This document shows, in pieces, positions 1-64,000 of a stretch of 64,000 nt of DNA. This DNA comes from Novosphingobium sp. (GTDB lineage: Bacteria; Pseudomonadota; Alphaproteobacteria; Sphingomonadales; Sphingomonadaceae), in assembly GCF_027531025.1 (NCBI RefSeq), contig NZ_JAPZQX010000003.1, positions 536,190-600,189 on the forward strand. The letters run 5' to 3'. Below the pieces are notes generated by a model, which was not told the origin of the DNA, made no database searches, and saw nothing but the letters and a program-made list of their open reading frames with translations. Each line of letters starts with the position of its first letter. Positions within the stretch are counted from its first letter, which is position 1. The translations under genes were made by a program, and so were the position numbers.

Positions 1-275
1 AGAACCAGTTCGTCTCCACCCAGTTTGCGCTGCTCTCGGGCTTTCTGCCGTCGCTGCTGCTGTCGGGGTTCCTGTTCGAAATAGATTCGATGCCCACCGC
101 GATCCAGTGGCTGACCTATATCGTCCCGGCCCGGTACCTGATCCCGCCGCTGCAGAGCGTGTTCCTGGTCGGCGACGTCTGGTCGATGTTTTTGCCTAAC
201 ATCCTGGCGCTTCTGGCGATCGGCGGGTTCTTCTTCCTGCGCGTAACCCGCGCTATTACCCGGCGGATTGCATGA
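1..275 (+). CDS. ABC-2 type transporter permease (YbhS-like), 5' end outside window
   Basis: Frame is open from base 3 (NQFVSTQFALLSGFLPSLLLSGFLFEIDSMP...). Hydrophobic ABC-2 C-terminal pattern; overlaps the next permease by 4 nt. Confidence 0.85.
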   Translation, partial: NQFVSTQFALLSGFLPSLLLSGFLFEIDSMPTAIQWLTYIVPARYLIPPLQSVFLVGDVWSMFLPNILALLAIGGFFFLRVTRAITRRIA

Positions 276-1384
276 GCGGCGCGCTGGCCCGGGTCGTCGC
301 CATGGCGCTGAAGGAACTCAAGGTCGTGCTGCTCGATCGCCGGGTGCTGACCACGCTGGTGATCAGCCCGATCGTGCAGCTGATCCTGTTCGGGTTTGCG
401 ACAACGCTTGAAGTGCGCAACTTCGACCTCGGGATCGTCAATCGCGATCAGGGCGTCGTATCCGAACAGTTCCTTGCAGGCGCCGCCGCAACCCGGAATG
501 TCCGCGAGCTGGTCTACTATCCCAGCGAGGCTGCCCTGGCCGAGGCGATCGAGCGGCGCGAGGTGCTGGGCGGGTTGATCCTGCCCGCCGACCTCTCCGC
601 GCGGCACCAGCGCGGCGAGACGGCGGAGATCGGCCTGCTGCTCGATGGGCGGCGGATCAATGCGGCCCAGATCGTCGCCGGGTACCTCAACGAGATTGCG
701 ATCCTGACCGGGGCGACCCTACAGCCCGCGAGCGTCCGGGCCGCCCCCGGGGTCAGCGAGCGGCACTGGTTCAACGCCAACCTCGATTACAGCTGGTTCA
801 CCCTGCCGGGCATGATCACGCTGATAACCACGGTGATCGTCCTGTCGGTTTCGGTGCAGGCCATTGCCCGCGAGCGCGAATTCGGCACCTGGGACGAGGT
901 GCGGGCGCTGCCCTATCGTCCGTGGGAGATCCTGGCAGGCAAATGCGTGCCGGCTTTCATGGTGGGCGTGGTGAACGGCACGCTCTACATCGTGGTCATA
1001 CCGCTGGTCTCCAGCGTGCCATTCCTTGGCTCATACCCGCTGATGATCCTCTCGATCGCCTGCTTCAGTCTTGCCGTGACCGGGATCGGGCTGGCGATTT
1101 CCACCCTCGCGCAAAACCAGCAGCAGGCTTTTCTCGGCGGTTTCCTGGTGATCGTGCCGATGATGTTGCTGTCCGGATATGCCAGTCCGATCGATGGGAT
1201 GCCTGACTGGTTGAAGCCGATTGCGGCGGTCGATCCGCTCAGTCACATGCTGGTCATCTGCCACGGTCTGTTCCTCAAGGAACTGCCGATTTCTGCCGTC
1301 ATGAGCGAGATCTGGCCGATGCTGGCAGTGGCTGCGACGGCCTTCATTCTGGGCACCGTTTCCTTGCGCAGACGTACGGACTGA
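272..1384 (+). CDS. ABC-2 type transporter permease (YbhR-like)
   Basis: N-terminal KELKVVLLDRR, a periplasmic loop, the REREFGT motif and six C-terminal TM segments ending LSGYASPIDGMP. Confidence 0.9.
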   Translation: MSGALARVVAMALKELKVVLLDRRVLTTLVISPIVQLILFGFATTLEVRNFDLGIVNRDQGVVSEQFLAGAAATRNVRELVYYPSEAALAEAIERREVLGGLILPADLSARHQRGETAEIGLLLDGRRINAAQIVAGYLNEIAILTGATLQPASVRAAPGVSERHWFNANLDYSWFTLPGMITLITTVIVLSVSVQAIAREREFGTWDEVRALPYRPWEILAGKCVPAFMVGVVNGTLYIVVIPLVSSVPFLGSYPLMILSIACFSLAVTGIGLAISTLAQNQQQAFLGGFLVIVPMMLLSGYASPIDGMPDWLKPIAAVDPLSHMLVICHGLFLKELPISAVMSEIWPMLAVAATAFILGTVSLRRRTD

Positions 1385-1521
1385 TCAGGAACGAGACCGA
1401 TGTCCTTGCTGCACCTTGAAAATTTTCTTTGCCAAGGGACTCCGCCTTGAGTTAGATTCTTTCAAAGGGACGCTATCGCGTTTTCCGGCACCCGCCGGGA
1501 ATGGCTGCACACGAGGGAATC

Positions 1522-2484
1522 ATGGATCGAATTTCCAGCGATCTTCCAGGTGGCGACTCGTCGCGTGGCGATAACGAGATGGTTGATTTCGGCGGTGAGC
1601 CCGATGCGGCCGCCTTGCTGGCCCAGGCGCGCCTGCGCCTCTCAATCCCCGATGAACTCTTCACCCTGAACGAGCTCGACGTGTTCTACAGCGAGGGTGA
1701 GCAGGCGCTGTGGACATATATGAGCCCCGCCGCGCGCCCCAGCTTCACGCCGACCATGCTGGGCGATTTCGTCAACTGGCAGCGCCTGATCGCGGCCCAT
1801 TTCGGACCGGAGCGGGTGCCGCTGCGCTATCTGGTGCTGGGCAGCCGCGCGCCGGGCGTATTCTGCTTCGGCGGCGATCTGGAACTGTTCGCCAGCTTCA
1901 TTCGCCAGGGCAACCGTGATGCGCTCGCCGCCTATGGCTATCGCTGCGTCGAAATCCTGCACCGCAACATCAATGCGCTGGACCTGCCGATCCTGACCAT
2001 CGGGATGGTTCAGGGTCAGGCGCTGGGCGGTGGTTTCGAAGCCCTGCTGTCGTTCGACTACATAATTGCCGAGCGCGGCTCGTCCTTCGGTCTGCCCGAA
2101 GTGATGTTCGGCCTGTTCCCCGGCATGGGTGCGCACGCAATCCTGTCACGCAAGCTGGGACAGGCCATGGCTGACCGGATCATCATGGGGAACGAGACCT
2201 ATTCGGCCGAGGCCATGTACGAGCTGGGGATTGTCCATCAGCTGGCCGAACTGGGTGAAGGCGAGGCTGCAGTGCGGGAGTTCATGGCCAAGTCCGCCCG
2301 GCGACATGCCGGTCTGGTCGGCGCGCGCTGTGCCAGCCGTCGGGCCAATGAGGTGACCCTCGCGGAATTGCGCGACATCGTTGATGACTGGGCCGATGCG
2401 GCCCTGCAGCTGCGCGACAGCGACCTCAAGCTGATGCAGCGGCTGGCCGGGGCGCAGTCGCGCCTGGTGCGCAGCGCCGCCTGA
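1522..2484 (+). CDS. rpfF: Crotonase/enoyl-CoA hydratase family protein, RpfF-like DSF synthase
   Basis: Motifs VFCFGGDL, ALGGGFEA and FGLPEVMFGLFPGMGA (both catalytic Glu present), and an AQ-R C-terminus typical of RpfF. Start set at ATG 1522 after GAGGGA; the ORF track starts at 1501. Confidence 0.75.
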   Translation: MDRISSDLPGGDSSRGDNEMVDFGGEPDAAALLAQARLRLSIPDELFTLNELDVFYSEGEQALWTYMSPAARPSFTPTMLGDFVNWQRLIAAHFGPERVPLRYLVLGSRAPGVFCFGGDLELFASFIRQGNRDALAAYGYRCVEILHRNINALDLPILTIGMVQGQALGGGFEALLSFDYIIAERGSSFGLPEVMFGLFPGMGAHAILSRKLGQAMADRIIMGNETYSAEAMYELGIVHQLAELGEGEAAVREFMAKSARRHAGLVGARCASRRANEVTLAELRDIVDDWADAALQLRDSDLKLMQRLAGAQSRLVRSAA

Positions 2485-3600
2485 TCAGCCTTCCTCGCCG
2501 TGACCCAGCGCCAGGTAATCGGCGCTCTGCATTTCCTGTAGCCGGCTGACGGTGCGTTCGAATTCGAACCGCCCGTCACCCTTGGCGTAAAGCTCGTCGG
2601 GTTCGGCGTCAGCGGTGGCCAGCAGCTTGACCTTGTGCTCGTAGAGGGCGTCGATCAGAGTGACGAACCGGGCCGCCTCGTTGCGGTTTTCCGGCCCCAT
2701 CCGCGGAATGCCGACCAGGATCACCGTGTGATAGGTCTGGGCGATCGCCAGATAGTCCGCCGCGCCGCGCGCTTCGGCGCAGAGCCGCTTGAAGCTGAAC
2801 ACTGCGACGCCCTTCAGGCTCTTCGGTACGTGCAGCTTGCGCCCGCCACCCAGATCCAGCTCGGCCGCCGGGACATGGGCGGCGTCTTCGGGCGGATAGT
2901 CGGTCAGCCGAAAGAAGGCCTCGCGCACCTGGGCTGTCGCCGCATCGCCTAGCGGCGTGTGCCAGGTGGCCATGCCGCCCAGTCGCTCAAGCCGGTAATC
3001 GACCGGGCCGTTCAGCGCCATGACGTCAAGCTCGCGCTCGATCAGGGCGATGAAGGGCAGGAAGTGCTCACGGTTGAGACCGTCCTTGTAAAGCTCTGAC
3101 GGAGCGCGGTTGCTGGTGGTGACGATGACAAGGCCGTGATCGCGGATCAGTGCGGTGAACAGCCGGCTCATGATCATGGCGTCGGCGGAATTGTTCACCA
3201 CCATCTCGTCGAAGGCGAGTACCTTGAGCTCGCTCGCCAGAGCGGCCGCGACCGGCGGGATCGGATCGCCGGTTTCGCTTTTGCGCGCCTCGCGCAGGCG
3301 GGCATGAACCTCGAGCATGAAGGCGTGGAAATGGGCGCGCCGTTTGGCGGGGATCGCCAGGCATTCGTGGAACAGGTCCATCAGCATGGACTTGCCGCGA
3401 CCCACGCCGCCCCAGAGATAAAGGCCGCGTGGGGCAACGGGCTTGCGCCCCAGCAAGCGGCCGATCAGACCTGGCTGGCCAAGGTTTTCCAGTTCGGCTT
3501 GGAGGTGGTCGAGCCGTTCGGCCGCAGCCCGCTGTTCTGGATCCGGGCGCAGTTCGCCTGCCGCGACCAGCTCCTCATAGCGCGCCAGAACCCTGGTCAT
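2485..3600 (-). CDS. zapE: AFG1/ZapE family ATPase
   Basis: GLYLWGGVGRGKSMLMDLF (Walker A), LAFDEMVV (Walker B), TTSNRAP and RFVTLIDALYE. Confidence 0.93.
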   Translation of the reverse strand: MTRVLARYEELVAAGELRPDPEQRAAAERLDHLQAELENLGQPGLIGRLLGRKPVAPRGLYLWGGVGRGKSMLMDLFHECLAIPAKRRAHFHAFMLEVHARLREARKSETGDPIPPVAAALASELKVLAFDEMVVNNSADAMIMSRLFTALIRDHGLVIVTTSNRAPSELYKDGLNREHFLPFIALIERELDVMALNGPVDYRLERLGGMATWHTPLGDAATAQVREAFFRLTDYPPEDAAHVPAAELDLGGGRKLHVPKSLKGVAVFSFKRLCAEARGAADYLAIAQTYHTVILVGIPRMGPENRNEAARFVTLIDALYEHKVKLLATADAEPDELYAKGDGRFEFERTVSRLQEMQSADYLALGHGEEG

Positions 3601-4061
3601 CAGCGCGTCGGCTTGCGGACGATGCCCGAGAAGGTTGCGACTAGGTGGCTGTCATCCTCTCCCTGGACCACGGTGCCGCGCATGAATACCAGTCGCTTGG
3701 TTTCACGCATCACCTCGATCACGGCATCCAGCGGCCGGTCGAGCGATCCGGCACCGATGAACTGGCTGGACAACTCCAGCGTGACCGATCCCCCAGCATT
3801 GCCATTGAGCAGGGTGCGCATCGCCGCGAACAGCGAGATGTCGATCAGGGCCAGCGTCACCGCGCCATGGACCATGTCGAGCAGGTTCGAATGCTTCCGT
3901 TCCGGGAACATTCGAACCCGGCAGGCGCGGTGACCCTCTGGCCGAACCAGCATCCGCCCCATGGTCTGGGCGTTGAACCGGGTGTCGTCGGCCAGCTCCC
4001 ACCGATGCCAGCCGGGGTTGTCCGGATCGGGCTCGTAAATGAAACCGCGCTGGTCGTTCAC
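3600..4061 (-). CDS. PaaI family thioesterase (hotdog fold)
   Basis: HSNLLDMVHGAVTLALID motif; 1-nt overlap with zapE and directly abuts sdhB. Confidence 0.88.
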   Translation of the reverse strand: MNDQRGFIYEPDPDNPGWHRWELADDTRFNAQTMGRMLVRPEGHRACRVRMFPERKHSNLLDMVHGAVTLALIDISLFAAMRTLLNGNAGGSVTLELSSQFIGAGSLDRPLDAVIEVMRETKRLVFMRGTVVQGEDDSHLVATFSGIVRKPTR

Positions 4062-4844
4062 TTAGATGTGCCGTTCAGCCCGCATCTTCTTGATTTCGGC
4101 GATCGCGCGGGCCGGCGAAAGCCCCTTGGGGCAGACGTTGGCGCAGTTCATGATCGTGTGGCAGCGATAGAGGCGGAACGGATCTTCCAGCTCGTCCAGT
4201 CGCTCACCGGTCATCTCGTCGCGGCTGTCGGCCAGCCAGCGATAGGCCTGGAGCAGGATCGCCGGGCCCAGGAACTTGTCGCTGTTCCACCAGTAGCTGG
4301 GGCACGAGGTGGAGCAGCAGGCGCACAGGATGCACTCGTACAGGCCATCCAGCTTTTCGCGCTGTTCGGGGCTCTGCAGCCGTTCCTTGCCCGACGGCGT
4401 GGTGCTGACGGTCTGCAGCCAGGGACGGATCGAGGCGTACTGGGCATAGAAGTGAGTGAAATCGGGCACCAGGTCCTTGATCACTTCCATGTGCGGCAGC
4501 GGGGTGATGCGGATTTCGCCCGACAGGTCCTCGATCGCCGTGGTGCAGGCAAGGCCGTTGCGGCCATTTATATTCATCGCGCAGGAACCGCAAATCCCTT
4601 CGCGGCATGAGCGGCGGAAAGTCAGCGTCGGGTCCATTTCCGACTTCACCTTGATCAGCGCGTCGAGCACCATCGGGCCGCACTGGTCGAGATCGATTTC
4701 GAAGGTGTCGTAACGCGGGTTTTCCCCGCTGTCGGGATCGTAGCGATAGACGGTGAACTTCTTCGCGCGGGCCGCGCCCTCGGCCCTGTGATGCCGGCCC
4801 TGGCCCTTGATCTTGCTGTTCGCAGGAAGCGTGAAAGTCGCCAT
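4062..4844 (-). CDS. sdhB: Succinate dehydrogenase iron-sulfur subunit
   Basis: [20 protein letters not shown] and [12 protein letters not shown] Fe-S motifs. Start moved to ATG 4844 (AGGGA RBS). Confidence 0.97.
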
Positions 4845-4888
4845 GTCTGTCCCTGTCACTATGCGGGTTCAACCCGATTCCGCCATTC

Positions 4889-4916
4889 CCTCTAGCGATT
4901 CAGGCGCGCGGGGCAA
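4889..4916 (-). promoter_or_regulatory. Putative sigma70-type promoter of sdhB
   Basis: Minus strand TTGCCC-N16-TAGAGG, about 45 nt upstream of sdhB; resembles the elements upstream of nuoA and acpP. Confidence 0.4.
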
Positions 4917-4932
4917 GCGGTACGAAAGGCTG

Positions 4933-5820
4933 TCAGCCTCCAAGCCGTGCGGCATCGGCAATGGCTGCGGTAAAGCCGGCTGGATCATCTTCCTGGATGA
5001 AATGTCCGCCGTGCAAGGTGCGATGCGGCATGCCGCGCGTTCCCGGCACCCGTTCCAGCCACACGGCATCCCCGCCGCGCGTGATCGGATCACCATCCGA
5101 GAAGCAGCAGACGAACGGCTTTTCCCAGCGCTTGAACACTTCCCAGGCGCGCAATTGATCGGGCACCGCGGGATTGCCTTTGAACGGCACCAGCGGCGGA
5201 TAGGCCCGCGCCGCCGCCTTGCTGGCACGGGTGGGGAAGGGCGCGTCATAGGCGGCGACTTCTTCGGTCGTCAGGGCGCGCTTGGTACCCCGCTTGACGA
5301 TCCCGCCGATCGGGAACAGCGGGCTGTACTTGGCAAAGGCCCGCCAGATCGCGAACGCGCGGGGAGCATCCTGACCATCGGGGAGGCCGCCATTCGAAAG
5401 GGCCACGGCCGCGAACCGATCAGGCACCTCGGCCACGACGCGCAGCCCGATCAGCGAGCCCCAGTCCTGGCAACCCAGCGTCACGCCCTTGAGGTCCAGC
5501 GCCTCGACCCATTCGCGGATCCACGCGACCTGCCCGGCATAGGAATAGCTGGCCTGACCCAGCAGCTTGTCCGAGCGACCGAACCCGATCAGGTCCGGCA
5601 CCAGGACGCGAAAGCCCTGTTCGGTCAGCAGCGGGATCATGTGCCGCCAGAGATAGCTCCAGGTCGGCTCGCCATGCAGCAGCAGTACCGCCGGGCCATC
5701 GCGCGGACCTTCGTCTAGGTAATGGACGCGCAAGCCGCTGTGCAGTTCAAGATAGTGCGGCGTGAAGCCGAAGCCCGGCAAATCGGCAAATCGATCGTTG
5801 GGCGTCCGATAGACCTGCAT
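4933..5820 (-). CDS. Haloalkane dehalogenase (alpha/beta hydrolase, DhlA/DhmA-like)
   Basis: YRTP..RF N-terminus, LLHGEPTWSY, PDLIGFGRSDK, nucleophile QDWG, acid FSDGDP and base GGHFIQED. Confidence 0.88.
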   Translation of the reverse strand: MQVYRTPNDRFADLPGFGFTPHYLELHSGLRVHYLDEGPRDGPAVLLLHGEPTWSYLWRHMIPLLTEQGFRVLVPDLIGFGRSDKLLGQASYSYAGQVAWIREWVEALDLKGVTLGCQDWGSLIGLRVVAEVPDRFAAVALSNGGLPDGQDAPRAFAIWRAFAKYSPLFPIGGIVKRGTKRALTTEEVAAYDAPFPTRASKAAARAYPPLVPFKGNPAVPDQLRAWEVFKRWEKPFVCCFSDGDPITRGGDAVWLERVPGTRGMPHRTLHGGHFIQEDDPAGFTAAIADAARLGG

Positions 5821-5887
5821 TGACGCTTTCTCCCCGTGTAGTTTGTGGCATCATGTAACGGGCCAGGGACAAAGGGAAGGGGCGGCG

Positions 5888-6520
5888 ATGGGCTTTGCGC
5901 AATGGTATGACGATCACGTAGTGCCGCGGCTGATCCGCTGCGCCTGTTCCGGCCCGGCGATCATGGCATTGCGTGAAAAGGTGGTGCCACTGGCCAGCGG
6001 GGCTGTGTTCGAGCTTGGCTGCGGCGGGGGGTTGAACCAGCGCTTCTATGATGCCTCGCGGATCACCAGCTATGCCGGGGTCGACCCTTCGGGCAAGGGG
6101 CTTGAATTCGCCCGCTCCGAGGCAGAACGCAAGGGCTGGGCGCACGACATCCGCGAGGGGGTGGGTGAGGCGATTCCCTTTGCGGACAACAGTTTCGATT
6201 CGGTGGTCTGCACCTTCACGCTCTGTTCGGTCCACGATCCGGCGCAGACGCTGCACGAGATGCGGCGGGTGTTGAAGCCCGGTGGTCGGCTGTTGTTTGC
6301 CGAGCATGGCGCTGCGCCCGATCCGGGTGTGCGGCGCTGGCAGGAACGGATCGAGCCGGTTTGGAAACGCCTGGCCGGGGGCTGCCACCTGACGCGCCCG
6401 GTATCAGGCTCGATCAAGCAGGGCGGCTTCGCGGTCGAACCCTTGGGCGCACGTTATGCGCCCAAGACTCCGCGTTTTGCTGGCTGGATGGAGTGGGGCG
6501 AAGCAACAAAGGCCGGGTAG
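5888..6520 (+). CDS. Class I SAM-dependent methyltransferase
   Basis: FELGCGGG motif I, FDSVVCTFTLCSV, RVLKPGGRLLFAEH. Start at ATG 5888 after a purine-rich RBS. Confidence 0.9.
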   Translation: MGFAQWYDDHVVPRLIRCACSGPAIMALREKVVPLASGAVFELGCGGGLNQRFYDASRITSYAGVDPSGKGLEFARSEAERKGWAHDIREGVGEAIPFADNSFDSVVCTFTLCSVHDPAQTLHEMRRVLKPGGRLLFAEHGAAPDPGVRRWQERIEPVWKRLAGGCHLTRPVSGSIKQGGFAVEPLGARYAPKTPRFAGWMEWGEATKAG

Positions 6521-6537
6521 CAGTACTACCCGGCCTT
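6509..6537. terminator. Bidirectional hairpin between convergent methyltransferase and rne
   Basis: Perfect 12-bp stem AAGGCCGGGTAG-CAGTA-CTACCCGGCCTT. Confidence 0.7.
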
Positions 6538-6569
6538 CGTCAGACTGCCAGAAAGCTAGGCGACAGGGC

Positions 6570-9227
6570 TTAGTCGCCGAAGGTCCGCTGCCACCAGCCG
6601 CGGCGGGGCGTGGCATCAGCATCATCAGCTTCAGTAGCTTCCGCAGCAGGCGTTTCAGCTTCAGCTTCGGCAACAGGCTCGACGGCCTTCTTGCGGCTCC
6701 GCTTGGGCTTGGCAGGGGCTTCTTCCGCCGGTGCTTCGACAACCGGTTCGGCCGGAGCCTCCGCAATGACTTCAGCCTCGACCTCTGCCTTCTTCTTGCG
6801 GGTGCGCTTCGGCTTGGCCGGAGCTTCCTCGGCAGTGGTTTCGGGTTCGGCAGGTGCCTCTACCGGAGCCTCAGCGACGGCTTCGGCTTCGACATCCGCC
6901 TTCGTCTTGCGGGTGCGCTTCGGCTTGGCTGGTGCCTCTTCGGCAACCAGTTCGGCCTCGGCAGTGGTTTCACCCGCTGCCTCGTCGCCGGACGACTGCT
7001 CATCGCTGCCCTCGGCTTCGCCCTGGTCATCGCGATTGCCGTTGCGACCGCGCCCGCCGCGACGGCGACGGCGGCGCTTGCGCGGGCCTTCCTCGTCACG
7101 ACCGCCGCGCTCACCTTCTTCGCGTTCGTCGCCTTCTTCACCGGCAGCTTCGCCATCAGCCGCCTCACCGGCTTCGCCTTCGGGATCGCCTTCCTCGCGG
7201 TCACGATCGCGACCGCCACGGCGGCGACGGCGACGGCGGCGCTTGCCGCGTCCTTCGCCGTCTTCGCCACGGGATTCGCGGCGTTCCTCGCGCTCTTCCT
7301 CGGTTTCGTCCTCATCGTCCTCGATGTCGACGATATCGTCTTCGTCTTCGAAGGTGATCGTTTCGAACTTCGGCACGAATTCCGGGCGCGGGCCGGACGA
7401 ACCGACGCGCATCTTCGCGCCTTCGTTCTCACCCTCGGGCAGGACCTCAACCCGCACGCCGTAACGGGCCTCGATCTCGGCAAGATCGGCGCGTTTGGCG
7501 TTGAGCAGGTAGACCGCCGCTTCGGTGCTGGCGAACAGCGAAATGATCGAACCCTTGCCCTTGGCAGCTTCGTCCTCGATCAGGCGCAGGGCGGAAAGGC
7601 CCGCGCTCGAAGCAGTGCGAACAAGGCCGGTGCCATCGCAGTGCGGGCACTGGCGAGTGGTCGCTTCAAGCACGCCGGTGCGCAGGCGCTGGCGGCTCAT
7701 TTCCATCAGGCCGAAGCTCGAAATCCGGCCAACCTGGATGCGGGCGCGGTCGTTCTTGAGCGCGTCCTTCATGGCCTTCTCGACCTTGCGGACGTTCGAG
7801 CCATATTCCATGTCGATAAAGTCGATCACGACCAGCCCGGCCATGTCGCGCAGACGCAGCTGGCGGGCAATCTCGCGCGCGGCTTCAAGGTTGGTGTTGA
7901 GCGCCGTCGCCTCAATCCCGTGTTCCTTGGTGGAACGGCCCGAGTTGATGTCGATCGAAACCAGCGCTTCGGTCGGGTTGATGACGATATAGCCGCCGCT
8001 CTTCAGCTGGACGACCGGATCGTACATCGCGGTGAGCTGGTCTTCGGCGCCATAGCGCTGGAACAGCGGTACCGGATCGGCATAGTGCTTCACCCGCTTG
8101 GCGTGGCTGGGCATCAGCATCTTCATGAAATCGCGGGCGAGGCGATAACCATCGTCGCCCTCGACCACCACTTCTTCGATCTCGCGGTTGTAGATGTCGC
8201 GGATTGCGCGCTTGATCAGGTCGCTGTCCGAATGGATCAGCGCCGGCGCGGTGCTCTTCAGCGTGGTTTCGCGAATATCGTCCCACAGCCGCGCGAGATA
8301 GTCGAAGTCACGCTTGATCTCGGTCTTGGTGCGCTGGAGCCCGGCAGTGCGGACGATGCAGCCCATCGACTTGGGTAGGTCCATCTCGGCAATGATCGAC
8401 TTCAGGCGCTTGCGGTCGGCGGCCGAGCTGATCTTGCGGCTGATCCCGCCGCCGTGGCTGGAATTGGGCATCAGCACGCAATAGCGGCCAGCGAGGCTGA
8501 GATAGGTGGTCAGGGCGGCGCCCTTGTTGCCGCGCTCTTCCTTGACGACCTGGACCAGCAGCACCTGGCGGCGCTGGATCACGTCCTGGATCTTGTAGCG
8601 GCGGCGCAGCGCCATGCGCTTGGCGCGCACCTCGTCGGCTTCCTTGGCCTTGCCGCGACCTTGGCGACGCTTGCCGCGACGCGGGCGTTCCTCGCCCGAA
8701 GCCTCGGCGGCTTCCTCGCCCTCGTGGTCGAAGGCGTTTTCGATGGCGCCATCCTCGATGGTGGCAACCTCGTCCTTTTCGGCGGTGTCGACCTCGGTCA
8801 CGCCGCCCATCTCGTCGTCGTGATAGGCCTCGTGCGTGGTCCCGGCGAGATCGTCAGCCAGGCTTTCGCCCAGCTCGTCATCGCCAACGAAGTCTTCCTC
8901 ACCCTCGGCAATGGCGCGCAGCGCGGCCTCTTCCTCGGCGTGGGCGGCCTCTTCGGCCAGCAGCGCCTCGCGATCTTCCTTCGGGATCTGGTAGTAATCC
9001 GGATGGATTTCACTGAAGGCCAGGAAGCCGTGGCGATTGCCGCCGAAGTCGACGAAAGCCGCCTGCAGCGACGGTTCGACCCGTGTAACCTTGGCTAGAT
9101 AGATGTTGCCCTTGATCTGCTTGTGTTCGGCAGATTCAAAGTCGAATTCCTCAATCCGGTTGCCCTTGAGCACCGCCACCCGGGTTTCTTCCTGGTGGCG
9201 CGCATCGATCAGCATGCGCATGGTCAT
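6570..9227 (-). CDS. rne: Ribonuclease E
   Basis: KGNIYLAKVTRVEPSLQAAFVDFG, VSIDINSG, DFIDM, Zn-link CPHC, an acidic S1 insertion, a charged disordered C-terminal domain and terminal RRGWWQR. Confidence 0.97.
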   Translation of the reverse strand: MTMRMLIDARHQEETRVAVLKGNRIEEFDFESAEHKQIKGNIYLAKVTRVEPSLQAAFVDFGGNRHGFLAFSEIHPDYYQIPKEDREALLAEEAAHAEEEAALRAIAEGEEDFVGDDELGESLADDLAGTTHEAYHDDEMGGVTEVDTAEKDEVATIEDGAIENAFDHEGEEAAEASGEERPRRGKRRQGRGKAKEADEVRAKRMALRRRYKIQDVIQRRQVLLVQVVKEERGNKGAALTTYLSLAGRYCVLMPNSSHGGGISRKISSAADRKRLKSIIAEMDLPKSMGCIVRTAGLQRTKTEIKRDFDYLARLWDDIRETTLKSTAPALIHSDSDLIKRAIRDIYNREIEEVVVEGDDGYRLARDFMKMLMPSHAKRVKHYADPVPLFQRYGAEDQLTAMYDPVVQLKSGGYIVINPTEALVSIDINSGRSTKEHGIEATALNTNLEAAREIARQLRLRDMAGLVVIDFIDMEYGSNVRKVEKAMKDALKNDRARIQVGRISSFGLMEMSRQRLRTGVLEATTRQCPHCDGTGLVRTASSAGLSALRLIEDEAAKGKGSIISLFASTEAAVYLLNAKRADLAEIEARYGVRVEVLPEGENEGAKMRVGSSGPRPEFVPKFETITFEDEDDIVDIEDDEDETEEEREERRESRGEDGEGRGKRRRRRRRRGGRDRDREEGDPEGEAGEAADGEAAGEEGDEREEGERGGRDEEGPRKRRRRRRGGRGRNGNRDDQGEAEGSDEQSSGDEAAGETTAEAELVAEEAPAKPKRTRKTKADVEAEAVAEAPVEAPAEPETTAEEAPAKPKRTRKKKAEVEAEVIAEAPAEPVVEAPAEEAPAKPKRSRKKAVEPVAEAEAETPAAEATEADDADATPRRGWWQRTFGD
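6688..6942 (-). repeat. Three EEAPAKPKR(T/S)RK repeats in the RNase E C-terminal tail
   Basis: Near-identical DNA units at about 6688-6726, 6796-6831 and 6907-6942. Confidence 0.85.
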
Positions 9228-9758
9228 TTACAAATCTCCGTGCGCGCCACGGCAAGCCTGGCCGCAAACGGGCCTGACCTGTGCAAGTGACGCGATTCTG
9301 TGCGGAACGACCGCCGGCCAGGGCAAAGGCCCCGCTGTGCCAGGCGGCAGTGTGGGAAGTGCCAGCGCCGAAAAGCGCGCCGGCGGCGTTGTTTGCATCT
9401 GCGGGAACGATATGGCGCTGCATCATCTGACGCGCCGGTCCATATGCCCACGCAGCCATTGCCCCGATGGGCAAGGACTTGGCAGGCAACGAACCAATTC
9501 TCATTCCGGCATCAACCTGTGTCACCGGGCGAACGGCCCGGAATTCCTTGGCTCAGGCAACCTTGAAGATCGGTCCGATCCATCGCCCGGCCACCACGTT
9601 CAACTTGAACGGACAACACCGCAACAGACCACGATCGGTCACCCCGCAGCGGCATGACTAGCACTGGCCGGGGCAGGCGGCAAGGGTGCGGGGACAAAAG
9701 GGGAAAGCAGCGGGCGAACAATTGCCGCCTTCGATTCCGCGCGTTAGCACGGGTGGTA

Positions 9759-10643
9759 ATGCTACGCACCTTGCGGATCCTGTTGCTGTTCCTTGCGCCA
9801 GTGGCGGTTTTTGCCGCGATGGTGGCGGTCGACCGCACCTTTGGCGGGCCGGGCCGGGGCTATGGCTATGTCGTGCGGGTCGATCTGCCCGGCGATGACG
9901 ATCTGGCCGGTTTGCCGGTGGTGCGCGGGCCGATGGATGCCAGTCGCCCCCTGGTGGTGATCGATCCTGGCCACGGCGGCAAGGATCCCGGGGCCGGGGC
10001 CGACAATCTCAGGGAAAAGGATCTGGTGCTTCGCCTCGCTACGGCGCTGCGTGACGAATTGCTCCGTCAGGGCGGGGTTCGGGTTGCCATGACCCGCGAG
10101 GACGATCGCTATCTGCCACTGCCGGTTCGGCCCGACATTGCCCGGCGGCTCAAGGCCGACCTGTTCATCTCGATCCATGCCGACAGCACCGAAGTTGGCA
10201 ACGGCGCCAGCGGGGCGACGGTCTATGTCCTGTCCGACAAGGGCAGCAACGAGGCCGCCGAGCGGATCGCGAAACGCGAGAACGCGGCCGACGAGGTCAA
10301 CGGGATCCGCATTGCCGAACAGAGCGACGGGGTCGGGGCGATCCTCGTCGACCTGTCGCAGCGCGAGATGCGCGCCTTGTCCGAAGCCTTCGGCGGTCTG
10401 GTCGTGCGCGAGGGGCAGGGGCAGCTGCCGTTTCGCGAGACCTCGGTCCAGTCGGCTGCCTTCGCGGTGCTGAAGGCGCCCGACATTCCTTCGGTGCTGG
10501 TCGAAAGCGGCTATATCAACAATGCCGCCGACCGTTCGCGACTGGCCTCCAGCGAGGGGCAGCGCGCCTTTGCCACGGTGCTGGCCAGCGCAATCCGGGT
10601 TCATTTCGCGCGGCAGAGCGCTCCGGCGCCCGCCTTGCCCTAG
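9759..10643 (+). CDS. N-acetylmuramoyl-L-alanine amidase (Amidase_3)
   Basis: VVIDPGHGGKDPG, FISIHADS and SVLVESGYINN motifs with an N-terminal hydrophobic anchor. Start moved to ATG 9759. Confidence 0.93.
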   Translation: MLRTLRILLLFLAPVAVFAAMVAVDRTFGGPGRGYGYVVRVDLPGDDDLAGLPVVRGPMDASRPLVVIDPGHGGKDPGAGADNLREKDLVLRLATALRDELLRQGGVRVAMTREDDRYLPLPVRPDIARRLKADLFISIHADSTEVGNGASGATVYVLSDKGSNEAAERIAKRENAADEVNGIRIAEQSDGVGAILVDLSQREMRALSEAFGGLVVREGQGQLPFRETSVQSAAFAVLKAPDIPSVLVESGYINNAADRSRLASSEGQRAFATVLASAIRVHFARQSAPAPALP

Positions 10644-10680
10644 CAATGCCCTTTGCCGCTATGCTAGAGCCCGCCGCACG

Positions 10681-13215
10681 ATGACCGAAGGTGCCGAATC
10701 CATCCGCCTGCGCATCCGCCGCGAAGCCGGTGGGCTGCTGACGCGGCTGCGCGAACATCCTGTGGGGGAATGGTTCCGACGCAACTGGCAGACCAGCAAG
10801 CCGTTTCGCATGGCCGGCTATGCCATTGGCGGCATGCTGCTGCTGTACTTCGTGGTCTGGGCCTCGGTGCTGCGCAACCTGCCTTCGGCCGACCGCCTGC
10901 TGAGCTATCAGCCGCCGCTGCCGACCATGGTGCGCGGGGTGAATGGCGAGATCGTCTACAGCTATGCCCGCGAAAGGCGCGTGCAGTTGCGCTTTGTCGA
11001 TTTCCCCAAGCCGCTGATCGACGCCTATCTCTCGGCTGAGGACAAGACCTTCTGGTCACACGGCGGGATCGACTTCACCGGGTTCGCCGGAGCGGTGATC
11101 GACTATGTCTCCAAGCTCGGTTCCGGTGAACGGGCGGTTGGCGGTTCGACCATCACCCAGCAGGTCGCCAAGAACATCCTGATCGGCGACGAGTATTCGA
11201 TCACCCGCAAGTTCAAGGAAATGATCCTGGCCCGCCGGATCGAGGGTGTGCTCAACAAGCAGCAGATTCTCGAGCTCTACCTTAACGAGATTCCGCTCGG
11301 TCGGCAGAGCTTCGGCGTCCAGGCTGCCGCGCGTGCCTATTTTGGCAAGGATGTGGGTGATCTCAAGCTGCACGAAGCGGCCTTCCTCGCGATCCTGCCG
11401 AAGGCTCCGGAGCGCTATGGTCGCGAAAAGTACCAGCAGCAGGCCATCGAACGGCGCAACTACGTGCTGGATCAGATGCTCGACAATGGTTGGGCCACGC
11501 CAGCGCAGGCGGCGGAAGCCAAGGCACAACCGCTGGGCCTGATCCCGCGCCAGGCCGAATCCTGGGATTCCTCGGTTGGCTACTTCGTCGAGGAAGTGCG
11601 CCGCCAGTTGATCGAGAAGTATGGCGAAACCGCCGAAGCCGGGCCGAACAGCGTCTATGCGGGCGGTCTGTGGGTGCGTACTTCACTCGATCCGCAATTG
11701 CAGAAGGCATCGCAGAACGCACTGCGCACTGGATTGGTCCGCTATCATGGCGGGCGAGCCTGGTATGGACCGCTGGCCAAGGTCGATCTCGATCCGGACA
11801 ACTGGCAGAGCCAGCTGATCGTCCAGGGCCTGTCGATATCCTACCAGAACTGGCGTGTCGGCATCGTGATCTCGCGGCAGGGCAACCAGGCGCGGATCGG
11901 CTTTGGCGATGGCAGCACGGCCGCGCTGACGGGCCTGCCCGATGGACTGCGCGCTGGCCACGTGATTGCCGCCGCGCCGATCAGCGGTTCGACCTGGACC
12001 GTCAAGACCGTGCCCGAGGTTTCGGGCGGGATGGCGGTGGTCGATCCCAATTCGGGCCGGGCCCTGGCAATCCAGGGCGGCTTCGACAGCGGCCTTGGCA
12101 GCTTCAACCGTGCCACCCAGGCCCAGCGCCAGCCGGGCTCGACGATCAAGCCGTTCGTCTATGCCGCCGGGCTTGATCAGGGCATTACGCCGGCTTCCGA
12201 AGTGCTGGACGGCACCTTCTGCGTCTATCAGGGCGCGCAACTGGGCCAGAAGTGCTTCCGTAACTTCGACATGCGCGGGGCCGGGGGCACGCATACGATG
12301 CGCTGGGGCCTTGAACAGTCGCGCAACCTGATGACCGTCCGGATCGCCAACGACGCCGGGATGGACAACGTGGTGCGCGAGATCGACCGGGTCGGTATCG
12401 GCCGCTACGCGCCTTACCTGTCGTTCGCGCTGGGGGCGGGGGAAACCACCGTGCTCAAGATGGCCAACGCCTATGCCGCCCTTGCCAACAACGGGGTGCA
12501 GTTCCCGCCAACGCTGATCGACTTCATCCAGGATCGCAACGGCAAGGTGATCTGGCGCGCCGACAGTCGCCGCTGCGAGCAGTGCAACATGGCGCGCTGG
12601 GATGGCAAGCCGATGCCGCGCCTGGCTTCCCGCGGCAAGCAGGTCATGGACCCGCGCACGGCCTTCCAGGTGGTCCACATGCTGCAGGGCGTGGTCACCC
12701 GTGGCACGGCAACGGTGCTGCGCGATCTCAACCTGCCGCTGTTCGGCAAGACCGGGACGACGACCGGACCGACCAACGTGTGGTTCGCCGGTGGTTCGCA
12801 GGATATCGTCGGGGCCGTCTATCTTGGGTTCGATCAGCCCCGCTCGCTGGGCGGCTATGCCCAGGGTGGCTCGATCGCGGCGCCGATGTTCCGGCAGTTC
12901 GTCCAGGAAAGCCGCAATCGCTGGAGCGACCGGCCCTTCGTGGCCCCCGCCAACATCCACTGGGTCAAGATCGACCGGGTAACCGGCAAGCGCGTCTTCG
13001 CTGGCGATCCGACCGATGATCCCAAGTCCGGCATCATCTGGGAGGCTTTCAAGGCGGATAGCGAGGCCCAGCGCACCACCCGGCGGGATGAACTGGCCAA
13101 GCAGCGCGACGCCCTGATCGCCGCGATCAAGCGCGGTGCCAAGGCCAGCGAAGCCGGTGAAGGGGCCGAGGCCGTGCCTTCGATCGCGGCGGACAGCAGC
13201 GTCATCATGCAGTAG
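10681..13215 (+). CDS. mrcA: Penicillin-binding protein 1A (transglycosylase/transpeptidase)
   Basis: EDKTF..HGG, GGSTITQQVAKN and RKFKE transglycosylase motifs; STIK, SRN and KTG transpeptidase motifs. Start at ATG 10681. Confidence 0.95.
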   Translation: MTEGAESIRLRIRREAGGLLTRLREHPVGEWFRRNWQTSKPFRMAGYAIGGMLLLYFVVWASVLRNLPSADRLLSYQPPLPTMVRGVNGEIVYSYARERRVQLRFVDFPKPLIDAYLSAEDKTFWSHGGIDFTGFAGAVIDYVSKLGSGERAVGGSTITQQVAKNILIGDEYSITRKFKEMILARRIEGVLNKQQILELYLNEIPLGRQSFGVQAAARAYFGKDVGDLKLHEAAFLAILPKAPERYGREKYQQQAIERRNYVLDQMLDNGWATPAQAAEAKAQPLGLIPRQAESWDSSVGYFVEEVRRQLIEKYGETAEAGPNSVYAGGLWVRTSLDPQLQKASQNALRTGLVRYHGGRAWYGPLAKVDLDPDNWQSQLIVQGLSISYQNWRVGIVISRQGNQARIGFGDGSTAALTGLPDGLRAGHVIAAAPISGSTWTVKTVPEVSGGMAVVDPNSGRALAIQGGFDSGLGSFNRATQAQRQPGSTIKPFVYAAGLDQGITPASEVLDGTFCVYQGAQLGQKCFRNFDMRGAGGTHTMRWGLEQSRNLMTVRIANDAGMDNVVREIDRVGIGRYAPYLSFALGAGETTVLKMANAYAALANNGVQFPPTLIDFIQDRNGKVIWRADSRRCEQCNMARWDGKPMPRLASRGKQVMDPRTAFQVVHMLQGVVTRGTATVLRDLNLPLFGKTGTTTGPTNVWFAGGSQDIVGAVYLGFDQPRSLGGYAQGGSIAAPMFRQFVQESRNRWSDRPFVAPANIHWVKIDRVTGKRVFAGDPTDDPKSGIIWEAFKADSEAQRTTRRDELAKQRDALIAAIKRGAKASEAGEGAEAVPSIAADSSVIMQ

Positions 13216-13236
13216 GTTCCAGCCAAGGATAGTCCC

Positions 13237-13785
13237 ATGCGCCCGATCATCCGCCGTCTCGCCGCCCTTGCCTTGCTGCTGCCGCTCGGCCAGCCCGCAT
13301 TGGCCAACCTGCCGGAAGGAGCCAAGGCTCCGACCTTTGCCACCAAGGGTGCCAAGGCCGGCAAGCCGTTTGGCTTCAACCTGGCGACTGCGCTGCGCAA
13401 GGGGCCGGTCGTGCTCTACTTCTATCCCAAGGCCTTTACCCAGGGCTGCACGCTGGAAGCCAATGCCTTTGCCGAGGCGACGCCGCAATTTGCCGCTGCC
13501 GGTGCGACCGTGATCGGGATGTCGGCCGATGACCTGCTAACGCTGCAGAAATTCTCCACCGAAGCCTGCCGCGACAAGTTTGCCGTTGCCATGGCCACCC
13601 CCGCGATCATTAAGGCCTATGATGTCGACCTGAAGCGCGAAGGTGTCTCGACCGGGCTTACCACTCGCACCAGCTACGTTATCGGCCAGGATGGTCGGGT
13701 CCGGTTCGTCCATTCGAACATGGATTATCGCGATCACGTGCGGTTGACCCTCGCCGCGGTTCAAGGGCTGCGCAAGAAGCGCTGA
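13237..13785 (+). CDS. Peroxiredoxin (BCP/AhpC-TSA family) with signal peptide
   Basis: VLYFYPKAFTQGCTLE peroxidatic motif and RTSYVIGQDG; cleavable leader ending QPALA. Confidence 0.88.
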   Translation: MRPIIRRLAALALLLPLGQPALANLPEGAKAPTFATKGAKAGKPFGFNLATALRKGPVVLYFYPKAFTQGCTLEANAFAEATPQFAAAGATVIGMSADDLLTLQKFSTEACRDKFAVAMATPAIIKAYDVDLKREGVSTGLTTRTSYVIGQDGRVRFVHSNMDYRDHVRLTLAAVQGLRKKR

Positions 13786-13872
13786 TCCGCGCCGCCGCCT
13801 TTACAATCGCCGTCCTTGCGCTAAGCGGGCGCCGCGCGGGCCATTGGCCCGGATTGATGGAGTTTCAGAATC

Positions 13873-15000
13873 ATGCGTGCCGAAGGGCAGGCCCATATCG
13901 ACCGGATCGAAGCAGCGCTCGCGCTGGTGCGCAAGTTCCTCGACTGGGACCGCGCGCTGCGGCGGCTCGACGAGCTGAATGCCCGGGTCGAGGATCCCAA
14001 GCTTTGGGATAATCCCAAGGAAGCCGAAGCGGTCATGAAGGAACGCCGCCGGCTCGAGGCGGCCGTTGGCACGGTCAATGACATCTCGACCCAGATGGCC
14101 GATGCGATCGAGTTCGTCGAACTGGGCGAAATGGAAGGCGACGAGGCCACGATCGAGGAAGGGCTCGATGCCCTGGCCCGCCTGGCTGTCCGCGCCGATG
14201 CCGACAAGGTCCAGGCCCTGCTGGCCGGTGAGGCCGATGGCAACGATACCTATATCGAAATCCACGCCGGGGCGGGCGGCACCGAAAGCCAGGACTGGGC
14301 GGAAATGCTGTTCCGCATGTATACCCGCTGGGCCGAAAAGCGCGGTTTCAAGGTCGATACCATCGAGTACCAGGCGGGCGAACAGGCGGGGATCAAGTCA
14401 GCCACGATCCTGGTCAAGGGCGAGAATGCCTATGGCTATGCCAAGACCGAAAGCGGCGTGCACCGGCTCGTCCGGATCAGCCCCTATGACAGTTCGGCCC
14501 GGCGCCACACCAGCTTCAGCTCGGTCTGGGTCTATCCGGTGATCGATGACAGCTTCTCGATCGACATCAATCCGGCCGACCTCAGGATCGACACCTATCG
14601 CGCCAGCGGCGCTGGCGGGCAGCACGTCAACACCACCGATTCCGCGGTTCGCATCACTCACGTGCCCAGCGGCATCGTGGTGGCCAGCCAGCAGGACCGC
14701 AGCCAGCACAAGAACCGCGAAATCGCGATGGGCATGCTCAAGTCGCGGCTTTACGAAGAGGAAATGCGCAAGCGCGAGGAAGCCGCCAGCGCCGAACACG
14801 CCGCCAAGACCGATATCGGCTGGGGCCACCAGATCCGTTCCTATGTCCTCCAGCCGTACCAGATGGTAAAGGACCTGCGCACCGGCGTGACCAGCCCGAC
14901 CCCGTCGGACGTGCTCGATGGTGCGCTCGACCCGTTCATGGCCGCTGCGCTGGCCCAGCGCGTGACCGGCGAGAAGGTCGACGTGGAGGATGATGATTGA
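13873..15000 (+). CDS. prfB: Peptide chain release factor 2
   Basis: GAGGQHVN (GGQ), RLVRISPYD, RRHTSF and WGHQIRSYV; a single uninterrupted frame. Confidence 0.97.
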   Translation: MRAEGQAHIDRIEAALALVRKFLDWDRALRRLDELNARVEDPKLWDNPKEAEAVMKERRRLEAAVGTVNDISTQMADAIEFVELGEMEGDEATIEEGLDALARLAVRADADKVQALLAGEADGNDTYIEIHAGAGGTESQDWAEMLFRMYTRWAEKRGFKVDTIEYQAGEQAGIKSATILVKGENAYGYAKTESGVHRLVRISPYDSSARRHTSFSSVWVYPVIDDSFSIDINPADLRIDTYRASGAGGQHVNTTDSAVRITHVPSGIVVASQQDRSQHKNREIAMGMLKSRLYEEEMRKREEAASAEHAAKTDIGWGHQIRSYVLQPYQMVKDLRTGVTSPTPSDVLDGALDPFMAAALAQRVTGEKVDVEDDD

Positions 15001-15722
15001 GAGCTTTTGCGCTCCTGGCGTCGTTAGTCCTGCTTTCGGCCTGTGGCGAGGCCGGGGATCCCGGTCGGCCTGATAGCTCGCGCGCCTTCCCGCAGGCGTG
15101 GCGACCGGTTTCCACGCTATCGGGTAACGAGTTCCGCAACGAGGATCAGCGCGACAACCTGGGCGAGGCCGAGGTGGTGATGGATCTGGCCGCCATTGGC
15201 GCCGGAACCACCGTGGCCGATATCGGGGCGGGCGAGGGCTATTACACCGTGCGCCTGGCCGAGCGGGTCGGGGCCAAGGGTCGCGTGCTGGCGCAGGATA
15301 TCGACCCCGGCGCGATCCAGCGGCTTGGCCAGCGGGTCGAGCGCGAGCGGCTCGACAATGTCTCGATCAAGACCGGCGCGCCCGACGACCCGCGCCTTCC
15401 GGCCAACAGCTTTGACCGGATCTTCCTGGTGCACATGTACCACGAAGTGACCGAACCTTATGCCTTCCTGTGGCGGATGCGCCCGGCGCTGCGGGCAGGT
15501 GGGCAGGTGATCGTGGTCGACGTCGATCGGCCGACCGACCAGCACGGCATCCCGCCGCAATTGCTGTTCTGCGAATTTCAGGCGGTGGGCTTCCGCCTCG
15601 TGGAATTTGTGCGTAGACCGGAACTCAACGGTTATTATGCGCAGTTCGAGGCGGTTGGGCCCCGGCCTGAGCCAGCCGCGATAAAGCCATGTAATACGGC
15701 CAAGGGAAAGACAGAAACATAA
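14997..15722 (+). CDS. Class I SAM-dependent methyltransferase with lipoprotein-type leader
   Basis: VADIGAGEGYY, VLAQDID and FDRIFLVHMYHEV motifs; N-terminal LLSAC lipobox; TTG start overlaps the prfB stop. Confidence 0.85.
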   Translation: MRAFALLASLVLLSACGEAGDPGRPDSSRAFPQAWRPVSTLSGNEFRNEDQRDNLGEAEVVMDLAAIGAGTTVADIGAGEGYYTVRLAERVGAKGRVLAQDIDPGAIQRLGQRVERERLDNVSIKTGAPDDPRLPANSFDRIFLVHMYHEVTEPYAFLWRMRPALRAGGQVIVVDVDRPTDQHGIPPQLLFCEFQAVGFRLVEFVRRPELNGYYAQFEAVGPRPEPAAIKPCNTAKGKTET

Positions 15723-17128
15723 TGACGTTCAAGGGGTTGACGCCGATTGTTTATGGTGGCTGCGAGGTTTGGCCGCTGGTGGAAGGCGGCAAGGGTGTCT
15801 CGGCCACGAACCACGCCAGCTCGGGCGCCTGGGCGGCGGCGGGCGGGATCGGCACGGTCAGCGCAGTCAATGCCGACAGCTATGACGCCGAAGGCAAGAT
15901 CATTCCCCAAGTCTATAATGCGATGACCCGCCGCGAACGGCACGAGGAACTGATCCGCTATGGCATCGACGGTGCCGTGGAGCAGGTGAAGCGTGCCTAC
16001 GATATCGCCAGCGGCAAGGGTGCAATCAATATCAACGTCCTGTGGGAAATGGGCGGCGCGCAGCAGATCCTCGAAGGCGTCCTGGAAAAGACCAGGGGCC
16101 TGGTGGCTGGCGTAACCTGCGGCGCGGGCATGCCGTACAAGCTGTCCGAAATCGCCGCCCGTTTTGGCGTCTACTACCTGCCGATCGTCAGTTCGGCCCG
16201 TGCCTTCCGCGCGCTCTGGAAGCGCGCCTATTCGAAGGTGCCCGAATGGCTGGGCGCGGTGGTTTACGAGGACCCCTGGCTGGCGGGCGGGCATAACGGC
16301 CTGTCGAACGCGGAAGACCCTCTCAAGCCGGAAGATCCCTATCCCCGCGTCAAGGCCCTGCGCGAAACCATGCGGGCCGAGGGTGTTTCGGAAGAGGTGC
16401 CGATCGTCATGGCCGGGGGCGTCTGGTTCCTGCGCGAATGGGAAAACTGGATCGACAATCCCGAACTCGGCAAGATTGCCTTCCAGTATGGCACCCGTCC
16501 GCTGCTGACCCAGGAAAGCCCGATCCCGCAGACCTGGAAGGACCACCTGCGCACGCTGGAGCCGGGCGACGTGTTGCTCCACCGCTTCTCGCCGACCGGT
16601 TTCTATTCCTCGGCCGTCCGCAATCCCTTCCTGCGCATGCTTGAGGCGCGCAGCGAACGCCAGGTGCCCTATTCCAAGGTCCAGGCCGGGGAACACACCG
16701 TGCAGCTCGATGTCGGGGTGCGCGGCAAGAACTTCTGGGTTGCGCCCCGTGATCTGGAACGCGCCCGCAATTGGGCGGCCCAGGGCTTCACCGAAGGGCT
16801 GCGCACGCCGGACGATACGATCGTGTTCGTATCGCCCGAGGAGCGCGGGACGATCCAGCAGGACCAGAAGGACTGCATGGGCTGCCTAAGCCACTGCGGG
16901 TTCTCGTCATGGAAGGATCATGACGATTACACCACCGGGCGCCTGGCCGATCCCCGCAGCTTCTGCATCCAGAAGACCCTGCAGGATATCGCTCATGGCG
17001 GGGACGTGGACCAGAACCTGATGTTCGCGGGTCATGCGGCCTATCGCTTCAAGCAGGACCCGTTCTATTCGAACAACTTCACCCCCTCGGTGAAGGAACT
17101 GGTCGATCGCATCCTGACCGGGGACTGA
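15722..17128 (+). CDS. Nitronate monooxygenase/FabK-FabX family FMN oxidoreductase with Cys cluster motif
   Basis: PLVEGGKG, GAGMP, PIVSSARA, LAGGHNG, PIVMAGG and QYGTRP motifs, plus CxxCxxxC-x22-C. Confidence 0.85.
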   Translation: MTFKGLTPIVYGGCEVWPLVEGGKGVSATNHASSGAWAAAGGIGTVSAVNADSYDAEGKIIPQVYNAMTRRERHEELIRYGIDGAVEQVKRAYDIASGKGAININVLWEMGGAQQILEGVLEKTRGLVAGVTCGAGMPYKLSEIAARFGVYYLPIVSSARAFRALWKRAYSKVPEWLGAVVYEDPWLAGGHNGLSNAEDPLKPEDPYPRVKALRETMRAEGVSEEVPIVMAGGVWFLREWENWIDNPELGKIAFQYGTRPLLTQESPIPQTWKDHLRTLEPGDVLLHRFSPTGFYSSAVRNPFLRMLEARSERQVPYSKVQAGEHTVQLDVGVRGKNFWVAPRDLERARNWAAQGFTEGLRTPDDTIVFVSPEERGTIQQDQKDCMGCLSHCGFSSWKDHDDYTTGRLADPRSFCIQKTLQDIAHGGDVDQNLMFAGHAAYRFKQDPFYSNNFTPSVKELVDRILTGD

Positions 17129-17137
17129 GCTGAAGAA

Positions 17138-17623
17138 TCAGGCGGCGCTGCGGCGCGGATCGGGGCCGAACCGGTTTGGCCCAGCCGTGCCCGGCAGCGC
17201 GAGCAGCAGGACCAGCGCCAGGTTGGCGAGGATCACCACCCAATCGAGGATCCACGTCATCCGGTCGAGCTCGATCTTGGCCTGCATGCCCTGTGACAGC
17301 GCGATGCCGGTCCGCACCAGCCAGACAATGAAACCGGGCAAGCCCAGCCAGACCGCCCAGCCATTGCGGCCCTGATCGTGCAGGCGCCGCACCAGCAGCG
17401 CCGGGACCGGGATTGCGAGGATCACGGTCAGTCCATTGCTGACCAGCGCGCGAACCGGATAGTCGGCCACCAGCGCAGTCACAAAAGATACCGCCAACAT
17501 CACGAAGGCAGCGGCGAGAGCGTAACTGACCAGTTCCGAACGGGTCGCCCGGCCAGCCGCAGTGAAAGCCAGCGCGACGGTGCGCCTTACCGGGACAGGT
17601 TGCGGAGCCTCGCCAGCGAGCAA
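17138..17623 (-). CDS. DUF805 (YhaH-like) membrane protein
   Basis: GRATRSE, LLVRRLHDQGRNGW and PGTAGPNRFGPDP signature segments. Confidence 0.85.
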   Translation of the reverse strand: MLAGEAPQPVPVRRTVALAFTAAGRATRSELVSYALAAAFVMLAVSFVTALVADYPVRALVSNGLTVILAIPVPALLVRRLHDQGRNGWAVWLGLPGFIVWLVRTGIALSQGMQAKIELDRMTWILDWVVILANLALVLLLALPGTAGPNRFGPDPRRSAA

Positions 17624-17634
17624 AGCGGAGTCTC

Positions 17635-18942
17635 TCAGTCCAGTTCCCAGGCGCGCTCGCCATGGCTGGTGATGTCCAGCCCTTCGCGCTCGTCATCCTC
17701 GCTGATGCGCATCGGGAAGGCGAGGCTGACCAGCACCGCGATGACCGCGCTGGCAATCGCCGACCATAGAGCCACCACCCCGACGCCAACGGCCTGGGCG
17801 GCGACCTGGTTGATCATGCCGATGCCCTCGGCATAACCTGATCCGCCAAGGTCCGCCGAAAGGAACACCCCGAGCAGCAAGGATCCGGTGATCCCGCCAA
17901 CCCCGTGAACGGCGAAGACATCGAGCGAATCGTCGATCTGCAACTTCTGTTTCACCAACTGGATCATAGGGTAGCAGACCAGCGCCGCGAGCGTGCCGAA
18001 GATGATCGCCGCGCCGGGCGAGATCAGCCCGGCAGCCGGAGTAACGGTGGCCAGCCCCGCGATCGCGCCGGTTGCGAAGCCGACCGAGGTGGGCTTGCCC
18101 ACCGAGATCCGCTCGATCAGCAGCCAGACCAGTGCGGCCACGCTGGCGGCCAGGTGGGTGTTGATGATCGCGCTGGCCGCGTCATCGCTGGCGGCGAGGG
18201 CGGAGCCACCGTTGAACCCGAACCAGCCGACCCACAGCATGGCGGCCCCGGCCATGGTCAGCGCCGGGCTGTGCGGCAGCATCAGCGTTCTGGGAAAACC
18301 CTGGCGCTTGCCGAGCAGCAGCGCGACCACCAGCGCCGAAATGCCGGCCGTGGTGTGAACCACGATCCCGCCCGCGAAATCGAGCGTGCCGATGGTCGTC
18401 GCCAGCCAGCCGTTGCCCCAAACCCAGTGCGCCACCGGGGCATAGACGATCAGGCCCCACAGCGCGCAGAACCCCACGACCCAGCCGAACCGGGCGCGAT
18501 CGACCCAGGCCCCGGCCATCAGCGCGGGCGTGATCGCCGCGAAAGTCAGCTGGAACAGCGCGAAAGTGCGCTCCGAAATCGCCAGTTCGCCGCGCAGCAG
18601 GCCCTCTGTGCCGATCAGCATCCAGGCATTGCCGGCGCCAAGCCAGCCACTGGTCACATCGCCAAAGGCCAGGGTGTACCCGGCCACGATCCAGAGGACA
18701 GACGCCATCGCCGCGATCGCGCCGACCTGAACCAGAACCGAGAGGAAGTTCCTGGCGCGGACCAGCCCGCCATAGAATAGCGCCAGGCCCGGCATGGTCA
18801 TGAACAGCACCAGTGCGGCGGAGGTCAGGATCCAGGCCGTATCGCCGGTGTCGAGGGTGCCGGGCACCAGTTCCTGGGCCAGCGCGGGGCTGGCGGCCAG
18901 CAAGGCGGTTGCCGTGACGGCCATCCGAGTAACAGTGCCCAT
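17635..18942 (-). CDS. amtB: Ammonium transporter (Amt family)
   Basis: DTAWIL, MTMPGLALFYGG, DFAGGIVVH, WFGFNGGS and DDSLDVFAVHG (twin His). Confidence 0.95.
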   Translation of the reverse strand: MGTVTRMAVTATALLAASPALAQELVPGTLDTGDTAWILTSAALVLFMTMPGLALFYGGLVRARNFLSVLVQVGAIAAMASVLWIVAGYTLAFGDVTSGWLGAGNAWMLIGTEGLLRGELAISERTFALFQLTFAAITPALMAGAWVDRARFGWVVGFCALWGLIVYAPVAHWVWGNGWLATTIGTLDFAGGIVVHTTAGISALVVALLLGKRQGFPRTLMLPHSPALTMAGAAMLWVGWFGFNGGSALAASDDAASAIINTHLAASVAALVWLLIERISVGKPTSVGFATGAIAGLATVTPAAGLISPGAAIIFGTLAALVCYPMIQLVKQKLQIDDSLDVFAVHGVGGITGSLLLGVFLSADLGGSGYAEGIGMINQVAAQAVGVGVVALWSAIASAVIAVLVSLAFPMRISEDDEREGLDITSHGERAWELD

Positions 18943-19058
18943 TTCCGCTTCTCCCCCTGTTACGGCGCGCGCCTTGCTGGCGCTGTGCGACTCCGTGCCA
19001 TCACGGGCTTAGAGCAAGTTTCGGGGCCGGGGCAAGCGAGCCTGCTTGGGGACTGGGA

Positions 19059-20078
19059 TCAGGCCCAGCCTTGCAGCACCTGGTCGGGCGGGCGGTGGCC
19101 ATCGACCCAGAAGCGGATATTGGCGATCACCTTTTCCCCGGCATGGGCGCGGCCCTCGATGGTCGCGCTGCCAAGATGCGGCAGGGTAATCACGTTGGGC
19201 AGCGCGATCAGCCGCGGATCGACCGCCGGTTCACGGGCATAGACATCAAGACCTGCACCACCCAGGTGTCCGCTTTGCAGCGCGGCGATCAGCGCTTCCT
19301 CGTCGATCAGGTCCCCGCGCGCGGTGTTGATCACGAAGGCTTCGGGCTTGAGCAGGGCCAGGCGCCTTGCGTCGAGCAGGTGGTGCGTTTCCGCGCTGGA
19401 CGGGCAGTGCAGCGAGATGATGTCGGCATCGGCCAGCAGCCGGTCGAGATCGGCCTCATAGCGCAGGCCCAGCATGGTCTCGATCGATCCGGGCAGGGGG
19501 CGGCGGTTGTGATAGACCACCTCCATCCCGAAGGCCCGCGCGCGGTGCGCCACCGCCTGTCCGATCCGGCCCATGCCGACGATCGCTAGGCGCTTGCCGC
19601 CGATCGAGCGGCCAAGCATGGCGGTAGGGGCCCAGCCGGTCCAGGCCCCGTCGCGCACCAGTCGGCTGCCTTCGCCAAGGCGGCGCGGCACCGAGAGGAT
19701 CAGCATCATCGTCAGGTCGGCGGTATCGTCGGTGAAGACGCCCGGGGTATTGGTGACGATGATCTTCTTCGCCCGCGCAGCGGCCAGGTCGATGTGCTCG
19801 ATCCCGGCGCCGAAGTTCGCGATCAGGCCCAGCCGATCACCCGCTTCCTCGATCATAGCCGCGTCGATCCGGTCGGTTACGGTCGGAACCAGCACATCGG
19901 CATCGCGCATCGCCGCGATCAGTCCGTCGCGGCCAAGCGGGGCGTCGGCGGTGTTCGTCACCACGTCGAACAGTTCGGCCATGCGCGCCTCGACCGAGGG
20001 GAGCAGGCGGCGAGTGATGTGGACGCGCGGCTTGCCGGAAACACGGCGGGCCAGGGGCGTGTCGGATACGATCGGCAT
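19059..20078 (-). CDS. D-isomer 2-hydroxyacid dehydrogenase (glyoxylate/hydroxypyruvate reductase-like)
   Basis: GMGRIG NAD-binding motif, INTARG, GLDVYAREP and PHLGSAT. Confidence 0.92.
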   Translation of the reverse strand: MPIVSDTPLARRVSGKPRVHITRRLLPSVEARMAELFDVVTNTADAPLGRDGLIAAMRDADVLVPTVTDRIDAAMIEEAGDRLGLIANFGAGIEHIDLAAARAKKIIVTNTPGVFTDDTADLTMMLILSVPRRLGEGSRLVRDGAWTGWAPTAMLGRSIGGKRLAIVGMGRIGQAVAHRARAFGMEVVYHNRRPLPGSIETMLGLRYEADLDRLLADADIISLHCPSSAETHHLLDARRLALLKPEAFVINTARGDLIDEEALIAALQSGHLGGAGLDVYAREPAVDPRLIALPNVITLPHLGSATIEGRAHAGEKVIANIRFWVDGHRPPDQVLQGWA

Positions 20079-20155
20079 GGTTATCCGCTAGGCCCGGGTG
20101 GGGCAGGCGGTCAAGCCGCTTGAACCTGCTGCCGCGCCGCCGCTATCAGCGAATC

Positions 20156-20626
20156 ATGCCGCGTAACCGAATCCTCGCCCTGTCGCTTGCCGTGCTGGCC
20201 TGGACCGCGCCGGCCAGCGCGCAGGAAATCGAAGTGCCCTACTGGGCCTCGATCCGGGCGAGCGAAGTCAACATGCGGGTGGGCCCGGCGGAGGATTACC
20301 GGATTGCCTGGGTCTATCGCCGCCAGCAACTGCCGCTCAAGGTGCTGCGGGTGAAGGATGGGTGGCGCCTGGTGCAGGATCCCGACGGGGCCAAGGGCTG
20401 GATCCTGTCGCGCTTTCTGACGCGCGAGCGCACCGCCTATGTGATCGGCAAGGAACCCGCCGAAATGCGCGCCGCCGCCGATAGCGGGGCCAAGGTCAAC
20501 TGGCGGCTTTCGCCAGGTATCGTCGGCCTGCTGGGCGATTGCGAGGAAGGCTGGTGCGAATTCACGCTGGGCCAGCGCAAGGGTTTTGTCCGGCAGGACA
20601 GGCTGTGGGGGGCAGGGGAGCCCTGA
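20156..20626 (+). CDS. Secreted tandem bacterial SH3 domain protein
   Basis: Signal peptide ending PASA, NMRVGPAEDY...GW repeat, and second domain ending GFVRQDRLWG. Confidence 0.85.
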   Translation: MPRNRILALSLAVLAWTAPASAQEIEVPYWASIRASEVNMRVGPAEDYRIAWVYRRQQLPLKVLRVKDGWRLVQDPDGAKGWILSRFLTRERTAYVIGKEPAEMRAAADSGAKVNWRLSPGIVGLLGDCEEGWCEFTLGQRKGFVRQDRLWGAGEP

Positions 20627-20634
20627 GGCTCCCC
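20615..20634. terminator. Hairpin between convergent SH3 and thiolase genes
   Basis: GGGGAGCC-CTGA-GGCTCCCC, an 8-bp stem spanning the SH3 gene stop codon. Confidence 0.5.
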
Positions 20635-20644
20635 CGCAGTTCGA

Positions 20645-21841
20645 TCAGGCGAGTTCGATAGCGACGGCGGTGGCCTCGCCGCCGCCGATGCACAGGCTGG
20701 CGACGCCCTTGGTCTTGCCGTGGCGCTTCAGTGCGGCGATCAGCGTGGTGATGATCCGCGCGCCCGAGGCGCCAATCGGGTGACCCAGTGCGGTAGCCCC
20801 GCCGTGAACGTTGATCTTCTCGTGCGGGATGCCGAGGTCATGCATGGCGAACATGGCAACGCAGGCGAAGGCCTCGTTCACTTCGAACAGGTCGACATCG
20901 TCGAGCTTCCAGCCAGCGCATTCCAGCACCTTGTTGATTGCACCGACTGGCGCGGTGGTGAAATCCTTCGGCTCCTGCGCGTGGGCAGCCACGGCCACCA
21001 CCTTGGCCACCGGCGTCGCGCCCTTGGCCGCGGCAACGCTGGCGCGGGTCAGCACCAGCGCGGCGGCACCGTCCGAGATCGAGCTTGAGGTTGCGGCGGT
21101 GATCGTGCCGTCCTTGGCAAAGGCGGGTTTCAGGTTGGGGATCTTGTCCGGGCGGCCCTTGCCGGGCTGCTCGTCGGTATCGACCACGGTTTCGCCCGAG
21201 CGGCTGACCACAGTGACCGGCACCACTTCATCGGCAAAGGCCCCATCGGCAATCGCGGCCTGCGCGCGGCGCAGTGATTCGATCGAATAGGCATCCTGCG
21301 CCTCGCGCGTCAGTTGATAGGCATTGGCAGTGTCTTGCGCGAAGGTGCCCATCGCTCGGCCCGGTTCATAGGCATCTTCGAGGCCATCGAGGAACATGTG
21401 GTCATAGGCCGTGTCATGGCCGATCCGCGCGCCCGAGCGGTGCTTCTTGAGGATGTAGGGCGCGTTGGTCATCGACTCCATCCCGCCCGCGACGACCAGG
21501 TCGATGGTTCCGGCGGCGAGGGCTTCGGCGCCCATGATCAGGGTCTGCATGCCCGAGCCGCAGACCTTGTTGACCGTGGTGGCCTGGACCGACTTGGGCA
21601 GGCCGGCCTTGATCGTGGCTTGACGAGCCGGGGCCTGGCCCAGGCCAGCGGGCAGGACGCAACCCATGTAGACTCGCTCGATCTCCTCGCCCTTCACCCC
21701 GGCGCGCTCGACCGCGGCCTTGATCGCCGTGGCGCCAAGGTCGGTGGCCGAAACATCGGCCAGCGCACCCTGCATCCCGCCCATCGGGGTGCGGGCATAG
21801 GACAGGATGACGATCGGATCGGCGGGAGAGAGCTGCGGCAT
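20645..21841 (-). CDS. Acetyl-CoA C-acyltransferase (thiolase)
   Basis: NKVCGSG, EVNEAFA, GHPIGASG and SLCIGGG catalytic motifs. Confidence 0.95.
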   Translation of the reverse strand: MPQLSPADPIVILSYARTPMGGMQGALADVSATDLGATAIKAAVERAGVKGEEIERVYMGCVLPAGLGQAPARQATIKAGLPKSVQATTVNKVCGSGMQTLIMGAEALAAGTIDLVVAGGMESMTNAPYILKKHRSGARIGHDTAYDHMFLDGLEDAYEPGRAMGTFAQDTANAYQLTREAQDAYSIESLRRAQAAIADGAFADEVVPVTVVSRSGETVVDTDEQPGKGRPDKIPNLKPAFAKDGTITAATSSSISDGAAALVLTRASVAAAKGATPVAKVVAVAAHAQEPKDFTTAPVGAINKVLECAGWKLDDVDLFEVNEAFACVAMFAMHDLGIPHEKINVHGGATALGHPIGASGARIITTLIAALKRHGKTKGVASLCIGGGEATAVAIELA

Positions 21842-22012
21842 GATCTGGCCTTTCGCTGAACTGGGAAAGCGGTCTTTCTAATGTTGCACTGCGGCAATAG
21901 CAATCGCGCGGCAATTGGCGGCAAACCACGGGGCTTGCCAGCAGCCGATTCTTGCCTGAAAAGCGTGGCAAACAGCAACTGGACGCCAGCGGCGCCAAAT
22001 TGGAGAGCGATC

Positions 22013-23446
22013 ATGAGCGCAAGCGAAATTGCCCGGATGGATGGTGTCCTCGCCAGGCAGAGGGCGGCCTTCACCGCCGCCCAGCCCGAACCGCTTTCGG
22101 TCCGGCGCGACCGGATCGACCGGGCGATTGCCCTGCTGATCGATCACAAGGATGCCTTCGCCAAGGCCGTCTCGGCCGATTTCGGCCACCGCAGCATCGA
22201 ACAGACGCTGATGACCGACATCATGCCTTCGGTCGGTGCGTTGAAGCATGCCCGCAAGCATTTCGAAGCCTGGTCGCGCAATGAAAAGCGCAAGGCGATG
22301 TTCCCGCTCGGCCTGCTGGGGGCCAAGGCCGAAGTGCGCTGGCAGCCGAAGGGCGTGGTTGGCGTGATCGCGCCGTGGAACTTCCCGGTCGGAATGGTGA
22401 TGGTGCCGATGGCCGGGATCCTGGCCGCCGGGAACCGGGCGATGATCAAGCCCAGCGAGTTTACCGAGCGCGTGTCCGAACTGTTCGCCGAACTGGTCCC
22501 GCAGTATTTCGCCGAAGAGGAAATGGCCGTGTTCACCGGCGCGGTCGAGGTTGGCAGCGCCTTTTCCAAGCAGCCCTTCGATCACCTGATCTTCACCGGG
22601 GCGACCAGCGTGGGCAAGCACATCATGCGCGCGGCGGCGGAGAACCTGGTACCGGTAACGCTGGAACTGGGCGGCAAGAGCCCCACCTTCATCGGGCGCA
22701 GCGCCAACAAGGGCAAGGCCGGCCAGCGCATTGCCATGGGCAAGATGATGAACGCCGGGCAAATCTGCCTCGCCCCGGATTACCTGCTGGTCGCCAAGGA
22801 GCAGGAAGAGGAAGTGATCGGCAGCGTCGTCAGTTCGGTCAGCGCTATGTACCCGACCCTGCTGGCCAACGACGATTACACTTCGGTCGTCAACGACCGC
22901 AACCGCGAGCGACTGGAAGGCTACCTGGCCGATGCGCGCGAGAAGGGGGCGGAACTGATCGAGGTGAACCCCGGCAACGAGGATTTCAGCGCTTCCAACG
23001 GCAACAAGATGCCGCTCACCATCCTGCGCAATGTCACCGATGACATGAAGGTCATGCAGGACGAGATCTTCGGGCCGATCCTGCCGGTGATGACCTATTC
23101 CACCATCGACGAGGCGATCGACTATGTGAACGCCCACGATCGCCCGCTGGGCCTCTATTACTTCGGCGAGGACAAGGCCGAGGAGGAAAAGGTGCTGACC
23201 CGTACCATTTCCGGCGGGGTCACGGTCAACGACGTATTGTTCCACAATGCCATGGAAGACCTGCCGTTCGGCGGCGTCGGCCCGTCCGGCATGGGCAATT
23301 ACCATGGGCTGGACGGATTCAAGACCTTCAGCCACCCGCGCGCAGTCTATCGCCAGAGCGGGATGGACGTGGCCAGCCTGTCGGGCTTCAAGCCGCCCTA
23401 TGGCAAGGCGGCGCACGCCACCCTGGCCCGCGAACTGAAGAAATAG
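22013..23446 (+). CDS. calB: Coniferyl aldehyde dehydrogenase-like ALDH
   Basis: IAPWNFP, FTGATSVG, TLELGGKSP, GQICLAPDY and DEIFGPILP; family-3/CalB-type pattern. Start at ATG 22013 after GGAG. Confidence 0.8.
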   Translation: MSASEIARMDGVLARQRAAFTAAQPEPLSVRRDRIDRAIALLIDHKDAFAKAVSADFGHRSIEQTLMTDIMPSVGALKHARKHFEAWSRNEKRKAMFPLGLLGAKAEVRWQPKGVVGVIAPWNFPVGMVMVPMAGILAAGNRAMIKPSEFTERVSELFAELVPQYFAEEEMAVFTGAVEVGSAFSKQPFDHLIFTGATSVGKHIMRAAAENLVPVTLELGGKSPTFIGRSANKGKAGQRIAMGKMMNAGQICLAPDYLLVAKEQEEEVIGSVVSSVSAMYPTLLANDDYTSVVNDRNRERLEGYLADAREKGAELIEVNPGNEDFSASNGNKMPLTILRNVTDDMKVMQDEIFGPILPVMTYSTIDEAIDYVNAHDRPLGLYYFGEDKAEEEKVLTRTISGGVTVNDVLFHNAMEDLPFGGVGPSGMGNYHGLDGFKTFSHPRAVYRQSGMDVASLSGFKPPYGKAAHATLARELKK

Positions 23447-23453
23447 GGCTTTG

Positions 23454-23482
23454 GCCCCTCCCGGCAGCGGGAGGGGCTTTTT
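23454..23482 (+). terminator. Intrinsic terminator after the aldehyde dehydrogenase gene
   Basis: GCCCCTCCC-GGCAGC-GGGAGGGGC followed by TTTTT. Confidence 0.85.
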
Positions 23483-23507
23483 CCGCCAATTACAGCCCAG
23501 CGCCCAC

Positions 23508-23536
23508 TTGCGCGGGGCGGCGGGGGGGACTAGGGC
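23508..23536 (+). promoter_or_regulatory. Putative sigma70-type promoter of the nuo operon
   Basis: TTGCGC-N17-TAGGGC, 33 nt upstream of nuoA; same -10 hexamer as upstream of acpP. Confidence 0.5.
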
Positions 23537-23569
23537 GCGGGCATTCGTCCGCAATGCCGAGTCAGAGCC

Positions 23570-23940
23570 TTGGTCGACCTGTCGCAATATCTGCCGATCC
23601 TGATTTTCCTCGGGATAGCGCTGGCCTTGTCCAGCCTGTTTGTGTTCCTGCCGATGGGGGTGGCCCGCCTGACCGGCGCGCATAACCCCAACGCGGAAAA
23701 GCTGAGCGAGTACGAATGCGGCTTCCCCGCGTTCGAGGACCCGCGCAGCCAGTTTGACGTGCGCTTCTATCTCGTGGCGATCCTGTTCATCATCTTCGAC
23801 CTGGAAGCCGCGTTCCTGTTCCCCTGGGCGGTCAGCCTCGATCTGACCGGTTGGCCGGGCTGGATCACGATGATGGTGTTCCTGGGTGAACTGGCGGTGG
23901 GCCTCGCCTATGCCTGGAAAATGGGGGCTTTGGATTGGGA

Positions 23941-23944
<4 letters not shown>
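23570..23944 (+). CDS. nuoA: NADH-quinone oxidoreductase subunit A
   Basis: [27 protein letters not shown] and GALDWE; TTG start. Confidence 0.96.
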
Positions 23945-24509
<565 letters not shown>

Positions 24510-24513
<4 letters not shown>

Positions 24514-25136
24514 GCGTGGTCCATTCCGCCCCCCGCTTCGCCAGCAACGATGGCGTGATCGAAGCCGTTTCGGCCACGCTGGGCGATCGCCTGGCCGCCG
24601 CGCACGAAGCTCATGGCGAAGTGGTGCTGACCGTTCGGCGCGATGCCATTGCCGATGCGCTGCAACTGCTGCGTGACGAGCACGAATACCAGCAGCTGAT
24701 GGAGATCGCCGGGGTCGATTACCCCAACCGGACCGAACGGTTCGAAGTGGTCTACATGCTGCTCTCGCTGACCCGCAATCACCGCGTGCTGGTGAAGGTC
24801 AATGCTGCCGAGAACACCCCGGTGCCGACCGTCACGCACCTCTGGCCGGTGGCTGGCTGGCTCGAGCGCGAAGTCTTCGACCTGTATGGCGTGATCTTCG
24901 AAGGCAATGCCGACCTGCGCCGGATCCTGACGGACTATGGCTTTGAAGGCCATCCGTTCCGCAAGGACTTCCCGCTGACCGGCTATGTCGAGCTGCGCTA
25001 TTCCGAAGAGGACAAGCGCGTGGTCTATGAACCGGTCAAGCTGGCCCAGGACCTGCGCCAGTTCGATTTCCAGAGCCCGTGGGAAGGCGCTGACTATGCG
25101 CTGCCCGGCGATGAAAAGGCAGGAGCAGCCCAGTGA
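24510..25136 (+). CDS. nuoC: NADH-quinone oxidoreductase subunit C
   Basis: [34 protein letters not shown]. Confidence 0.96.
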
Positions 25137-26344
25137 GCCTGCAACTTGAACACTCGCCGACCACCGGCGACGATGTCATCACCAATTACACGATCAACTT
25201 CGGCCCCCAGCACCCGGCCGCGCACGGCGTGCTGCGCATGGTGCTGGAACTGGACGGCGAAGTGATCGAACGTGTCGATCCGCACGTCGGCCTGCTGCAT
25301 CGCGGCACCGAAAAGCTGATCGAGCACAAGACCTATCTCCAGGCGCTGCCTTACTTTGACCGGCTCGACTATTGCTCGCCGCTGGGCATGGAGCATTCCT
25401 ATGTGCTGGCGGTCGAGAAGCTGCTGAACGTCGAGGTGCCGGAGCGCGCGAAGTATCTGCGCGTGCTGTTCGCCGAACTGACCCGCATCTGCAACCACAT
25501 GCTGAACCTCGGTTCGCACGTGATGGACGTGGGCGCGATGACGCCGAACCTGTGGATGTTCGAAGTGCGCGAGGACTGCCTCAACTTCTTCGAGCGCGCT
25601 TCGGGTGCGCGGATGCACTCGGCCTGGTTCCGTCCCGGCGGTGTCCACCAGGACGTGCCGGAAAAGCTGCTGGTCGATATCGGCACCTGGCTCGACACGC
25701 GCCTGCCCGAACTGTTCGAAGATGCGATGAGCCTGGTGGTCGACAACCGCATCTTCAAGCAGCGCAATGTCGATATTGCCACGGTCAGCAAGGATGATGC
25801 GATCAAGTGGGGCTTCTCCGGCCCGATGATCCGCGGTTCCGGCATTCCATGGGACATCCGCAAGGCCCAGCCTTACGACGTCTACGACCGGATGGAATTC
25901 GACGTGCCGGTTGGCACGCGCGGCGATTGCTATGACCGGTTCATGGTTCGCGTCGAGGAAGTGCGCCAGTCGGCCCGGATCATGAAGCAGTGCCTGCGCG
26001 ATATGCCTTCCGGCCCAATCGCCTCGGATGACCGCAAGGTTTCGCCGCCCAAGCGCGCCGAGATGAAGCAGTCGATGGAAGCGCTGATCCATCACTTCAA
26101 GCTTTACACCGAAGGCTTCCACGTGCCGGCCGGTGAGGTCTATGTCGCCACCGAAAGCCCCAAGGGTGAATTCGGTGTCTATCTGGTCAGCGATGGCAGC
26201 AACAAGCCCTACCGCTGCAAGATCCGCCCGACCGCCTTCTCGCACCTCCAGGCGATGGACTTCATGTGCAAGGGCCACATGCTGCCGGACGTCACCGCCA
26301 TCATCGGCGCGATCGACGTGGTGTTCGGGGAGTGTGACCGTTGA
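25133..26344 (+). CDS. nuoD: NADH-quinone oxidoreductase subunit D
   Basis: [28 protein letters not shown] and DVVFGECDR. Confidence 0.97.
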
Positions 26345-26526
26345 TCCTTCGCGAGCTGTTCATCGCGGTCCTGGCGTTCTCCGCCTTCGCTTCGGCGGTG
26401 GCGGCCTATCTGTTCGTGTTCCACCCGGCTACCGCCACGCTGAAGGAAGTGCTGAGCACGGCCTTTACCGGCATGGTCGGTGTCTTTGTCGGGCGCTGGC
26501 TGGAACGGAGGATGGCCCGTGGCTGA
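26341..26526 (+). CDS. Small two-TM hypothetical protein inside the nuo operon
   Basis: 61 codons with two hydrophobic helices. TTG start overlaps the nuoD stop; its 3' end carries GGAGGA for the next gene. Confidence 0.7.
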
Positions 26527-26854
26527 TCGCCTGACCATCGCTCAGCAGATGATCGCGCATTACAACGCGCAGGATGCCGATGCCTATGTCGCGCTGATGA
26601 CCGACGATGCCTGCGAAGCGGGCTATCGCGGGGCGGTCCTGCGCGAAGGCAAGGAAGGCGTGCGCGCCGGGCTGAAGGCGATGTTCGCCGAATTCCCCGA
26701 GAACCGCGCCGAAATCATCCAGGGCTGGCAGCTGGGCGATACCGCTGTGCTCTATGAAAAGGTCTGGCGTTCGGCTGCGGCCGAACCCTTTGAAGTCATG
26801 TCCATTTACTCGTTCGAGGGCGACAAGTGCTCTCGCATGGAGTTTGTCCGCTAA
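26519..26854 (+). CDS. SnoaL-like/NTF2 fold protein inside the nuo operon
   Basis: HYNAQDADAYVALMTDDA...GKEGVRA...GDTAV pattern. GTG 26519 follows GGAGGA; TAATG overlap with nuoE. Confidence 0.8.
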   Translation: MADRLTIAQQMIAHYNAQDADAYVALMTDDACEAGYRGAVLREGKEGVRAGLKAMFAEFPENRAEIIQGWQLGDTAVLYEKVWRSAAAEPFEVMSIYSFEGDKCSRMEFVR

Positions 26855-27522
26855 TGGCCGACCGGCATCTTGAACCCGATACCCCCGAACTGCGCGCGCG
26901 CTGGTCGGGCTTTGCCTGGACCAAGGAAAACGCGGCCAAGGCTGCGGAGTATGTCGCGCGTTACCCTGAAGGGCGCCAGCGCTCGGCGGTGATGCCGCTG
27001 CTCGACCTGGCCCAGCGCCAGGTTGGCGCCGAAACCAGCACGCAAGGCTGGCTGCCGCTGCCGGTGATGGAATATGTCGCCAAATACCTCGATATGCCGG
27101 TGATCCGCGTGGTCGAGGTGGCGACCTTCTACTTCATGTATAACCTGGTGCCGGTGGGCAAGTTCCACGTCCAGGTCTGCGGCACCACGCCGTGCATGCT
27201 GCGCGGCTCGGACGCGATCATGGCTGCCTGCAAGAAGCGCGGCATGGCGAAGGGCCACACCACCGAGGACGGTCTGTGGACCCTGACCGAGGTCGAATGC
27301 ATGGGCAACTGCGCCTCTGCCCCGATGGTCCAGATCAACGACGACAATTACGAAGACCTGACGCCCGAACGGCTCGACGCGGTGCTTGATGCGCTCGCCG
27401 CGGGCAAGGCGCCCAAGACCGGGACGCAGGAACCGGGCCGCCACACCGTTGAGCCCGTTGGCGGGCCGACCACTCTGAAAGAGATGGTCGAGGCCAACCA
27501 CGATTACCGGAAGGAGTGGTAA
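26854..27522 (+). CDS. nuoE: NADH-quinone oxidoreductase subunit E
   Basis: VCGTTPCMLRG and ECMGNCASAP [2Fe-2S] motifs. Start at ATG 26854. Confidence 0.96.
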   Translation: MADRHLEPDTPELRARWSGFAWTKENAAKAAEYVARYPEGRQRSAVMPLLDLAQRQVGAETSTQGWLPLPVMEYVAKYLDMPVIRVVEVATFYFMYNLVPVGKFHVQVCGTTPCMLRGSDAIMAACKKRGMAKGHTTEDGLWTLTEVECMGNCASAPMVQINDDNYEDLTPERLDAVLDALAAGKAPKTGTQEPGRHTVEPVGGPTTLKEMVEANHDYRKEW

Positions 27523-27525
27523 GCC

Positions 27526-28812
27526 ATGTCTTTGCAGGACAAGGACCGCATCTTCACCAATCTCTACGGCTATCAGCCGTGGAACCTCGATGCCGCCAAG
27601 AAGCGCGGTGACTGGGACAAGACCAGGAAGCTGCTTGAGCTTGGCCCCGACAAGATCATCGAGGAAATCAAGGCTTCAGGCCTGCGCGGGCGCGGGGGAG
27701 CGGGCTTCCCGACCGGCCTCAAGTGGTCGTTCATGCCCAAGGAATCGAAGGACGGCCGTCCCAGCTTCCTGGTGATCAACGCCGACGAATCCGAACCCGG
27801 TTCGTGCAAGGACCGCGAGATCATCCGTCACGATCCGCACAAGCTGATCGAGGGCGCGCTGGTGGCCGGCTTCGCGATGCGCGCGCGGGCGGCCTATATC
27901 TACATCCGCGGCGAATATATCCGCGAGGCCCAGGTGCTCGAGGCGGCGGTCAAGGAAGCCTATGACGCCGGGCTGATCGGCAAGAACGCCTGCAAGAGCG
28001 GCTACGATTTCGACGTCTACGTCCATCGCGGCGCCGGCGCCTATATCTGCGGTGAAGAAACCGCGATGATCGAAAGCCTGGAAGGCAAGAAGGGCCAGCC
28101 GCGCCTGAAGCCGCCGTTCCCGGCCGGCGCGGGCCTTTATGGCTGCCCGACCACGGTCAACAATGTCGAATCAATCGCGGTTGCCCCCACGATCCTGCGG
28201 CGCGGGGCGGGCTGGTTCAGCTCGTTCGGGCGGGACAACAACAAGGGCACCAAGCTGTTCCAGATCAGCGGGCACGTGAACAAGCCCTGCGTGGTCGAGG
28301 AAGCGATGAGCATCCCGTTCAGCGAGCTGATCGAGAAGCATTGCGGCGGCATCACCGGGGGCAAGGACAACCTGCTGGCGGTGATCCCGGGCGGCTCCTC
28401 GGTGCCGCTGGTTCCAGCCGAACAGATCTGGGACGCGCCTATGGACTTCGACGGTCTGCGCGAAGTCGGTTCGGGCCTTGGCACCGCCGCCGTCATCGTC
28501 ATGGACAAGTCGACCGACATAGTCCGCGCGATCAGCCGCCTGTCCTACTTCTACAAGCACGAGTCCTGCGGCCAGTGCACCCCTTGCCGCGAAGGCACGG
28601 GCTGGATGTGGCGCGTCATGGAACGCCTGCGCACCGGCGATGCCGACGTGGGCGAAATCGACATGCTGTGGGACGTGACCAAGCAGGTCGAAGGCCACAC
28701 CATCTGCGCACTGGGTGACGCCGCCGCCTGGCCGATCCAGGGCCTGATCCGCCACTTCCGCCCCGAACTGGAGCGCCGCATCGCCGAAAACGTGCGGGAG
28801 GCGGCCGAGTGA
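27526..28812 (+). CDS. nuoF: NADH-quinone oxidoreductase subunit F
   Basis: [30 protein letters not shown] and [12 protein letters not shown]. Confidence 0.97.
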
Positions 28813-29534
28813 AAGCCCTGACCCGCCTGGCTCCGCTGGCGGTGCTGGTGGCTGCTCCGGCTGTGGCCGAGGCGCCCAGTCCACAGCAGATCCGCACGTT
28901 CCTGGCCGAATATGGCACCTGCATCGCCAAGCGCGAGCCGGAACTGGCCCATCGCGCGGTGCTGGGCGAGGCGAGCTTCCATTACGACAGCCCCGAGGGC
29001 AAGCGCCTGCGCCAGCGCGAATGCATGGACGCGGCGCTGCTGCGCAATTCGAGCGATGGCTTTACCGGCCGCCTGCGGATGCGGCTTGACGACGATACCT
29101 ATCGCGGGGTGATCGCCGAGGCGTTGATCGCCAAGGGCGGCGTTGCCCTCGATCCGGCCAGGCTGCCCGCGATTGCGGCTCTCGATTACAATGAACCGCG
29201 CCCGCTGCGCACCACCGACCGGGACGGCAAGCCCATTCCGGAAGACCGGCTTGAGCGGCAGCGTGCTGCCATCGCCCGCCGGACCGAGGCGATTGCGCTC
29301 GGCCGTCTGGGTGAATGCACGGTGCGCACGGCCCCGGTCCCGGCCCGCACCGTCCTGGCTACACAGATCGACACCCCGGCCGAACTTCAAGCCTTGAATG
29401 CGCTTGGTCAGACCCTCGGCCAGTGCATCAAGGCGGGCGAGACCGTCTCGCTTGACCGGATCAGCGTGCGCGGCGCGCTGGCCACCGCCTATTACCGCCT
29501 TTCCCAGGCCAAGCCTTCCGGAGCGATCCAGTAA
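28809..29534 (+). CDS. Secreted hypothetical protein with an internal two-fold repeat, inside the nuo operon
   Basis: Signal peptide ending APAVA; two Cx33-35C...RGxxA units. GTGA overlap with nuoF and TAATG overlap with nuoG. Confidence 0.8.
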
Positions 29535-31543
29535 TGCCCAAGGTAACCGTCGACGGCGTGGAACTTGAGGTCCCGGCAGGGGCCACGGTCCTGCAGGCCT
29601 GCGAAATGGCCGGCAAGGAAATCCCGCGTTTCTGCTATCATGAGCGCCTGTCCATCGCCGGCAATTGCCGGATGTGCCTGGTCGAGGTGAAGCCCGGGCC
29701 GCCCAAGCCGCAGGCTTCGTGCGCGCTGCCTGCCGCCGAGGGCCAGGAAATCCGCACTGACAGCCCGATGGTCAAGAAGGCGCGCGAAGGGGTGATGGAG
29801 TTCCTCCTGATCAACCACCCGCTCGATTGCCCGATCTGCGACCAGGGCGGGGAATGCGACCTCCAGGACCAGTCGGTTGCCTATGGCCGCGGCGCCTCGC
29901 GCTATGACGAGAACAAGCGCGCCGTCACCGAAAAGTACATGGGTCCGCTGATCAAGACGGTGATGACCCGCTGCATCCACTGCACCCGCTGCGTGCGCTT
30001 CTCGGAAGAGATCGCCGGGGTGGACGAAATCGGCGCGCTTTATCGCGGCGAGCAGATGCAGATCACGACCTATCTGGAACAGGCCGCCAAGCACGAGCTT
30101 TCGGCCAATGTGATCGACCTTTGCCCGGTCGGCGCGCTCACCTCGCGGCCCTATGCCTTCGAGGCGCGGCCGTGGGAACTGAAGAAGACCCTGTCGATCG
30201 ACGTGTCGGACGCGGTCGGCTCGAACATCCGGCTCGACAGCCGTGGCCGCGAAGTGCTGCGCATCCTGCCGCGCATCAACGATGACGTGAACGAGGAATG
30301 GCTGTCCGACAAGGCGCGCTATCAGGTCGATGGCCTGACCCGCCGCCGCCTCGACCGGCCGTGGATCCGTGGGGCGGATGGCAAGCTTGCCGCCGCCACC
30401 TGGGAAGAAGCCTTCGCCGCCGTGGCCAAGGTCAACCCGGGCAAGTCGGTGGCCGTGGTTGCCGGTGACATGGTCGATTGCGAAACCATGTTCGCGGCCA
30501 AGGCGCTCGCAGGCGCGCTGGGCAGCAAGCTGCTTGAAGGCCGCCAGACCGGCCTCGACTATGACTGCTCGAACCTCGCGGCGGTGAACTTCAATTCGAC
30601 CATCGCCGGGATCGAAGAGGCCGATGCCGTGCTGATCGTGGGCAGCCATGTCCGCTGGGAAGCGCCGCTGGTGAACACCCGCATCCGCAAGGCGGTGAAG
30701 CGCGGTGCCAAGGTCTTTGTGGTCGGGGCGGAATGGGATGCGACCTATCCGGTCACCAACCTCGGCACTGACCTGGCCGTGCTGGACAAGCTGCCCAAGG
30801 ACGTTGCCGACGTGCTCAAGAAGGCGGCGCGTCCGGCGCTGATCCTGGGCGGCGCAGGCCTGGGCAAGGGCGCGCTGGGTGCCTGCCTGGCGCTAGCCGA
30901 TAAGTACAAGCTGGTCCGTGATGGCTGGAACGGCTTCAACGTGCTGCACATGGCGGCGGCGCGGATGGGCGGCTTGATGCTGGGCTATGCCCAGAAGGGC
31001 GGCATTGCCGACCTGGTCAAGGCCAAGCCCAAGCTGCTGCTTTCGCTCGGCGCGGACGAAGTGGACTACACCAAGTTTGCTGACAGCATCGTCGTTTACA
31101 TTGGCCACCATGGCGACAAGGGCGCTCACGCGGCCGACATCATCCTGCCGGCCGCTGCCTTCAGCGAAAAGCCGGGCACTTACGTCAACACCGAAGGCCG
31201 GGTGCAGTTTGCCGAAAAGGCTGTCTTCGCGCCGGGTGACGCGCGCGAGGACTGGACGATCCTGCGCGCGCTGGCCGATGCCCTGAGCGTCACTGTCGGC
31301 TTCGACAGCTTCGACGAGCTGCGCGCCGCGATGATCAAGGCCGCTCCGGCGCTCGGCAGCGAGGGACTGGCCGATTACGGTGCGCTGCCCAAGGCCGAGA
31401 AGGCCAAGGCCAGCGGCACGATCGAGGCTTACCCGATCAAGGACTTCTACCTCACCAACGCGATCGCCCGCGCCAGCGAGACCATGCAGCGCTGCTCGGC
31501 CGAACTACTCCACGGTGAGAGCTTCGCGGAGGCCGCGGAATGA
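29534..31543 (+). CDS. nuoG: NADH-quinone oxidoreductase subunit G
   Basis: [31 protein letters not shown] and CIHCTRC. Confidence 0.97.
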
Positions 31544-32583
31544 CCGCTTTCTTCCAATCGCTCGGCATGACCTACGAATGGGCGTGGTTCACCGCGACCA
31601 TTGCCGGGATCCTGCTGATTGCCCTGCCGCTGATGCTGGCCGTGGCGATGATCATCTATGTCGATCGCAAGGTCTGGGCGGCCATGGCGCTGCGCCGCGG
31701 CCCGAACGTGGTCGGCCCCTGGGGCCTGCTCCAGTCCTTTGCGGACGGCCTCAAGGTCTTCTTGCAGGAAACCATCGTGCCTTCGGCGGCCAACAAGGGC
31801 CTGTTCCTGATCGCGCCGATCATCACCTTCACCGTCGCGCTGCTGGCCTGGGCGGTGATCCCGTTCAATTCGGGCGCAGTGCTGGCCGATCTCAACGTTG
31901 GTCTGCTCTATGTCCTCGCGATCTCCTCGCTGGGGGTCTACGGCGTGGTCATCGCGGGCTGGGCCTCGAACTCGAAGTACCCGTTCTTCTCGGCCATGCG
32001 CGCCTCGGCGCAGATGATTTCCTATGAAGTCTCGATCGGCTTCATCCTGATCTGCGTGGTGCTGTGGGCGGGCAGCTTCAACCTTGGCGAGATTGTCGAG
32101 GCGCAGAAGTCGCACGTCGGCATCATCAACGGCTTCGTCGCCAACCCGCTGCTATTCCCGATGTGGGTGATGTTCCTGATCTCCGGCATGGCCGAAACCG
32201 CCCGCGCGCCGTTCGACCTCACCGAGGCCGAAAGCGAGCTGGTCGCCGGTTATCAGACCGAATATTCGTCGATGAGCTTCGCGCTCTACTGGCTGGGTGA
32301 GTACGCCAACGTCCTCTTGATGTGCGCGCTCAATGCCGTGCTGTTCTTCGGCGGTTACCTGCCGCCGCTCGACATTCCGGTGCTCTACCTGGTGCCGGGC
32401 TGGATCTGGCTCTTCGCCAAAATCTTCTTCTTCTTCTTCATCTTCTCGTGGGTCAAGGCCACGGTCCCGCGCTATCGCTATGACCAGCTGATGCGTCTGG
32501 GATGGAAGGTGTTCCTGCCGGTTTCGCTGGGCTTCGTGGTCCTGGTGAGCGGCTATCTGATGCTGACGAGGTACGGGGTATGA
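31540..32583 (+). CDS. nuoH: NADH-quinone oxidoreductase subunit H
   Basis: [31 protein letters not shown] and PRYRYDQLM. Confidence 0.97.
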
Positions 32584-33008
32584 TACGTTTACTTACCCTT
32601 GCTGCATTCCTCGCCACATCAACAGCCGTTGCTGCCGAGCCAACTAATCGTTGGTGGTCGGGCGGCGGTATGGGCGTGAGCGAGTATGGTTGGTCCGGAT
32701 CGGATCGAACTACGATCTATATGACTTGCGAAGGTGATGATGAACTGGGGCTTCGGGTTTCAATCCGGGGTGTCGATCCAAAGCCGAAGTCTCAGGTCAT
32801 TTTCGAAGTAAACGGTCAAAGTATTGTCTTTTTCGTAAAGTCCGATGGCGACATTGAGATGCAAAGCAGAGTTTCGATGAACAATCTCTACTTTCTTTTC
32901 GAAGAGCTCCGCAGCGGTCGTCAGGTCACTGTGAATTTTGATGGCCTCTCAAAGACACTTCCACTTACTGGAAGTGCCAAGGGGCTAGGCAAGGGACTTT
33001 GTAAATGA
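32580..33008 (+). CDS. Low-GC secreted hypothetical protein inside the nuo operon
   Basis: 142 aa from ATG 32580, signal peptide ending AVAA, two Cys. Hand count 210/420 GC over 32581-33000. ATGA overlaps at both ends. Confidence 0.8.
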
Positions 33009-33490
33009 GTGTCGCTCAGCTTATCAAGAGCTTCACCCTCTGGGAATTCGTGAAGGCGCACTGGCTTACCCTGAAGTACTTCTTCAGGCCCAAGGCGACC
33101 ATCAACTATCCCTTCGAGAAGAACCCGCTGAGCCCGCGGTTCCGCGGCGAACATGCGCTGCGCCGCTATCCCAACGGGGAAGAACGCTGCATCGCCTGCA
33201 AGCTGTGCGAAGCGGTCTGCCCGGCGCAGGCGATCACGATCGAGGCCGAGCCGCGTGACGATGGGAGCCGCCGCACCACGCGCTACGACATCGACATGAC
33301 CAAGTGCATCTACTGCGGCTTCTGTCAGGAAGCCTGCCCGGTCGATGCGATCGTCGAAGGGCCGAACTTCGAATACGCGACCGAAACGCGCGAGGAACTG
33401 CTTTACGACAAGGCAAAGCTGCTGGCCAACGGGGACAAGTGGGAGCGGGCGATTGCCGCGAACCTTGAAGCCGATGCGCCGTATCGGTAG
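33005..33490 (+). CDS. nuoI: NADH-quinone oxidoreductase subunit I
   Basis: [12 protein letters not shown] and [12 protein letters not shown] ferredoxin motifs. Confidence 0.97.
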
Positions 33491-33502
33491 GGGCCCGCCG
33501 CA

Positions 33503-34120
33503 ATGATCCAGGTGCTAACCTTCTACCTGTTCGCAGGTATCATGATCGCGGCGGGGGCCTTCACGATCCTCGCCCGCAACCCCGTGCATTCGGTGCTGTG
33601 GCTGATCGTCGCCTTCTTCAACGCGGCGGGCCTGATGGTCCTCGCCGGGGCCGAATTCATCGCCATGTTGCTGGTGATCGTTTACGTCGGCGCAGTCGCG
33701 GTGCTGTTCCTGTTCGTCGTGATGATGCTCGACATCGATTTTGCCGAACTGCGCGCCGGTTTCATCAAGAACTTCCCGCTGGGCCTGGCGGTTGCCATCG
33801 TCCTGCTGGCCGAGATCGTTCTCGGCATGGGGGCCTACCAGGCCGGCGCGCTGCAACTCGGTACACCCGATGGTTCGGGCGCGACACCGGCTGGCGCATC
33901 GAACATCGAGGCGATCGGCGCCCTGCTCTACAGCAAGTACCTGTTCCTGTTCGAAGCGGCCGGGATCATCCTGCTGGTCGCCATGGTCGGCGCGATCGTC
34001 CTGACTCACCGCCAGCGCGGCGGCGTGCGCGGCCAGAACATCGCACAGCAGATTGCCCGCCGCCCTGAAGAGGCCGTGGTCAATGCGCAGCCGGAAGTGG
34101 GCAAGGGGGTTTCGCTGTGA
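33503..34120 (+). CDS. nuoJ: NADH-quinone oxidoreductase subunit J
   Basis: [41 protein letters not shown]. Confidence 0.96.
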
Positions 34121-34422
34121 TCGGCGTTGAACACTATGTAGTCGTCAGCTCGATCCTGTTCGTGCTGGGCGTGCTGGGGATCTTCCTCAACCGCAAGAAC
34201 GTGATCGTGATCCTGATGGCGATCGAACTGATCCTGCTGTCGGTGAACCTCAACCTGGTGGCCTTCAGCAGCTTTCTTGGCGATCTGACCGGCCAGGTCT
34301 TTGCCATGTTCGTCCTGACTGTGGCCGCCGGTGAAGCGGCGATCGGCCTCGCGATCCTGGTGATCTACTTCCGCCGTCGCGGCACCATTGCCGTCGACGA
34401 TGTCAACCGGATGAAGGGGTAA
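34117..34422 (+). CDS. nuoK: NADH-quinone oxidoreductase subunit K
   Basis: [27 protein letters not shown]. Confidence 0.96.
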
Positions 34423-34428
34423 GCGTCC

Positions 34429-36450
34429 GTGGATCCGATCCTCTTCATCGTCTTCCTGCCCTTGCTGGCCGCGATCGTCGCGGGCCTCGGCAACCGGATG
34501 CTGGGCAATTTCGCCGCCAAGCTGGTGACGACGGGCGCGCTGTTCGCCTCGTGCCTGCTGTCCTGGCCGATCTTCCTGGCCTTCATGGACGGCACGGCCG
34601 AAGCGCATGTCGTGCCGGTGCTGCAGTGGGTCCAGTCGGGCTCGCTGACCTTCGACTGGGCGCTGCGGGTCGATACCCTGACCGCGGTCATGCTGGTGGT
34701 GATCACCACCGTCTCGGCGCTCGTGCACCTCTATTCCTGGGGCTATATGGACGAGGACCCGGATCAGCCGCGGTTCTTCGCCTATCTCAGCCTCTTCACC
34801 TTCGCCATGCTGATGCTGGTGACGGCCGATAACCTGGTCCAGATGTTCTTTGGTTGGGAAGGGGTGGGTCTCGCCTCGTACCTGCTGATCGGCTTCTGGT
34901 TCAAGAAGCCCTCGGCCAGCGCCGCCGCGATCAAGGCCTTCGTGGTCAACCGCGTGGGCGACCTTGGTTTCATGCTGGGGATCTTCGGCACCTTCCTGGT
35001 GTTCAACACGGTCTCTATCCCCGAAATCCTCGCCGCCGCACCCGGCATGGAAGGTTCGACCATCGGCTTCCTCGGCTATCGCTGGGATACGATGACGATC
35101 CTGTGCATCCTGCTGTTCATCGGCGCGATGGGCAAGTCGGCCCAGCTGGGCCTGCACACCTGGCTGCCTGACGCGATGGAAGGCCCGACCCCGGTTTCGG
35201 CGCTGATCCACGCGGCGACCATGGTCACCGCCGGCGTCTTCATGGTCTGCCGCCTTTCGCCGATGTTCGAAGCCAGCCCGATCGCGCTCGACATCGTCAC
35301 CTATGTCGGTGCCGCCACCTGCTTCTTCGCCGCCACGGTCGGCCTGACGCAGTGGGACATCAAGCGGGTGATCGCCTATTCGACCTGCTCGCAGCTGGGC
35401 TACATGTTCTTCGCCGCCGGCGTCGGGGCCTATGGCGCGGCGATGTTCCACCTGTTCACTCACGCCTTCTTCAAGGCCCTGCTGTTCCTGGGCGCGGGCT
35501 CGGTGATCCACGCGATGCACCACGAGCAGGACATGCGCTATTACGGCGGCCTGCGTAAGCACATCCCGCTGACCTTCTGGGCGATGATGGCCGGAACCCT
35601 GGCGATCACCGGGGTGGGGTTCTACTGGCTCCACGCCGGGTTCGCGGGCTTCCATTCGAAGGACGCAATCCTCGAAGTGGCCTTCGCCAGCGGCAAGGAA
35701 TCCGGCATGTTCGCCTTCTGGGTGGGCGTGACCGCCGCGCTGATGACCAGCTTCTATTCGTGGCGCCTGATCTTCCTGACCTTCTTCGGCAAGGCCCGCT
35801 GGGCCGGGTCCGAGCACATCCAGCACGCCGTGCACGATGACCATCACGGGCATGACGACCATGGTCACGGCCATGCGCATGGCGATGATGGCACCGCCGG
35901 CTACCATCCGCACGAAAGTCCGCTGGCGATGCTGGTGCCGCTTGGCGTGCTGACCCTTGGGGCGGTCTTCGCCGGATGGGTCTTCACCGGCTCGTTCCTG
36001 TCCAGCGCCGATTTCTGGGGCGGCTCGATCTTCTACAACGAGCACCTGATGCATGCGATGCACGAAGTGCCGCTGTGGGTGAAGCTGAGTGCCACTGCAG
36101 TGATGCTGGTCGGCCTGTTTGGTGCCTGGTATGCATACATTCGCAACCCAGGCTTCCCGGCCAAGGTCGTCGCGCAGATCGATGTCCTCTACCGCTTCGT
36201 CTACAACAAGTGGTACTTCGACGAGCTCTACAACTTCCTGTTCGTCCGCCCGGCCTTCTGGATCGGCGACAAGTTCTGGAAGCTCGGCGATATCGGGATC
36301 ATCGACCGCTTCGGCCCGAACGGTGCCGCCTGGACCGTGCTTCAGGGCACCCGCCTCGCGCAGAAGGTGCAGTCGGGTTACCTCTATTCCTATGCTCTCG
36401 TGATGCTGCTGGGCCTGACCGCGGCGATCACCTGGATGATGGTGCGCTAA
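34429..36450 (+). CDS. nuoL: NADH-quinone oxidoreductase subunit L
   Basis: [39 protein letters not shown] and [10 protein letters not shown]. Confidence 0.97.
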
Positions 36451-36451
36451 G

Positions 36452-37987
36452 ATGGCCGATTTCCCCATTCTCTCGGTCATGATGCTGGTGCCGCTGCTGG
36501 CAGCGGTGGCCTGTCTGCTGGTCGAGGCCAAGGCCGCGCGGCAGATCGCCTTGGTGGCAACGCTGATCGATCTCGCGCTGGGCGTGCTGCTCTGGGTGAA
36601 CTACGACATCGGCGGGGCGCAGTGGCAGTTCCATGAGAACGTGCCGCTGTTCGCCGGGTTCTCGTGGGCGCTGGGCATCGATGGCATCGCCCTGATGCTG
36701 ATCATGCTGTCGGTGTTCCTGATGCCGATCTGCATCCTAGCCAGCGCGTCGATCGAAAAGCGCGTGGGCGAGTACATGGCGGCCTTCCTGTTGATGGAAA
36801 CGCTGATGATCGGCGTGTTTGCGGCGCAGGACATCTTCCTGTTCTACATCATGTTCGAGGCCGGCCTGATCCCGATGTACCTGATCATCGGGATCTGGGG
36901 CGGGGCTGACCGGATCTACGCCAGCTACAAGTTCTTCCTCTACACGCTGATCGGCTCGGTGCTGATGCTGATCGCCATGCTTTGGATGGTGAACGAGGCC
37001 GGGACGACCGACATCCCGACGCTGATGGAGTACAACTTCGCGCCGGAAGTGCAGACCTGGCTGTGGCTGGCCTTCTTCGCGAGCTTTGCCGTGAAGATGC
37101 CGATGTGGCCGGTTCACACCTGGCTGCCAGATGCCCACGTGCAGGCGCCCACCGCCGGGTCGGTGATCCTGGCGGGCGTCCTGCTGAAGATGGGCGGCTA
37201 TGGCTTCATCCGCTTCTCGCTGCCGATGTTCCCGGAAGCTTCGGCCCAGTTCGCCTGGCTGGTCTTTGCCCTGTCGATGGTCGCGGTGATCTACACCTCG
37301 CTGGTCGCGCTGGTGCAGAACGACATGAAGAAGCTGATCGCCTATTCCTCGGTCGCGCACATGGCGATCGTCACGATCGGCCTGTTCGCCTTCAACCCGC
37401 AGGGTCTCGAAGGCGCGATGGTAGTGATGCTCAGCCACGGCCTGGTTTCGGGCGCGCTGTTCCTGTGCGTGGGTGTGATTTACGACCGGCTCCACACCCG
37501 TGAGATCGACCGGTACGGCGGCCTGTCGATCAACATGCCTTATTATGCGCTGTTCTTCATGCTCTTCACCATGGCCTCCATTGGCCTGCCGGGGACCAGC
37601 GGCTTCGTGGGTGAATTCCTGAGCCTTGCCGGTATCTATCAGGTATCGAGCTGGGTGGCGCTGGTCTGCACGACCGGTATCATCCTGGGTGCAGCCTACA
37701 TGCTCTATCTCTATCGCCGCGTCTGCTTCGGCGAGCAGAAGAATGCCGATGCCGCCGCCATGCCCGATCTCAACCGCCGTGAGTGGTGGCTGATGGCGCC
37801 AATCGCCGCGGTCGTGCTGTGGATGGGGGTCTATCCGGAAAGCTTCCTGGCGCCGATGCGCGCCGATATCGCGGTACTCGATGCCCGGATCGCGCGGGCC
37901 AAGCCCGAAAGCGATGCCCAGCTGACTGCCGGCAAGCCCAAGCCCGCCAACGCCACCGAACATACCGCGCACGGGGAGGCGCACTGA
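36452..37987 (+). CDS. nuoM: NADH-quinone oxidoreductase subunit M
   Basis: FEAGLIPMY, HTWLPDAHVQAPT, LLKMGGYG and PGTSGFVGEF. Confidence 0.97.
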   Translation: MADFPILSVMMLVPLLAAVACLLVEAKAARQIALVATLIDLALGVLLWVNYDIGGAQWQFHENVPLFAGFSWALGIDGIALMLIMLSVFLMPICILASASIEKRVGEYMAAFLLMETLMIGVFAAQDIFLFYIMFEAGLIPMYLIIGIWGGADRIYASYKFFLYTLIGSVLMLIAMLWMVNEAGTTDIPTLMEYNFAPEVQTWLWLAFFASFAVKMPMWPVHTWLPDAHVQAPTAGSVILAGVLLKMGGYGFIRFSLPMFPEASAQFAWLVFALSMVAVIYTSLVALVQNDMKKLIAYSSVAHMAIVTIGLFAFNPQGLEGAMVVMLSHGLVSGALFLCVGVIYDRLHTREIDRYGGLSINMPYYALFFMLFTMASIGLPGTSGFVGEFLSLAGIYQVSSWVALVCTTGIILGAAYMLYLYRRVCFGEQKNADAAAMPDLNRREWWLMAPIAAVVLWMGVYPESFLAPMRADIAVLDARIARAKPESDAQLTAGKPKPANATEHTAHGEAH

Positions 37988-39450
37988 TGGATTTCGTCCA
38001 GTCTTTCCGCCTCGCCGCTCCCGAGATCCTGTTCAGCCTTTCCGGGCTGATCCTGCTCCTGGCTTCGGCCTGGACCCGCTCCGATCGTGGGGCTCGTGTC
38101 ATCACCTGGCTGACCGTTGTCGTGCTGGTCATCGGCGGCGCAATGATCGCACCCGCTCTGGCCAACGGCGCTTCGGGCCCCGATACGCTGGCCTTTTCGG
38201 CGCTGTTCACCGCCTCGGCCTTCGCGGCCTTTGCCAAACTGCTGATCATCGCTGCGGCAGCGGCTTCGCTGGTGGTCGCGCCCGCATACTTCCAGCGGCT
38301 TGGGGCCTATCGCAACGAGTATGCCGTGCTGGTGTTGTTCGCGGTGCTGGGCATGTGCCTGATGGTCTCGTCGACCAACCTACTGACGCTCTACATCGGG
38401 CTCGAACTCAATTCGCTCGCAGCCTATGTGCTCGCCGCGTTCCTGCGCAATGATGACCGTTCGGCGGAAGCCGGGCTCAAGTACTTCGTGCTGGGCTCGC
38501 TGGCCTCGGGCATCCTGCTGTTCGGGATCAGCCTGACTTACGGCTTCGCCGGAACGATCGGTTACGACGGGATCGCTGCTGCGCTCACTGGCAAGATCTC
38601 GACCGGGGCGGTGTTCGGGCTGGTCTTCGTCTTTGCCGGTCTGGCCTTTAAGATCAGCGCCGTGCCGTTCCACATGTGGACGCCCGACGTTTACGAAGGT
38701 TCGCCCACGCCGGTCACCACCTTCTTTGCCTCGGCACCAAAGGTGGCGGCCCTCGCGCTGACGGTGATCGTCGCGATCGAGGCCTTCGGCAACCAGATTG
38801 CCGCCTGGCAGCCGATCGTGATCTTCGCCGCGCTCGCGTCGATCGTGATCGGTGCCCTGGGTGCCATCGGGCAGACCAATCTCAAGCGCCTGCTGGCCTA
38901 TTCGTCGATCAACAACGTCGGCTTCCTGCTGATCGGTCTGGCCGCCGCCACGCCCCAGGGCGTTGCCGGGATGCTGGTATACCTCGCGATCTATACCGCG
39001 ATGACCATTGGCGGCTTTGTGGCCGTGCTCATGCTCAAGGATGCCGATGGCAATCCGGTTGAGAGCCTGGCCGACATCGCCGGCCTCTCGCGCCACCGCA
39101 AGGTGCTGGCCGCATGCCTCGCCATGATCATGTTCAGCCTGGCCGGCATCCCGCCGCTGTTCGGGTTCTGGGGCAAGTTCGTGGTGTTCCAGGCTGCGGT
39201 GGAAGCCGGGAATATCTGGCTGGCCGCCATCGGGATCGCCGCCAGCGTGATCGGGGCCTTCTATTACCTCAAGGTCGTCAAGGTGATGTACTTCGACGAA
39301 CCGGCGATGAAGGCGGTGGGGCAGAGCGACTGGATGCACCAGGCCCTGCTCGGGCTGTGCGCAGTGGCGATCTCGCCGCTTGGCTACTTGCTGACCAAGC
39401 CCCTTGGCGAAATGGCGGCAACGGCGGCGGGCGTGCTGTTCATCCCCTGA
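37987..39450 (+). CDS. nuoN: NADH-quinone oxidoreductase subunit N
   Basis: EAGLKYF, FKISAVPFHMWTPDVYEG, SLAGIPPLFGFWGK. Start at ATG 37987 (TGATG overlap). Confidence 0.96.
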   Translation: MDFVQSFRLAAPEILFSLSGLILLLASAWTRSDRGARVITWLTVVVLVIGGAMIAPALANGASGPDTLAFSALFTASAFAAFAKLLIIAAAAASLVVAPAYFQRLGAYRNEYAVLVLFAVLGMCLMVSSTNLLTLYIGLELNSLAAYVLAAFLRNDDRSAEAGLKYFVLGSLASGILLFGISLTYGFAGTIGYDGIAAALTGKISTGAVFGLVFVFAGLAFKISAVPFHMWTPDVYEGSPTPVTTFFASAPKVAALALTVIVAIEAFGNQIAAWQPIVIFAALASIVIGALGAIGQTNLKRLLAYSSINNVGFLLIGLAAATPQGVAGMLVYLAIYTAMTIGGFVAVLMLKDADGNPVESLADIAGLSRHRKVLAACLAMIMFSLAGIPPLFGFWGKFVVFQAAVEAGNIWLAAIGIAASVIGAFYYLKVVKVMYFDEPAMKAVGQSDWMHQALLGLCAVAISPLGYLLTKPLGEMAATAAGVLFIP

Positions 39451-39451
39451 A

Positions 39452-40177
39452 ATGCCCCAGATCGACGTTTTCGAGGAACTCGCTTCGACGAGCACCAAGC
39501 TGTTGCGTCGCCTTGCCAGGGGTGAGGCAGTGCAGGAGGGATACTGGATCGTTGCCGACCGCCAGACTGCGGGGCGCGGTCGCCACGGCCGTTCGTGGTT
39601 CGATGGCGCCGGCAACTTCATGGGTTCGACCTTTGTTGGCCAGCGCGCCGGCGATCCGCCGCTCAGCACGCTGGCTCTGGTCGCCGGGCTGGCCGTGCAG
39701 TCGACGATTGACGAGCAGCTCGGTGTTGGTCGGCACGCCCTGTTGAAGTGGCCGAACGACGTGCTGGTGGATGGCGCCAAGATTGCGGGAATCCTGCTTG
39801 AAGGTGCGCCGGGCGGCGTGGTCGTGGGCATCGGCGTGAACCTGGAAGTGGCGCCCAAGGTGCTCGGCCGGGCGACCACCGCGCTCCGCAAGCTGGGCAG
39901 CACGATCAGCCGCAACCGCTTCGCCCAGCTGCTGGCCGATACCTTTGACCGCGAGGTCGAGCGCTGGCGGACCTATGGTCTTGAACCGATCCTGGGCCGC
40001 TGGCAGGCCGCCGCCCATCCGGTCGGCACGCCGTTGCTGGTGGGTGAGCCGGGTGAGGCGCAGCTGGAAGGCACCTTTGCCGGTCTGAACCCGGATGGGT
40101 CGTTGCAACTGCGCTTGGCGGATGGTGCTTTGCGTGCCATCCACGCGGGCGAGGTCAATCTCGTTGAGAGGAACTAG
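39452..40177 (+). CDS. birA: Biotin--[acetyl-CoA-carboxylase] ligase (no HTH domain)
   Basis: [19 protein letters not shown] and KIAGIL. Confidence 0.95.
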
Positions 40178-40181
40178 GGCA

Positions 40182-40955
40182 ATGCTACTCGCGATCGATG
40201 TCGGTAACACCAACGTGGTCTTTGCCCTGTTCGAAGGTCGGGCGATCCGGCACCGCTGGCGCATCGCCACCGATCCGCGCCGCACCGGCGACGAATATGC
40301 CGTCTGGCTGATGCAGCTGCTGCACATCGAGGGGATTGAGCGCACCGCGATCAAGCGGATCATCATCTCCACCGTTGTCCCGCGCGCGCTCCACAACCTG
40401 GAAGTGCTGGCCGACAAGTATTTCGGGGTGAAGGCGCTGGTCGCCGGCATCGCGCCGGTCGATTATGGCATGGAAATCGATGTCGACGAGCCGCGCTCGC
40501 TTGGCGCAGATCGCGCGGTCAACGCAATCGGCGCCCACGCCAAGTACCCTGGCGACCTGATCGTCGTCGATTTCGGCACGGCCACCACTTTCGATGCGAT
40601 CGATTTCAACGGGGCCTACAAGGGCGGGATCATTGCGCCCGGGATCAACCTTTCGCTGGATGCCCTGGTCGGCAACACGGCCAAGCTGCCGCGCATCGCG
40701 ATCCGCAGCCCGGACAGCACCAGCGTGATCGGCCGCAATACCGAGGACCAGATGCTGATCGGCGTGTTCTGGGGGTATGTCGCGATGATGGAAGGACTGA
40801 TCGCCCGGATGCGCGCCCAGATCGGCCGCCCGGCCAAGGTGATTGCCACCGGGGGGCTTGCCATCCTGTTTGACCAGCACACCGAGATCTTCGACGCAGT
40901 CGATCCTGACCTCACGCTTGAGGGCATGGCGATCCTGGCCGAGAAGGCAGGATGA
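40182..40955 (+). CDS. coaX: Type III pantothenate kinase
   Basis: [21 protein letters not shown] and ATGG. Confidence 0.95.
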
Positions 40956-42601
40956 CCGCCGCATCAGGCAAGTCTGCAGACGAACTGCTGTTCTGCGCGC
41001 TCGGTGGGTCCGGCGAGATCGGCATGAACGTCAACCTCTATGGGTATGGCGGCAAGTGGCTGATGGTCGATCTGGGGATGACCTTCGGCGCCAATGAGTA
41101 TCCCGGCACCGAGCTGGTCTTTGCCGATCTCGAATTCATCGAGGAGCGCCGCAAGGATCTGGTCGGGGTGGTGCTGACCCACGCCCATGAGGACCATATC
41201 GGCGCGGTCCCCTACTTCGCCGAAGACCTCGGCGTGCCGCTCTATGCCACGCCGTTTACCGCGCGCCTGGTGGCGGAAAAGCTGGCCGAGGCGGGGCTGA
41301 CCAGTTCGGTCGAACTGAAGGTCATCGACCATCTCGAACCCTTCCAGCTGGGACCGTTCGGGATCCGTTACGTGCCGCTGGCCCACTCGATCGCCGAAGG
41401 CAATGCGCTGGTGATCGAAACGGGGCACGGGCGGATCTTCCACACCGGTGACTGGAAGCTGGATGATGAGCCGCTGGTCGGGACCCCTGCCACGGCGGAA
41501 GAACTGACCGCACTGGGCGATACCGGCGTGCTGGCTCTGGTCTGCGATTCCACCAATGTGTTCAATCCCAACCCATCCGGCTCGGAAGGGGCCGTGCGCC
41601 GAGCGCTGCTCGATGAAGTGGCACGGCACCACGGCAAGCGCGTGCTCGTCACCACCTTTGCCTCGAACGTGGCCCGCTTGCAGACGCTGGGCGAAGTAGC
41701 GCAGGCCACCAACCGGCGGCTGTGTGTGGCCGGGCGCTCACTGGAACGCATCATCCGCACCGCCCAGGCCAGCGGCTATCTCAAGCAGCTACCCGATCTG
41801 GTCGATTTCGACACGGCGATGAACCTGCCGCGCGGTGAGGTGCTGATCCTTGCCACCGGCGGGCAGGGCGAGCCGCGCGCGGCGCTGTCGCGCATTGCCG
41901 AGGATAGCCATCCGATCGCGCTGGAGGCTGGCGATGTCGTGCTGTTCTCCAGCCGGCAGATCCCGGGCAACGAGATCGCTATCGGGCGGATCCAGAACCG
42001 TCTTGCCGCCCGGGACATCACAATCGTCACGGACCGCCAGGCTGACATTCACGTTTCCGGGCATCCGGGCCGGCCTGAGCTGGAAGCGCTCTATGGCTGG
42101 TTGCGGCCCGAAATCCTTGTGCCTGTGCATGGCGAACTGCGCCACATGCGCGAGCAGGCGCGGCTTGGCCGCAGCTGCGGGATCGCCCAGGCCGTGGTTC
42201 AGCAGAATGGCGATCTTGTCCGGCTGGCGCCAGGCAAGCCCGGCAAGGTCGGCGAGGTGCGCGCGGGCCGACTGGTGCTGGATGGCGATATCCTGATCCC
42301 AGCCGATGGCGAGGCGATCGTCATGCGCCGCCGCCTCGCGGCCAATGGCCTGCTGATCGTGGTGCTGGATGGCAAGGGCCGGGTTCATGTCGAAGGCGTC
42401 GGCCTGCCGCTGGAAGAGGATTACGATGATTTCACGGCCGAGGCGCGCGAGGATGTCGCCGCCGCCCTGGCCAAGTTAAAGGGTGGGGCGCGGCATGACC
42501 GCGAAGCGATATCGGAAGCAGCGCGCCTGGCTGCGCGGCGAGCGGCTAGCCGCTGGTCGGGCAAGAAGCCCCAGGTGCGCGTAATTCTACCGGAGCCCTG
42601 A
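40952..42601 (+). CDS. rnj: Ribonuclease J
   Basis: [36 protein letters not shown] and PVHGE. Confidence 0.94.
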
Positions 42602-42605
42602 GACC

Positions 42606-42902
42606 ATGCAACTGACCTCGATAATCGCCATCTACGCCATGTTCTGGGTGCTGAGCGCCTTCCTGGTGATGCCCTTCGGCATCCGCACCCATCACGATAC
42701 CGGCGAAATAGCGGTAAAGGGACAGGCGGAAAGCGCACCGATCAACTTCCAGCCCCGCAAGGTGGCCTGGCGGGCCACCATCCTCGCGGCGGTGCTGTTC
42801 GGGCTCTACTATGCCAATTACGTCAATGGCTGGATCGGCCCGCAGCAACTGGACCTGACCCGCGCCATCGATAACGCCCCGGTGCTGGAACAGAAGTACT
42901 GA
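42606..42902 (+). CDS. DUF1467 family small membrane protein
   Basis: FWVLSAFLVMPFGIRT...GQAESAP; usual position after rnj. Confidence 0.8.
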   Translation: MQLTSIIAIYAMFWVLSAFLVMPFGIRTHHDTGEIAVKGQAESAPINFQPRKVAWRATILAAVLFGLYYANYVNGWIGPQQLDLTRAIDNAPVLEQKY

Positions 42903-42905
42903 AAA

Positions 42906-42933
42906 GGGCGCGGCTCCCAGCGGAACCGCGCCC
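42906..42933. terminator. Bidirectional hairpin ending the nuo-rnj transcript
   Basis: GGGCGCGG...CCGCGCCC stem between convergent genes, with an A-run on the 5' side. Confidence 0.6.
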
Positions 42934-42962
42934 CTTCAATTGCGCTCCATCAGGCTGATGGA

Positions 42963-43559
42963 TCAGCCGAGGTTGGCGCCCACCATGCAGTAGAGCATCG
43001 GCAGCGACAGCAGCAGGTTGGTGCGGCTGGCAGCCAGGGCGCGCGGTGCGGCAGCGGCCTTTTCCTCGGCCGAAGCCTCTGTCGCGCCAAGGTTGAGGAT
43101 CTTCTTCTGGGCGGGCCAGATGATGAACCACACGTTGAAGGCCATGATAATGGCCAGCCACATGCCCAGGCCGATCATGTTGATGCCATCGGCGCCGGTT
43201 CCGCCAAAGGTCAGCGCCTGGGCGCCATAGCCGTTGTGGAAGGCGATGGTCAGGCCGGTCAGCACGGTCAACAGTGCGGCGTAACGGAAGAAGAAGAACA
43301 CCTTGGGGGCGATGTGCCCGGTGATCGCGCCCTTCTGCTCAGCCGGGATGGCGGGCATGGTCGGCACCTGGACGAAGTTCAGGTAATAGAGCAGCCCGAT
43401 CCACAGGATGCCGAAGAAGGTGTGGAGCCAGCGGAACACGTCATCGCTGATTGCCTTGCCGCCTTCACCCGTCCAGCCAGTGAAAGCCATGATCACGGCG
43501 ATCGCCGCAACCAGGCCGACCGCCAGCACCAGGTGCAGGTTTCCGAAGAACTTGGCCAT
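42963..43559 (-). CDS. PuuD N-terminal (Urate_ox_N) family membrane protein, short form
   Basis: FRWLH..GILWIGLLYYLNFVQ, MAFNVWFIIWPAQKK and SRTN..LSLPML; no CxxCH motif. Confidence 0.8.
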   Translation of the reverse strand: MAKFFGNLHLVLAVGLVAAIAVIMAFTGWTGEGGKAISDDVFRWLHTFFGILWIGLLYYLNFVQVPTMPAIPAEQKGAITGHIAPKVFFFFRYAALLTVLTGLTIAFHNGYGAQALTFGGTGADGINMIGLGMWLAIIMAFNVWFIIWPAQKKILNLGATEASAEEKAAAAPRALAASRTNLLLSLPMLYCMVGANLG

Positions 43560-43690
43560 TTTCGTCCCCTATTCTCGTTGATTTTGCTTGGGCCCGCGAA
43601 TGGCGAGCAGGCGCGCTTTATCGCCCGTCATGATGGCAAAGTCACACCCTTTTTGCCACCAGATGCGCTGTCATCCCCGGCTGTGCCGGC

Positions 43691-44341
43691 TCATTCGTGC
43701 GGAGTATGCTCCAGCACGTCCTTCTTCTCGTCCAGCGCCATGCCGTGGCGCATCAGCATCGGGATCTGCGAGAAGGTGAACAGGAAGGTGGCCGGCAGGA
43801 ACACCCATAGCTTGGCCGCGATCCAGTCCCCGAACGAGAGCCAGTAGCGCAGCCCCTCGTTCACCGCGGCGAGGACCAGGAAGAACACGCCCCAGTTGCG
43901 CGACAGCTTCATCCAGCCCTCGTCGCTCAACCCTTCGAAGGCGGCCTCTAGCAGGACCTTTAGCAGCGCCTTGCCGCGCCACACCCCGACCAGCAGGACC
44001 ACGCCGAACATCAGGTAGATCGCGGTGGGCTTGACCTGAATCCAGATCGGATCTCGCAGCAAGACCGTCAGCCCTCCAAACCCGACGATCAGCAGCGTCG
44101 AAAGCCAGAGCATCGGGGAAACGTGGCCCAGCTTACACTTCGACACGGCCAGCGCGATGACCGCCGCGACCATGAAGCTGACCGTGCCGGTAATCACGGC
44201 AAGCACTTCGGCCACGCTGTTCTCGCGATCGGCCGGGGAATAATACTTGTAGACCGCAAAGAAGACGATGATCGGCCCGTAATCGACCAGGATGTTGAGC
44301 CAGCCCGACTTGGGCTTCTGGGTCTTGGGTGCTTCGGTCAT
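43691..44341 (-). CDS. yciB: Inner membrane-spanning protein YciB/IspZ
   Basis: DYGPIIVFF, FGGLTVLLRDPIWIQVKPTAIY, W.KL..NW and LMRH. Confidence 0.9.
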   Translation of the reverse strand: MTEAPKTQKPKSGWLNILVDYGPIIVFFAVYKYYSPADRENSVAEVLAVITGTVSFMVAAVIALAVSKCKLGHVSPMLWLSTLLIVGFGGLTVLLRDPIWIQVKPTAIYLMFGVVLLVGVWRGKALLKVLLEAAFEGLSDEGWMKLSRNWGVFFLVLAAVNEGLRYWLSFGDWIAAKLWVFLPATFLFTFSQIPMLMRHGMALDEKKDVLEHTPHE

Positions 44342-45267
44342 CAGGCAACTCCTGCAATCACGCGCGCAACAAGGTCTGGATCGAACGGTCGCAGGTCATC
44401 CAGCCGTTCACCTACGCCGATGGCGTGGATCGGCAGGCCATACTGTTCGGCCGCGGCAACCAGAACGCCACCGCGCGCTGTGCCGTCCAGCTTGGTCATG
44501 ATCAGGCCGGTCACGCCGGCCACTTCCTTGAAGATCTCGATCTGCTGCAGGGCGTTCTGGCCATTAGTGGCGTCAAGCACCAGCACCACATCGTGCGGCG
44601 CCTCGGGGTTGAGGCGGCCGAGCACGCGGCGGATCTTGGCCAGCTCGTCCATCAGTTCGCGCTTGTTCTGCAGGCGCCCCGCAGTGTCGACGATCAGCGC
44701 GTCGATGCCCTGGTCGGTAGCGGCCTTGACCGCGTCGAACACGATGCTGGCAGGATCGCCGCCTTCCGGACCGGTGATGATCGGCACGCCAACCCGGTCG
44801 GCCCAGACCTTCAGCTGGCCAATCGCCGCCGCCCGGAACGTGTCGCCTGCGGCCAGCATCACGCCATAGTCCAGTTCCTGGAAATAGTGCGCCAGCTTGG
44901 CGATGGTCGTCGTCTTGCCCGATCCGTTCACGCCGATCACCAGGATCACCTGCGGGCGCGGGAAGGCGACGATATCGATCGGCTTGGCGACTGGACGGAG
45001 AATCTTCGCGATTTCCTCGGCCACGGCGGCCTTGATCGCGGCCTCGTCGGCACCGCGCTCGAAGCGTTCCTCGGCCAGACGCGCGCGGATTTTCGCGGCG
45101 ACGCGCGGCCCAAGATCGGAGAGGATCAGCGCATCCTCGATCTCATCCAGCTGGTCATCATCAAGCCGGGTCTTGCTGACGATCCCGGCCAGGTTTTCGC
45201 CCAGCCGCTCGGAGGTCTTGCGCAGGCCGCCAAAGACCCGGTCGGTCCAGCTCGTTCCTTCGCTCAT
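44341..45267 (-). CDS. ftsY: Signal recognition particle receptor (NG domain only)
   Basis: GVNGSGKTTT, DTFRAAA, DTAGR, TKLDGTARGG. Confidence 0.97.
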   Translation of the reverse strand: MSEGTSWTDRVFGGLRKTSERLGENLAGIVSKTRLDDDQLDEIEDALILSDLGPRVAAKIRARLAEERFERGADEAAIKAAVAEEIAKILRPVAKPIDIVAFPRPQVILVIGVNGSGKTTTIAKLAHYFQELDYGVMLAAGDTFRAAAIGQLKVWADRVGVPIITGPEGGDPASIVFDAVKAATDQGIDALIVDTAGRLQNKRELMDELAKIRRVLGRLNPEAPHDVVLVLDATNGQNALQQIEIFKEVAGVTGLIMTKLDGTARGGVLVAAAEQYGLPIHAIGVGERLDDLRPFDPDLVARVIAGVA

Positions 45268-46436
45268 GCCAGCATGCCTTCGATGATGCGCGTGGGGGTT
45301 ACGGTCACGATTGTTCCTGCCTGGTTGCCGGGGGGCAGCTGCACCCGGGCGAAGTTGGGCGCATGGCCTGTCCCGTCGCGTTCGGCAAGTACCTCGATCG
45401 GTTGGCCGATCTGTCCCGCCAGCCAGTCCTGCCGGACTGCGGCCACTGCCGCGCGCAGCTCCGCCGCCCGGAGGCGGATATCCTGCGCAGTAATCTGCGG
45501 CATCCGCGCAGCCGGGGTGCCGGGGCGGGGGGAATAGGGAAAGACATGGCCGTGGACGATGCCAAGTTCGGCAATGATCGACAGGTTGTCGCCGTGCGCG
45601 GCGGCATCCTCGGTCGGAAAGCCGGCGATCAGGTCAGCGCCGATAGCAAGCTCGGGCCGCCGGGCCTTCAGCCAACCGACCAGTTCGATCGCATCGCGGC
45701 GCAGGTGCCGCCGCTTCATCCGCTTGAGGATCAGGTCGTTGCCGTGCTGAAGCGAGAGGTGGAGGTGCGGCATGACCCGTGCCTCGCCCCCCAGCAGTTC
45801 GCGCAAAAAGGGATCGATCTCTACCCCGTCGAGTGAAGACAACCGCAAACGGCGCAGCTCTGGAAAGGCGCTGAGGATCGCCTCGACCAGGCTGCCCAGC
45901 GACGGTTTACCGGGCAGGTCATGCCCCCACGAGGTCAGGTCGACCCCGGTCAGAACCACTTCGCGCGCGCCATGATCCAGATGGTGGGCAACCAGGCCCA
46001 GCACCTCCGCCACCGGCAGGGAGCGGCTCGGCCCGCGCCCCTGGGGGATCACGCAAAAGGTGCAGGCATGATCGCAACCGTTCTGCACGGCGATGAAGGC
46101 TCGGGTGTGGGCCGCGTGCGGCGCGCGCGGTGCCGGAGCAACGTTCCATGCGCGCGGATCAAGCTTGGCGGCATTGGCGACCAGGCCGTCCACCTCGGGC
46201 ATGGCGCCCAGCGCCGCGCGCTCCACTTCGGCCGCGCAGCCTGTCACCAGCAGCCGCGCCGTTGGCCGAGTGCGGCGGGCGCGCCGGATTGCCTGGCGGG
46301 TCTGCCTGACCGCCTCGGCCGTAACCGCGCAGCTGTTGATCACCACCAGATCGTCGGCACTGGCGAGCAAGGCGCGCAGGTCCTCGCTTTCCGACAGGTT
46401 GAGCCGGCATCCCAGGGATATCACTTCGGCCGCCAT
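45264..46436 (-). CDS. mtaB: tRNA methylthiotransferase, MtaB-like radical SAM
   Basis: LGCRLN, NSCAVT and TGCAA N-terminal Cys triad plus CDHACTFC; dapF-mtaB-ftsY context. Confidence 0.85.
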   Translation of the reverse strand: MAAEVISLGCRLNLSESEDLRALLASADDLVVINSCAVTAEAVRQTRQAIRRARRTRPTARLLVTGCAAEVERAALGAMPEVDGLVANAAKLDPRAWNVAPAPRAPHAAHTRAFIAVQNGCDHACTFCVIPQGRGPSRSLPVAEVLGLVAHHLDHGAREVVLTGVDLTSWGHDLPGKPSLGSLVEAILSAFPELRRLRLSSLDGVEIDPFLRELLGGEARVMPHLHLSLQHGNDLILKRMKRRHLRRDAIELVGWLKARRPELAIGADLIAGFPTEDAAAHGDNLSIIAELGIVHGHVFPYSPRPGTPAARMPQITAQDIRLRAAELRAAVAAVRQDWLAGQIGQPIEVLAERDGTGHAPNFARVQLPPGNQAGTIVTVTPTRIIEGMLA

Positions 46437-46437
46437 G

Positions 46438-47253
46438 TCAGGCCCCGAAATCGGCCGGATCGAAACTGCCCCGGAAACTCTCGGTTGCGGGGCCGGTCAT
46501 GGTGATGCGGTTGTCCGCGCCCCAGCCGATCAGCAAGGCGCCGCCGGGCAGGTTGACCCGAACCGTGCCGCGCGTGACCAGGCCGCGCCGCATGGCCGCC
46601 ACGGCGGTGGCACAGGCGCCAGTGCCGCAGGCGCGGGTTTCTCCCACGCCGCGTTCCCAGACCCGCAGACGGATTTCATCCGGCGAGACGATGGTGGCGA
46701 CATTGACATTGACCCGCTGCGGGAACAGCGGATCATGCTCGATCAGCGGCCCCAGCTGATCCAGCGCGATTGCGTTGGTATCGGGCACGAAGAACACCGC
46801 GTGGGGGTTGCCGACATTCACCGCAGCCGGATTTTCCAGCTCGTTCCACCCGACCGGCATGGCCAGCGTGTCGAGCGGATAGGCGAGGGGGATGGAATCC
46901 CAGTCAAACCGCGGTTCGCCCATGTCGACTGCAACGCCATCGGACTGTGGATCGGTGGCGATCAGGCCGCCCAGGGTGTCGATGGTGGCGGGCGCGCCAA
47001 GCAGCAGGCCGACCGCGCGAGAGGCATTCCCGCAAGCCTCCACCTCGCTCCCGTCGGCATTGAAGATGCGCATCCGCACCGTTGCGCGAGGGGAGGGCTC
47101 AAGCACGATCAACTGATCGCACCCGATGCCGGTCTTGCGATCGGCGATGGCAGCGGCAAGACGCGCGGTCATTTCAGGCAGAGCGCCTTCGCGGCCATCC
47201 AGCACCACGAAATCGTTGCCCAGGCCATGCATCTTGATGAACGGAACGCGCAT
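46438..47253 (-). CDS. dapF: Diaminopimelate epimerase
   Basis: KMHGLGNDF, ACGNASR, VGNPH, ERGVGETRACGTG. Confidence 0.97.
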   Translation of the reverse strand: MRVPFIKMHGLGNDFVVLDGREGALPEMTARLAAAIADRKTGIGCDQLIVLEPSPRATVRMRIFNADGSEVEACGNASRAVGLLLGAPATIDTLGGLIATDPQSDGVAVDMGEPRFDWDSIPLAYPLDTLAMPVGWNELENPAAVNVGNPHAVFFVPDTNAIALDQLGPLIEHDPLFPQRVNVNVATIVSPDEIRLRVWERGVGETRACGTGACATAVAAMRRGLVTRGTVRVNLPGGALLIGWGADNRITMTGPATESFRGSFDPADFGA

Positions 47254-47294
47254 TACCCGCGCGTCTATGCGTTGCGGCGCGGCCCGTCCAGCCT

Positions 47295-48920
47295 TCAGCC
47301 GTTACTGGCACGCAGACCGTGCGATTCCGTAACCTCGAGCCGCTCTGCCCGGGGCGGTGTCTCGAGCAGCAGGTGCAGCTGTCCGAGTTCGGCCGTGACG
47401 GCAGCGGCATCGGCCGGACGACCATAGTGATAGCCCTGGGCCTTCAGGCCATTGAAGCGTTGCAAGGCCTGCAGCACTTCCTCGTTCTCCACCCCTTCGG
47501 CGGTAACCGGCAGGCCGAGGCCCTGGCCCAGCGAGACGATCGACTGAACGATTGTGGCGCTTTCCTCGTTTTCGGGGAGCGAGGTCACGAAGCTGCGGTC
47601 GATCTTGATCCGGTCGAACGGCAGGCTGCGCAGCTGCGACAGCGAGCTGTAACCCGTGCCGAAATCGTCGAGGCTGATCCGCACGCCCTGGTTTTTCAGG
47701 CTGGTGATCATCGAGCGAACCAGGCCGATGTTCTCGTGCAGGCTGCTTTCCGTAATCTCGACCTCGAGCCGCGAGGGCGGGAAGTTTGCTTCGACCAGCA
47801 GCTTCAACAGTCGCTGGGCGAACCACGGGTCGCGCAACTGGTAGGGCGAGATATTGATTGCGAGCGTCAGGTGCGGAGCCCAGGCCTTGGCATCGCGCAA
47901 GGCCTGGCGGATCACGCATTCAGACAGATCGACGATTGCGCCGATTTCCTCGGCCACGGGAATGAACAGATCCGGACCGACCATGCCCAGCTTCGGCGAG
48001 TTCCAGCGGGCCAGCATTTCGAAGCCGACCAGTTCACCAGTCTCCAGGTCGACCTGCTTTTCGTAGAACGGCACGAATTCGCCTGCGGCGATCCCGCGGC
48101 GAATGCCCGATTCCAGTTCGCTGCGGAACCGCAGTTCGTTCTCCATGGCCGGTTCGAACCAGGCCACGGCGTTTCGGCCCGCACGTTTGGCCGAGAACAT
48201 CGCGATATCGGCCATGTGCAGCAGCTTCGTGGTGTCCACACCGTCGTTGTCGCTGCGGGCGAGGCCGGTCGAGACCGTGGTTTCGAACTCACTGCCCTGA
48301 AACTCGACCGGCTCGCGCAGAGCGGCCACGGTCTGGTGGACCAGCTGTTCCAGCTCGTCGACATGGGCCGGATCGAAGGGAATGACGCAGGCGAACTCAT
48401 CGCCGCCCATGCGGGCAAACAATGCGTCCGCAGGAAGGCTTGCCCGCAACCGTTCGGCCGTTGTCCGCAGCAACGTGTCCCCGCCGAGATGGCTGTGGAC
48501 GTCATTGATCCGCTTGAAGTTGTCGAGATCGAGCATGGCGACGACGATTGCCTTGCCGCGCGGGCCGACCAGCGCGAGCAGGTCAGCCATGGCATCGGCG
48601 ATGCTGCGGCGGTTCAGGCAGCCTGTGAGCGGGTCGGTTGCCGCCAGCAGGCGCGATTGTTCTTCCGCGCGGCGGCGTTCCTCGACCTCGCGGGTCAATT
48701 CGCGATAGCGGCGCCAGCCGAAGATCACGAGCGCGACGTTCAGCAAAAGTGCGCTGGTCAGCGTGCGGTCCGGTCCGGCCCCTTGCCCGCTCAGGGCAGC
48801 CAGCACTTGCGGGAATACCGTTCCGCCAGTGCCCACGAACATCAGGATCGCGGCTGCAGCAATGCCGAGCGCGACCACGTCACGCCGGGCTTGTTGCAAT
48901 TCGCCCTTACGGTCAGCCAT
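47295..48920 (-). CDS. Membrane-anchored GGDEF-EAL protein
   Basis: Two N-terminal TM helices, DPLTG, RMGGDEF, GFEMLARW, EITE, DDFGTGYSS, KIDRSF, AEGVE and QGY. Start at ATG 48920. Confidence 0.93.
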   Translation of the reverse strand: MADRKGELQQARRDVVALGIAAAAILMFVGTGGTVFPQVLAALSGQGAGPDRTLTSALLLNVALVIFGWRRYRELTREVEERRRAEEQSRLLAATDPLTGCLNRRSIADAMADLLALVGPRGKAIVVAMLDLDNFKRINDVHSHLGGDTLLRTTAERLRASLPADALFARMGGDEFACVIPFDPAHVDELEQLVHQTVAALREPVEFQGSEFETTVSTGLARSDNDGVDTTKLLHMADIAMFSAKRAGRNAVAWFEPAMENELRFRSELESGIRRGIAAGEFVPFYEKQVDLETGELVGFEMLARWNSPKLGMVGPDLFIPVAEEIGAIVDLSECVIRQALRDAKAWAPHLTLAINISPYQLRDPWFAQRLLKLLVEANFPPSRLEVEITESSLHENIGLVRSMITSLKNQGVRISLDDFGTGYSSLSQLRSLPFDRIKIDRSFVTSLPENEESATIVQSIVSLGQGLGLPVTAEGVENEEVLQALQRFNGLKAQGYHYGRPADAAAVTAELGQLHLLLETPPRAERLEVTESHGLRASNG

Positions 48921-48967
48921 GCTGTCCCCTGTCGCAATCCAGCGGGCTTCTGGATCGCACAAGGGAC

Positions 48968-48982
48968 TGAACAAGCTGTTAA
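48968..48982. promoter_or_regulatory. CtrA-like box upstream of the GGDEF-EAL gene
   Basis: TGAA-CAAGCTG-TTAA, one mismatch to TTAA-N7-TTAA. Confidence 0.5.
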
Positions 48983-48992
48983 TTTCCGGTTG

Positions 48993-49931
48993 TTACTTCT
49001 TCAGGCCGATCTCGCGCAGGCGCTGCTGCAGGAACTCGTCAGCCGTGATCGGGACCGGATAACGATCAGGATTTTCGGCAGTGATGCATTGCGGCAGCGT
49101 CTTGATCGGCCAGTCGCTGCGCAAGTGCAGGAAGAACGGCATCGAATAGCGGCTGAAGGCGGCCCGGCGCGGATCCGGGTTGCGGACCCGGTGGATTGTC
49201 GAGGGCAGGAAGTGGTTGGTCAGCCGTTCGAGCATGTCGCCCACGTTGATCACCATCGCGCCTTCGGGCGGATTGGCGGGGATCCATTCCTTGCCCTGGA
49301 ACAGCAATTCAAGGCCCGCTTCTTCGGCCCCCAGCAGCAGGGTGATCAGGTTGATATCGCCATGAGCGCCGGCGCGGATCGCCTCGCCCTCAAGGTTTTC
49401 GATCGGCGGGTAATGCAGCAGCCGCATCACCGAATTGCCATCCTCAATCGCCGGATCGAACCAGTGCTCGTCCAGCCCGAGATAGACCGCAATGCGCGAC
49501 AGGATGGTCGCGCCGGTCTTGTCGAACTGGCGGTAAAGATCGCTAAAGGTCTCCTGGAAACCCTCGGGCCGGGTGGGCCAGACATTGGGCGGCATCGAGG
49601 CATCGGCGAGCGGGCTGCCTTCGGGCAGGTCGCGACCAATGTGCCAGAATTCCTTGAGATCGTGGTGCTTGGCGTCCTTGGCGATTTCGACCCCGAACGG
49701 GGTATAACCGCGCGCGCCGCCGATCACCGGATCGTGATAGGCCCGCTTTTCCGCCTCGGGCAGGGCGAAGAACGCTTCGGAGAGCTTCCAGGCCCGGTCG
49801 ATCAGGCCGCGATCGATGTCGAAATCCTTGACCAGGGCAAATCCGAAGGTGCGAAAGCTCTCGCCGATTACCTGCGAGAAGGCTGCAGGCTCATCAGCAA
49901 GCGAGAGCACGGGCAGCGAGGTGAGTTCCAT
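48993..49931 (-). CDS. Isopenicillin N synthase-like 2OG-Fe(II) oxygenase
   Basis: DIOX_N start (GFALV), RGYTP, LHYPP, HGD...H facial triad and RYS motif. Start at ATG 49931. Confidence 0.92.
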   Translation of the reverse strand: MELTSLPVLSLADEPAAFSQVIGESFRTFGFALVKDFDIDRGLIDRAWKLSEAFFALPEAEKRAYHDPVIGGARGYTPFGVEIAKDAKHHDLKEFWHIGRDLPEGSPLADASMPPNVWPTRPEGFQETFSDLYRQFDKTGATILSRIAVYLGLDEHWFDPAIEDGNSVMRLLHYPPIENLEGEAIRAGAHGDINLITLLLGAEEAGLELLFQGKEWIPANPPEGAMVINVGDMLERLTNHFLPSTIHRVRNPDPRRAAFSRYSMPFFLHLRSDWPIKTLPQCITAENPDRYPVPITADEFLQQRLREIGLKK

Positions 49932-49995
49932 CGGTAGACGATCCTGCAATGATGTGGTTATGGGCGCGGCCATAGACGCTTTTTGCGGAGCTCGC

Positions 49996-50415
49996 ATGAC
50001 CAAAATCAAATCCTACTGGTTGATGAAATCGGAGCCCAATGTGTACAGCTGGGACGATCTGGTGGCCGAAGGTGTGGGCACCTGGGATGGGGTCCGCAAT
50101 TACACCGCCCGCAACAACATGCGGGCGATGCAGCCGGGCGACCAGGTATTCTTATATCACTCGAATATCGGGGTTGAAATCGTTGGAATAGCAGAGATAA
50201 CCGAATCCAATATCCCCGATCCCACGGACGAAACCGGACGCTGGTCCGCCGTCAGACTGAAGCCGGTGCGCAAGCTGGCCAGGTCGGTCACCCTGAAAGA
50301 GATCAAGGCCGATCCGGCCCTGGCCGACATGGACCTGCTGACCAAGTTCCGCCTTTCGGTCTCGGCAGTGAAGCCGTCCGAATGGGATCATATCCTCGGG
50401 CTGGCCGAGGGCTGA
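49996..50415 (+). CDS. EVE domain-containing protein
   Basis: YWLMKSEP, WDGVRNYTARN, GDQVFLYHS and RLSVSAV. Start at ATG 49996. Confidence 0.93.
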   Translation: MTKIKSYWLMKSEPNVYSWDDLVAEGVGTWDGVRNYTARNNMRAMQPGDQVFLYHSNIGVEIVGIAEITESNIPDPTDETGRWSAVRLKPVRKLARSVTLKEIKADPALADMDLLTKFRLSVSAVKPSEWDHILGLAEG

Positions 50416-52086
50416 TCACTTCCCCGCGCGGGCCCGCAGTCCCGAGACCGAAGCACCGCCTGCGCTGAGCTGCTCAACGTCGATCACAAGGTGCAGCAGC
50501 CGCACGCCCTTGCGCGCCTTGGCTTCGGCCAGGGCGGCGGTGAACTGCTCGGTCGTCTCGACCCGCTCGGCCCAGCCACCAAAGGCGCGGGCGAGGGCGG
50601 CAAAGTCGGGATTGTGGAGCGTCGTGCCCGAAACCCGGGCTGGAAATTCGCGCTCCTGGTGCATCCGGATGGTGCCATAGGCACCGTTATCCACCAGCAC
50701 GACCAGCATGTCGCAGCCATATTGGACAGCGGTGGCCAGTTCCTGGCCGTTCATCAGGAAATCGCCATCACCGGCCAGCGCGATCACCGTGCGATCGGGA
50801 TAGCGCCGCGCGGCGGCGACTGCGGCCGGCACGCCAAAGCCCATTGCCCCGGCGGTCGGCGCCAGCTGGGTCGGAAAACCGTTGTAGTGCCAGTAACGGT
50901 GCCACCAGCCCGAAAAGTTCCCCGCACCGTTGCAGATGATGGCATCGTCCGGCAGCGCCGCGCGCATCGCGGCAACCACTTGCCCCATATCGAGGGCATG
51001 GCCATTGGTTTTGGGGTTCGACCAGTCGAGCCATTCGGCATGGGCTTCGGCCCCGGCATCGAAGGGCACGATATCGTCGTCCCACAGGTCGGCGGCCTCG
51101 GCGAATTCGGTCATGTCAGCGCAGATCGCCATATCCGGACGATAGACCCGGCCAAGCTCCTCCGGATCGGGGTGGACATGGACCAGCGTCTGGCCGGGAT
51201 GGTCAGGGGTGATCAGGGTATAGCTGTCCGTAGTCGCCTCACCCAGCCGGGCACCAACCACCAGCACGAGGTCGGCGTTCCTGATCCGCTCGACCAGCTT
51301 GGGATTGGGGCCATAGCCCAGGTTCCCGGCCCAGGCGGGGCTTGAATTCGGCACGGCATCCTGCCGCCGGAAGGCACCCGCAACCGGCAGGCCGATCCGC
51401 TCGGCAAACCCGGTGAAGTGCTCGCGTGCCTTGGCGTGCCAGCCGGCCCCGCCGACGATGGCGACGGGGGCGCAGGCATCCTCGATCATGCGCATCAGTG
51501 TACCCATCGCATCCGGACAGACGGCCTGGGCCGGCCGGGCCACTGCCGGGCGGGGCGCCCGGTCAGCCACCTGCTCCAGCAGCATGTCTTCGGGCAGGGC
51601 GATCACAACCGGGCCGGGGCGCCCGGCCATGGCCGTGGCCCAGGCGCGGGCGATGTATTCGGGAATCCGGCGCGGATCGTCGATCCGCAGCACCAGCTTG
51701 GCGAGCGGCGCGAACATGGTCGCGAAGTCCACCTCCTGGAATCCCTCGCGGTCGCGCATCCCGCGGTCGACATCGCCGATGAACAGAAGCATCGGCTGCG
51801 AGTCCTGGAAGGCCACGTGTGCGCCGATGCTGGCATTGGCCGCGCCCGGTCCGCGGGTGACGAAGCATACTCCGGGCCGACCGGTAAGCGTGCCGTCCGC
51901 GCAGGCCATGAATGCCGCCCCGCCTTCCTGGCGGCAGATGACGGTTTCGATCTCAGGCGAGTCGTGGAGGGCGTCCAGCACGGCCAGAAAGCTCTCGCCC
52001 GGCACGGTGAAGATTCGATCGCAGCCCTGTGCGATCAGGCAATCGACGAGCAGCCGCCCGCCAGTGATCGTGGAATTATCGCTCAT
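50416..52086 (-). CDS. Thiamine pyrophosphate-binding enzyme (acetolactate synthase-like)
   Basis: VPGESFL, CRQEGGAAFMA, TRGPG and GDGDFLM...VDNG TPP motif. Confidence 0.92.
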   Translation of the reverse strand: MSDNSTITGGRLLVDCLIAQGCDRIFTVPGESFLAVLDALHDSPEIETVICRQEGGAAFMACADGTLTGRPGVCFVTRGPGAANASIGAHVAFQDSQPMLLFIGDVDRGMRDREGFQEVDFATMFAPLAKLVLRIDDPRRIPEYIARAWATAMAGRPGPVVIALPEDMLLEQVADRAPRPAVARPAQAVCPDAMGTLMRMIEDACAPVAIVGGAGWHAKAREHFTGFAERIGLPVAGAFRRQDAVPNSSPAWAGNLGYGPNPKLVERIRNADLVLVVGARLGEATTDSYTLITPDHPGQTLVHVHPDPEELGRVYRPDMAICADMTEFAEAADLWDDDIVPFDAGAEAHAEWLDWSNPKTNGHALDMGQVVAAMRAALPDDAIICNGAGNFSGWWHRYWHYNGFPTQLAPTAGAMGFGVPAAVAAARRYPDRTVIALAGDGDFLMNGQELATAVQYGCDMLVVLVDNGAYGTIRMHQEREFPARVSGTTLHNPDFAALARAFGGWAERVETTEQFTAALAEAKARKGVRLLHLVIDVEQLSAGGASVSGLRARAGK

Positions 52087-52179
52087 ATCGGGGCTTTAGC
52101 GCCAAGCCGCTACGGCGGCAACGCGCGGGCGCCCGTTCATGCCCGGTTTGGTTACTGTCCCGCTTTGGGAAACTGGCCG

Positions 52180-52224
52180 TTAACCGCAATTTTCCGGCTG
52201 GTTCGATGGTGAAGGAAGTCTTAA
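52180..52224. promoter_or_regulatory. Two CtrA-like boxes
   Basis: TTAA-CCGCAAT-TTTC (52180-52194) and TGAA-GGAAGTC-TTAA (52210-52224). Confidence 0.45.
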
Positions 52225-52234
52225 CCCGATCGCC

Positions 52235-52426
52235 ATGAGAAGAGCCCTGGTCCTGACTGACGAAACCGCCCGGCATCCGTTCCGGGCCTCGCTGCCGCCC
52301 CATGTCCGCAAGGGGATCGAGCCGAGGCCGGCTCGGGTCCGTTCGCTGTTCACGATGCAGGATCTGCGGGATTTCCTGCTGGCTTACTGCGCCTGCTTTC
52401 TGGCGGTCAGCACGTTTCTGCTCTGA
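52235..52426 (+). CDS. Small hypothetical protein with C-terminal hydrophobic tail
   Basis: 63 codons filling an otherwise empty gap; ends RDFLLAYCACFLAVSTFLL. Confidence 0.65.
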   Translation: MRRALVLTDETARHPFRASLPPHVRKGIEPRPARVRSLFTMQDLRDFLLAYCACFLAVSTFLL

Positions 52427-52443
52427 CCGGGTGACGCAAAGAC

Positions 52444-53754
52444 CTACCTGATCCGCGCGGCTTCCTCGGCCGCGACCAGCAGTCGCCCAAGCCAGGCCGA
52501 AACCAGGCACATCGCCGCACCCAGCAGCAACTGGTCATTCATCGGTAAGCCGACCGCGCTCATTCCCAGCGCCATGACCGAGCCCAGCACCATCGCCCCG
52601 GAATTGACAATGTTGTTCGCCGCGATGGTCCGCGCAGTCTCGGTCCGGTCCACAAAGGTGGTGAGGAAAGCATAGAGCGGCACCACGAACATCCCGCCGG
52701 CCACGGAAATTCCCAGCAGGCTGAGCAGCAGGGGTATGGCGAGCGGTTCGGCCAGGAAGGTCGGCACATCGAGCAGGCCGTCCTCGGGATGCGAGTACCA
52801 GGAACTGCAGACCCACCAGAAACCGATCACGAACAGCCCCATGATCAGCACCGAGGCGGGCGAATAGCGGGCCGAAACCGTTCCGCGCAGCAGCTTGTTG
52901 ACCGAGACCGAACCGATCGCCACCCCGATCGAGAAGATCACAAGGAACAGGCTAGCGACCTCCTTAGAGGCGGACAGGACGTTTTTCGCCAGCGGCGGGA
53001 ACTGGATGAACAGCACCGCGCCGATCGTCCAGAAGAAGCTGATCGCCATGATCGCGAGGAACACGCGCCGATCGCGCATGGTGTGGCGGATCAGGTTGAT
53101 TGACGAGCGCCAGACATGCAGGTCCAGCGGTTGCGGCTCGCCCTGGGGCGGGGCGTCAGGGACATAGCGCGAGGTCACATAGCCAATCAGCGCCGTGATC
53201 ACGACGCCGACCGCTGCCCATTCGACCGGGATCCAGCCGGCCAGGATCGTGCCGGACAGGATCGCGATATAGGTGCCCGCCTCGACCAGCCCGGTACCGG
53301 CCAGCACTTCGTCCTCACGCAGGTGCTGCGGCAGGATCGCGTACTTGATCGGGCCGAAGAAAGTGGAATGGACCCCCATCGCAAGCAGGGCGAGCAGCAT
53401 CAGTGGAACGGTGAATTCCTGGCCGATCACCCCCTGCCAGGCGAGCAGCAATCCGGCTCCGCCAACCAGCATGATGCCGATTTCCGATGCCTTGACGATG
53501 CGGATGATCCGAGCCTTGTCGCGCATGTCCGCAAGTTGGCCGGCAAGCGCTGAGAGCAGGAAGAACGGCAGGATGAACAGAGCCGAGGCCACGGCGCTGA
53601 ACAGCCCCTCGGCCGCTTCCGAGCTGTAGACGCTGTAGACCACGAAAAACACCATCGCATTGCGATAGAGGTTGTCATTGAACGCGTTGAGCAGCTGGGT
53701 GACGAACAGCGGCAGAAACCGGCGGCTGCGAATCAGATGGGTCGAAGTGGTCAT
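52444..53754 (-). CDS. MFS transporter (LplT/Aas N-terminal-like)
   Basis: RRFLPLFVTQLLNAFNDN, AGQLAD, FFGPIKYAILP and IAANNIVN. Confidence 0.88.
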   Translation of the reverse strand: MTTSTHLIRSRRFLPLFVTQLLNAFNDNLYRNAMVFFVVYSVYSSEAAEGLFSAVASALFILPFFLLSALAGQLADMRDKARIIRIVKASEIGIMLVGGAGLLLAWQGVIGQEFTVPLMLLALLAMGVHSTFFGPIKYAILPQHLREDEVLAGTGLVEAGTYIAILSGTILAGWIPVEWAAVGVVITALIGYVTSRYVPDAPPQGEPQPLDLHVWRSSINLIRHTMRDRRVFLAIMAISFFWTIGAVLFIQFPPLAKNVLSASKEVASLFLVIFSIGVAIGSVSVNKLLRGTVSARYSPASVLIMGLFVIGFWWVCSSWYSHPEDGLLDVPTFLAEPLAIPLLLSLLGISVAGGMFVVPLYAFLTTFVDRTETARTIAANNIVNSGAMVLGSVMALGMSAVGLPMNDQLLLGAAMCLVSAWLGRLLVAAEEAARIR

Positions 53755-53863
53755 GCGGCCCTTGCAGATTGCCCCCGGGGCTCCGCTTTATCGTCAGTTG
53801 GGCTGCGGACAAGCCCAATCATGGCCTTTTGCACGAGCGTGCTTGGGGCTATGCCCCGTGGCC

Positions 53864-54457
53864 ATGTGGACCTTGCCGAACATCCTGACGCTGTCGCGGA
53901 TCGTGGCGCTGCCGCTGCTGGCGTTCCTGATGTGGTGGCCGAACTGGCAGTATGGCTATGGCCTGGCCTTCGCGCTTTACTGCCTGATGGGCTTTACCGA
54001 TTACTTTGATGGTTATCTGGCCCGCACCACGGGGGCGGCGTCCAGGCTTGGGCAATTCCTCGATCCGATCGCCGACAAGATCATGGTCGCCACCGTGATC
54101 CTGACCCTGACCGCCCAGGGCATCCTGCGTGGCCCCTATGTGGGGGACATGCACGTGATCGCCGGGCTGGTGATCCTGATCCGCGAAATTGCCGTTTCAG
54201 GCCTGCGCGAATTCCTGGGCGGGCTGCAGGTCTCGGTGCCCGTCAGCCGCCTGGCCAAATGGAAGACTACCTTCCAGCTGGTGTGCCTGGGCGCCCTGAT
54301 CCTGGGCGTGGCCTTGCCGGAGTGGACGATGAACGTGCTGGGGCAGACGGTGAACGTGCCGCACACGGTTGGCCTGACCACGCTGTGGGCCGCAGCGGTT
54401 CTGACGGTGATTACCGGGTGGGATTACCTGCGGGTCGGCCTCAAGCACATGGATTGA
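53864..54457 (+). CDS. pgsA: CDP-diacylglycerol--glycerol-3-phosphate 3-phosphatidyltransferase
   Basis: LPNILTLSR, TDYFDGYLAR...GQFLDPIADK, REIAVSGLRE and AKWKT. Start at ATG 53864. Confidence 0.95.
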   Translation: MWTLPNILTLSRIVALPLLAFLMWWPNWQYGYGLAFALYCLMGFTDYFDGYLARTTGAASRLGQFLDPIADKIMVATVILTLTAQGILRGPYVGDMHVIAGLVILIREIAVSGLREFLGGLQVSVPVSRLAKWKTTFQLVCLGALILGVALPEWTMNVLGQTVNVPHTVGLTTLWAAAVLTVITGWDYLRVGLKHMD

Positions 54458-54458
54458 G

Positions 54459-55355
54459 CTAGCCGGCGCGCAGTTCCTCGGCCAGCAGGCGGAACTCATC
54501 CCCGCGCGGGCTGTTCTTGCGCCAGACCAGGGCGATCTCGCGGTTGGCGGAATCGCTGCGCAACGGGCGGGCGATCACATCGGTGCCGTTCAGGATCCCG
54601 GCATCGAGCGCCATTTCCGGCAGCATGGTCAGCCCCAGGCCATTGTCGACCATCTGCACCAGGGTATGCAGCGAGGTGCCGATCATCGTAGCCGAGGCGC
54701 GCAGTTCCGGCCGGTTGCAGGCGGCGAGCGCGTGCTCCTTGAGGCAATGCCCGTCTTCGAGCAGCAGCAGCCGGTGCTCGTCGATCAGGTCGGCGGTAAT
54801 CTCCGCTGGCGGATCGCGCGGGTCGTTCTTGGGAAAGGCAACATAGAGCGCATCCAGCTCGATGATTTCCTTTTCCACTTCGCCAGTAGGATAGGGCAGG
54901 GCCAGCAGCACGCAGTCGCAGCGGCCGTGATGCAGGCTTTCCATGGCCGCCTGGCTTGTTTCCTCGCGCAGGTAGAGCTTGAGCTGGGGCCGCTCGCGGC
55001 GCAGCCGGGGCAGCATGCGGGGCAGCAGGAATGGCGCGATCGTGGGGATCACGCTCATCCGCACTTCGCCCGACAGCGGCAGTCCGGCGCTTTGGACCAT
55101 TTCGGACAGCTCTTCCGCCTCGCGCAACAACCGGTGCGCCTTGGCGACCACGGCATTGCCCAGCGGGGTGAAGCGAACCGCGCGCTTGGTCCGTTCGACC
55201 AGCACAACACCAAGCAGCGTTTCGAGATCGCGCAAGCCCGCTGAAAGCGTCGATTGGGAGACGAAACAGGCATCCGCAGCCCGACCGAAATGCCCATGTT
55301 CATGCAGGGCAACCAGGTATTGCAACTGCTTGAGAGTGGGCAGGTATGTGGTCAT
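54459..55355 (-). CDS. oxyR: LysR-type hydrogen peroxide sensor OxyR
   Basis: LysR HTH and LLEDGHCLKEHALAAC (C-x8-C redox pair). ATG 55355 overlaps the rnd stop. Confidence 0.9.
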   Translation of the reverse strand: MTTYLPTLKQLQYLVALHEHGHFGRAADACFVSQSTLSAGLRDLETLLGVVLVERTKRAVRFTPLGNAVVAKAHRLLREAEELSEMVQSAGLPLSGEVRMSVIPTIAPFLLPRMLPRLRRERPQLKLYLREETSQAAMESLHHGRCDCVLLALPYPTGEVEKEIIELDALYVAFPKNDPRDPPAEITADLIDEHRLLLLEDGHCLKEHALAACNRPELRASATMIGTSLHTLVQMVDNGLGLTMLPEMALDAGILNGTDVIARPLRSDSANREIALVWRKNSPRGDEFRLLAEELRAG

Positions 55356-56554
55356 TCGGCCGCCTGGCACTTGGGCGGTGCGTTTCCGATCTCGTCGATG
55401 TGGGCCATCTTGAGCCGGCCCTTCACGACCGCGAAGGCCAGCTTGCCTTCGACCAGTTCAAGGGCGTCGCGGCCGAATTGGTCATAGCGCCAGCCTTCGA
55501 GCAAGGGCAGCTCGCGCACTCCGGCGGCCAGCAGTTCAAGGTCTTCGCTCCGCGCCAGCAGGCGGGCCGCAACGTCGATCTCGCGGCTGCGGATCTTGAG
55601 CAGCAGTTTCAGCAGATCGGCCACCAGCGCGCCTTCCTTGCCCAGCGGGGCGCCACGCGGCGTGCGCGGGGGAAGTTCATCCTCGTTCAGTGGCTTGGCC
55701 GCTTCCAGCGTTGCCATCATCCGCTTGCCGATTTCGTTGTCCTTCCAGCCGGCCGAAAGTCCGCGCACCTTGGCCAGGTCCGCCTGGGTTTTCGGAGGAT
55801 GGCTGGCGATGTCGGCCAGCGTTTCGTCCCGGGCGATCCGGCCGCGCGGAATGTTCTTGTCCTGCGCCTCATACTCGCGCCAGGCGGCCAGGGCCTTGAG
55901 CCGCCCCAGCATCGCCGGATTGCGGCCGGACGCCTTGATCCGCTGCCAGGCAACCGAGGGGTCGTTGCGGTAATTGGCCGGGTCGGCCAGCTTTTCCATC
56001 TCGATATCGAGCCAGGCCCCGCGCCCGGTCTTGATCAGGCGCTTGAGCATCTTCGGGAAGATTTCGGCCAGGTGGGTCACGTCACCGATGGCATATTCGA
56101 TCTGGCGCTCGGTCAGCGGCCGCCGCGACCAGTCGGTAAAGCGGGCGCCCTTGTCGATCTGCAGGCCGAGCCAGCTTTCAACCAGGTTGGAATAGCCGAT
56201 CTGTTCCGACTGGCTGATTGCCATCATCGCGATCTGGGTATCGAAGATCGGATGCGGGGTCTTGCCGGTCAGGTTGTAGATGATTTCCACGTCCTGCCCG
56301 CCGGCGTGGAACACCTTCAGCACGTCCTCGTTGTCCACCAGCAAGTCGAGCAGCGGGGCCAGATCGAGGTCCTTGGCCAGCGGATCGATCGCCGCGGCCT
56401 CGGTCGTGTCGGCGATCTGGATCAGGCACAATTCCGGCCAATAGGTGTTCTCGCGCATGAACTCGGTGTCCACGCAAATGAAATCCGCCTTGGCGAGTCG
56501 GGCACAGAGTGCGGCCAGCGTGGCACTATCGGTGATCAGGGGGTGTATCTTCAT
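55352..56554 (-). CDS. rnd: Ribonuclease D
   Basis: [26 protein letters not shown] and an HRDC-type C-terminal half. Confidence 0.95.
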
Positions 56555-56670
56555 CGCGCTTTTCTATAGTTGGACCCGTGCGAGCCCGCGGCTTGACAAA
56601 TGCACGGGCTTCGCCTGTTAGCCCGCGCTTTCGCCCCTGCATCATTGCAGGCCGATTGGAAAGAGTTTCG

Positions 56671-58452
56671 ATGCATCTTTATCGTTCGCACACCTGCGGC
56701 GCGCTGCGCGCCAGCGATGTAGGCCAGACCATCCGCTTGTCGGGTTGGGTCCACCGCAAGCGCGACCATGGCGGCGTGCTGTTCGTCGATCTGCGCGATC
56801 ATTACGGGATGACCCAGATCGTGGCCGATGCCGACAGTCCGGCACTGCCGATCCTGGAAGGCCTGCGGGTGGAATCGGTCGTGACCATCGATGGCGAGGT
56901 CAAGGCCCGCAGCGCCGGAACGGTGAACCCCAATCTGCCGACCGGCGAGATCGAGGTCTTTGCCCGCGGTGCCACGGTGCTGAGCCGCGCCGAGGAACTG
57001 CCGCTGCCGGTGGCGGGCGAACAGGAATACCCCGAGGATATCCGCCTGCGCTACCGCTTCCTCGACCTGCGGCGCGAGACGCTGCACGCCAATATCATGA
57101 CGCGCACCGCGATCATCCGCGAAACGCGCCGCCGGATGGAAGACATCGGCTTTACCGAGTTTTCCACCCCGATCCTGACCGCCTCCAGCCCCGAAGGCGC
57201 GCGCGATTTTCTGGTGCCGAGCCGTATCCACACCGGCAAGTTCTTCGCGCTGCCGCAGGCGCCGCAGCAATACAAGCAGCTGCTGATGGTTGCCGGGTTC
57301 GATCGCTATTTCCAGATCGCCCCCTGCTTCCGTGACGAGGACCCGCGCGCCGATCGCCTGCCGGGCGAGTTCTACCAGCTCGACCTGGAAATGAGCTTCG
57401 TCACCCAGGAAGAAGTCTGGGAAACGATGGAACCGGTCATCGCCGGGATCTTCGAGAAGTTCGCGAACGGCAAGGCGGTGACCCCGGCCGGCCAGTTCCC
57501 GCGCATCCCCTATGCCAAAGCGATGCTCGACTATGGCACGGACAAGCCGGATCTGCGCAACCCGCTGATTATCCGCGACGTGACCAGCGAGTTCACCGCT
57601 TCGGGCTTTGGCCTGTTCGAGAAGATCGTCGGCACCGGCGGCGTGGTCCGCCTGATCCCGGCCCCTGACACCGCCGGGCTCAGCCGCAAGTTCTTTGACG
57701 ACATGAACGAGTGGGCGCGCGGCGAGGGCTATGCCGGGCTTGGCTATGCCACCCGCAAGGATGGCGTGTTCGGCGGTCCGATCGCCAAGAACCACGGCGA
57801 GGACAAGATGGCCGCGCTGTGGGATTCGCTCGGCCTTGGCCCCAACGACGGCGCGTTCTTCGCCGCCGGCAAGGAAGACCAGGCTGCCAAGCTGGCCGGT
57901 GCCGCGCGCAACCGCGTGGGCGAGCAGCTTGACCTGGTCGAGAAGGACGCCTTCCGCTTTTGCTGGATCATCGACTTCCCGTTCTACGAATGGGACGAGG
58001 ACGAGAAGAAGCTCGACTTCGCGCACAACCCGTTCTCGATGCCGCAGGGTGGGCTGGAAGCGCTGCAGACGCAGGATCCGCTCACAATTAAAGCGTACCA
58101 GTACGACATGGTCTGCAACGGCTATGAACTGGCGTCGGGCTCGATCCGCAACCAGCACCCGGACCTGATGGTCAAGGCCTTCGAATTGACCGGCCTGACC
58201 CAGGCCAATGTCGAGGCGCGGTTCGGCGGCATGTACCGCGCGTTCCAGTATGGCGCACCGCCGCATGGCGGGATGGCGGCCGGGGTCGATCGCATGGTCA
58301 TGCTGCTCTGCGGCGTGCAGAACCTGCGCGAGATCACGCTGTTCCCGATGAACCAGCGCGCGGAAGACCTGCTGATGGGGGCGCCTTCGCTGGCCGAACC
58401 GAAGCAGCTGCGCGAACTGGGCCTGCGGATCGTCGAGCAGCCCAAGGCATAA
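56671..58452 (+). CDS. aspS: Aspartate--tRNA ligase, probably non-discriminating (Asp/Asn)
   Basis: [27 protein letters not shown] and GAPPHGG. Start at ATG 56671. Confidence 0.96.
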
Positions 58453-58513
58453 ACGCCGCATTCAGCTTGCGTCGGCTACCCCCGTTGCGGCAATCACTGT
58501 CGCAACGAGAAGG

Positions 58514-59443
58514 GTGGAGCCGATGCGAATCAAGGGCTTGGGGCTGGCGCTGCTGGCCTGCGGATCAGCCGTGCAGGCTGAAACGCTGCGGGTGGACAAT
58601 TATACCCCGGTCCGGTCAGACGCGCTGGTCGTGCTGCGGGACATCCAGGTCGATACGCTGGGCGGCAATGTCGGTCAGGCCATGGCCCTGCAGATCGAGG
58701 ACAAGCTGCGGACGATCGATTACGGGCAGGGGCCCTGGTTCCGCGTGATTCCGGCTTCGCTGGCCAGGGGCGGCGATGCAGTGTTCCGTGGTACTGCCGA
58801 CATCGACATGCAGCGGTTCGAGAGTTCCGAAACGCGTGAGCGCTGCATCAAGGACGCGCAGAACAAGTGCACCGACCAGAAGGAAAAGTACCAGGCCAGC
58901 TGCATCCGGCGCGAGTTTTCGCTGGAGACCCGCCTGCGCCTGATCGGTCATAATGGCGAACTGCTGTGGTCGGATGACAGCAGCGAGCCCCATACGGAGA
59001 ATCGGTGCAGCGACCAGTCGGGCTATTCGCGCGGCCCGCGCGACGTCGAACGGCTGCTGATTGGGCGAGTGGTAGCGCGGATCGAGGCCGACATGGTGCC
59101 GCGCCGGGCTGTCACGGACGTTCGCGTGGACGAGAATCGGCGTGCGCTCGCCAAGGACGATGCGGAGCAGTTCAAGCGCGCGGTTCGCCATGTCCGCGAT
59201 GGCCAACCGAACGAGGCCTGCGCCTTGTGGACCCAGCTGGGCGAGCGTTATCCGGCACATCAGCCGACCCGCTTCAACCTGGGTCTCTGCGCCGAATTCA
59301 TTGGCAAGACGGCCGACGCCCGTGCCCGCTACCTAGAGGTTCTGAAGCTCAATCCGGCCCATTCCGCCGCTTCGACCGGAATCGGCCGGCTCAACCGCCG
59401 CGAACTGGCGTTGAAGCAGCTGGAAATGCGCGATGCGAGCTGA
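58514..59443 (+). CDS. Exported hypothetical protein with C-terminal TPR-like motif
   Basis: Hydrophobic leader, Cys-rich middle region, and C-terminal FNLGLCAEFIGK..DARARY.EVLKLNP. The start may be 58523. Confidence 0.7.
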   Translation: MEPMRIKGLGLALLACGSAVQAETLRVDNYTPVRSDALVVLRDIQVDTLGGNVGQAMALQIEDKLRTIDYGQGPWFRVIPASLARGGDAVFRGTADIDMQRFESSETRERCIKDAQNKCTDQKEKYQASCIRREFSLETRLRLIGHNGELLWSDDSSEPHTENRCSDQSGYSRGPRDVERLLIGRVVARIEADMVPRRAVTDVRVDENRRALAKDDAEQFKRAVRHVRDGQPNEACALWTQLGERYPAHQPTRFNLGLCAEFIGKTADARARYLEVLKLNPAHSAASTGIGRLNRRELALKQLEMRDAS

Positions 59444-59504
59444 GCGCCAGTCGCGGCAGCCATGTCTGAATATGTATGAGCTTGTGTGCTTTCCTTGCAC
59501 CCCC

Positions 59505-59533
59505 TTGCCAGCCGCCGCGCCGTTCTCTAGGGC
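59505..59533 (+). promoter_or_regulatory. Putative sigma70-type promoter of acpP
   Basis: TTGCCA-N17-TAGGGC, 45 nt upstream of acpP. Confidence 0.5.
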
Positions 59534-59578
59534 GGGGTCCAACGCTATTTCATCTGCCGTTCACGAAGGGGTAAATCC

Positions 59579-59815
59579 ATGAGCGACACCGCCGACCGGG
59601 TTAAGAAGATTGTCGTCGAGCACCTCGGCGTCGAAGCCGAAAAGGTTACTGAAGACGCGAGCTTCATCGATGACCTGGGCGCTGACAGCCTCGACATTGT
59701 CGAGCTGGTCATGGCGTTCGAAGAAGAATTCGGCGTCGAGATCCCTGACGATGCGGCTGAGAAGATCAGCACCGTTTCGGACGCGATCAAGTACATCGAC
59801 GAGAACAAGGGCTGA
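59579..59815 (+). CDS. acpP: Acyl carrier protein
   Basis: [20 protein letters not shown] phosphopantetheine site. Confidence 0.98.
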
Positions 59816-59937
59816 CAAGCCCTTATCCGCTCCGGCCCCAAGCCTGTCTGGGGGTTGAAAGGCGGAAATCGAGCTACGAAATCTGACAGGCTCAGCCCCG
59901 GCAAGGGACTGGGCCTGTCGCATATCCGGAGAAGTGC

Positions 59938-61200
59938 ATGCGCCGTGTTGTGGTTACCGGACTGGGCCTCGTGACCCCGCTGGGCGGGGACGTGGAAACG
60001 ACCTGGGCCAACCTGATCGCCAGCAAGTCCGGCGCGGGCCCGATTACTCGCTTCGATGCCAGCAACCAGAAGTGCACCATCGCGTGCGAGGTGAAGCCGG
60101 CCGATCACTCTTGGGGATTCGATCCCGGCCTGCGCGTCGATCACAAGATCCAGCGCCAGGTCGATCCGTTCATCATCTATGGCCTCGATGCTGCCGGGCA
60201 GGCGCTGGAAGATGCCGGTCTGGTCGATATGGACGAGGACCTGAAGCTGCGCACCGGCTGCTCGATCGGCGCCGGGATTGGCGGCCTGCCGGGGATCGAG
60301 GAAGAATCGATCGTCCTGCATGAAAAGGGTCCCTCGCGGGTCAGCCCGCACTTCGTCCATGGCCGGATCATCAACCTGATCTCGGGCCAGGTCTCGATCA
60401 AGTATGGCCTGATGGGGCCGAATCACGCGGTCGTAACTGCCTGCTCGACCGGCGCGCACTCGATTGGCGATGCCGCCCGGATGATCAAGGATGGCGATGC
60501 CGACGTGATGCTGGCGGGCGGGGCCGAAGGGACCGTCAATCCGCTAGGGATTGCCGGTTTTGCCCAGGCCCGCGCGCTCAACTGCACCTTCAACGACCGC
60601 CCCGAACAGGCCAGCCGTCCTTATGACAAGGACCGCGATGGCTTCGTGATGGGCGAGGGCGCCGGGGTGGTCGTGCTGGAAGAGTACGAGCACGCCAAGG
60701 CGCGCGGCGCGAAGATCTATGCCGAGGTGGTCGGCTATGGCCTGTCGGGCGATGCCTATCACGTCACCGCGCCGCACCCGGAAGGCAAGGGCGCCGAGCT
60801 GGCCATGCGGATGGCGCTGCGTAAGGCCGGAATGGGCCCGGGCGACATCGACTATGTCAACGCCCACGGCACCTCGACCATGGCCGACACGATCGAACTG
60901 GCCGCGGTCAAGCGCGTGCTGGGCGATGACCTGACGGGCGCTTCGATGAGCAGCACCAAGTCGGCCATCGGCCACCTGCTGGGCGGGGCCGGCGCGGTCG
61001 AGACGATCTTCTGCATCCTGGCGATCCGCGACCAGATCGTGCCGCCGACGCTGAACCTCGACAATCCGGATGAAGGCACCGAAGGTGTTGACCTGGTGCC
61101 CAAGGTGGCCCGCAAGCGCACCGTCCGGGCCGCGCTGAACAACAGTTTCGGCTTTGGCGGCACCAATGCCTCGCTGATCGTCAAGGCGCTGGTAGACTGA
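59938..61200 (+). CDS. fabF: Beta-ketoacyl-ACP synthase II
   Basis: RRVVVTGLG, TACSTG, NAHGTST, GHLLG and NNSFGFGG. Confidence 0.97.
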   Translation: MRRVVVTGLGLVTPLGGDVETTWANLIASKSGAGPITRFDASNQKCTIACEVKPADHSWGFDPGLRVDHKIQRQVDPFIIYGLDAAGQALEDAGLVDMDEDLKLRTGCSIGAGIGGLPGIEEESIVLHEKGPSRVSPHFVHGRIINLISGQVSIKYGLMGPNHAVVTACSTGAHSIGDAARMIKDGDADVMLAGGAEGTVNPLGIAGFAQARALNCTFNDRPEQASRPYDKDRDGFVMGEGAGVVVLEEYEHAKARGAKIYAEVVGYGLSGDAYHVTAPHPEGKGAELAMRMALRKAGMGPGDIDYVNAHGTSTMADTIELAAVKRVLGDDLTGASMSSTKSAIGHLLGGAGAVETIFCILAIRDQIVPPTLNLDNPDEGTEGVDLVPKVARKRTVRAALNNSFGFGGTNASLIVKALVD

Positions 61201-62174
61201 TGCTGCTCCGGCGCGGGTGCTGGCCGCTTGTCGCGGCGGGACTGCTCGCGCTCGCCGCGCTGGGCTGGTTCGTCGGCGGTTGGTTTTCCGGTGGCCCGCT
61301 CAAGCAGGATACGGCCTTTGTGGTGCCCGACGGGGCCAGCCTGGGCAGCGTCGCTACCAAGCTCGAGCGTGAGGGCGCGATCGAAAGCGCCGAGGCCTTC
61401 CGCTTGCGGGCGCGGATCTTTGGCGCGGGTTCGTCGATCAAGGCCGGTGAATTCATGCTGCCCAAGGGCGCCAGCCCCTCGCGCATCCTTTCGATCATCC
61501 AGGGCGACGAGGTACTCCGGCGCTTCCTCACCGTGCCCGAGGGCATGCCCTCGATCATGGTCTACGAACGGCTCATGGCCAATCCGCAGTTGACCGGCAC
61601 GATCGAGGTTCCGGTCGAAGGGTCGATCCTGCCCGATACCTATGAGATCCAGAGCGGCGAAAGCCGCCAGGCCGTGGTGCTGCGGATGCAGGCCGCGATG
61701 CAGCGCACCCTGGCCGAACTGTGGGCCCAGCGCAGCCCCACTACGGTGGTGAAGACCCCGCAGGAGGCGATCATCCTCGCTGGGATCGTCGAGAAGGAAA
61801 CTGGCAAGCCCAGCGAACGCCGTCTGGTCGCCGGCCTCTATTCGAACCGCATCCGCCAGGGCATCATGCTCCAGGCCGATCCCACGATCATCTACCCGAT
61901 CACCAAGGGCAAGCCGCTCGGGCGCCGCATCCGCCAGAGCGAGATCCAGGCGGTCAACGATTACAACACCTATACCATGACCGGGCTGCCCAAGGGGCCG
62001 ATCACCAATCCGGGTCGCGAATCGATCGCGGCAGTGCTCAACCCGCGGCAGACCGACGTGCTCTACATGGTGGCCGATGGCACCGGTGGGCACATGTTCG
62101 CCCGGACCCTGCCGGAGCACAATGCCAACGTTGAGCGCTGGTATGCGATCCGGCGGGCCCGGGGCGACTTCTGA
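61200..62174 (+). CDS. mltG: Endolytic transglycosylase MltG (YceG family)
   Basis: N-terminal TM, IKAGEF, AGIVEKET, LQADPT and PKGPITNPG. Confidence 0.95.
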   Translation: MLLRRGCWPLVAAGLLALAALGWFVGGWFSGGPLKQDTAFVVPDGASLGSVATKLEREGAIESAEAFRLRARIFGAGSSIKAGEFMLPKGASPSRILSIIQGDEVLRRFLTVPEGMPSIMVYERLMANPQLTGTIEVPVEGSILPDTYEIQSGESRQAVVLRMQAAMQRTLAELWAQRSPTTVVKTPQEAIILAGIVEKETGKPSERRLVAGLYSNRIRQGIMLQADPTIIYPITKGKPLGRRIRQSEIQAVNDYNTYTMTGLPKGPITNPGRESIAAVLNPRQTDVLYMVADGTGGHMFARTLPEHNANVERWYAIRRARGDF

Positions 62175-62181
62175 CCGGGCG

Positions 62182-64000
62182 CTAGGGCTCGACGATATTG
62201 AAGGCGCCCGGCAGCGGATCGATCGCGGCCAGCCAGGCTTCGACCGCCGCCCGATCACCCTCGACTTTGAGCCCGGCCATTTCGAGCTGGGCCAGCGGCA
62301 GTTTCATGAACAGCAGGCCCAGCATCATCCGGCGGGGGCCGGTGATGGTGGCGGCGGGCTTGGCCACCGGCCTCAACCGGCCAATCATCGTAGTGCGGCT
62401 CACCTCGATCCCGGCGGCCTCCTGCCGGTCCGGCATCACCAGGTTGATCGCCAGGGTGCGCCCGCCCAGCTTGCCCGGATCAAACCGCGTGGCGGCCGAA
62501 TCGAGCAGTTCCTGGGTGGGAACGGCGGCGATCATGTCGTTGCTCTGCGATGACGTGGCGCGGGTCTTGACCCCTTCGCGCAGCTCCTTGGCCGCCATCA
62601 GGAACTGGTTGCGCCAGATGCCGCTTTCGGCCTGATAGCCCTGTTGCTCGAAACTGTCGGCCAGCAGTAGCCGGGCGGGGCGGTTGGTCGGCTCGGCGAA
62701 GACGATCTGGCTGAGCAGGTCCGAAGACCAGCGATAATCGCCTGCCGCAAAGGCCTTGCGCGCCGCCGCCAGGGCCTTGGCCGATCCGCCCATCGCCGCC
62801 ATCATGCGCTTGGCCCGCTCGACCGGCGGGTGGGCGTTGAGATTGGCCGGATTGGCATCGTACCAGCCCAGGTAGAACTGGTAGACCGCCTTCGAGTTAT
62901 GGCTGTAGGTGCCGTAGTAGCCGTGGTTGAACCAGTCCTTGGCCAGTTCCGGCGGATGCTTCAACGCCTCGGCAATCTCGTGCATGGTTTCGCCCCGGTT
63001 CATCAGGCGCACTGTCTGGTCATGCAGGTAGCGGTAATTGTCGCGATTGGCGGCCAGCGCCGATTGCACCTCGCCCTGGCCGAAGCGCGGCCAGCAATGG
63101 CTCGAGATCAGCGCATCGCTGCGCGGCCCCCAGGTTTGCAGCGCCTCGTCGATGAAACCGGCCCAGATCCGCGCGTCGCGCACCTTGGCTCCGCGCGGCG
63201 TCAGGATGTTGTGCAGCGAACAGGTGGTCATTTCCGATGAGAGGAAGGTCCTTGTCGGCTTGAGATAGACGTTCAGTTCCGATGGTGCCTCGCTGCCCGA
63301 AACGATCTGGAATTCGAGTTCTACCCCATCGACCGTCCGGGTCTCGCCGGTCTTGTAGATGGTGTCGCTAGGCGCGATCAGCGTGATCTCGCCAGCGGCC
63401 ACGGCAGTCCCGATGCCGCTGCCGATCTGCCCGGCGGGCCCCGGTACCAGACCGGCACCGAACTGGTAGTTGGCGCGTCGACCCATCGCAGCCCCGGCCA
63501 TGACGTTTTCCGACACGGTTTCTTCCATGAAGTGCGCCGGGGCAATCACGTCCACCTTGCCAGCCTTCACATCGGCCTCGTCGATCACCCCGCGCACCCC
63601 GCCAAAGTGATCGCCATGGCTGTGGCTATAGATCACCGCCGTGACCGGGCGTGGTCCCAGCTTCTCGTTGACCAGTGCCAGCGCCGCCTTGGCGGTTTCG
63701 CGGGTGGTGAGGGGATCGATCAGGATCCAGCCGGTCGCTCCGCTCACCACGGTCATGTTCGAAATGTCGAACCCGCGCACCTGCCAGACGCCATCGGCCA
63801 CCTGGAACAGGCCGTGCCGCCGCAAGATGCCGATATGCCGCCAGAGCGAAGGGTGCACCGTATCAGGCGCGGCTCCGGCAACAAAGTCATAGGCGGCCAG
63901 GTTCCAGACCGTCCGGCCATCGGCAGCCTTGATCAACGGATCGGCCCGCGTCCCGACAAACCCCCGCGCCGCGAAATCCGCATCGCGGCCATCGTCCCGT
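62182..64000 (-). CDS. Alkyl sulfatase (SdsA1-like MBL fold, dimerisation and SCP2 domains), 5' end outside window
   Basis: Frame is open to the window edge (..DADFAARGFV..). VRGFDISN, SHSHGDHFGG, YLHDQT, GWYDANPA and an SCP2-like C-terminus. Confidence 0.92.
   Translation of the reverse strand, partial: RDDGRDADFAARGFVGTRADPLIKAADGRTVWNLAAYDFVAGAAPDTVHPSLWRHIGILRRHGLFQVADGVWQVRGFDISNMTVVSGATGWILIDPLTTRETAKAALALVNEKLGPRPVTAVIYSHSHGDHFGGVRGVIDEADVKAGKVDVIAPAHFMEETVSENVMAGAAMGRRANYQFGAGLVPGPAGQIGSGIGTAVAAGEITLIAPSDTIYKTGETRTVDGVELEFQIVSGSEAPSELNVYLKPTRTFLSSEMTTCSLHNILTPRGAKVRDARIWAGFIDEALQTWGPRSDALISSHCWPRFGQGEVQSALAANRDNYRYLHDQTVRLMNRGETMHEIAEALKHPPELAKDWFNHGYYGTYSHNSKAVYQFYLGWYDANPANLNAHPPVERAKRMMAAMGGSAKALAAARKAFAAGDYRWSSDLLSQIVFAEPTNRPARLLLADSFEQQGYQAESGIWRNQFLMAAKELREGVKTRATSSQSNDMIAAVPTQELLDSAATRFDPGKLGGRTLAINLVMPDRQEAAGIEVSRTTMIGRLRPVAKPAATITGPRRMMLGLLFMKLPLAQLEMAGLKVEGDRAAVEAWLAAIDPLPGAFNIVEP

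What the first reader, a model, noticed from the sequence alone, without database searches (positions are those of the whole stretch)
15722..17128. FabX-like FMN/[4Fe-4S] enzyme that would usually be labelled nitronate monooxygenase
The motif order matches my recollection of Helicobacter pylori FabX (decanoyl-ACP dehydrogenase/isomerase; FMN plus [4Fe-4S]; O2-dependent unsaturated fatty acid synthesis). Matches: PLVEGGKG, GTVSAV, GAGMP, PIVSSARA, GGHNG (catalytic His), AGGVW, GTRPL, SPTG, a Cys cluster, and MFAG..AYR. The Cys motif here is CxxCxxxC-x22-C (16874-16966), preceded by an apparent extra segment of about 70 aa. The gene is coupled into the prfB operon, which suits a housekeeping role. 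No fabA/fabB lies near acpP-fabF in this window. Inference: this may be an uncharacterised route to unsaturated fatty acids in this lineage.
Basis: partly seen in the sequence, partly recalled or inferred. Interest (0 to 1): 0.65.

Follow-up and report, generated by a model that had tools for sequence, protein, structure and literature searches.

The report
Long FabX-like enzyme replacing FabA/FabB
This gene, labelled "nitronate monooxygenase" in databases, is most likely the flavin/iron-sulfur enzyme that puts the double bond into membrane fatty acids in this freshwater sphingomonad and in most alphaproteobacteria, which lack the textbook fabA/fabB genes.

Summary
These include an invariant His191 and four invariant Cys in the pattern Cx2Cx3Cx22C, preceded by a ~67-aa insert.

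Its closest solved relative by sequence and by fold is Helicobacter pylori FabX. FabK and ordinary NMOs score far lower.

The genome (99.99% complete, Sphingomonadales) has only FabZ, one FabF and one FabI. It has no FabA or FabB.

- **Order sample (151 genomes):** the gene was found in 145. FabA was found in only 3, which are exactly the three complete genomes of the window's own family without the gene. In those three, fabA-fabB-fabI sits in the same slot, after prfB and the methyltransferase gene.
- **Class sample (301 alphaproteobacterial genomes):** 185 have this gene, 102 have FabA, none has both, and 14 have neither.
- **Shared locus:** both cassettes occupy one conserved position, between pnp and a Fur-family gene.

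I found no paper describing this branch. The scan has already flagged the same family on other DNA. No biochemistry exists for it.

The parts
15722..17128 (+). Long-form FabX-like FMN/[4Fe-4S] flavoenzyme gene (468 aa)
   Evidence: ORF. Pfam NMO PF03060, E 6e-11. Best PDB match is H. pylori FabX. AF2 model pLDDT 89.7.
16286..16300 (+). GGHNG motif with the catalytic-type His191 (codon 16292-16294)
   Evidence: Aligned with FabX His182. Invariant in 41 homologues. The role of His182 is described in PMC8626469.
16673..16873 (+). Insert of about 67 aa (residues ~318-384) that is absent from FabX; a folded alpha/beta subdomain
   Evidence: It appears as a gap in the HMMER alignments to FabX. It is confidently folded. 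Conserved TPD.T..FV and DQ motifs lie within it. No clear PDB fold match was found.
16874..16966 (+). Four-Cys motif C385-x2-C388-x3-C392-x22-C415, the presumed [4Fe-4S] ligands
   Evidence: All four are invariant. C415 aligns with FabX C320. The FabX ligands C300/C304/C308/C320 are given in PMC8626469.
13873..15000 (+). prfB (release factor 2), the upstream gene on the same strand
   Evidence: Pfam PCRF + RF-1. Its stop overlaps the next gene's start.
14997..15722 (+). Methyltransferase-fold gene, overlapping both prfB and the FabX-like gene
   Evidence: Pfam methyltransferase domains. 70% identical orthologue precedes fabA-fabB-fabI in genome G051. Overlaps shown.
19059..20078 (-). 2-hydroxyacid dehydrogenase, a conserved downstream neighbour of the slot
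   Evidence: Pfam. Found beside both cassette types across the class.
20120..20626 (+). SH3_4-domain protein, a conserved downstream neighbour of the slot
   Evidence: Pfam. Synteny shown.
59579..59815 (+). acpP (acyl carrier protein), the presumed carrier of the substrate
   Evidence: 78-aa ORF with the DSLD motif, directly upstream of fabF.
59938..61200 (+). fabF, the only long-chain ketoacyl-ACP synthase in the genome; presumed to elongate the cis-3 intermediate
   Evidence: The only strong PF00109 match in the genome. The sequence was read.

Best explanation
The gene encodes a long-form member of the FabX/UfaA group of FMN plus [4Fe-4S] flavoenzymes. It is the organism's enzyme for introducing the cis double bond of unsaturated fatty acids during type II fatty acid synthesis.

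By analogy with H. pylori FabX, the proposed mechanism is as follows. The enzyme binds medium-chain acyl-ACP (probably decanoyl-ACP) through a basic helix. It oxidises the acyl chain to trans-2-enoyl-ACP at the FMN/His191 site and isomerises it to cis-3-enoyl-ACP. Electrons pass from FMN through the Cys-bound cluster to an acceptor that has not been identified. The single FabF then elongates the cis-3 intermediate to 16:1 and 18:1(omega-7). The resident FabZ and FabI run the saturated cycle.

Shown here: the fold, conservation of the cofactor and catalytic residues, absence of FabA/FabB, mutual exclusion with FabA, and positional replacement by fabA-fabB-fabI.

Inferred: the substrate, both chemical steps, cluster binding, and the electron acceptor.
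For: 1. **Family.** PF03060 match. FabX is the best solved relative by sequence (E 2.9e-19; profile E 8e-33). It is also the best by fold (TM 0.74-0.79 on FabX length, ahead of FabK).

2. **Residues.** FabX FMN contacts N99, E175, G220/G221, Q240 and T243, and catalytic H182, align with N105, E183, G232/G233, Q255, T258 and H191. All of these are invariant except G233, which is nearly invariant (at least 90%). FabX's basic ACP-docking helix residues (K152, K155, K159, R160, R164) align with R160, R163, K167, R168 and K172. Four Cys are invariant.

3. **Genome content.** Only FabZ, one FabF and one FabI are present. There is no FabA or FabB. This mirrors H. pylori.

4. **Order-level distribution.** The gene was found in 145 of 151 genomes, and in 126 of 130 high-quality ones. 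FabA was found in 3 of 151, which are exactly the three complete genomes of the window's family without the gene.

5. **Local swap.** In those three genomes, fabA (TIGR01749, 258 bits, above the 238 cut-off), fabB (KAS I model, 624 bits, just under the 630 cut-off) and fabI lie right after prfB and the 70%-identical methyltransferase gene. That is this gene's slot.

6. **Class-level distribution.** Of 301 genomes, 185 have the gene, 102 have FabA, 0 have both and 14 have neither.

7. **Shared locus.** In 40 loci from other families the usual order is infB-rbfA-truB-rpsO-pnp, then this gene, then a Fur-family gene and rubrerythrin. In 20 FabA loci, fabA-fabB-fabI fills the same gap between pnp and the Fur-family gene.

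8. **Conservation.** The protein is 57-89% identical across the order and class, a housekeeping-like level.

9. **An open gap in the literature.** Novosphingobium is rich in unsaturated fatty acids (PMC13318209). Acetobacter pasteurianus makes mainly cis-vaccenate yet lacks FabA/FabB, by a route called unclear (PMC6915089).
Against: - There is no experimental datum for any member of this branch.
- The protein is far from FabX. It sits on a long stem in the tree, and only residues 16-309 align by phmmer.
- The Cys spacing differs from FabX (Cx2Cx3Cx22C against Cx3Cx3Cx11C).
- A 67-aa insert sits next to the cluster, so cluster geometry, redox partner or substrate may differ.
- The gene has no fab genes as neighbours in this window or in the commonest class-wide arrangement.
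- The genome holds two FA_desaturase-superfamily genes of unknown specificity, so an oxygen-dependent route is not excluded.
- The mutual-exclusion statistic is not corrected for shared ancestry.
- The replaced cassette also contains fabI, so the exclusion is with a three-gene cassette, not with FabA alone.
Confidence: 0.75

Rival explanations
1. The protein works in unsaturated fatty acid synthesis, but only as an isomerase or with different chemistry. For example, it could convert the trans-2-decenoyl-ACP made by FabZ to cis-3, as FabM does. In that case the flavin and cluster would be structural or regulatory, and there would be no dehydrogenation ('backtracking') step.
For: FabZ already supplies trans-2-enoyl-ACP. 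PMC8626469 reports that isomerisation by FabX needs no oxygen and follows from the tunnel shape. The distribution evidence fits this reading equally well.
Against: All FMN-contact residues, the catalytic His and four Cys are invariant across the class. This argues that redox chemistry is kept. In FabX the Cys mutants lose activity.
Confidence: 0.1
2. It is a FabK-like enoyl-ACP reductase, or a second reductase. Its exclusion with the fabA-fabB-fabI cassette would then reflect the fabI in that cassette.
For: FabK is the second-best structural match (E 3e-14). The alternative cassette includes fabI.
Against: The FabK model TIGR03151 scores 25 bits against a cut-off of 453. The C-terminal region carries four invariant Cys where FabK has its NAD(P)H site. 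The genome keeps a resident FabI, as do the FabA-type sister genomes, which therefore have two. A reductase would not explain how unsaturated fatty acids are made without FabA.
Confidence: 0.04
3. Unsaturated fatty acids are made here by an oxygen-dependent membrane desaturase, and this protein has some other conserved lipid or redox function.
For: Two FA_desaturase-superfamily ORFs are present: L003:1090-2217 and L004:1297-2370. Sphingomonads are aerobes.
Against: Neither ORF reaches a curated desaturase model. One resembles carotene hydroxylase CrtR only weakly (85 bits against a cut-off of 475), and the other matches no model. One is present in both FabX-like and FabA-type sister genomes, and the other only in this genome, so neither tracks the switch. 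This reading does not explain the 0-of-287 overlap with FabA or the shared slot.
Confidence: 0.06
4. It is a true nitronate monooxygenase or another unrelated flavin oxidoreductase, as annotated.
For: The Pfam NMO match and the database names.
Against: The genome has four ordinary NMO paralogues that score 151-220 bits on PF03060, against 36-43 bits for this protein. The tree separates it from them with 100 support. Solved NMOs score E 0.005 or worse against the family profile. No NMO is known to carry a C-terminal Fe-S subdomain (PMC8626469).
Confidence: 0.05

Closest known systems
Helicobacter pylori FabX (HP0773; PDB 7E1Q/7E1R/7E1S, 9LT5). It is an FMN/[4Fe-4S] enzyme that dehydrogenates decanoyl-ACP and isomerises trans-2 to cis-3.
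   Same: Both have an NMO-type TIM barrel. The FMN-contact residues and catalytic His are conserved, as is the basic ACP-docking helix. Both have a C-terminal four-Cys subdomain in place of FabK's NAD(P)H site. Both occur in genomes with FabZ and FabF but without FabA/FabB.
   Different: This protein is 468 aa against 363 aa for FabX. It has a ~67-aa folded insert directly before the Cys triad. Its Cys spacing is Cx2Cx3Cx22C against Cx3Cx3Cx11C. M24 in the GGMG loop is replaced by an invariant Lys. It forms a separate clade on a long stem. Its host is a strict aerobe from fresh water, not a microaerophile. Its activity and electron acceptor are untested.
Neisseria gonorrhoeae UfaA (NGO1024) and the short FabX-type proteins of other Pseudomonadota
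   Same: These belong to the same Fe-S-bearing branch of the NMO superfamily. Short forms fetched here (367-422 aa) match FabX over their full length (E 8e-77 and 7e-54). They group with the long form and away from ordinary NMOs. UfaA is reported to be needed for anaerobic unsaturated fatty acid synthesis (cited in PMC11300592).
   Different: The short forms lack the insert. They use Cx3Cx3C(xC)x7C or Cx5Cx3Cx12C spacing. I could not read the UfaA paper, and no UfaA sequence was in hand.
FabA/FabB (E. coli-type anaerobic route; fabA-fabB-fabI cassette of other Alphaproteobacteria)
   Same: They fill the same inferred pathway role and literally the same chromosomal slot. Their distribution is mutually exclusive with this gene.
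   Different: There is no homology. FabA is a hot-dog-fold dehydratase/isomerase acting on 3-hydroxydecanoyl-ACP with no redox step, and it needs the dedicated synthase FabB.
FabK (enoyl-ACP reductase II)
   Same: FabK shares the same superfamily and barrel, binds FMN and acts on an acyl-ACP substrate. It is the second-best fold match.
   Different: FabK has an NAD(P)H site and no Fe-S subdomain, and it catalyses the opposite reaction. The TIGR03151 score is 25 against a cut-off of 453.

Membership tests
FabX/UfaA-type acyl-ACP dehydrogenase/isomerase | NMO-type FMN TIM barrel, with FabX as nearest characterised relative rather than FabK or NMO | tested here: met
   PF03060 E 6e-11. FabX scores E 2.9e-19 by phmmer and 8e-33 by profile; the best NMO scores 0.005 and no FabK reaches 0.01. 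Foldseek ranks FabX first. The tree separates it from NMO paralogues. No FabK sequence was in the tree.
FabX/UfaA-type acyl-ACP dehydrogenase/isomerase | FMN-contact residues and catalytic His (FabX N99, E175, H182, G220/221, Q240, T243) | tested here: met
   They align with N105, E183, H191, G232/233, Q255 and T258. All are invariant in 41 sequences except G233, which is nearly invariant (at least 90%). The FabX residue list comes from PMC8626469.
FabX/UfaA-type acyl-ACP dehydrogenase/isomerase | Four conserved Cys in a C-terminal subdomain (ligands of the [4Fe-4S] cluster) | tested here: met
   C385, C388, C392 and C415 are invariant. C415 and the following CI...L...FxG..YR stretch align with the FabX C320 region.
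FabX/UfaA-type acyl-ACP dehydrogenase/isomerase | FabX Cys spacing (Cx3Cx3Cx11C) and compact ~363-aa architecture | tested here: not met
   The spacing here is Cx2Cx3Cx22C, with a ~67-aa insert before the triad and a total length of 468 aa. Short forms from other Pseudomonadota keep FabX-like spacing.
FabX/UfaA-type acyl-ACP dehydrogenase/isomerase | Basic helix that docks ACP (FabX K152, K155, K159, R160, R164) | tested here: met
   These align with R160, R163, K167, R168 and K172. R160 and R168 are nearly invariant. This is sequence-level evidence only.
FabX/UfaA-type acyl-ACP dehydrogenase/isomerase | Genome lacks FabA/FabB and relies on FabZ plus FabF | tested here: met
   There is also 0 overlap with FabA in 301 genomes.
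FabX/UfaA-type acyl-ACP dehydrogenase/isomerase | Binds FMN and a [4Fe-4S] cluster; converts decanoyl-ACP to cis-3-decenoyl-ACP | not testable with these tools
   This needs protein purification, metal and flavin analysis, and an acyl-ACP assay.
FabK (enoyl-ACP reductase II) | Match to the FabK equivalog model; NAD(P)H-binding region without an Fe-S subdomain | tested here: not met
   TIGR03151 scores 25.1 bits against a cut-off of 453.1, over residues 225-317 only. The C-terminus carries the four-Cys subdomain.
Nitronate monooxygenase (as annotated) | Groups with characterised or ordinary NMOs | tested here: not met
   It is separated from the genome's four NMO paralogues with SH-aLRT 100. 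It scores 36-43 bits on PF03060 against their 151-220 bits. Solved NMOs score E 0.005 or worse. Nitronate activity itself cannot be tested here.

The most novel reading that the evidence does not exclude
The ~67-aa insert and the re-spaced Cys ligands may adapt the [4Fe-4S] cluster to hand electrons to a cellular acceptor other than O2, such as a quinone, ferredoxin or flavoprotein. The long form would then be a desaturation route that does not depend on oxygen and makes no superoxide, and that works in strict aerobes and anaerobes alike. It would also be the main, and possibly ancestral, unsaturated fatty acid route of Alphaproteobacteria, with fabA-fabB-fabI as a mobile cassette that has replaced it repeatedly at one locus.
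Probability: 0.25. Interest if true: 0.75.

Novelty: new variant of a known kind. Interest (0 to 1): 0.62.

Why it matters
How alphaproteobacteria without FabA/FabB make their dominant cis-vaccenate is an acknowledged gap. A genome-scale model of Acetobacter pasteurianus had to insert FabA/FabB reactions without any gene to support them (PMC6915089).

If this protein is the missing enzyme, several things follow:
- One mislabelled 'nitronate monooxygenase' would explain unsaturated fatty acid synthesis in about 60% of the sampled alphaproteobacterial genomes, sphingomonads among them.
- It would correct thousands of annotations and the metabolic models built on them.
- It would give a natural, repeated swap between two unrelated solutions at one locus, which is useful for studying non-orthologous gene displacement.
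- It would offer a FabX variant whose insert may reveal the physiological electron acceptor, an open question for UfaA/FabX.

Tried and rejected
- **ACP docking.** Complex prediction of the protein with the window's AcpP, FMN and a 4Fe-4S cluster gave no answer (score 0.18, mark 0.32). This is evidence neither for nor against binding.
- **Fold of the insert.** I modelled residues 296-468 alone and searched 48,161 PDB representatives. The best match was Z 5.2 over 56 residues, to an unrelated type IV secretion protein. No fold can be named, and this does not show that the fold is new.
- **Tree.** No FabK, H. pylori FabX or UfaA sequence could be obtained through the tools. The tree therefore holds only long forms, short FabX-type proteins from other Pseudomonadota, and this genome's own NMO paralogues.
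- **Literature.** No paper in the held library links FabX to Alphaproteobacteria or sphingomonads. The two founding papers (PMC3192263, PMC5215899) are not held, so a mention there cannot be excluded.
- **Promoter and terminator scan of 13100-17800.** It found no promoter-like site, and one terminator-like site on the minus strand inside prfB, which is fewer than in shuffles. It is uninformative.
- **RNA.** Only contigs from four freshwater and biofilm RNA libraries could be laid on the region. Pieces 93-99% alike, from relatives, cover parts of the gene (for example 16166-16837 and 15713-16013). This is at most a weak hint of transcription in relatives. Parts without cover mean nothing.
- **NCBIfam.** No FabX model matched the protein.
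- **Desaturase-like ORFs.** They could not be assigned a specificity.
Full report
**The gene and the observation**

Window 15722-17128 (+) is a 468-aa ORF with an ATG start.

The stop of prfB (13873-15000) overlaps the TTG start of a methyltransferase-fold gene (14997-15722; TTGA). That gene's stop overlaps the ATG of the ORF (TAATG). The three genes are therefore packed head to tail. This fits co-transcription but does not prove it, and the promoter/terminator scan was uninformative.

**The organism**

The window is 64-66% G+C. It lies in a 2.94-Mb genome of 10 contigs that is 99.99% complete. Homologues at 86-89% identity carry names such as Novosphingobium, Altererythrobacter and Sphingomonadales. 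The DNA is held by lake-water and other freshwater metagenome runs.

**What the protein resembles**

- Pfam gives only the NMO superfamily (PF03060, E 6e-11).
- NCBIfam gives nothing useful. The FabK model scores 25 bits against a cut-off of 453.
- Among solved structures the best sequence match is H. pylori FabX (7E1Q and later entries; E 2.9e-19 over residues 16-309). FabK scores E of about 0.1.
- A profile of five long-form homologues raises FabX to E 8e-33. It adds a second aligned stretch that pairs C415 and the following CI...L...FxG..YR with the FabX C320 region. The best NMO scores 0.005.
- An AlphaFold2 model built on 41 homologues is confident (pLDDT 89.7, pTM 0.88). Foldseek ranks five FabX entries first (E 5e-22 to 1e-19, TM 0.74-0.79 on the FabX length) and FabK next (3e-14).

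**Residue-level comparison**

I read the HMMER alignment in FabX numbering (chain 9LT5) against the residues named in PMC8626469.

| FabX | This protein | Conservation in 41 sequences |
|---|---|---|
| N99 | N105 | invariant |
| E175 | E183 | invariant |
| H182 | H191 | invariant |
| G220/G221 | G232/G233 | G232 invariant, G233 at least 90% |
| Q240 | Q255 | invariant |
| T243 | T258 | invariant |

- The basic helix that docks ACP in FabX (K152, K155, K159, R160, R164) aligns with R160, R163, K167, R168 and K172.
- The four Cys are invariant.
- The differences are a ~67-aa insert (about 318-384) directly before the Cys triad, a different Cys spacing (FabX has Cx3Cx3Cx11C), and an invariant Lys where FabX has M24.
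- The insert is predicted as a compact alpha/beta subdomain. It found no clear fold relative.

**Place in the family**

Short relatives fetched from other Pseudomonadota (367-422 aa) carry either Cx3Cx3C(xC)x7C or Cx5Cx3Cx12C. They match FabX over their full length (E 8e-77 and 7e-54).

In a maximum-likelihood tree the long forms are one clade (SH-aLRT 100) on a long stem. All Fe-S-bearing forms are split from this genome's four ordinary NMO paralogues with support 100. No FabK, FabX or UfaA reference sequence could be obtained for the tree.

**The rest of the pathway in this genome**

- There is a single PF07977 match, which is FabZ next to bamA-skp.
- There is a single strong ketoacyl synthase, fabF, beside acpP in the window.
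- There is one FabI.
- The FabA model gives no match.
- Two FA_desaturase-superfamily ORFs exist, but neither reaches a curated desaturase model.
- One of these ORFs is present in sister genomes of both cassette types, and the other only in this genome, so neither tracks the switch.

**Distribution in the order**

Of 151 genomes sampled from the order, 145 have the gene as a single full-length copy. Among high-quality genomes the count is 126 of 130.

The FabA model matches 3 of the 151 genomes: G051, G098 and G134. These are exactly the three complete genomes of the window's own family that lack the gene. They also show a second PF07977 match of about 150 bits.

In all three, fabA, fabB and fabI lie directly after prfB and the methyltransferase gene, with the 2-hydroxyacid dehydrogenase gene further downstream. 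In G051 the scores are:
- fabA: TIGR01749, 258 bits, above the 238 cut-off.
- fabB: KAS I model, 624 bits, just under the 630 cut-off.
- methyltransferase gene: 70% identical to the window's copy.

This is the same slot, filled by the textbook genes. The three genomes carry two FabI copies, the resident one plus the cassette copy.

**Distribution in the class**

In 301 alphaproteobacterial genomes at least 90% complete, drawn evenly over the class's families, the counts are:

| State | Genomes |
|---|---|
| Long-form gene (58-68% identity, full length) | 185 |
| FabA | 102 |
| Both | 0 |
| Neither | 14 |

- At least three of the 'neither' genomes are small (0.5-1.6 Mb).
- Fisher's test gives p = 1.7e-65. 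Relatives are not independent, so this figure overstates the case. However, switches occur within single families (f1, f15, f110).
- One genome in this tally (G182) is unpublished, and no claim depends on it.
- The long form also occurs at about 60% identity in two families that the tool lists as the same phylum but not the same class.

**One locus, two cassettes**

- In 40 loci from other families the commonest order is infB-rbfA-truB-rpsO-pnp, then the FabX-like gene. A Fur-family gene and rubrerythrin often follow, with the 2-hydroxyacid dehydrogenase and SH3_4 genes nearby.
- In 20 FabA loci from 20 families, fabA-fabB-fabI lies in the same gap between pnp and the Fur-family gene, with the same flanks. 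Examples are L157, L158, L154, L166, L152 and L163.
- In the Novosphingobium/erythrobacter-like part of the order the gene has moved to sit behind prfB (37-41 of 80 loci). The downstream neighbours are kept much more widely.

**Interpretation**

Two unrelated gene sets never co-occur, replace one another at one conserved locus, and have done so again recently within one family at a derived locus. They are therefore very likely functional alternatives.

Together with the FabX-like fold and residues, the best reading is a long-form FabX-type acyl-ACP dehydrogenase/isomerase that starts unsaturated fatty acid synthesis, with FabF elongating the product.

- The reductase rival is weak because a resident FabI is always present.
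- The NMO rival is weak because of the tree and the scores.
- The desaturase rival does not explain the exclusion.
- Whether the enzyme dehydrogenates as well as isomerises, which chain length it takes, whether it binds a cluster, and what accepts the electrons are all inferred.

**Known or new**

- No paper in the held library connects FabX with Alphaproteobacteria. The two founding papers could not be read.
- PMC8626469 counts only homologues above 50% identity, most of them from bacteria living under anaerobic conditions.
- PMC6915089 states that Acetobacter pasteurianus lacks FabA/FabB although cis-vaccenate is its main fatty acid, and calls the route unclear.
- The scan itself has flagged this family before on other DNA. 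One follow-up reached the same pnp/irr-slot conclusion (e1-5249127), and another found the long branch inside a fab operon (e1-1211271). I read these notes after my own tests and they agree with them.

I class this as a new variant of a known kind: an uncharacterised, structurally distinct branch of FabX.

**Weak or null results**

- RNA-library contigs from relatives cover parts of the gene.
- The complex prediction with ACP gave no answer.

Noticed in passing
P0137 (476 aa): This is a 40%-identical long-form homologue from a JGI metagenome. It shows W wherever the family has invariant G (for example 'TAWWHNG' for 'LAGGHNG'). This suggests a UGA=Gly (code 25, Gracilibacteria/SR1-type) genome translated with UGA=Trp. 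The long form therefore seems to exist in candidate-phyla-radiation bacteria too.
   Followed up: no
window 14997-15722 (+): A methyltransferase-fold gene is wedged between prfB and the FabX-like gene, overlapping both. A first-reader note (e1-5196517) reports a lipoprotein-type leader on it. The gene stays in place (70% identity) in genomes where fabA-fabB-fabI has replaced the FabX-like gene, so it belongs to the locus and not to the cassette.
   Followed up: partly
L002 (G000:C7:317698-321072) and L004:2375-3472: FabZ follows bamA and skp directly, without lpxD/lpxA between them. This fits sphingomonads lacking LPS (from my own knowledge). Yet a clear LptG (TIGR04408, 302 bits) is encoded next to one of the desaturase-like genes.
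   Followed up: no
L169-L185 (other Pseudomonadota): Short FabX-type proteins fall into two Cys-spacing classes: Cx3Cx3C(xC)x7C (367-390 aa) and Cx5Cx3Cx12C (388-422 aa). Each class is one side of a branch in the tree. With the long form there are at least three cluster-motif variants in this group.
   Followed up: partly
L109-L168 (class-wide loci): A Fur-family gene (possibly irr) and a rubrerythrin gene flank the slot, whichever cassette (FabX-like or fabA-fabB-fabI) fills it. The link of iron and peroxide genes is therefore with the locus rather than with the Fe-S enzyme.
   Followed up: partly
families f198 and f223: Dozens of 1.6-3 Mb genomes that the tool lists as the same phylum but not the same class carry the long form at 58-63% identity. 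Either the class boundary used by the tool splits traditional Alphaproteobacteria, or the gene reaches beyond them.
   Followed up: no
window 56578-59815: acpP-fabF is not preceded here by fabD-fabG. Upstream lie aspS (56578-58452) and a 309-aa ORF (58514-59443) that I did not annotate.
   Followed up: no
L003:1090-2217 (G000:C9): A 375-aa FA_desaturase-superfamily ORF resembles carotene hydroxylase CrtR only weakly. It is present in this genome but in none of the four sister genomes checked, so it looks like an accessory gene of unknown specificity.
   Followed up: partly

What the first reader, a model, noticed from the sequence alone, without database searches (positions are those of the whole stretch)
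25133..33490. Complex I operon carrying four translationally coupled passenger genes at three junctions
Four non-nuo ORFs sit inside an otherwise canonical nuoA-N operon: two between nuoD and nuoE, one between nuoF and nuoG, and one between nuoH and nuoI. Seen directly: every junction overlaps (TTGA, GTGGCTGA, TAATG, GTGA, TAATG, ATGA, ATGA). Each passenger block also ends with a purine-rich SD-like tract for the next gene (GGAGGA, GGAG, AAGGGA). Known: extra ORFs occur in the Paracoccus and Rhodobacter nqo/nuo clusters. Inference: these junctions are cassette slots, and their cargo is made in step with complex I. Two cargo proteins are exported and Cys-containing, which is odd for assembly factors of the cytoplasmic NADH module. 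This could be an undescribed system that uses a highly expressed operon to express envelope proteins, or a set of accessory factors.
Basis: partly seen in the sequence, partly recalled or inferred. Interest (0 to 1): 0.7.

Follow-up and report, generated by a model that had tools for sequence, protein, structure and literature searches.

The report
Passenger genes inside complex I operon
A freshwater Novosphingobium-like bacterium carries four real extra genes wedged with overlapping start/stop codons between its respiratory complex I genes; three are old residents of this bacterial family and one is a recently inserted mobile-type periplasmic protein gene at a junction that swaps cargo unusually fast.

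Summary
nuoA-N lies on the + strand (23570-39450). Four extra ORFs sit at D|E (P1, P2), F|G (P3) and H|I (P4), and all seven overlaps read as described.

All four look like genes. P1-P3 have dN/dS of 0.05-0.14 against a ~95%-identical relative. P4 belongs to a conserved family.

P1 (small membrane peptide), P2 (SnoaL fold) and P3 (exported, four invariant Cys, all-alpha, no known fold) are confined to Sphingomonadaceae. P2 and P3 were not found in the other alphaproteobacterial families sampled. Each keeps mainly to its own junction.

P4 is different:
- It is a low-GC YfjT-family (PF27224) periplasmic protein.
- It was inserted as an exact 425-nt ORF that duplicates ATGA.
- The closest relative lacks it, and filled and empty forms coexist in metagenomes.
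- Its relatives lie either in this same slot or in restriction/phage-type islands.

Across 166 related operons the H|I slot is filled in about a fifth. The 35 occupants form 26 sequence-unrelated groups, yet nearly all share a signal peptide and an N-to-C cysteine pair. Four are fused to NuoH.

"Cassette slots" is therefore partly supported. A functional link to complex I remains unproven. Interspersed ORFs in alphaproteobacterial nuo clusters are known; this slot behaviour appears undescribed.

The parts
23570..26344 (+). nuoA (23570-23944), nuoB (23935-24513), nuoC (24510-25136), nuoD (25133-26344)
   Evidence: NCBIfam hits to NuoA-D; junctions -10, -4, -4
26341..26526 (+). P1: 61-aa small membrane peptide (one strong and one weak hydrophobic segment), TTG start overlapping the nuoD stop (TTGA)
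   Evidence: dN/dS 0.05 vs L089; homologues in the D|E slot of other Sphingomonadaceae; no Pfam/NCBIfam family
26519..26854 (+). P2: 111-aa SnoaL_2/NTF2-fold cytoplasmic protein, GTG start overlapping the P1 stop (GTGGCTGA), stop overlapping the nuoE start (TAATG)
   Evidence: PF12680 E 1.7e-13, 51.5 bits against cut-off 27; dN/dS 0.05; in the D|E slot of 44 of 173 related loci; phylogenetically clustered
26854..28812 (+). nuoE (26854-27522), nuoF (27526-28812)
   Evidence: NCBIfam
28809..29534 (+). P3: 241-aa exported all-alpha protein with two repeat units and four invariant Cys (C38, C72, C170, C206); GTGA overlap with nuoF, TAATG with nuoG
   Evidence: AF2 pLDDT 90.2, no PDB fold match; family in 88/201 family genomes, 1-4 tandem copies, 93/109 locatable hits in the F|G slot; dN/dS 0.14; a 151-nt metatranscriptome contig lies inside it
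29534..32583 (+). nuoG (29534-31543), nuoH (31540-32583)
   Evidence: NCBIfam; NuoH hydropathy is consistent with 8 TM helices and a periplasmic C-terminus (inference)
32580..33008 (+). P4: 142-aa exported YfjT-family (PF27224) protein with two conserved Cys (C50, C141), GC 0.50 against about 0.65 around it; ATGA overlaps at both ends
32584..33008 (+). The exact 425-nt insertion relative to the empty allele (ATGA repeated on both sides)
   Evidence: alignment with L089; joint 32579>33005 skipping 425 nt in metagenome contigs that also hold the filled form; empty-site loose end in a river metatranscriptome
33005..39450 (+). nuoI (33005-33490), nuoJ (33503-34120), nuoK (34117-34422), nuoL (34429-36450), nuoM (36452-37987), nuoN (about 38011-39450)
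   Evidence: NCBIfam for I and J; tblastn self-map and Pfam labels of the ~95%-identical operon L089

Best explanation
This is the 'porous' complex I operon typical of Sphingomonadaceae. The start/stop-overlap junctions between nuo genes tolerate whole ORFs, provided the insert recreates the overlap and an SD-like tract so that the downstream nuo gene is still translated.

The window holds two kinds of occupant.

(1) Old family-specific residents that evolve under purifying selection at host GC and keep to their junction. These are the P1 membrane peptide and the P2 SnoaL-fold protein at nuoD|nuoE, and P3, a periplasmic four-Cys helical protein, at nuoF|nuoG. I infer they are accessory proteins made in step with complex I. 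P1 may be a small membrane partner, P2 a ligand-binding or assembly helper, and P3 a periplasmic factor. None of these roles has been shown.

(2) A recent mobile-pool cargo. P4 is a low-GC YfjT-family periplasmic protein that entered as a precise 425-nt ORF at the nuoH|nuoI ATGA. It is not needed for complex I, because a sister lineage whose concatenated NuoD/F/G/H/I proteins are 98% identical, and co-occurring strains, lack it.

The nuoH|nuoI junction behaves as a replaceable slot in this family. About one operon in five carries a different, mostly orphan, low-GC exported protein of 125-176 aa (one of 257 aa) with an N-to-C cysteine pair. In four genomes that domain is fused to the periplasmic C-terminus of NuoH.

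Gain, loss and replacement most likely proceed by homologous recombination through the conserved nuoH and nuoI flanks with alleles from relatives. Selection then removes any insert that breaks coupling. This last step is inferred.
For: Anatomy and overlaps.

Genes are under constraint: dN/dS; conserved families.

Family restriction: P3 in 2/251 class genomes but 88/201 family genomes; P2 in 2/251.

Junction fidelity of P3: 93/109 hits lie just downstream of nuoF.

Census: in 179 family loci, gaps of at least 120 nt occur at D|E 135/173, E|F 123/176, F|G 110/176 and H|I 38/166. In 60 other alphaproteobacterial families the figures are 3/60, 6/60, 8/58 and 3/56.

P4 as a precise, polymorphic indel.

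P4 family and contexts: PF27224. Relatives lie in the H|I slot (L081, L082, L255, L256) or beside MmeI, GmrSD, PDDEXK or HNH genes (L083, L257, L258, L254). There is a phage 'putative adhesin' fold match at E 3.8e-8, and E. coli yfjT lies in cryptic prophage CP4-57.

H|I turnover: 26 clusters among 35 occupants; 27 changes against 27.9 shuffled; occupant identity 23% against a shuffled background of 22% at 90-95% flank identity; cargo GC 0.538 against 0.616, lower in 33/35.

Shared architecture: 22/28 separate occupants and 4/4 fused domains, against 2/106 signal-peptide-like small ORFs of the same genome (Fisher p = 1e-17).

Fusions to NuoH.

Overlaps at cargo ends: -4 upstream in 29/31; -4 or -1 downstream in 24/31.

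No internal promoter- or terminator-like signal above chance. RNA contigs span P4|nuoI.
Against: - No protein-level evidence exists that any of the four products is made or binds complex I.
- RNA support is thin: metatranscriptome contigs at low depth, DNA carry-over possible, and no coverage over P1/P2.
- No donor flank was identified for P4. The immediate flanks remain closest to the empty-site relative, so the recombination route is unproven.
- Independent entries of unrelated cargo at exactly the same 4-nt site are hard to explain by selection alone and may point to an unknown mechanism.
- The tree is a FastTree of nuo proteins with one genome per species. Traits that turn over faster than that sampling look random whatever the mechanism.
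- P3's fold and sequence give no functional clue.
Confidence: 0.6

Rival explanations
1. The H|I occupants, possibly including P4, are lineage-specific periplasmic supernumerary parts of complex I. They would dock on, or be tethered to, the periplasmic C-terminus of NuoH. In function they would resemble the disulfide-containing intermembrane-space subunits of mitochondrial complex I.
For: In four genomes the ~130-aa two-Cys domain is fused in frame to NuoH without a signal peptide. It is conserved between different genera (L004, L033, L145 form one cluster; L013 is separate). Shorter Cys-pair tails occur on NuoH in other loci. NuoH topology places the C-terminus in the periplasm, matching the signal peptides of the unfused versions (established ND1/NuoH topology, from memory). 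Cargo is strictly coupled to nuoH and nuoI.
Against: The slot is empty in about 80% of relatives and in the window's sister lineage. Occupants are sequence-unrelated orphans. P4 relatives also live in restriction/phage-type islands far from nuo. A structural subunit would not be expected to be replaced this freely.
Confidence: 0.2
2. P4 and the other H|I cargo are moron-like selfish or adaptive envelope genes, for example phage or toxin exclusion factors or immunity proteins. They would merely exploit a constitutively expressed essential operon as a safe expression site and have no role in respiration.
For: Low GC in 33/35. Relatives lie next to MmeI, GmrSD, PDDEXK and HNH genes and on a conjugative plasmid. 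The fold matches a phage protein. The E. coli namesake lies in a cryptic prophage. Presence/absence varies within metagenomes. Replacement is rapid and host-independent.
Against: No PADLOC or PHROG family matches. This reading does not explain the stable NuoH fusions, or why cargo of one architecture is so strongly preferred at this one junction. No partner toxin or effector gene is adjacent.
Confidence: 0.3
3. The four ORFs are non-functional spacer frames or annotation artefacts that stay open by chance in GC-rich DNA.
For: High-GC DNA gives many spurious long ORFs on both strands. Three of the four have no Pfam or NCBIfam family in the local libraries.
Against: dN/dS is 0.05-0.14. Cys and motif columns are invariant across 34-40 homologues. 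AF2 models are confident at pLDDT 88-90. P2 has a significant Pfam hit. P4 is low-GC and yet open over 142 codons, with conserved relatives.
Confidence: 0.02

Closest known systems
[quoted passage not shown]
   Same: Same-strand non-nuo ORFs lie between canonical complex I genes of an alphaproteobacterium, mainly in the nuoD-to-nuoJ half. Their function is unknown.
   Different: The occupants here are different proteins. P2 and P3 were not found outside Sphingomonadaceae in about 250 alphaproteobacterial genomes. The strain-level indel, the H|I replacement behaviour and the NuoH fusions are not, to my knowledge, described for those clusters.
YfjT (b2637) of E. coli cryptic prophage CP4-57, Pfam PF27224
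   Same: Size of about 145-155 aa, signal peptide, an N-terminal W..G.G.G..EY...C motif, and association with mobile DNA. No known function was found in the literature searched.
   Different: Direct profile-sequence similarity to E. coli YfjT is weak and partial (E 6.5e-4, 45 columns). P4 sits inside a core respiratory operon rather than a prophage.
Disulfide-containing intermembrane-space supernumerary subunits of mitochondrial complex I (NDUFA8, NDUFS5, NDUFB7, NDUFB10; established knowledge)
   Same: Small Cys-paired proteins on the P-side of the membrane arm. Here the candidates are exported two-Cys domains encoded next to, or fused to, the ND1 homologue.
   Different: There is no sequence or fold relationship: these are not CHCH twin-Cx9C proteins. 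Association with the enzyme is unproven, and the slot is empty in most relatives.
Variable gene slots flanked by conserved core genes and exchanged by flanking homology (e.g. capsule or O-antigen loci), and phage morons
   Same: Unrelated low-GC cargo alternates at one fixed position between conserved genes. Presence/absence varies within populations, and expression is borrowed from the surrounding unit.
   Different: The cargo is a single ORF with no own promoter or terminator. It is inserted to the nucleotide at a start/stop overlap inside an essential operon.

Membership tests
14-subunit proton-pumping complex I operon (nuoA-N) | All 14 subunit genes are present in canonical order on one strand | tested here: met
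   NCBIfam equivalog or subfamily hits for A-J. K-N come from the tblastn self-map and from the Pfam labels of the ~95%-identical operon L089.
Alphaproteobacterial nuo/nqo clusters with interspersed URFs (Paracoccus, Rhodobacter type) | Same-strand non-nuo ORFs between nuo genes | tested here: met
   Four ORFs at D|E, F|G and H|I. The trait is frequent in 179 family loci and rare in 60 other families.
Alphaproteobacterial nuo/nqo clusters with interspersed URFs (Paracoccus, Rhodobacter type) | Occupants are homologous to the Paracoccus or Rhodobacter URF products | tested here: inconclusive
   The P2 and P3 profiles hit only Sphingomonadaceae among about 250 genomes of the class.
SnoaL_2 / NTF2-like superfamily (PF12680), for P2 | Score above the Pfam gathering threshold over the full domain | tested here: met
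   51.5 bits against cut-off 27, residues 9-106 matching profile positions 2-101 of 102
YfjT family (PF27224), for P4 | Match to the Pfam model | tested here: met
   The precomputed PF27224 label applies to P4's own cluster and to 36 of its 37 listed relatives. The model is absent from the local Pfam copy.
YfjT family (PF27224), for P4 | Detectable similarity to E. coli YfjT itself | tested here: inconclusive
   hhalign of the P4 family against YfjT gives E 6.5e-4, probability 27%, over 45 N-terminal columns with a shared motif.
Integron-type or other site-specific gene cassettes | A conserved recombination site at cassette ends and an associated recombinase | tested here: not met
   The 35 H|I cargo ends share only RTGA overlaps and SD-like purines, with no common motif. 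The insert is ORF-only. No recombinase gene lies in the operon or among its immediate neighbours as labelled in L089.
Complex I supernumerary subunit or assembly factor | Co-purification with the enzyme, or a defect in its assembly | not testable with these tools
   Only indirect evidence is available: in-frame NuoH fusions in 4 genomes and coupling to nuo genes.
Known anti-phage defence or phage protein families | Match to PADLOC or PHROG models | tested here: not met
   There are no hits for P1-P4 or for four other H|I occupants.

The most novel reading that the evidence does not exclude
In Sphingomonadaceae the nuoH|nuoI start/stop overlap may be a dedicated landing site. The cargo would be a hyperdiverse, horizontally exchanged pool of exported domains of about 120 residues clamped by one N-to-C disulfide. 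These domains would work at the periplasmic face of complex I, tethered to or docked on the NuoH C-terminus. That would make them bacterial, replaceable counterparts of the mitochondrial intermembrane-space accessory subunits, or a fast-evolving shield or decoy at that surface.
Probability: 0.2. Interest if true: 0.8.

Novelty: new variant of a known kind. Interest (0 to 1): 0.55.

Why it matters
Complex I of alphaproteobacteria is the closest bacterial model of the mitochondrial enzyme. The interspersed ORFs of its operons have stayed unexplained for thirty years.

This family offers a natural experiment. Some genes are junction-faithful residents under purifying selection (P1-P3), which makes them good candidates for unrecognised accessory or assembly factors. 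One junction replaces its cargo within species, and occasional fusions there to the ND1 homologue point to a physical site of action.

The case also shows how a gene can enter an essential, translationally coupled operon without polar damage, by recreating the 4-nt overlap and an SD-like tract. That bears on operon evolution and on engineering insertions into coupled operons.

Tried and rejected
- Fold searches of confident AF2 models against the PDB gave nothing significant for P3 or P4. Only a phage 'putative adhesin' matched P4 in BFVD.
- Pfam and NCBIfam gave no family for P1, P3 or P4. PHROGs and PADLOC gave none for any occupant.
- I tried to unite the H|I occupants into one family, and every route failed: an HMM of the P4 family finds no other occupant; hhalign of 30 occupants against the P4 family finds nothing; a 15-sequence profile retrieves only 12 proteins, mostly its own seeds, from 1.84 billion representatives; one occupant has just two relatives among 5.8 billion proteins. 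I therefore rejected 'one hyperdivergent vertically inherited gene'. The flank-versus-occupant identity comparison points the same way.
- I looked for a donor of P4's flanks among all fetched loci and found none.
- I searched for the local Pfam model PF27224, but it is not in the library.
RNA coverage over P1/P2 was nil.
- My first gap table hid in-frame NuoH extensions, because upstream ORFs were extended to the next stop. It was redone from homology ends.
- Many C|D 'gaps' proved to be low-complexity NuoC C-terminal extensions in other genera, not genes.
Full report
**1. The observation**

The + strand of the window carries nuoA-N from 23570 to about 39450. NCBIfam names subunits A-J directly. 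K-N follow from the Pfam labels of an operon about 95% identical at the nucleotide level (L089).

Four extra same-strand ORFs sit inside it:
- P1, 26341-26526, 61 aa.
- P2, 26519-26854, 111 aa.
- P3, 28809-29534, 241 aa.
- P4, 32580-33008, 142 aa.

So are the purine tracts ahead of P2, nuoE, nuoG and nuoI.

Four-base overlaps are also the norm between the nuo genes themselves. The notable point is that the inserts reproduce the operon's coupling style. No promoter-like site and no excess of terminator-like sites occurs between 23000 and 40500.

**2. They are genes**

Against L089, dN/dS is 0.05 for P1, 0.05 for P2 and 0.14 for P3. The nuo genes give 0.00-0.08.

P2 is a SnoaL_2/NTF2-fold protein (PF12680, 51.5 bits).

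P3 has a signal-peptide-like start and four invariant cysteines in two repeat units (C38/C72 and C170/C206) across 40 homologues. It folds confidently as an all-alpha protein (pLDDT 90) with no PDB counterpart. All database relatives are 'hypothetical'.

P4 has a signal-peptide-like start and two conserved cysteines, with 37 relatives at 56-72% identity. It folds as a beta-rich domain with one long helix (pLDDT 88).

P1 has one strong and one weak hydrophobic segment.

**3. Comparative census**

I fetched 80 Sphingomonadales loci around nuoF, 100 further operons from unnamed species genomes of the same GTDB family, and three metagenome loci. This gave 179 non-redundant operons.

| Junction | Gap of at least 120 nt, this family | Other alphaproteobacterial families, one genome each |
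|---|---|---|
| D\|E | 135/173 | 3/60 |
| E\|F | 123/176 | 6/60 |
| F\|G | 110/176 | 8/58 |
| G\|H | 37/168 | not compared here |
| H\|I | 38/166 | 3/56 |
| I\|J | 34/165 | not compared here |

The J-K-L-M-N half stays tight. A few other families show the multi-slot pattern that the literature reports for Rhodobacter and Paracoccus (PMC4758237; the older primary papers are cited from memory). The porous operon is therefore a lineage trait, strongly enriched in this family.

Some short gaps are repeat-element-like sequences that recur in several junctions. Most C|D 'gaps' are low-complexity NuoC tails.

**4. Residents: P1, P2, P3**

The P3 family occurs in 88 of 201 family genomes but in only 2 of 251 genomes sampled across the class. 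Of its locatable hits, 93 of 109 lie immediately downstream of nuoF, in one to four tandem copies. Its GC equals the host's.

P2 occupies D|E in 44 loci. It is likewise absent outside the family. It is phylogenetically clustered, needing 19 changes against 38.6 for shuffled labels, and its identity tracks host identity (rho 0.41; 83% identity between close hosts).

P1-type peptides occur in D|E in variable order with P2: D-P1-P2-E here and in L009, but D-P2-P1-E in L064 and L065.

P3 evolves fast. Its central part is 71-75% identical at the nucleotide level where the flanks are about 95%. Its similarity is poorly correlated with the host, which fits paralogue sorting and rapid change.

**5. 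P4 and the nuoH|nuoI slot**

P4 is low in GC, 0.50 against about 0.65 around it.

L089 is the nearest relative: 98% identity in the concatenated NuoD/F/G/H/I proteins and the same P1-P2-P3 set. There, nuoH overlaps nuoI directly. The window differs by exactly 425 nt, with ATGA on both sides.

In three metagenomes, contigs of the filled form co-occur with contigs that join nuoH directly to nuoI. In X6 and X7 the joint is 32579>33005, with 4 shared letters. In X9 the joints are 32583>33017 and 32583>33024. A river metatranscriptome contig ends in the empty-site sequence. Three lake metatranscriptome contigs span the P4|nuoI junction with 0-2 mismatches.

P4 and its relatives carry the Pfam label PF27224 (YfjT). 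The E. coli namesake lies in cryptic prophage CP4-57 and shares an N-terminal motif, though only weakly.

Relatives with known context fall into two groups:
- In the same nuoH|nuoI slot: L081, L082, L255, L256.
- Beside MmeI-type restriction, GmrSD, PDDEXK or HNH genes: L083, L257, L258, L254.

One distant relative is on a conjugative plasmid. The fold matches a Serratia phage protein (E 3.8e-8).

**6. The slot as a whole**

Thirty-five occupants of at least 100 aa were found.

Junction and composition:
- 29 of 31 separate genes overlap nuoH by 4 nt, and 24 of 31 overlap nuoI by 4 or 1 nt.
- Their GC is 0.538 against 0.616 for the locus, lower in 33 of 35.

Sequence diversity:
- They fall into 26 BLAST clusters.
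- The P4 family HMM and a profile-profile test do not link P4 to the others.
- A 15-member profile retrieves essentially only its seeds from 1.84 billion proteins.
- One occupant has two relatives among 5.8 billion proteins.

Distribution:
- Presence is no more clustered on the nuo tree than shuffled labels (27 changes against 27.9).
- Occupants of hosts with 90-95% identical NuoH+NuoI are 23% identical, equal to the shuffled background. The most similar occupant pairs sit in more distant hosts.

This is replacement, not vertical divergence.

Yet 22 of 28 separate occupants and all four fused domains share one architecture: a signal peptide (or a NuoH tether), one Cys 18-60 residues in, and one Cys within 30 residues of the end. 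Only 2 of 106 comparable ORFs of the window's genome have it (p = 1e-17). P4 has it too.

In L004, L013, L033 and L145 the domain is fused in frame to NuoH with no signal peptide. NuoH hydropathy and charge distribution place its C-terminus in the periplasm (in line with established ND1 topology). The fusion and the signal peptides therefore tell the same topological story.

**7. Interpretation**

Shown:
- The ORFs are constrained genes.
- P1-P3 are family-specific residents.
- P4 is a recent, precise, polymorphic insertion of a mobile-pool gene.
- The H|I junction exchanges cargo.

Inferred:
- Translation by coupling.
- Exchange through the conserved flanks. The flanks next to P4 are slightly more diverged, but no donor was found.
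- Any role in complex I.

The fusions argue that at least some H|I cargo acts at NuoH. The emptiness of most sites, the orphan sequences and the restriction/phage-type contexts of P4 relatives argue for dispensable envelope passengers. I cannot decide between these readings with sequence alone, and I give them 0.2 and 0.3 respectively within the overall picture.

**8. Novelty**

Interspersed ORFs in alphaproteobacterial nuo clusters are long known. Earlier notes of this scan report passenger genes in nuo operons of other phyla (these are leads only).

I found no description of the following:
- The Sphingomonadaceae-wide census.
- The junction-faithful four-Cys P3 family.
- The strain-level ORF-exact indel.
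- The architecture-restricted but sequence-unrelated cargo of nuoH|nuoI, with NuoH fusions (literature searches).

I class the finding as a new variant of a known kind.

Noticed in passing
H|I cargo 3' ends in L003, L006, L010, L014, L037, L061, L063, L067, L070, L109, L153, L154, L156, L162, L173: Fifteen of 35 otherwise unrelated H|I occupants end in glutamine (CAA or CAG immediately before the TGA/ATGA overlap). This is far more than expected from the NNA/NNG codon constraint alone. It is unexplained.
   Followed up: partly
E|F junction of related loci (53 of 176); absent in the window (27522-27526): A 48-aa membrane-peptide family, and several other 56-66-aa hydrophobic peptides, occupy nuoE|nuoF in many relatives. 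They are phylogenetically clustered (28 changes against 41.4 shuffled).
   Followed up: partly
G368:C1:417397-420026, G428, G444: Up to four tandem paralogues of the P3 family fill the nuoF|nuoG slot in some genomes. A few paralogues lie elsewhere in the genome.
   Followed up: partly
L081 4435-4590, L082 900-1097: In two other carriers of a P4-type gene, an additional 51-aa or 65-aa ORF lies between it and nuoI.
   Followed up: no
clusters 17, 18, 21, 25, 26 (various junctions of related loci): Short 45-54-codon frames that recur in B|C, D|E, E|F, F|G, G|H, H|I, I|J, J|K and K|L junctions of different genomes look like translations of a dispersed repeat (MITE- or REP-like). This suggests the junctions also accept non-coding insertions.
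   Followed up: no
nuoC C-terminus in 108 related loci; the window's nuoC (24510-25136) lacks it: Most relatives have an Ala/Pro/Lys/Asp-rich low-complexity C-terminal extension of NuoC of about 80 residues. A 182-aa exported protein family occupies C|D in 20 loci.
   Followed up: no
L109 9575-10542: One genome carries two different two-Cys occupants in tandem in the H|I slot.
   Followed up: no
cluster 4 and cluster 10: P1-like peptides, and a 76-aa coiled-coil-like protein, appear in more than one junction (D|E, E|F, F|G, G|H and others) in different genomes. For P1-like peptides the clustering may partly reflect hydrophobic composition.
   Followed up: no
window 29083-29383 (middle of P3): Nucleotide identity to L089 drops to 71-75% in the centre of P3, while its ends and the neighbouring nuo genes are 94-100% identical. 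This could be localised rapid evolution or a recombination patch.
   Followed up: partly

Follow-up and report, generated by a model that had tools for sequence, protein, structure and literature searches.

A GC-poor, probably foreign gene in a variable slot between nuoH and nuoI of a freshwater Novosphingobium

Introduction

Alphaproteobacterial nuo/nqo clusters, among them those of Paracoccus denitrificans and Rhodobacter capsulatus, contain interspersed unidentified reading frames (URFs) that are co-transcribed with the complex I genes, as reported in the literature of the 1990s. To our knowledge, each description of these URFs concerns a single model operon, where they are a fixed feature. 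In the 64-kb stretch of Novosphingobium DNA analysed here (the window), a small GC-poor gene, which we call orfX, is likewise a non-nuo ORF between complex I genes, lying between nuoH and nuoI. Its presence raises the questions of where it came from, how it entered the operon and whether its product is part of complex I. Genes are known to be inserted into operons by horizontal transfer, and an earlier note on this DNA had proposed a recent acquisition. The evidence presented below suggests that orfX is probably a functional, horizontally acquired, CDS-precise cassette placed in the nuoH-stop/nuoI-start overlap of this freshwater Novosphingobium.

Results

orfX fits exactly into the nuoH/nuoI overlap

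The positions of orfX and its flanking elements are given in Table 1. The insert consists of exactly one CDS, and its sole duplication is the 4-nt ATGA repeat, found at both ends as first noticed by eye; removal of the sequence from one ATGA to the other recreates the junction of the nearest sampled relative, in which nuoI starts in an ATGA overlap. Recomputing the GC content over 32581-33000 gave 0.500, matching the hand count of 50%, and the AT-rich codon usage ascribed to orfX was borne out by a GC3 of 0.476, compared to 0.83-0.89 in the nuo flanks (nuoG 0.849, nuoH 0.882, nuoI 0.827, nuoJ 0.850, nuoK 0.843, nuoL 0.886). Among 429-nt stretches, the GC minimum of the window falls on this gene (0.485, against a window mean of 0.645 with an sd of 0.028). 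Windows of 429 nt that are equally GC-poor make up 0.3% genome-wide, and the 2.94-Mb genome has 25 patches whose GC content does not exceed 50%, orfX among them. No inverted or att-like repeats bracket orfX, only short chance-level repeats being found within 32300-33300, and the insert carries no terminal inverted repeats, attC-like site or recombinase gene as hallmarks of a transposon, IS or integron.

Table 1. Coordinates of orfX, its flanking genes and the associated elements in the window.
Feature	Position	Strand	Description
nuoH	31540-32583	+	347 aa; ORF list and Pfam NADHdh on orthologues
GAGG SD-like element	32568-32571	+	Inside the last nuoH codons, 8 nt upstream of the ATG at 32580; putative SD function
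ATGA overlap 1	32580-32583	+	orfX start codon and nuoH stop codon
orfX	32580-33008	+	142-aa YfjT-family (PF27224) exported-protein gene; GC 0.494, GC3 0.476
Predicted Sec signal peptide	32580-32636	+	Residues 1-19: n-region MIR, hydrophobic core, AVA/A cleavage motif; predicted from the translation
Cys50 codon	32727-32729	+	Invariant in the family (alignment A1)
AAGGGA SD-like element	32991-32996	+	Within the final codons of orfX (Lys-Gly), with the nuoI ATG 8 nt downstream; putative function
Cys141 codon	33000-33002	+	Invariant and penultimate (alignment A1); presumed disulfide partner of Cys50
ATGA overlap 2	33005-33008	+	nuoI start codon and orfX stop codon
nuoI	33005-33490	+	161 aa, 2x[4Fe-4S] subunit; Fer4 Pfam matches on orthologues

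One SD-like element precedes orfX and another lies within its end. In empty-site relatives the GAGG element precedes nuoI instead, and the closest of these has the same 45 nt of nuoH followed directly by nuoI. At the other end, the purine-rich G-x-G-L-C-[KE] C-terminus is kept family-wide, including in copies outside nuo operons that overlap a downstream gene by ATGA; these non-nuo copies likewise terminate in AATGA overlapping the next gene. Translation of orfX by coupling would then reuse the GAGG-N8-ATGA element of nuoI, and orfX would bring its own AAGGGA-N8-ATGA to replace it, so that the insertion would be neutral for complex I expression and the cassette would be constitutively expressed.

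The orfX product is a conserved, predicted periplasmic protein

The translation displays the features that had been read from it, namely a 142-aa product with two cysteines (C50 and C141) and a hydrophobic N-terminal leader ending in AVA before AEP. An equivalent leader precedes the conserved AEP in all full-length homologues of alignment A1, in which 24 columns are invariant, both cysteines among them. The 36-37 homologues are 56-70% identical, and precomputed Pfam annotation places PF27224 (PF27224.1) on orfX and on all homologues but the weakest (35 of 36). Scans of OrfX with NCBIfam and PHROGs gave no significant match, and Pfam, scanned at E<=10, returned a sub-threshold VWD match alone, with no PF06776. 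Where dS was measurable, dN/dS ratios of 0.06-0.13 showed the family to be strongly constrained by purifying selection. The identical OrfX protein was found on 5 contigs from several sources. The two cysteines are presumed to form a disulfide, and mature OrfX, predicted to begin near A19/E20, would be a disulfide-stapled periplasmic protein.

The AF2 model of OrfX (pLDDT 88.3, pTM 0.79; low pLDDT for residues 1-20) includes a 16-residue helix and confidently predicts an IalB-like alpha+beta fold. VIA gave Z scores of 8.7 to 8z5n_A (117 residues aligned) and 7.1 to Bartonella henselae IalB (PF06776, 3dtd; rmsd 3.9 over 116 residues, nearly the whole of mature OrfX), the next best being 4.2. The model also matched an Atlas cluster named 'YfjT domain-containing protein', with PF27224 in 100% of its members (TM 0.66 by query, 120 residues aligned), and the Atlas IalB cluster (TM 0.62). 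A Foldseek search of the PDB returned nothing at E<=0.001 and IalB just at E of about 0.3, with a TM of 0.46. The earlier hunch of an IalB-like protein thus holds at the level of the fold (VIA, Atlas) and fails by sequence, where PF06776 is unmatched, the structural-alignment identity is 12% and the family is the Pfam YfjT family. Both IalB and OrfX are small exported alphaproteobacterial proteins; the likeness of fold assigns OrfX no function, because the molecular function of IalB is itself unknown.

The namesake of PF27224 is E. coli K-12 YfjT (b2637), encoded in the cryptic prophage CP4-57. YfjT (155 aa) and OrfX are of similar size, each has an N-terminal leader, and both appear to contain a W-x-x-G-x-G-x-G-x-x-E-Y hairpin followed by an I-x-C strand. 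The similarity between A1 and YfjT is remote: hhalign (probability 59%, E 9.3e-5) aligned 50 columns, which extend from the leader through the hairpin to the strand with the first Cys and no further. Both genes reside on mobile or defence-rich DNA, yfjT lying among abpAB, rnlAB and yfjS, whereas location in a complex I operon is a feature of orfX and not of E. coli yfjT. By their titles and abstracts, at least 14 of the 16 papers that contain the name YfjT mention it in passing or are unrelated.

Relatives of orfX occur in nuo operons and on mobile DNA

Homologues of orfX were located in three kinds of context. Those at the nuoH/nuoI junction (L006, L046, L051, L052/53 and L054/55) place the YfjT-like family there in at least five other sphingomonad lineages, which map to three or more distinct positions in the family tree. 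Others are linked to MmeI, a Type IIG restriction-modification enzyme (L008, L009, L047, L048, L056 and L057), and a third set lies on phage-like contigs of 47% GC with HNH genes and PHROG matches (L007, L049 and L050). On the family tree the nuo copies require at least four label changes on well-supported branches, and one of them (L046) is nested within the MmeI-linked clade (support 96/95). On this midpoint-rooted tree, transfer could have run from mobile DNA to nuo or the reverse.

PADLOC-DB 2.0 contained no model matching OrfX at E up to 0.001; among the neighbors of its homologues, PADLOC matched a Type IIG REase-MTase (9e-280) and the GmrSD-like HEC-05 model. A tblastn search with OrfX turned up no homologue among 50,697 deposited phage genomes, and against plasmids the same search found one 29% match, on an Advenella conjugative plasmid. 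A search with alignment A1 of species-representative genomes, a scan that may omit the window's own genome, yielded no relative. The gene neighbourhoods of the family, with their defence-island, phage and cryptic-prophage company, suggest that OrfX most probably serves as an accessory of envelope or defence type that travels with mobile DNA, rather than as a core component of complex I. A role as a complex I accessory is less likely.

The nuoH/nuoI junction is a variable slot across sphingomonads

The earlier reading treated orfX alone. A survey of the junction in 80 named sphingomonad genomes revealed a family-wide variable slot in which orfX is one of many occupants: 54 junctions were empty, 19 held an ORF of 391-790 nt and 7 an in-frame C-terminal extension of NuoH. 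About a third of the sphingomonad species sampled thus carry a small, predicted periplasmic domain here, mostly of low GC3 and with two Cys, either as a free leader-bearing ORF or as a NuoH fusion. Occupied slots are found in the cultured N. taihuense and N. jiangmenense, among others, and one Novosphingobium MAG lineage has a NuoH extension of 133 aa. The fusions (33-143 aa; present also in 5 of the first 36 loci) sit exactly in the nuoH/nuoI slot, and the longer ones, of 128-143 aa, lack a leader and show the two-Cys layout as well. This layout is present in 25 of 32 occupants, compared to 2% of this genome's own small ORFs, and all slot occupants have a lower GC3 than their flanks. Neighboring nuo junctions held inserts of 262 nt at most, domain-sized inserts being found at H/I alone. 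In the literature, we found no description of a hypervariable nuoH/nuoI periplasmic-domain slot in sphingomonads.

Most occupants show almost no sequence similarity to one another, and Pfam detected only helicase domains in eight other slot or neighbor proteins. The commonest resident family (alignment A3; L066/L137 type) gave a model with a pLDDT of 91.6, eight long strands and no helix, whose best matches are small beta-barrels; it is a predicted 8-stranded barrel, unlike OrfX. OrfX shares the layout of this family, with C50 and C141 91 residues apart, the last Cys penultimate, a leader and an ATGA-coupled position with the same two overlaps. Profile tests did not connect the two: in a database of 32 sequences the A3 HMM scored OrfX at E 1.5, the hhalign probability between A1 and A3 was 1.6%, and the A1 HMM reached no other slot occupant below E 0.048. 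The proposal that all occupants, OrfX included, form one homologous family was rejected because the two confident models differ in fold.

Hydropathy and the positive-inside rule identified eight hydrophobic segments in NuoH and a Lys/Arg-rich loop at residues 303-323 before the last TM, which places the C-terminus facing the periplasm. In ND1, which has eight TM helices, the TM7-TM8 connection is on the matrix side (PMC9696053).

Close relatives show rapid change at the junction

Comparison of the junction in close relatives, which the earlier note had suggested, found both an empty site and different occupants. In the closest sampled species (G007), with nuoH and nuoI at 96% nucleotide identity and a nuoI dS of 0.19, the junction is empty and nuoH ends in exactly the same 45 nt as in this genome. 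The next two relatives differ, one (G119) having a 50-aa NuoH extension and the other (G095) an unrelated 171-aa ORFan, for which a homology search recovered its own cluster alone. The Atlas model of this 171-aa protein (L058) is poor. No series of orthologues with host-like GC3 occupies the junction, and empty sites exist, so neither of the findings that the earlier note named as contrary evidence was made. Of the earlier claim of recent acquisition, the foreign origin and the change of junction content over a short timescale are upheld by these data; in so changeable a slot, either a gain here or a precise loss in the closest species may account for the difference between the two.

The flanking codons that had been called atypical are not scars of transfer. 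The final nuoH codons AGG and GTA are identical in the empty-site closest relative, and the first nuoI codons (AGT GTC GCT CAG CTx) recur in another empty-site genome (G111), so they represent ancestral junction sequence. Over its final 30-45 nt, nuoH is of the local type found in G007 and resembles no known locus that bears orfX, so a long donor tract is ruled out on the nuoH side; a crossover may have occurred inside a short conserved block just upstream of the junction. Relative to the closest species, every 100 nt contained 2 mismatches upstream and 7 downstream, with a background of about 4, and we drew no inference on recombination from the downstream cluster since the NuoI N-terminus, where it lies, varies among all relatives. 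Entry of orfX could have proceeded by recombination in short conserved blocks flanking the junction, or through ATGA microhomology.

Discussion

Its low GC3, its exact coupling and the variability of the junction lead us to regard orfX as, probably, a foreign cassette in a hypervariable slot for periplasmic domains. It differs from the classical URFs in being foreign (GC3 0.48), in being missing from the nearest species and in having unrelated proteins in its place in sister lineages, and the slot also yields NuoH fusions. These in-frame fusions, which the reading of orfX as a foreign cassette treats as incidental, suggest a link to complex I. OrfX and the other occupants could accordingly be lineage-specific periplasmic supernumerary subunits or assembly factors that dock on NuoH from the periplasmic side, with the slot diversifying such accessory domains and fusion being the extreme form. 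In favor of this are the position of the extensions (7 of 80) in exactly this slot and the two-Cys layout of the longer ones, the confinement of domain-sized inserts to H/I, and the periplasmic C-terminus of NuoH, in the very compartment targeted by the leader-bearing ORFs; coupling to both nuoH and nuoI would also yield a matched amount of product. We nonetheless judge such a role rather unlikely, as homologues 60-67% identical and under purifying selection live on phage-like contigs and restriction-modification islands without nuo genes nearby, two thirds of the species, the nearest relative included, have an empty slot, the occupants span at least two unrelated predicted folds (IalB-like and 8-stranded barrel), and no homology was detected between fused and free forms. 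The wider proposal that the complex I of Sphingomonadaceae carries exchangeable, lineage-specific periplasmic accessory domains at the NuoH C-terminus, as extensions or ATGA-coupled ORFs, with orfX a recruit from a mobile element, is unlikely. If true, bacteria would have a fast-diversifying equivalent of those accessory subunits of mitochondrial complex I that are disulfide-bonded and lie in the intermembrane space.

The age of orfX in this lineage is a separate matter. Among the loci that carry orfX, the one with the nearest OrfX (L051, 74% identical) also has the nearest host (NuoH 89-93%), as would be expected of an old vertical resident shared with that lineage and lost or replaced in closer relatives. 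For this pair, cassette and flanks are both near synonymous saturation, with similar plateau-normalised synonymous divergence, and parsimony is a weak guide because the slot turns over fast. On the other hand, none of the five sampled relatives closer than L051 (nuoI four-fold divergence 0.10-0.29, compared to 0.30) has orfX, so that vertical residence would need several independent precise deletions or replacements. Moreover, the GC3 of 0.48 in a 0.83-0.89 context means that orfX has not ameliorated, and the L054 locus shows clear incongruence between host and cassette, its NuoH being 87% identical to that of this genome yet its OrfX the most distant (62%). We therefore hold vertical residence to be quite unlikely. 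It is very improbable that orfX is a non-functional or purely selfish passenger, tolerated for preserving the coupling of nuoI: the nearest relative does live without it, the occupant of a sister lineage is an ORFan, and exact insertion in an essential operon, where imprecise deletion is lethal, would favor persistence without function, but the low dN/dS, the 24 invariant columns, the confident compact fold, the copies in three kinds of context and the identical protein on several contigs all speak against it.

If orfX is indeed a foreign cassette, its base-exact insertion would illustrate how an essential operon that is sensitive to stoichiometry can take up foreign DNA in its midst at no cost, the cassette reusing one coupling signal and bringing another. 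Repeated entry of the YfjT-like family, together with its restriction-modification and phage-like company, gives a lead towards the function of this family, of which an E. coli y-gene is a member. The slot itself would reveal either new periplasmic accessories of bacterial complex I or a clear case of an essential operon in which fast-evolving envelope proteins are safely housed and highly expressed. Lake and freshwater metagenomes of several studies contain the orfX stretch, which is also partly present in freshwater metatranscriptomes.

A low-GC gene in the nuoH/nuoI overlap

In the lake-water Novosphingobium studied here, orfX (window 32580-33008, forward strand; 142 residues) has a GC content of 0.494 and a GC3 of 0.476, against GC3 values of 0.83-0.89 for nuoG, nuoH, nuoI, nuoJ, nuoK and nuoL. 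A GC scan, which the earlier note had proposed, placed the lowest 429-nt stretch of the window at the orfX region (0.485; window mean 0.645, sd 0.028). GC, GC3 and both ATGA positions thus confirmed that note's description of a low-GC gene set exactly in the nuoH/nuoI overlap. Equally GC-poor 429-nt windows make up 0.3% of the 2.94-Mb genome (GC 0.658), where the orfX region is one of 25 patches with a GC content of 50% or less; other clusters of such patches, on contig C5 (~11.7-38.8 kb), at C2:181351-184780 and at C8:2401-5180, are probably genomic islands. The inserted DNA consists of exactly one CDS plus the 4-nt ATGA repeat, and no inverted or att-like repeats were found bracketing it.

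Features of the nuoH/nuoI junction and of compared loci (window positions unless a locus, L, is named; A3, the family of common slot residents)
Feature	Position or locus	Strand	Remark
ATGA overlap, nuoH stop and orfX start	32580-32583	+	sequence
ATGA overlap, orfX stop and nuoI start	33005-33008	+	sequence
GAGG, likely Shine-Dalgarno for whatever gene comes after nuoH	32568-32571	+	8 nt ahead of ATG
NuoH extensions, named genomes	L061, L064, L069, L093, L095, L116, L122		in-frame
NuoH extensions, further loci	L012, L017, L031, L040, L045		in-frame
A3-type occupants, examples	L137:2644-3117; L066:2641-3102; L085:2641-3153		
DEAD/ResIII helicase-like gene downstream of YfjT-like gene	L009		ATGA overlap with next gene
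395-aa unknown protein downstream of YfjT-like gene, then helicase	L057		ATGA overlap with next gene
GmrSD-like gene downstream of YfjT-like gene	L056		

The junction was surveyed at the DNA level in 150 genomes of the genus, together with a locus-level analysis. As the earlier note had suggested looking for, an empty site was found in a relative, the closest sampled species (G007; 96% nucleotide identity in nuoH and nuoI, nuoI dS 0.19), where the two genes share a single ATGA overlap. Because G007 and our genome agree in all of the last 45 nt of nuoH, the final AGG and GTA codons, previously taken as atypical, are ancestral, and the first nuoI codons, regarded in the same way, recur in the empty-site genome G111. 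Mismatch density relative to G007 is not clearly elevated beside the insert, and the last 30 nt of the host nuoH are unlike those of every other orfX-bearing locus, which rules out a long donor tract on the nuoH side. Four junction states occur within this tight clade: orfX, the empty site of G007, a 50-aa NuoH extension (G119) and an unrelated 171-aa ORFan (G095).

Variable occupancy across sphingomonads

Among the 80 best NuoH matches in named species-representative genomes (L058-L137), the slot is empty in 54; 19 have an ORF of 391-790 nt there, and in 7 it is filled by an in-frame C-terminal extension of NuoH (33-143 aa). Occupied slots were seen in Novosphingobium, Sphingobium, Sphingopyxis, Sphingorhabdus, Altererythrobacter, Porphyrobacter and Pontixanthobacter, and none of the 26 occupants in these named genomes is an orfX homologue. 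The GC3 of every occupant lies below that of its flanks (0.34-0.75 vs 0.61-0.93), and most free ORFs overlap the nuoH stop at their start and the nuoI start at their end, in each case through ATGA or GTGA. orfX fits exactly into a coupling junction that the nearest species leaves empty and whose occupancy differs across the family. In the same genomes the nuoG/nuoH and nuoI/nuoJ junctions hold at most 262 and 187 nt, respectively, though both vary; gaps above 90 nt occur in 27 of 79 genomes at the first and in 14 of 75 at the second, and these short inserts are possibly small ORFs.

Counting sequences of 100 aa or more, there are 32 distinct occupants in 27 BLAST clusters; 26 of the 32 contain exactly two cysteines. 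In 25 of these 26, the first cysteine comes after the leader or fusion point and the second, 91-135 residues further on, is close to the C-terminus, a layout found in 2% of the host genome's 110-210 aa ORFs (binomial P ~7e-31, cluster representatives). The longer NuoH extensions share this layout but lack a leader; those of L017 and L095 are 32% identical. The 264-aa occupant in Novosphingobium jiangmenense (L073:2644-3438) has four cysteines spaced like two tandem two-Cys domains. The host NuoH has eight hydrophobic segments, with a loop carrying 5 Lys/Arg before the last one, in agreement with ND1, whose eight helices include a TM7-TM8 connection on the matrix side (PMC9696053); the extensions are thus predicted to be periplasmic, like the leader-bearing ORFs.

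OrfX and the resident family

A search of 5.8 billion clustered proteins returned 37 OrfX homologues at 56-70% identity, all but the weakest carrying a precomputed PF27224 (YfjT) assignment, and OrfX is a new member of this uncharacterised Pfam family. In their alignment the leader varies and is followed by a conserved AEP-containing hairpin; 24 columns are invariant, C50 and C141 among them. dN/dS is 0.06-0.13 wherever dS is unsaturated. orfX is a genuine gene under constraint, and its base composition is foreign. The profile aligned with E. coli YfjT over the leader, hairpin and first-Cys strand only (E 9e-5, probability 59%); yfjT lies in the cryptic prophage CP4-57, adjoining yfjS, among abpAB and rnlAB.

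AlphaFold2 run on the alignment predicted eight strands and a 16-residue helix (pLDDT 88.3, pTM 0.79). Exhaustive structural comparison gave only two matches above Z 5: chain A of 8z5n, the Vibrio flagellar LPHT ring (Z 8.7; the whole entry holds FlgH, FlgI, FlgT, FlgP, MotX and MotY), and Bartonella IalB (3dtd; Z 7.1, 116 residues aligned). ESM Atlas matches included clusters of YfjT (TM 0.66) and IalB (TM 0.62). The resemblance to IalB proposed from the C-terminus thus holds for the predicted fold but not for the sequence, which gave no match to PF06776.

The A3 family comprises leader-bearing two-Cys proteins of ~150 aa in the slot of several genera, with 38 representatives among 1.8 billion proteins and no Pfam match. 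Its profile reaches four other occupant types (L085, L102, L115 and L067; E 1e-5 to 7e-3) and not orfX, whose own profile matched no other occupant; orfX stands apart from the residents. Modelling of A3 (pLDDT 91.6) gave an eight-stranded beta-barrel similar to small barrels including avidins, PliC and the OmpA N-domain, with no IalB match in the structural comparison, so the slot hosts at least two unrelated folds. The A3 search also returned a 141-aa predicted protein (P0074) with 45 NuoI-like N-terminal residues and an A3-like end; the junction may have been rearranged or mis-called.

Distribution of the orfX family

Homologues with the same overlaps occupy the nuoH/nuoI junction at L006, L046, L051, L052/L053 and L054/L055, in hosts whose NuoH is 74-89% identical to ours. 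Others lie directly 3' of a Type IIG (MmeI-type) restriction-modification gene (L008, L009, L047, L048, L056 and L057), or on collinear phage-like contigs (L007, L049 and L050) of 47% GC that carry two HNH genes and PHROG hits. Where the downstream gene could be read on the MmeI-type metagenomic contigs, at L009, L056 and L057, the homologue is followed by a helicase-like or GmrSD-like gene. Several non-nuo copies end in AATGA, which at L009 and L057 overlaps the next gene, so the signal for 3' coupling belongs to the family itself.

In the maximum-likelihood tree, nuo copies fall in at least three places, well-supported branches force at least four changes of context, and the nuo copy L046 is nested within the MmeI-linked clade (support 96/95). 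Host and cassette are incongruent at L054, where NuoH is 87% identical to ours but OrfX, which groups with L052, is more distant than any other (62%). A distant YfjT-like paralogue of 147 aa occurs away from the nuo locus in the same genus (G016, L005:1480-1923), in a 61% GC region beside a retropepsin-like gene; it has a leader, two cysteines in the same layout and 30% identity over the C-terminal half, and indicates that within the genus the family also occurs as an ordinary chromosomal gene.

Mode of residence

orfX would be translated by coupling, from the upstream GAGG-N8-ATGA, with its own AAGGGA-N8-ATGA serving nuoI, and its product is predicted to be exported and disulfide-stapled. Its arrival may have involved recombination within short conserved stretches at this junction, or else ATGA microhomology. 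The neighbours of its homologues suggest a role in defence or as an envelope accessory. The main competing explanation is that orfX and the other proteins of the slot serve complex I as periplasmic accessories that attach at NuoH, as the in-frame fusions would favour; however, most genomes have an empty slot, the occupants are of mixed folds, and orfX homologues are also found away from any nuo genes.

Our literature search found no description of a family-wide hypervariable two-Cys slot or of NuoH C-terminal fusions at this site. Extra ORFs are known in alphaproteobacterial nuo clusters, and the residence of orfX is a variant of these. Further non-nuo ORFs in its own operon, at window 26341-26854 (nuoD/E) and 28809-29534 (nuoF/G), indicate that the operon is generally permissive to added genes. 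In the GCA_965189635.1 lineage, an additional 51-aa ATGA-coupled ORF (L006:4435-4590) separates the orfX homologue from nuoI, and the same operon carries two more ORFs, one of 126 aa between nuoF and nuoG and one of 45 aa following nuoL.
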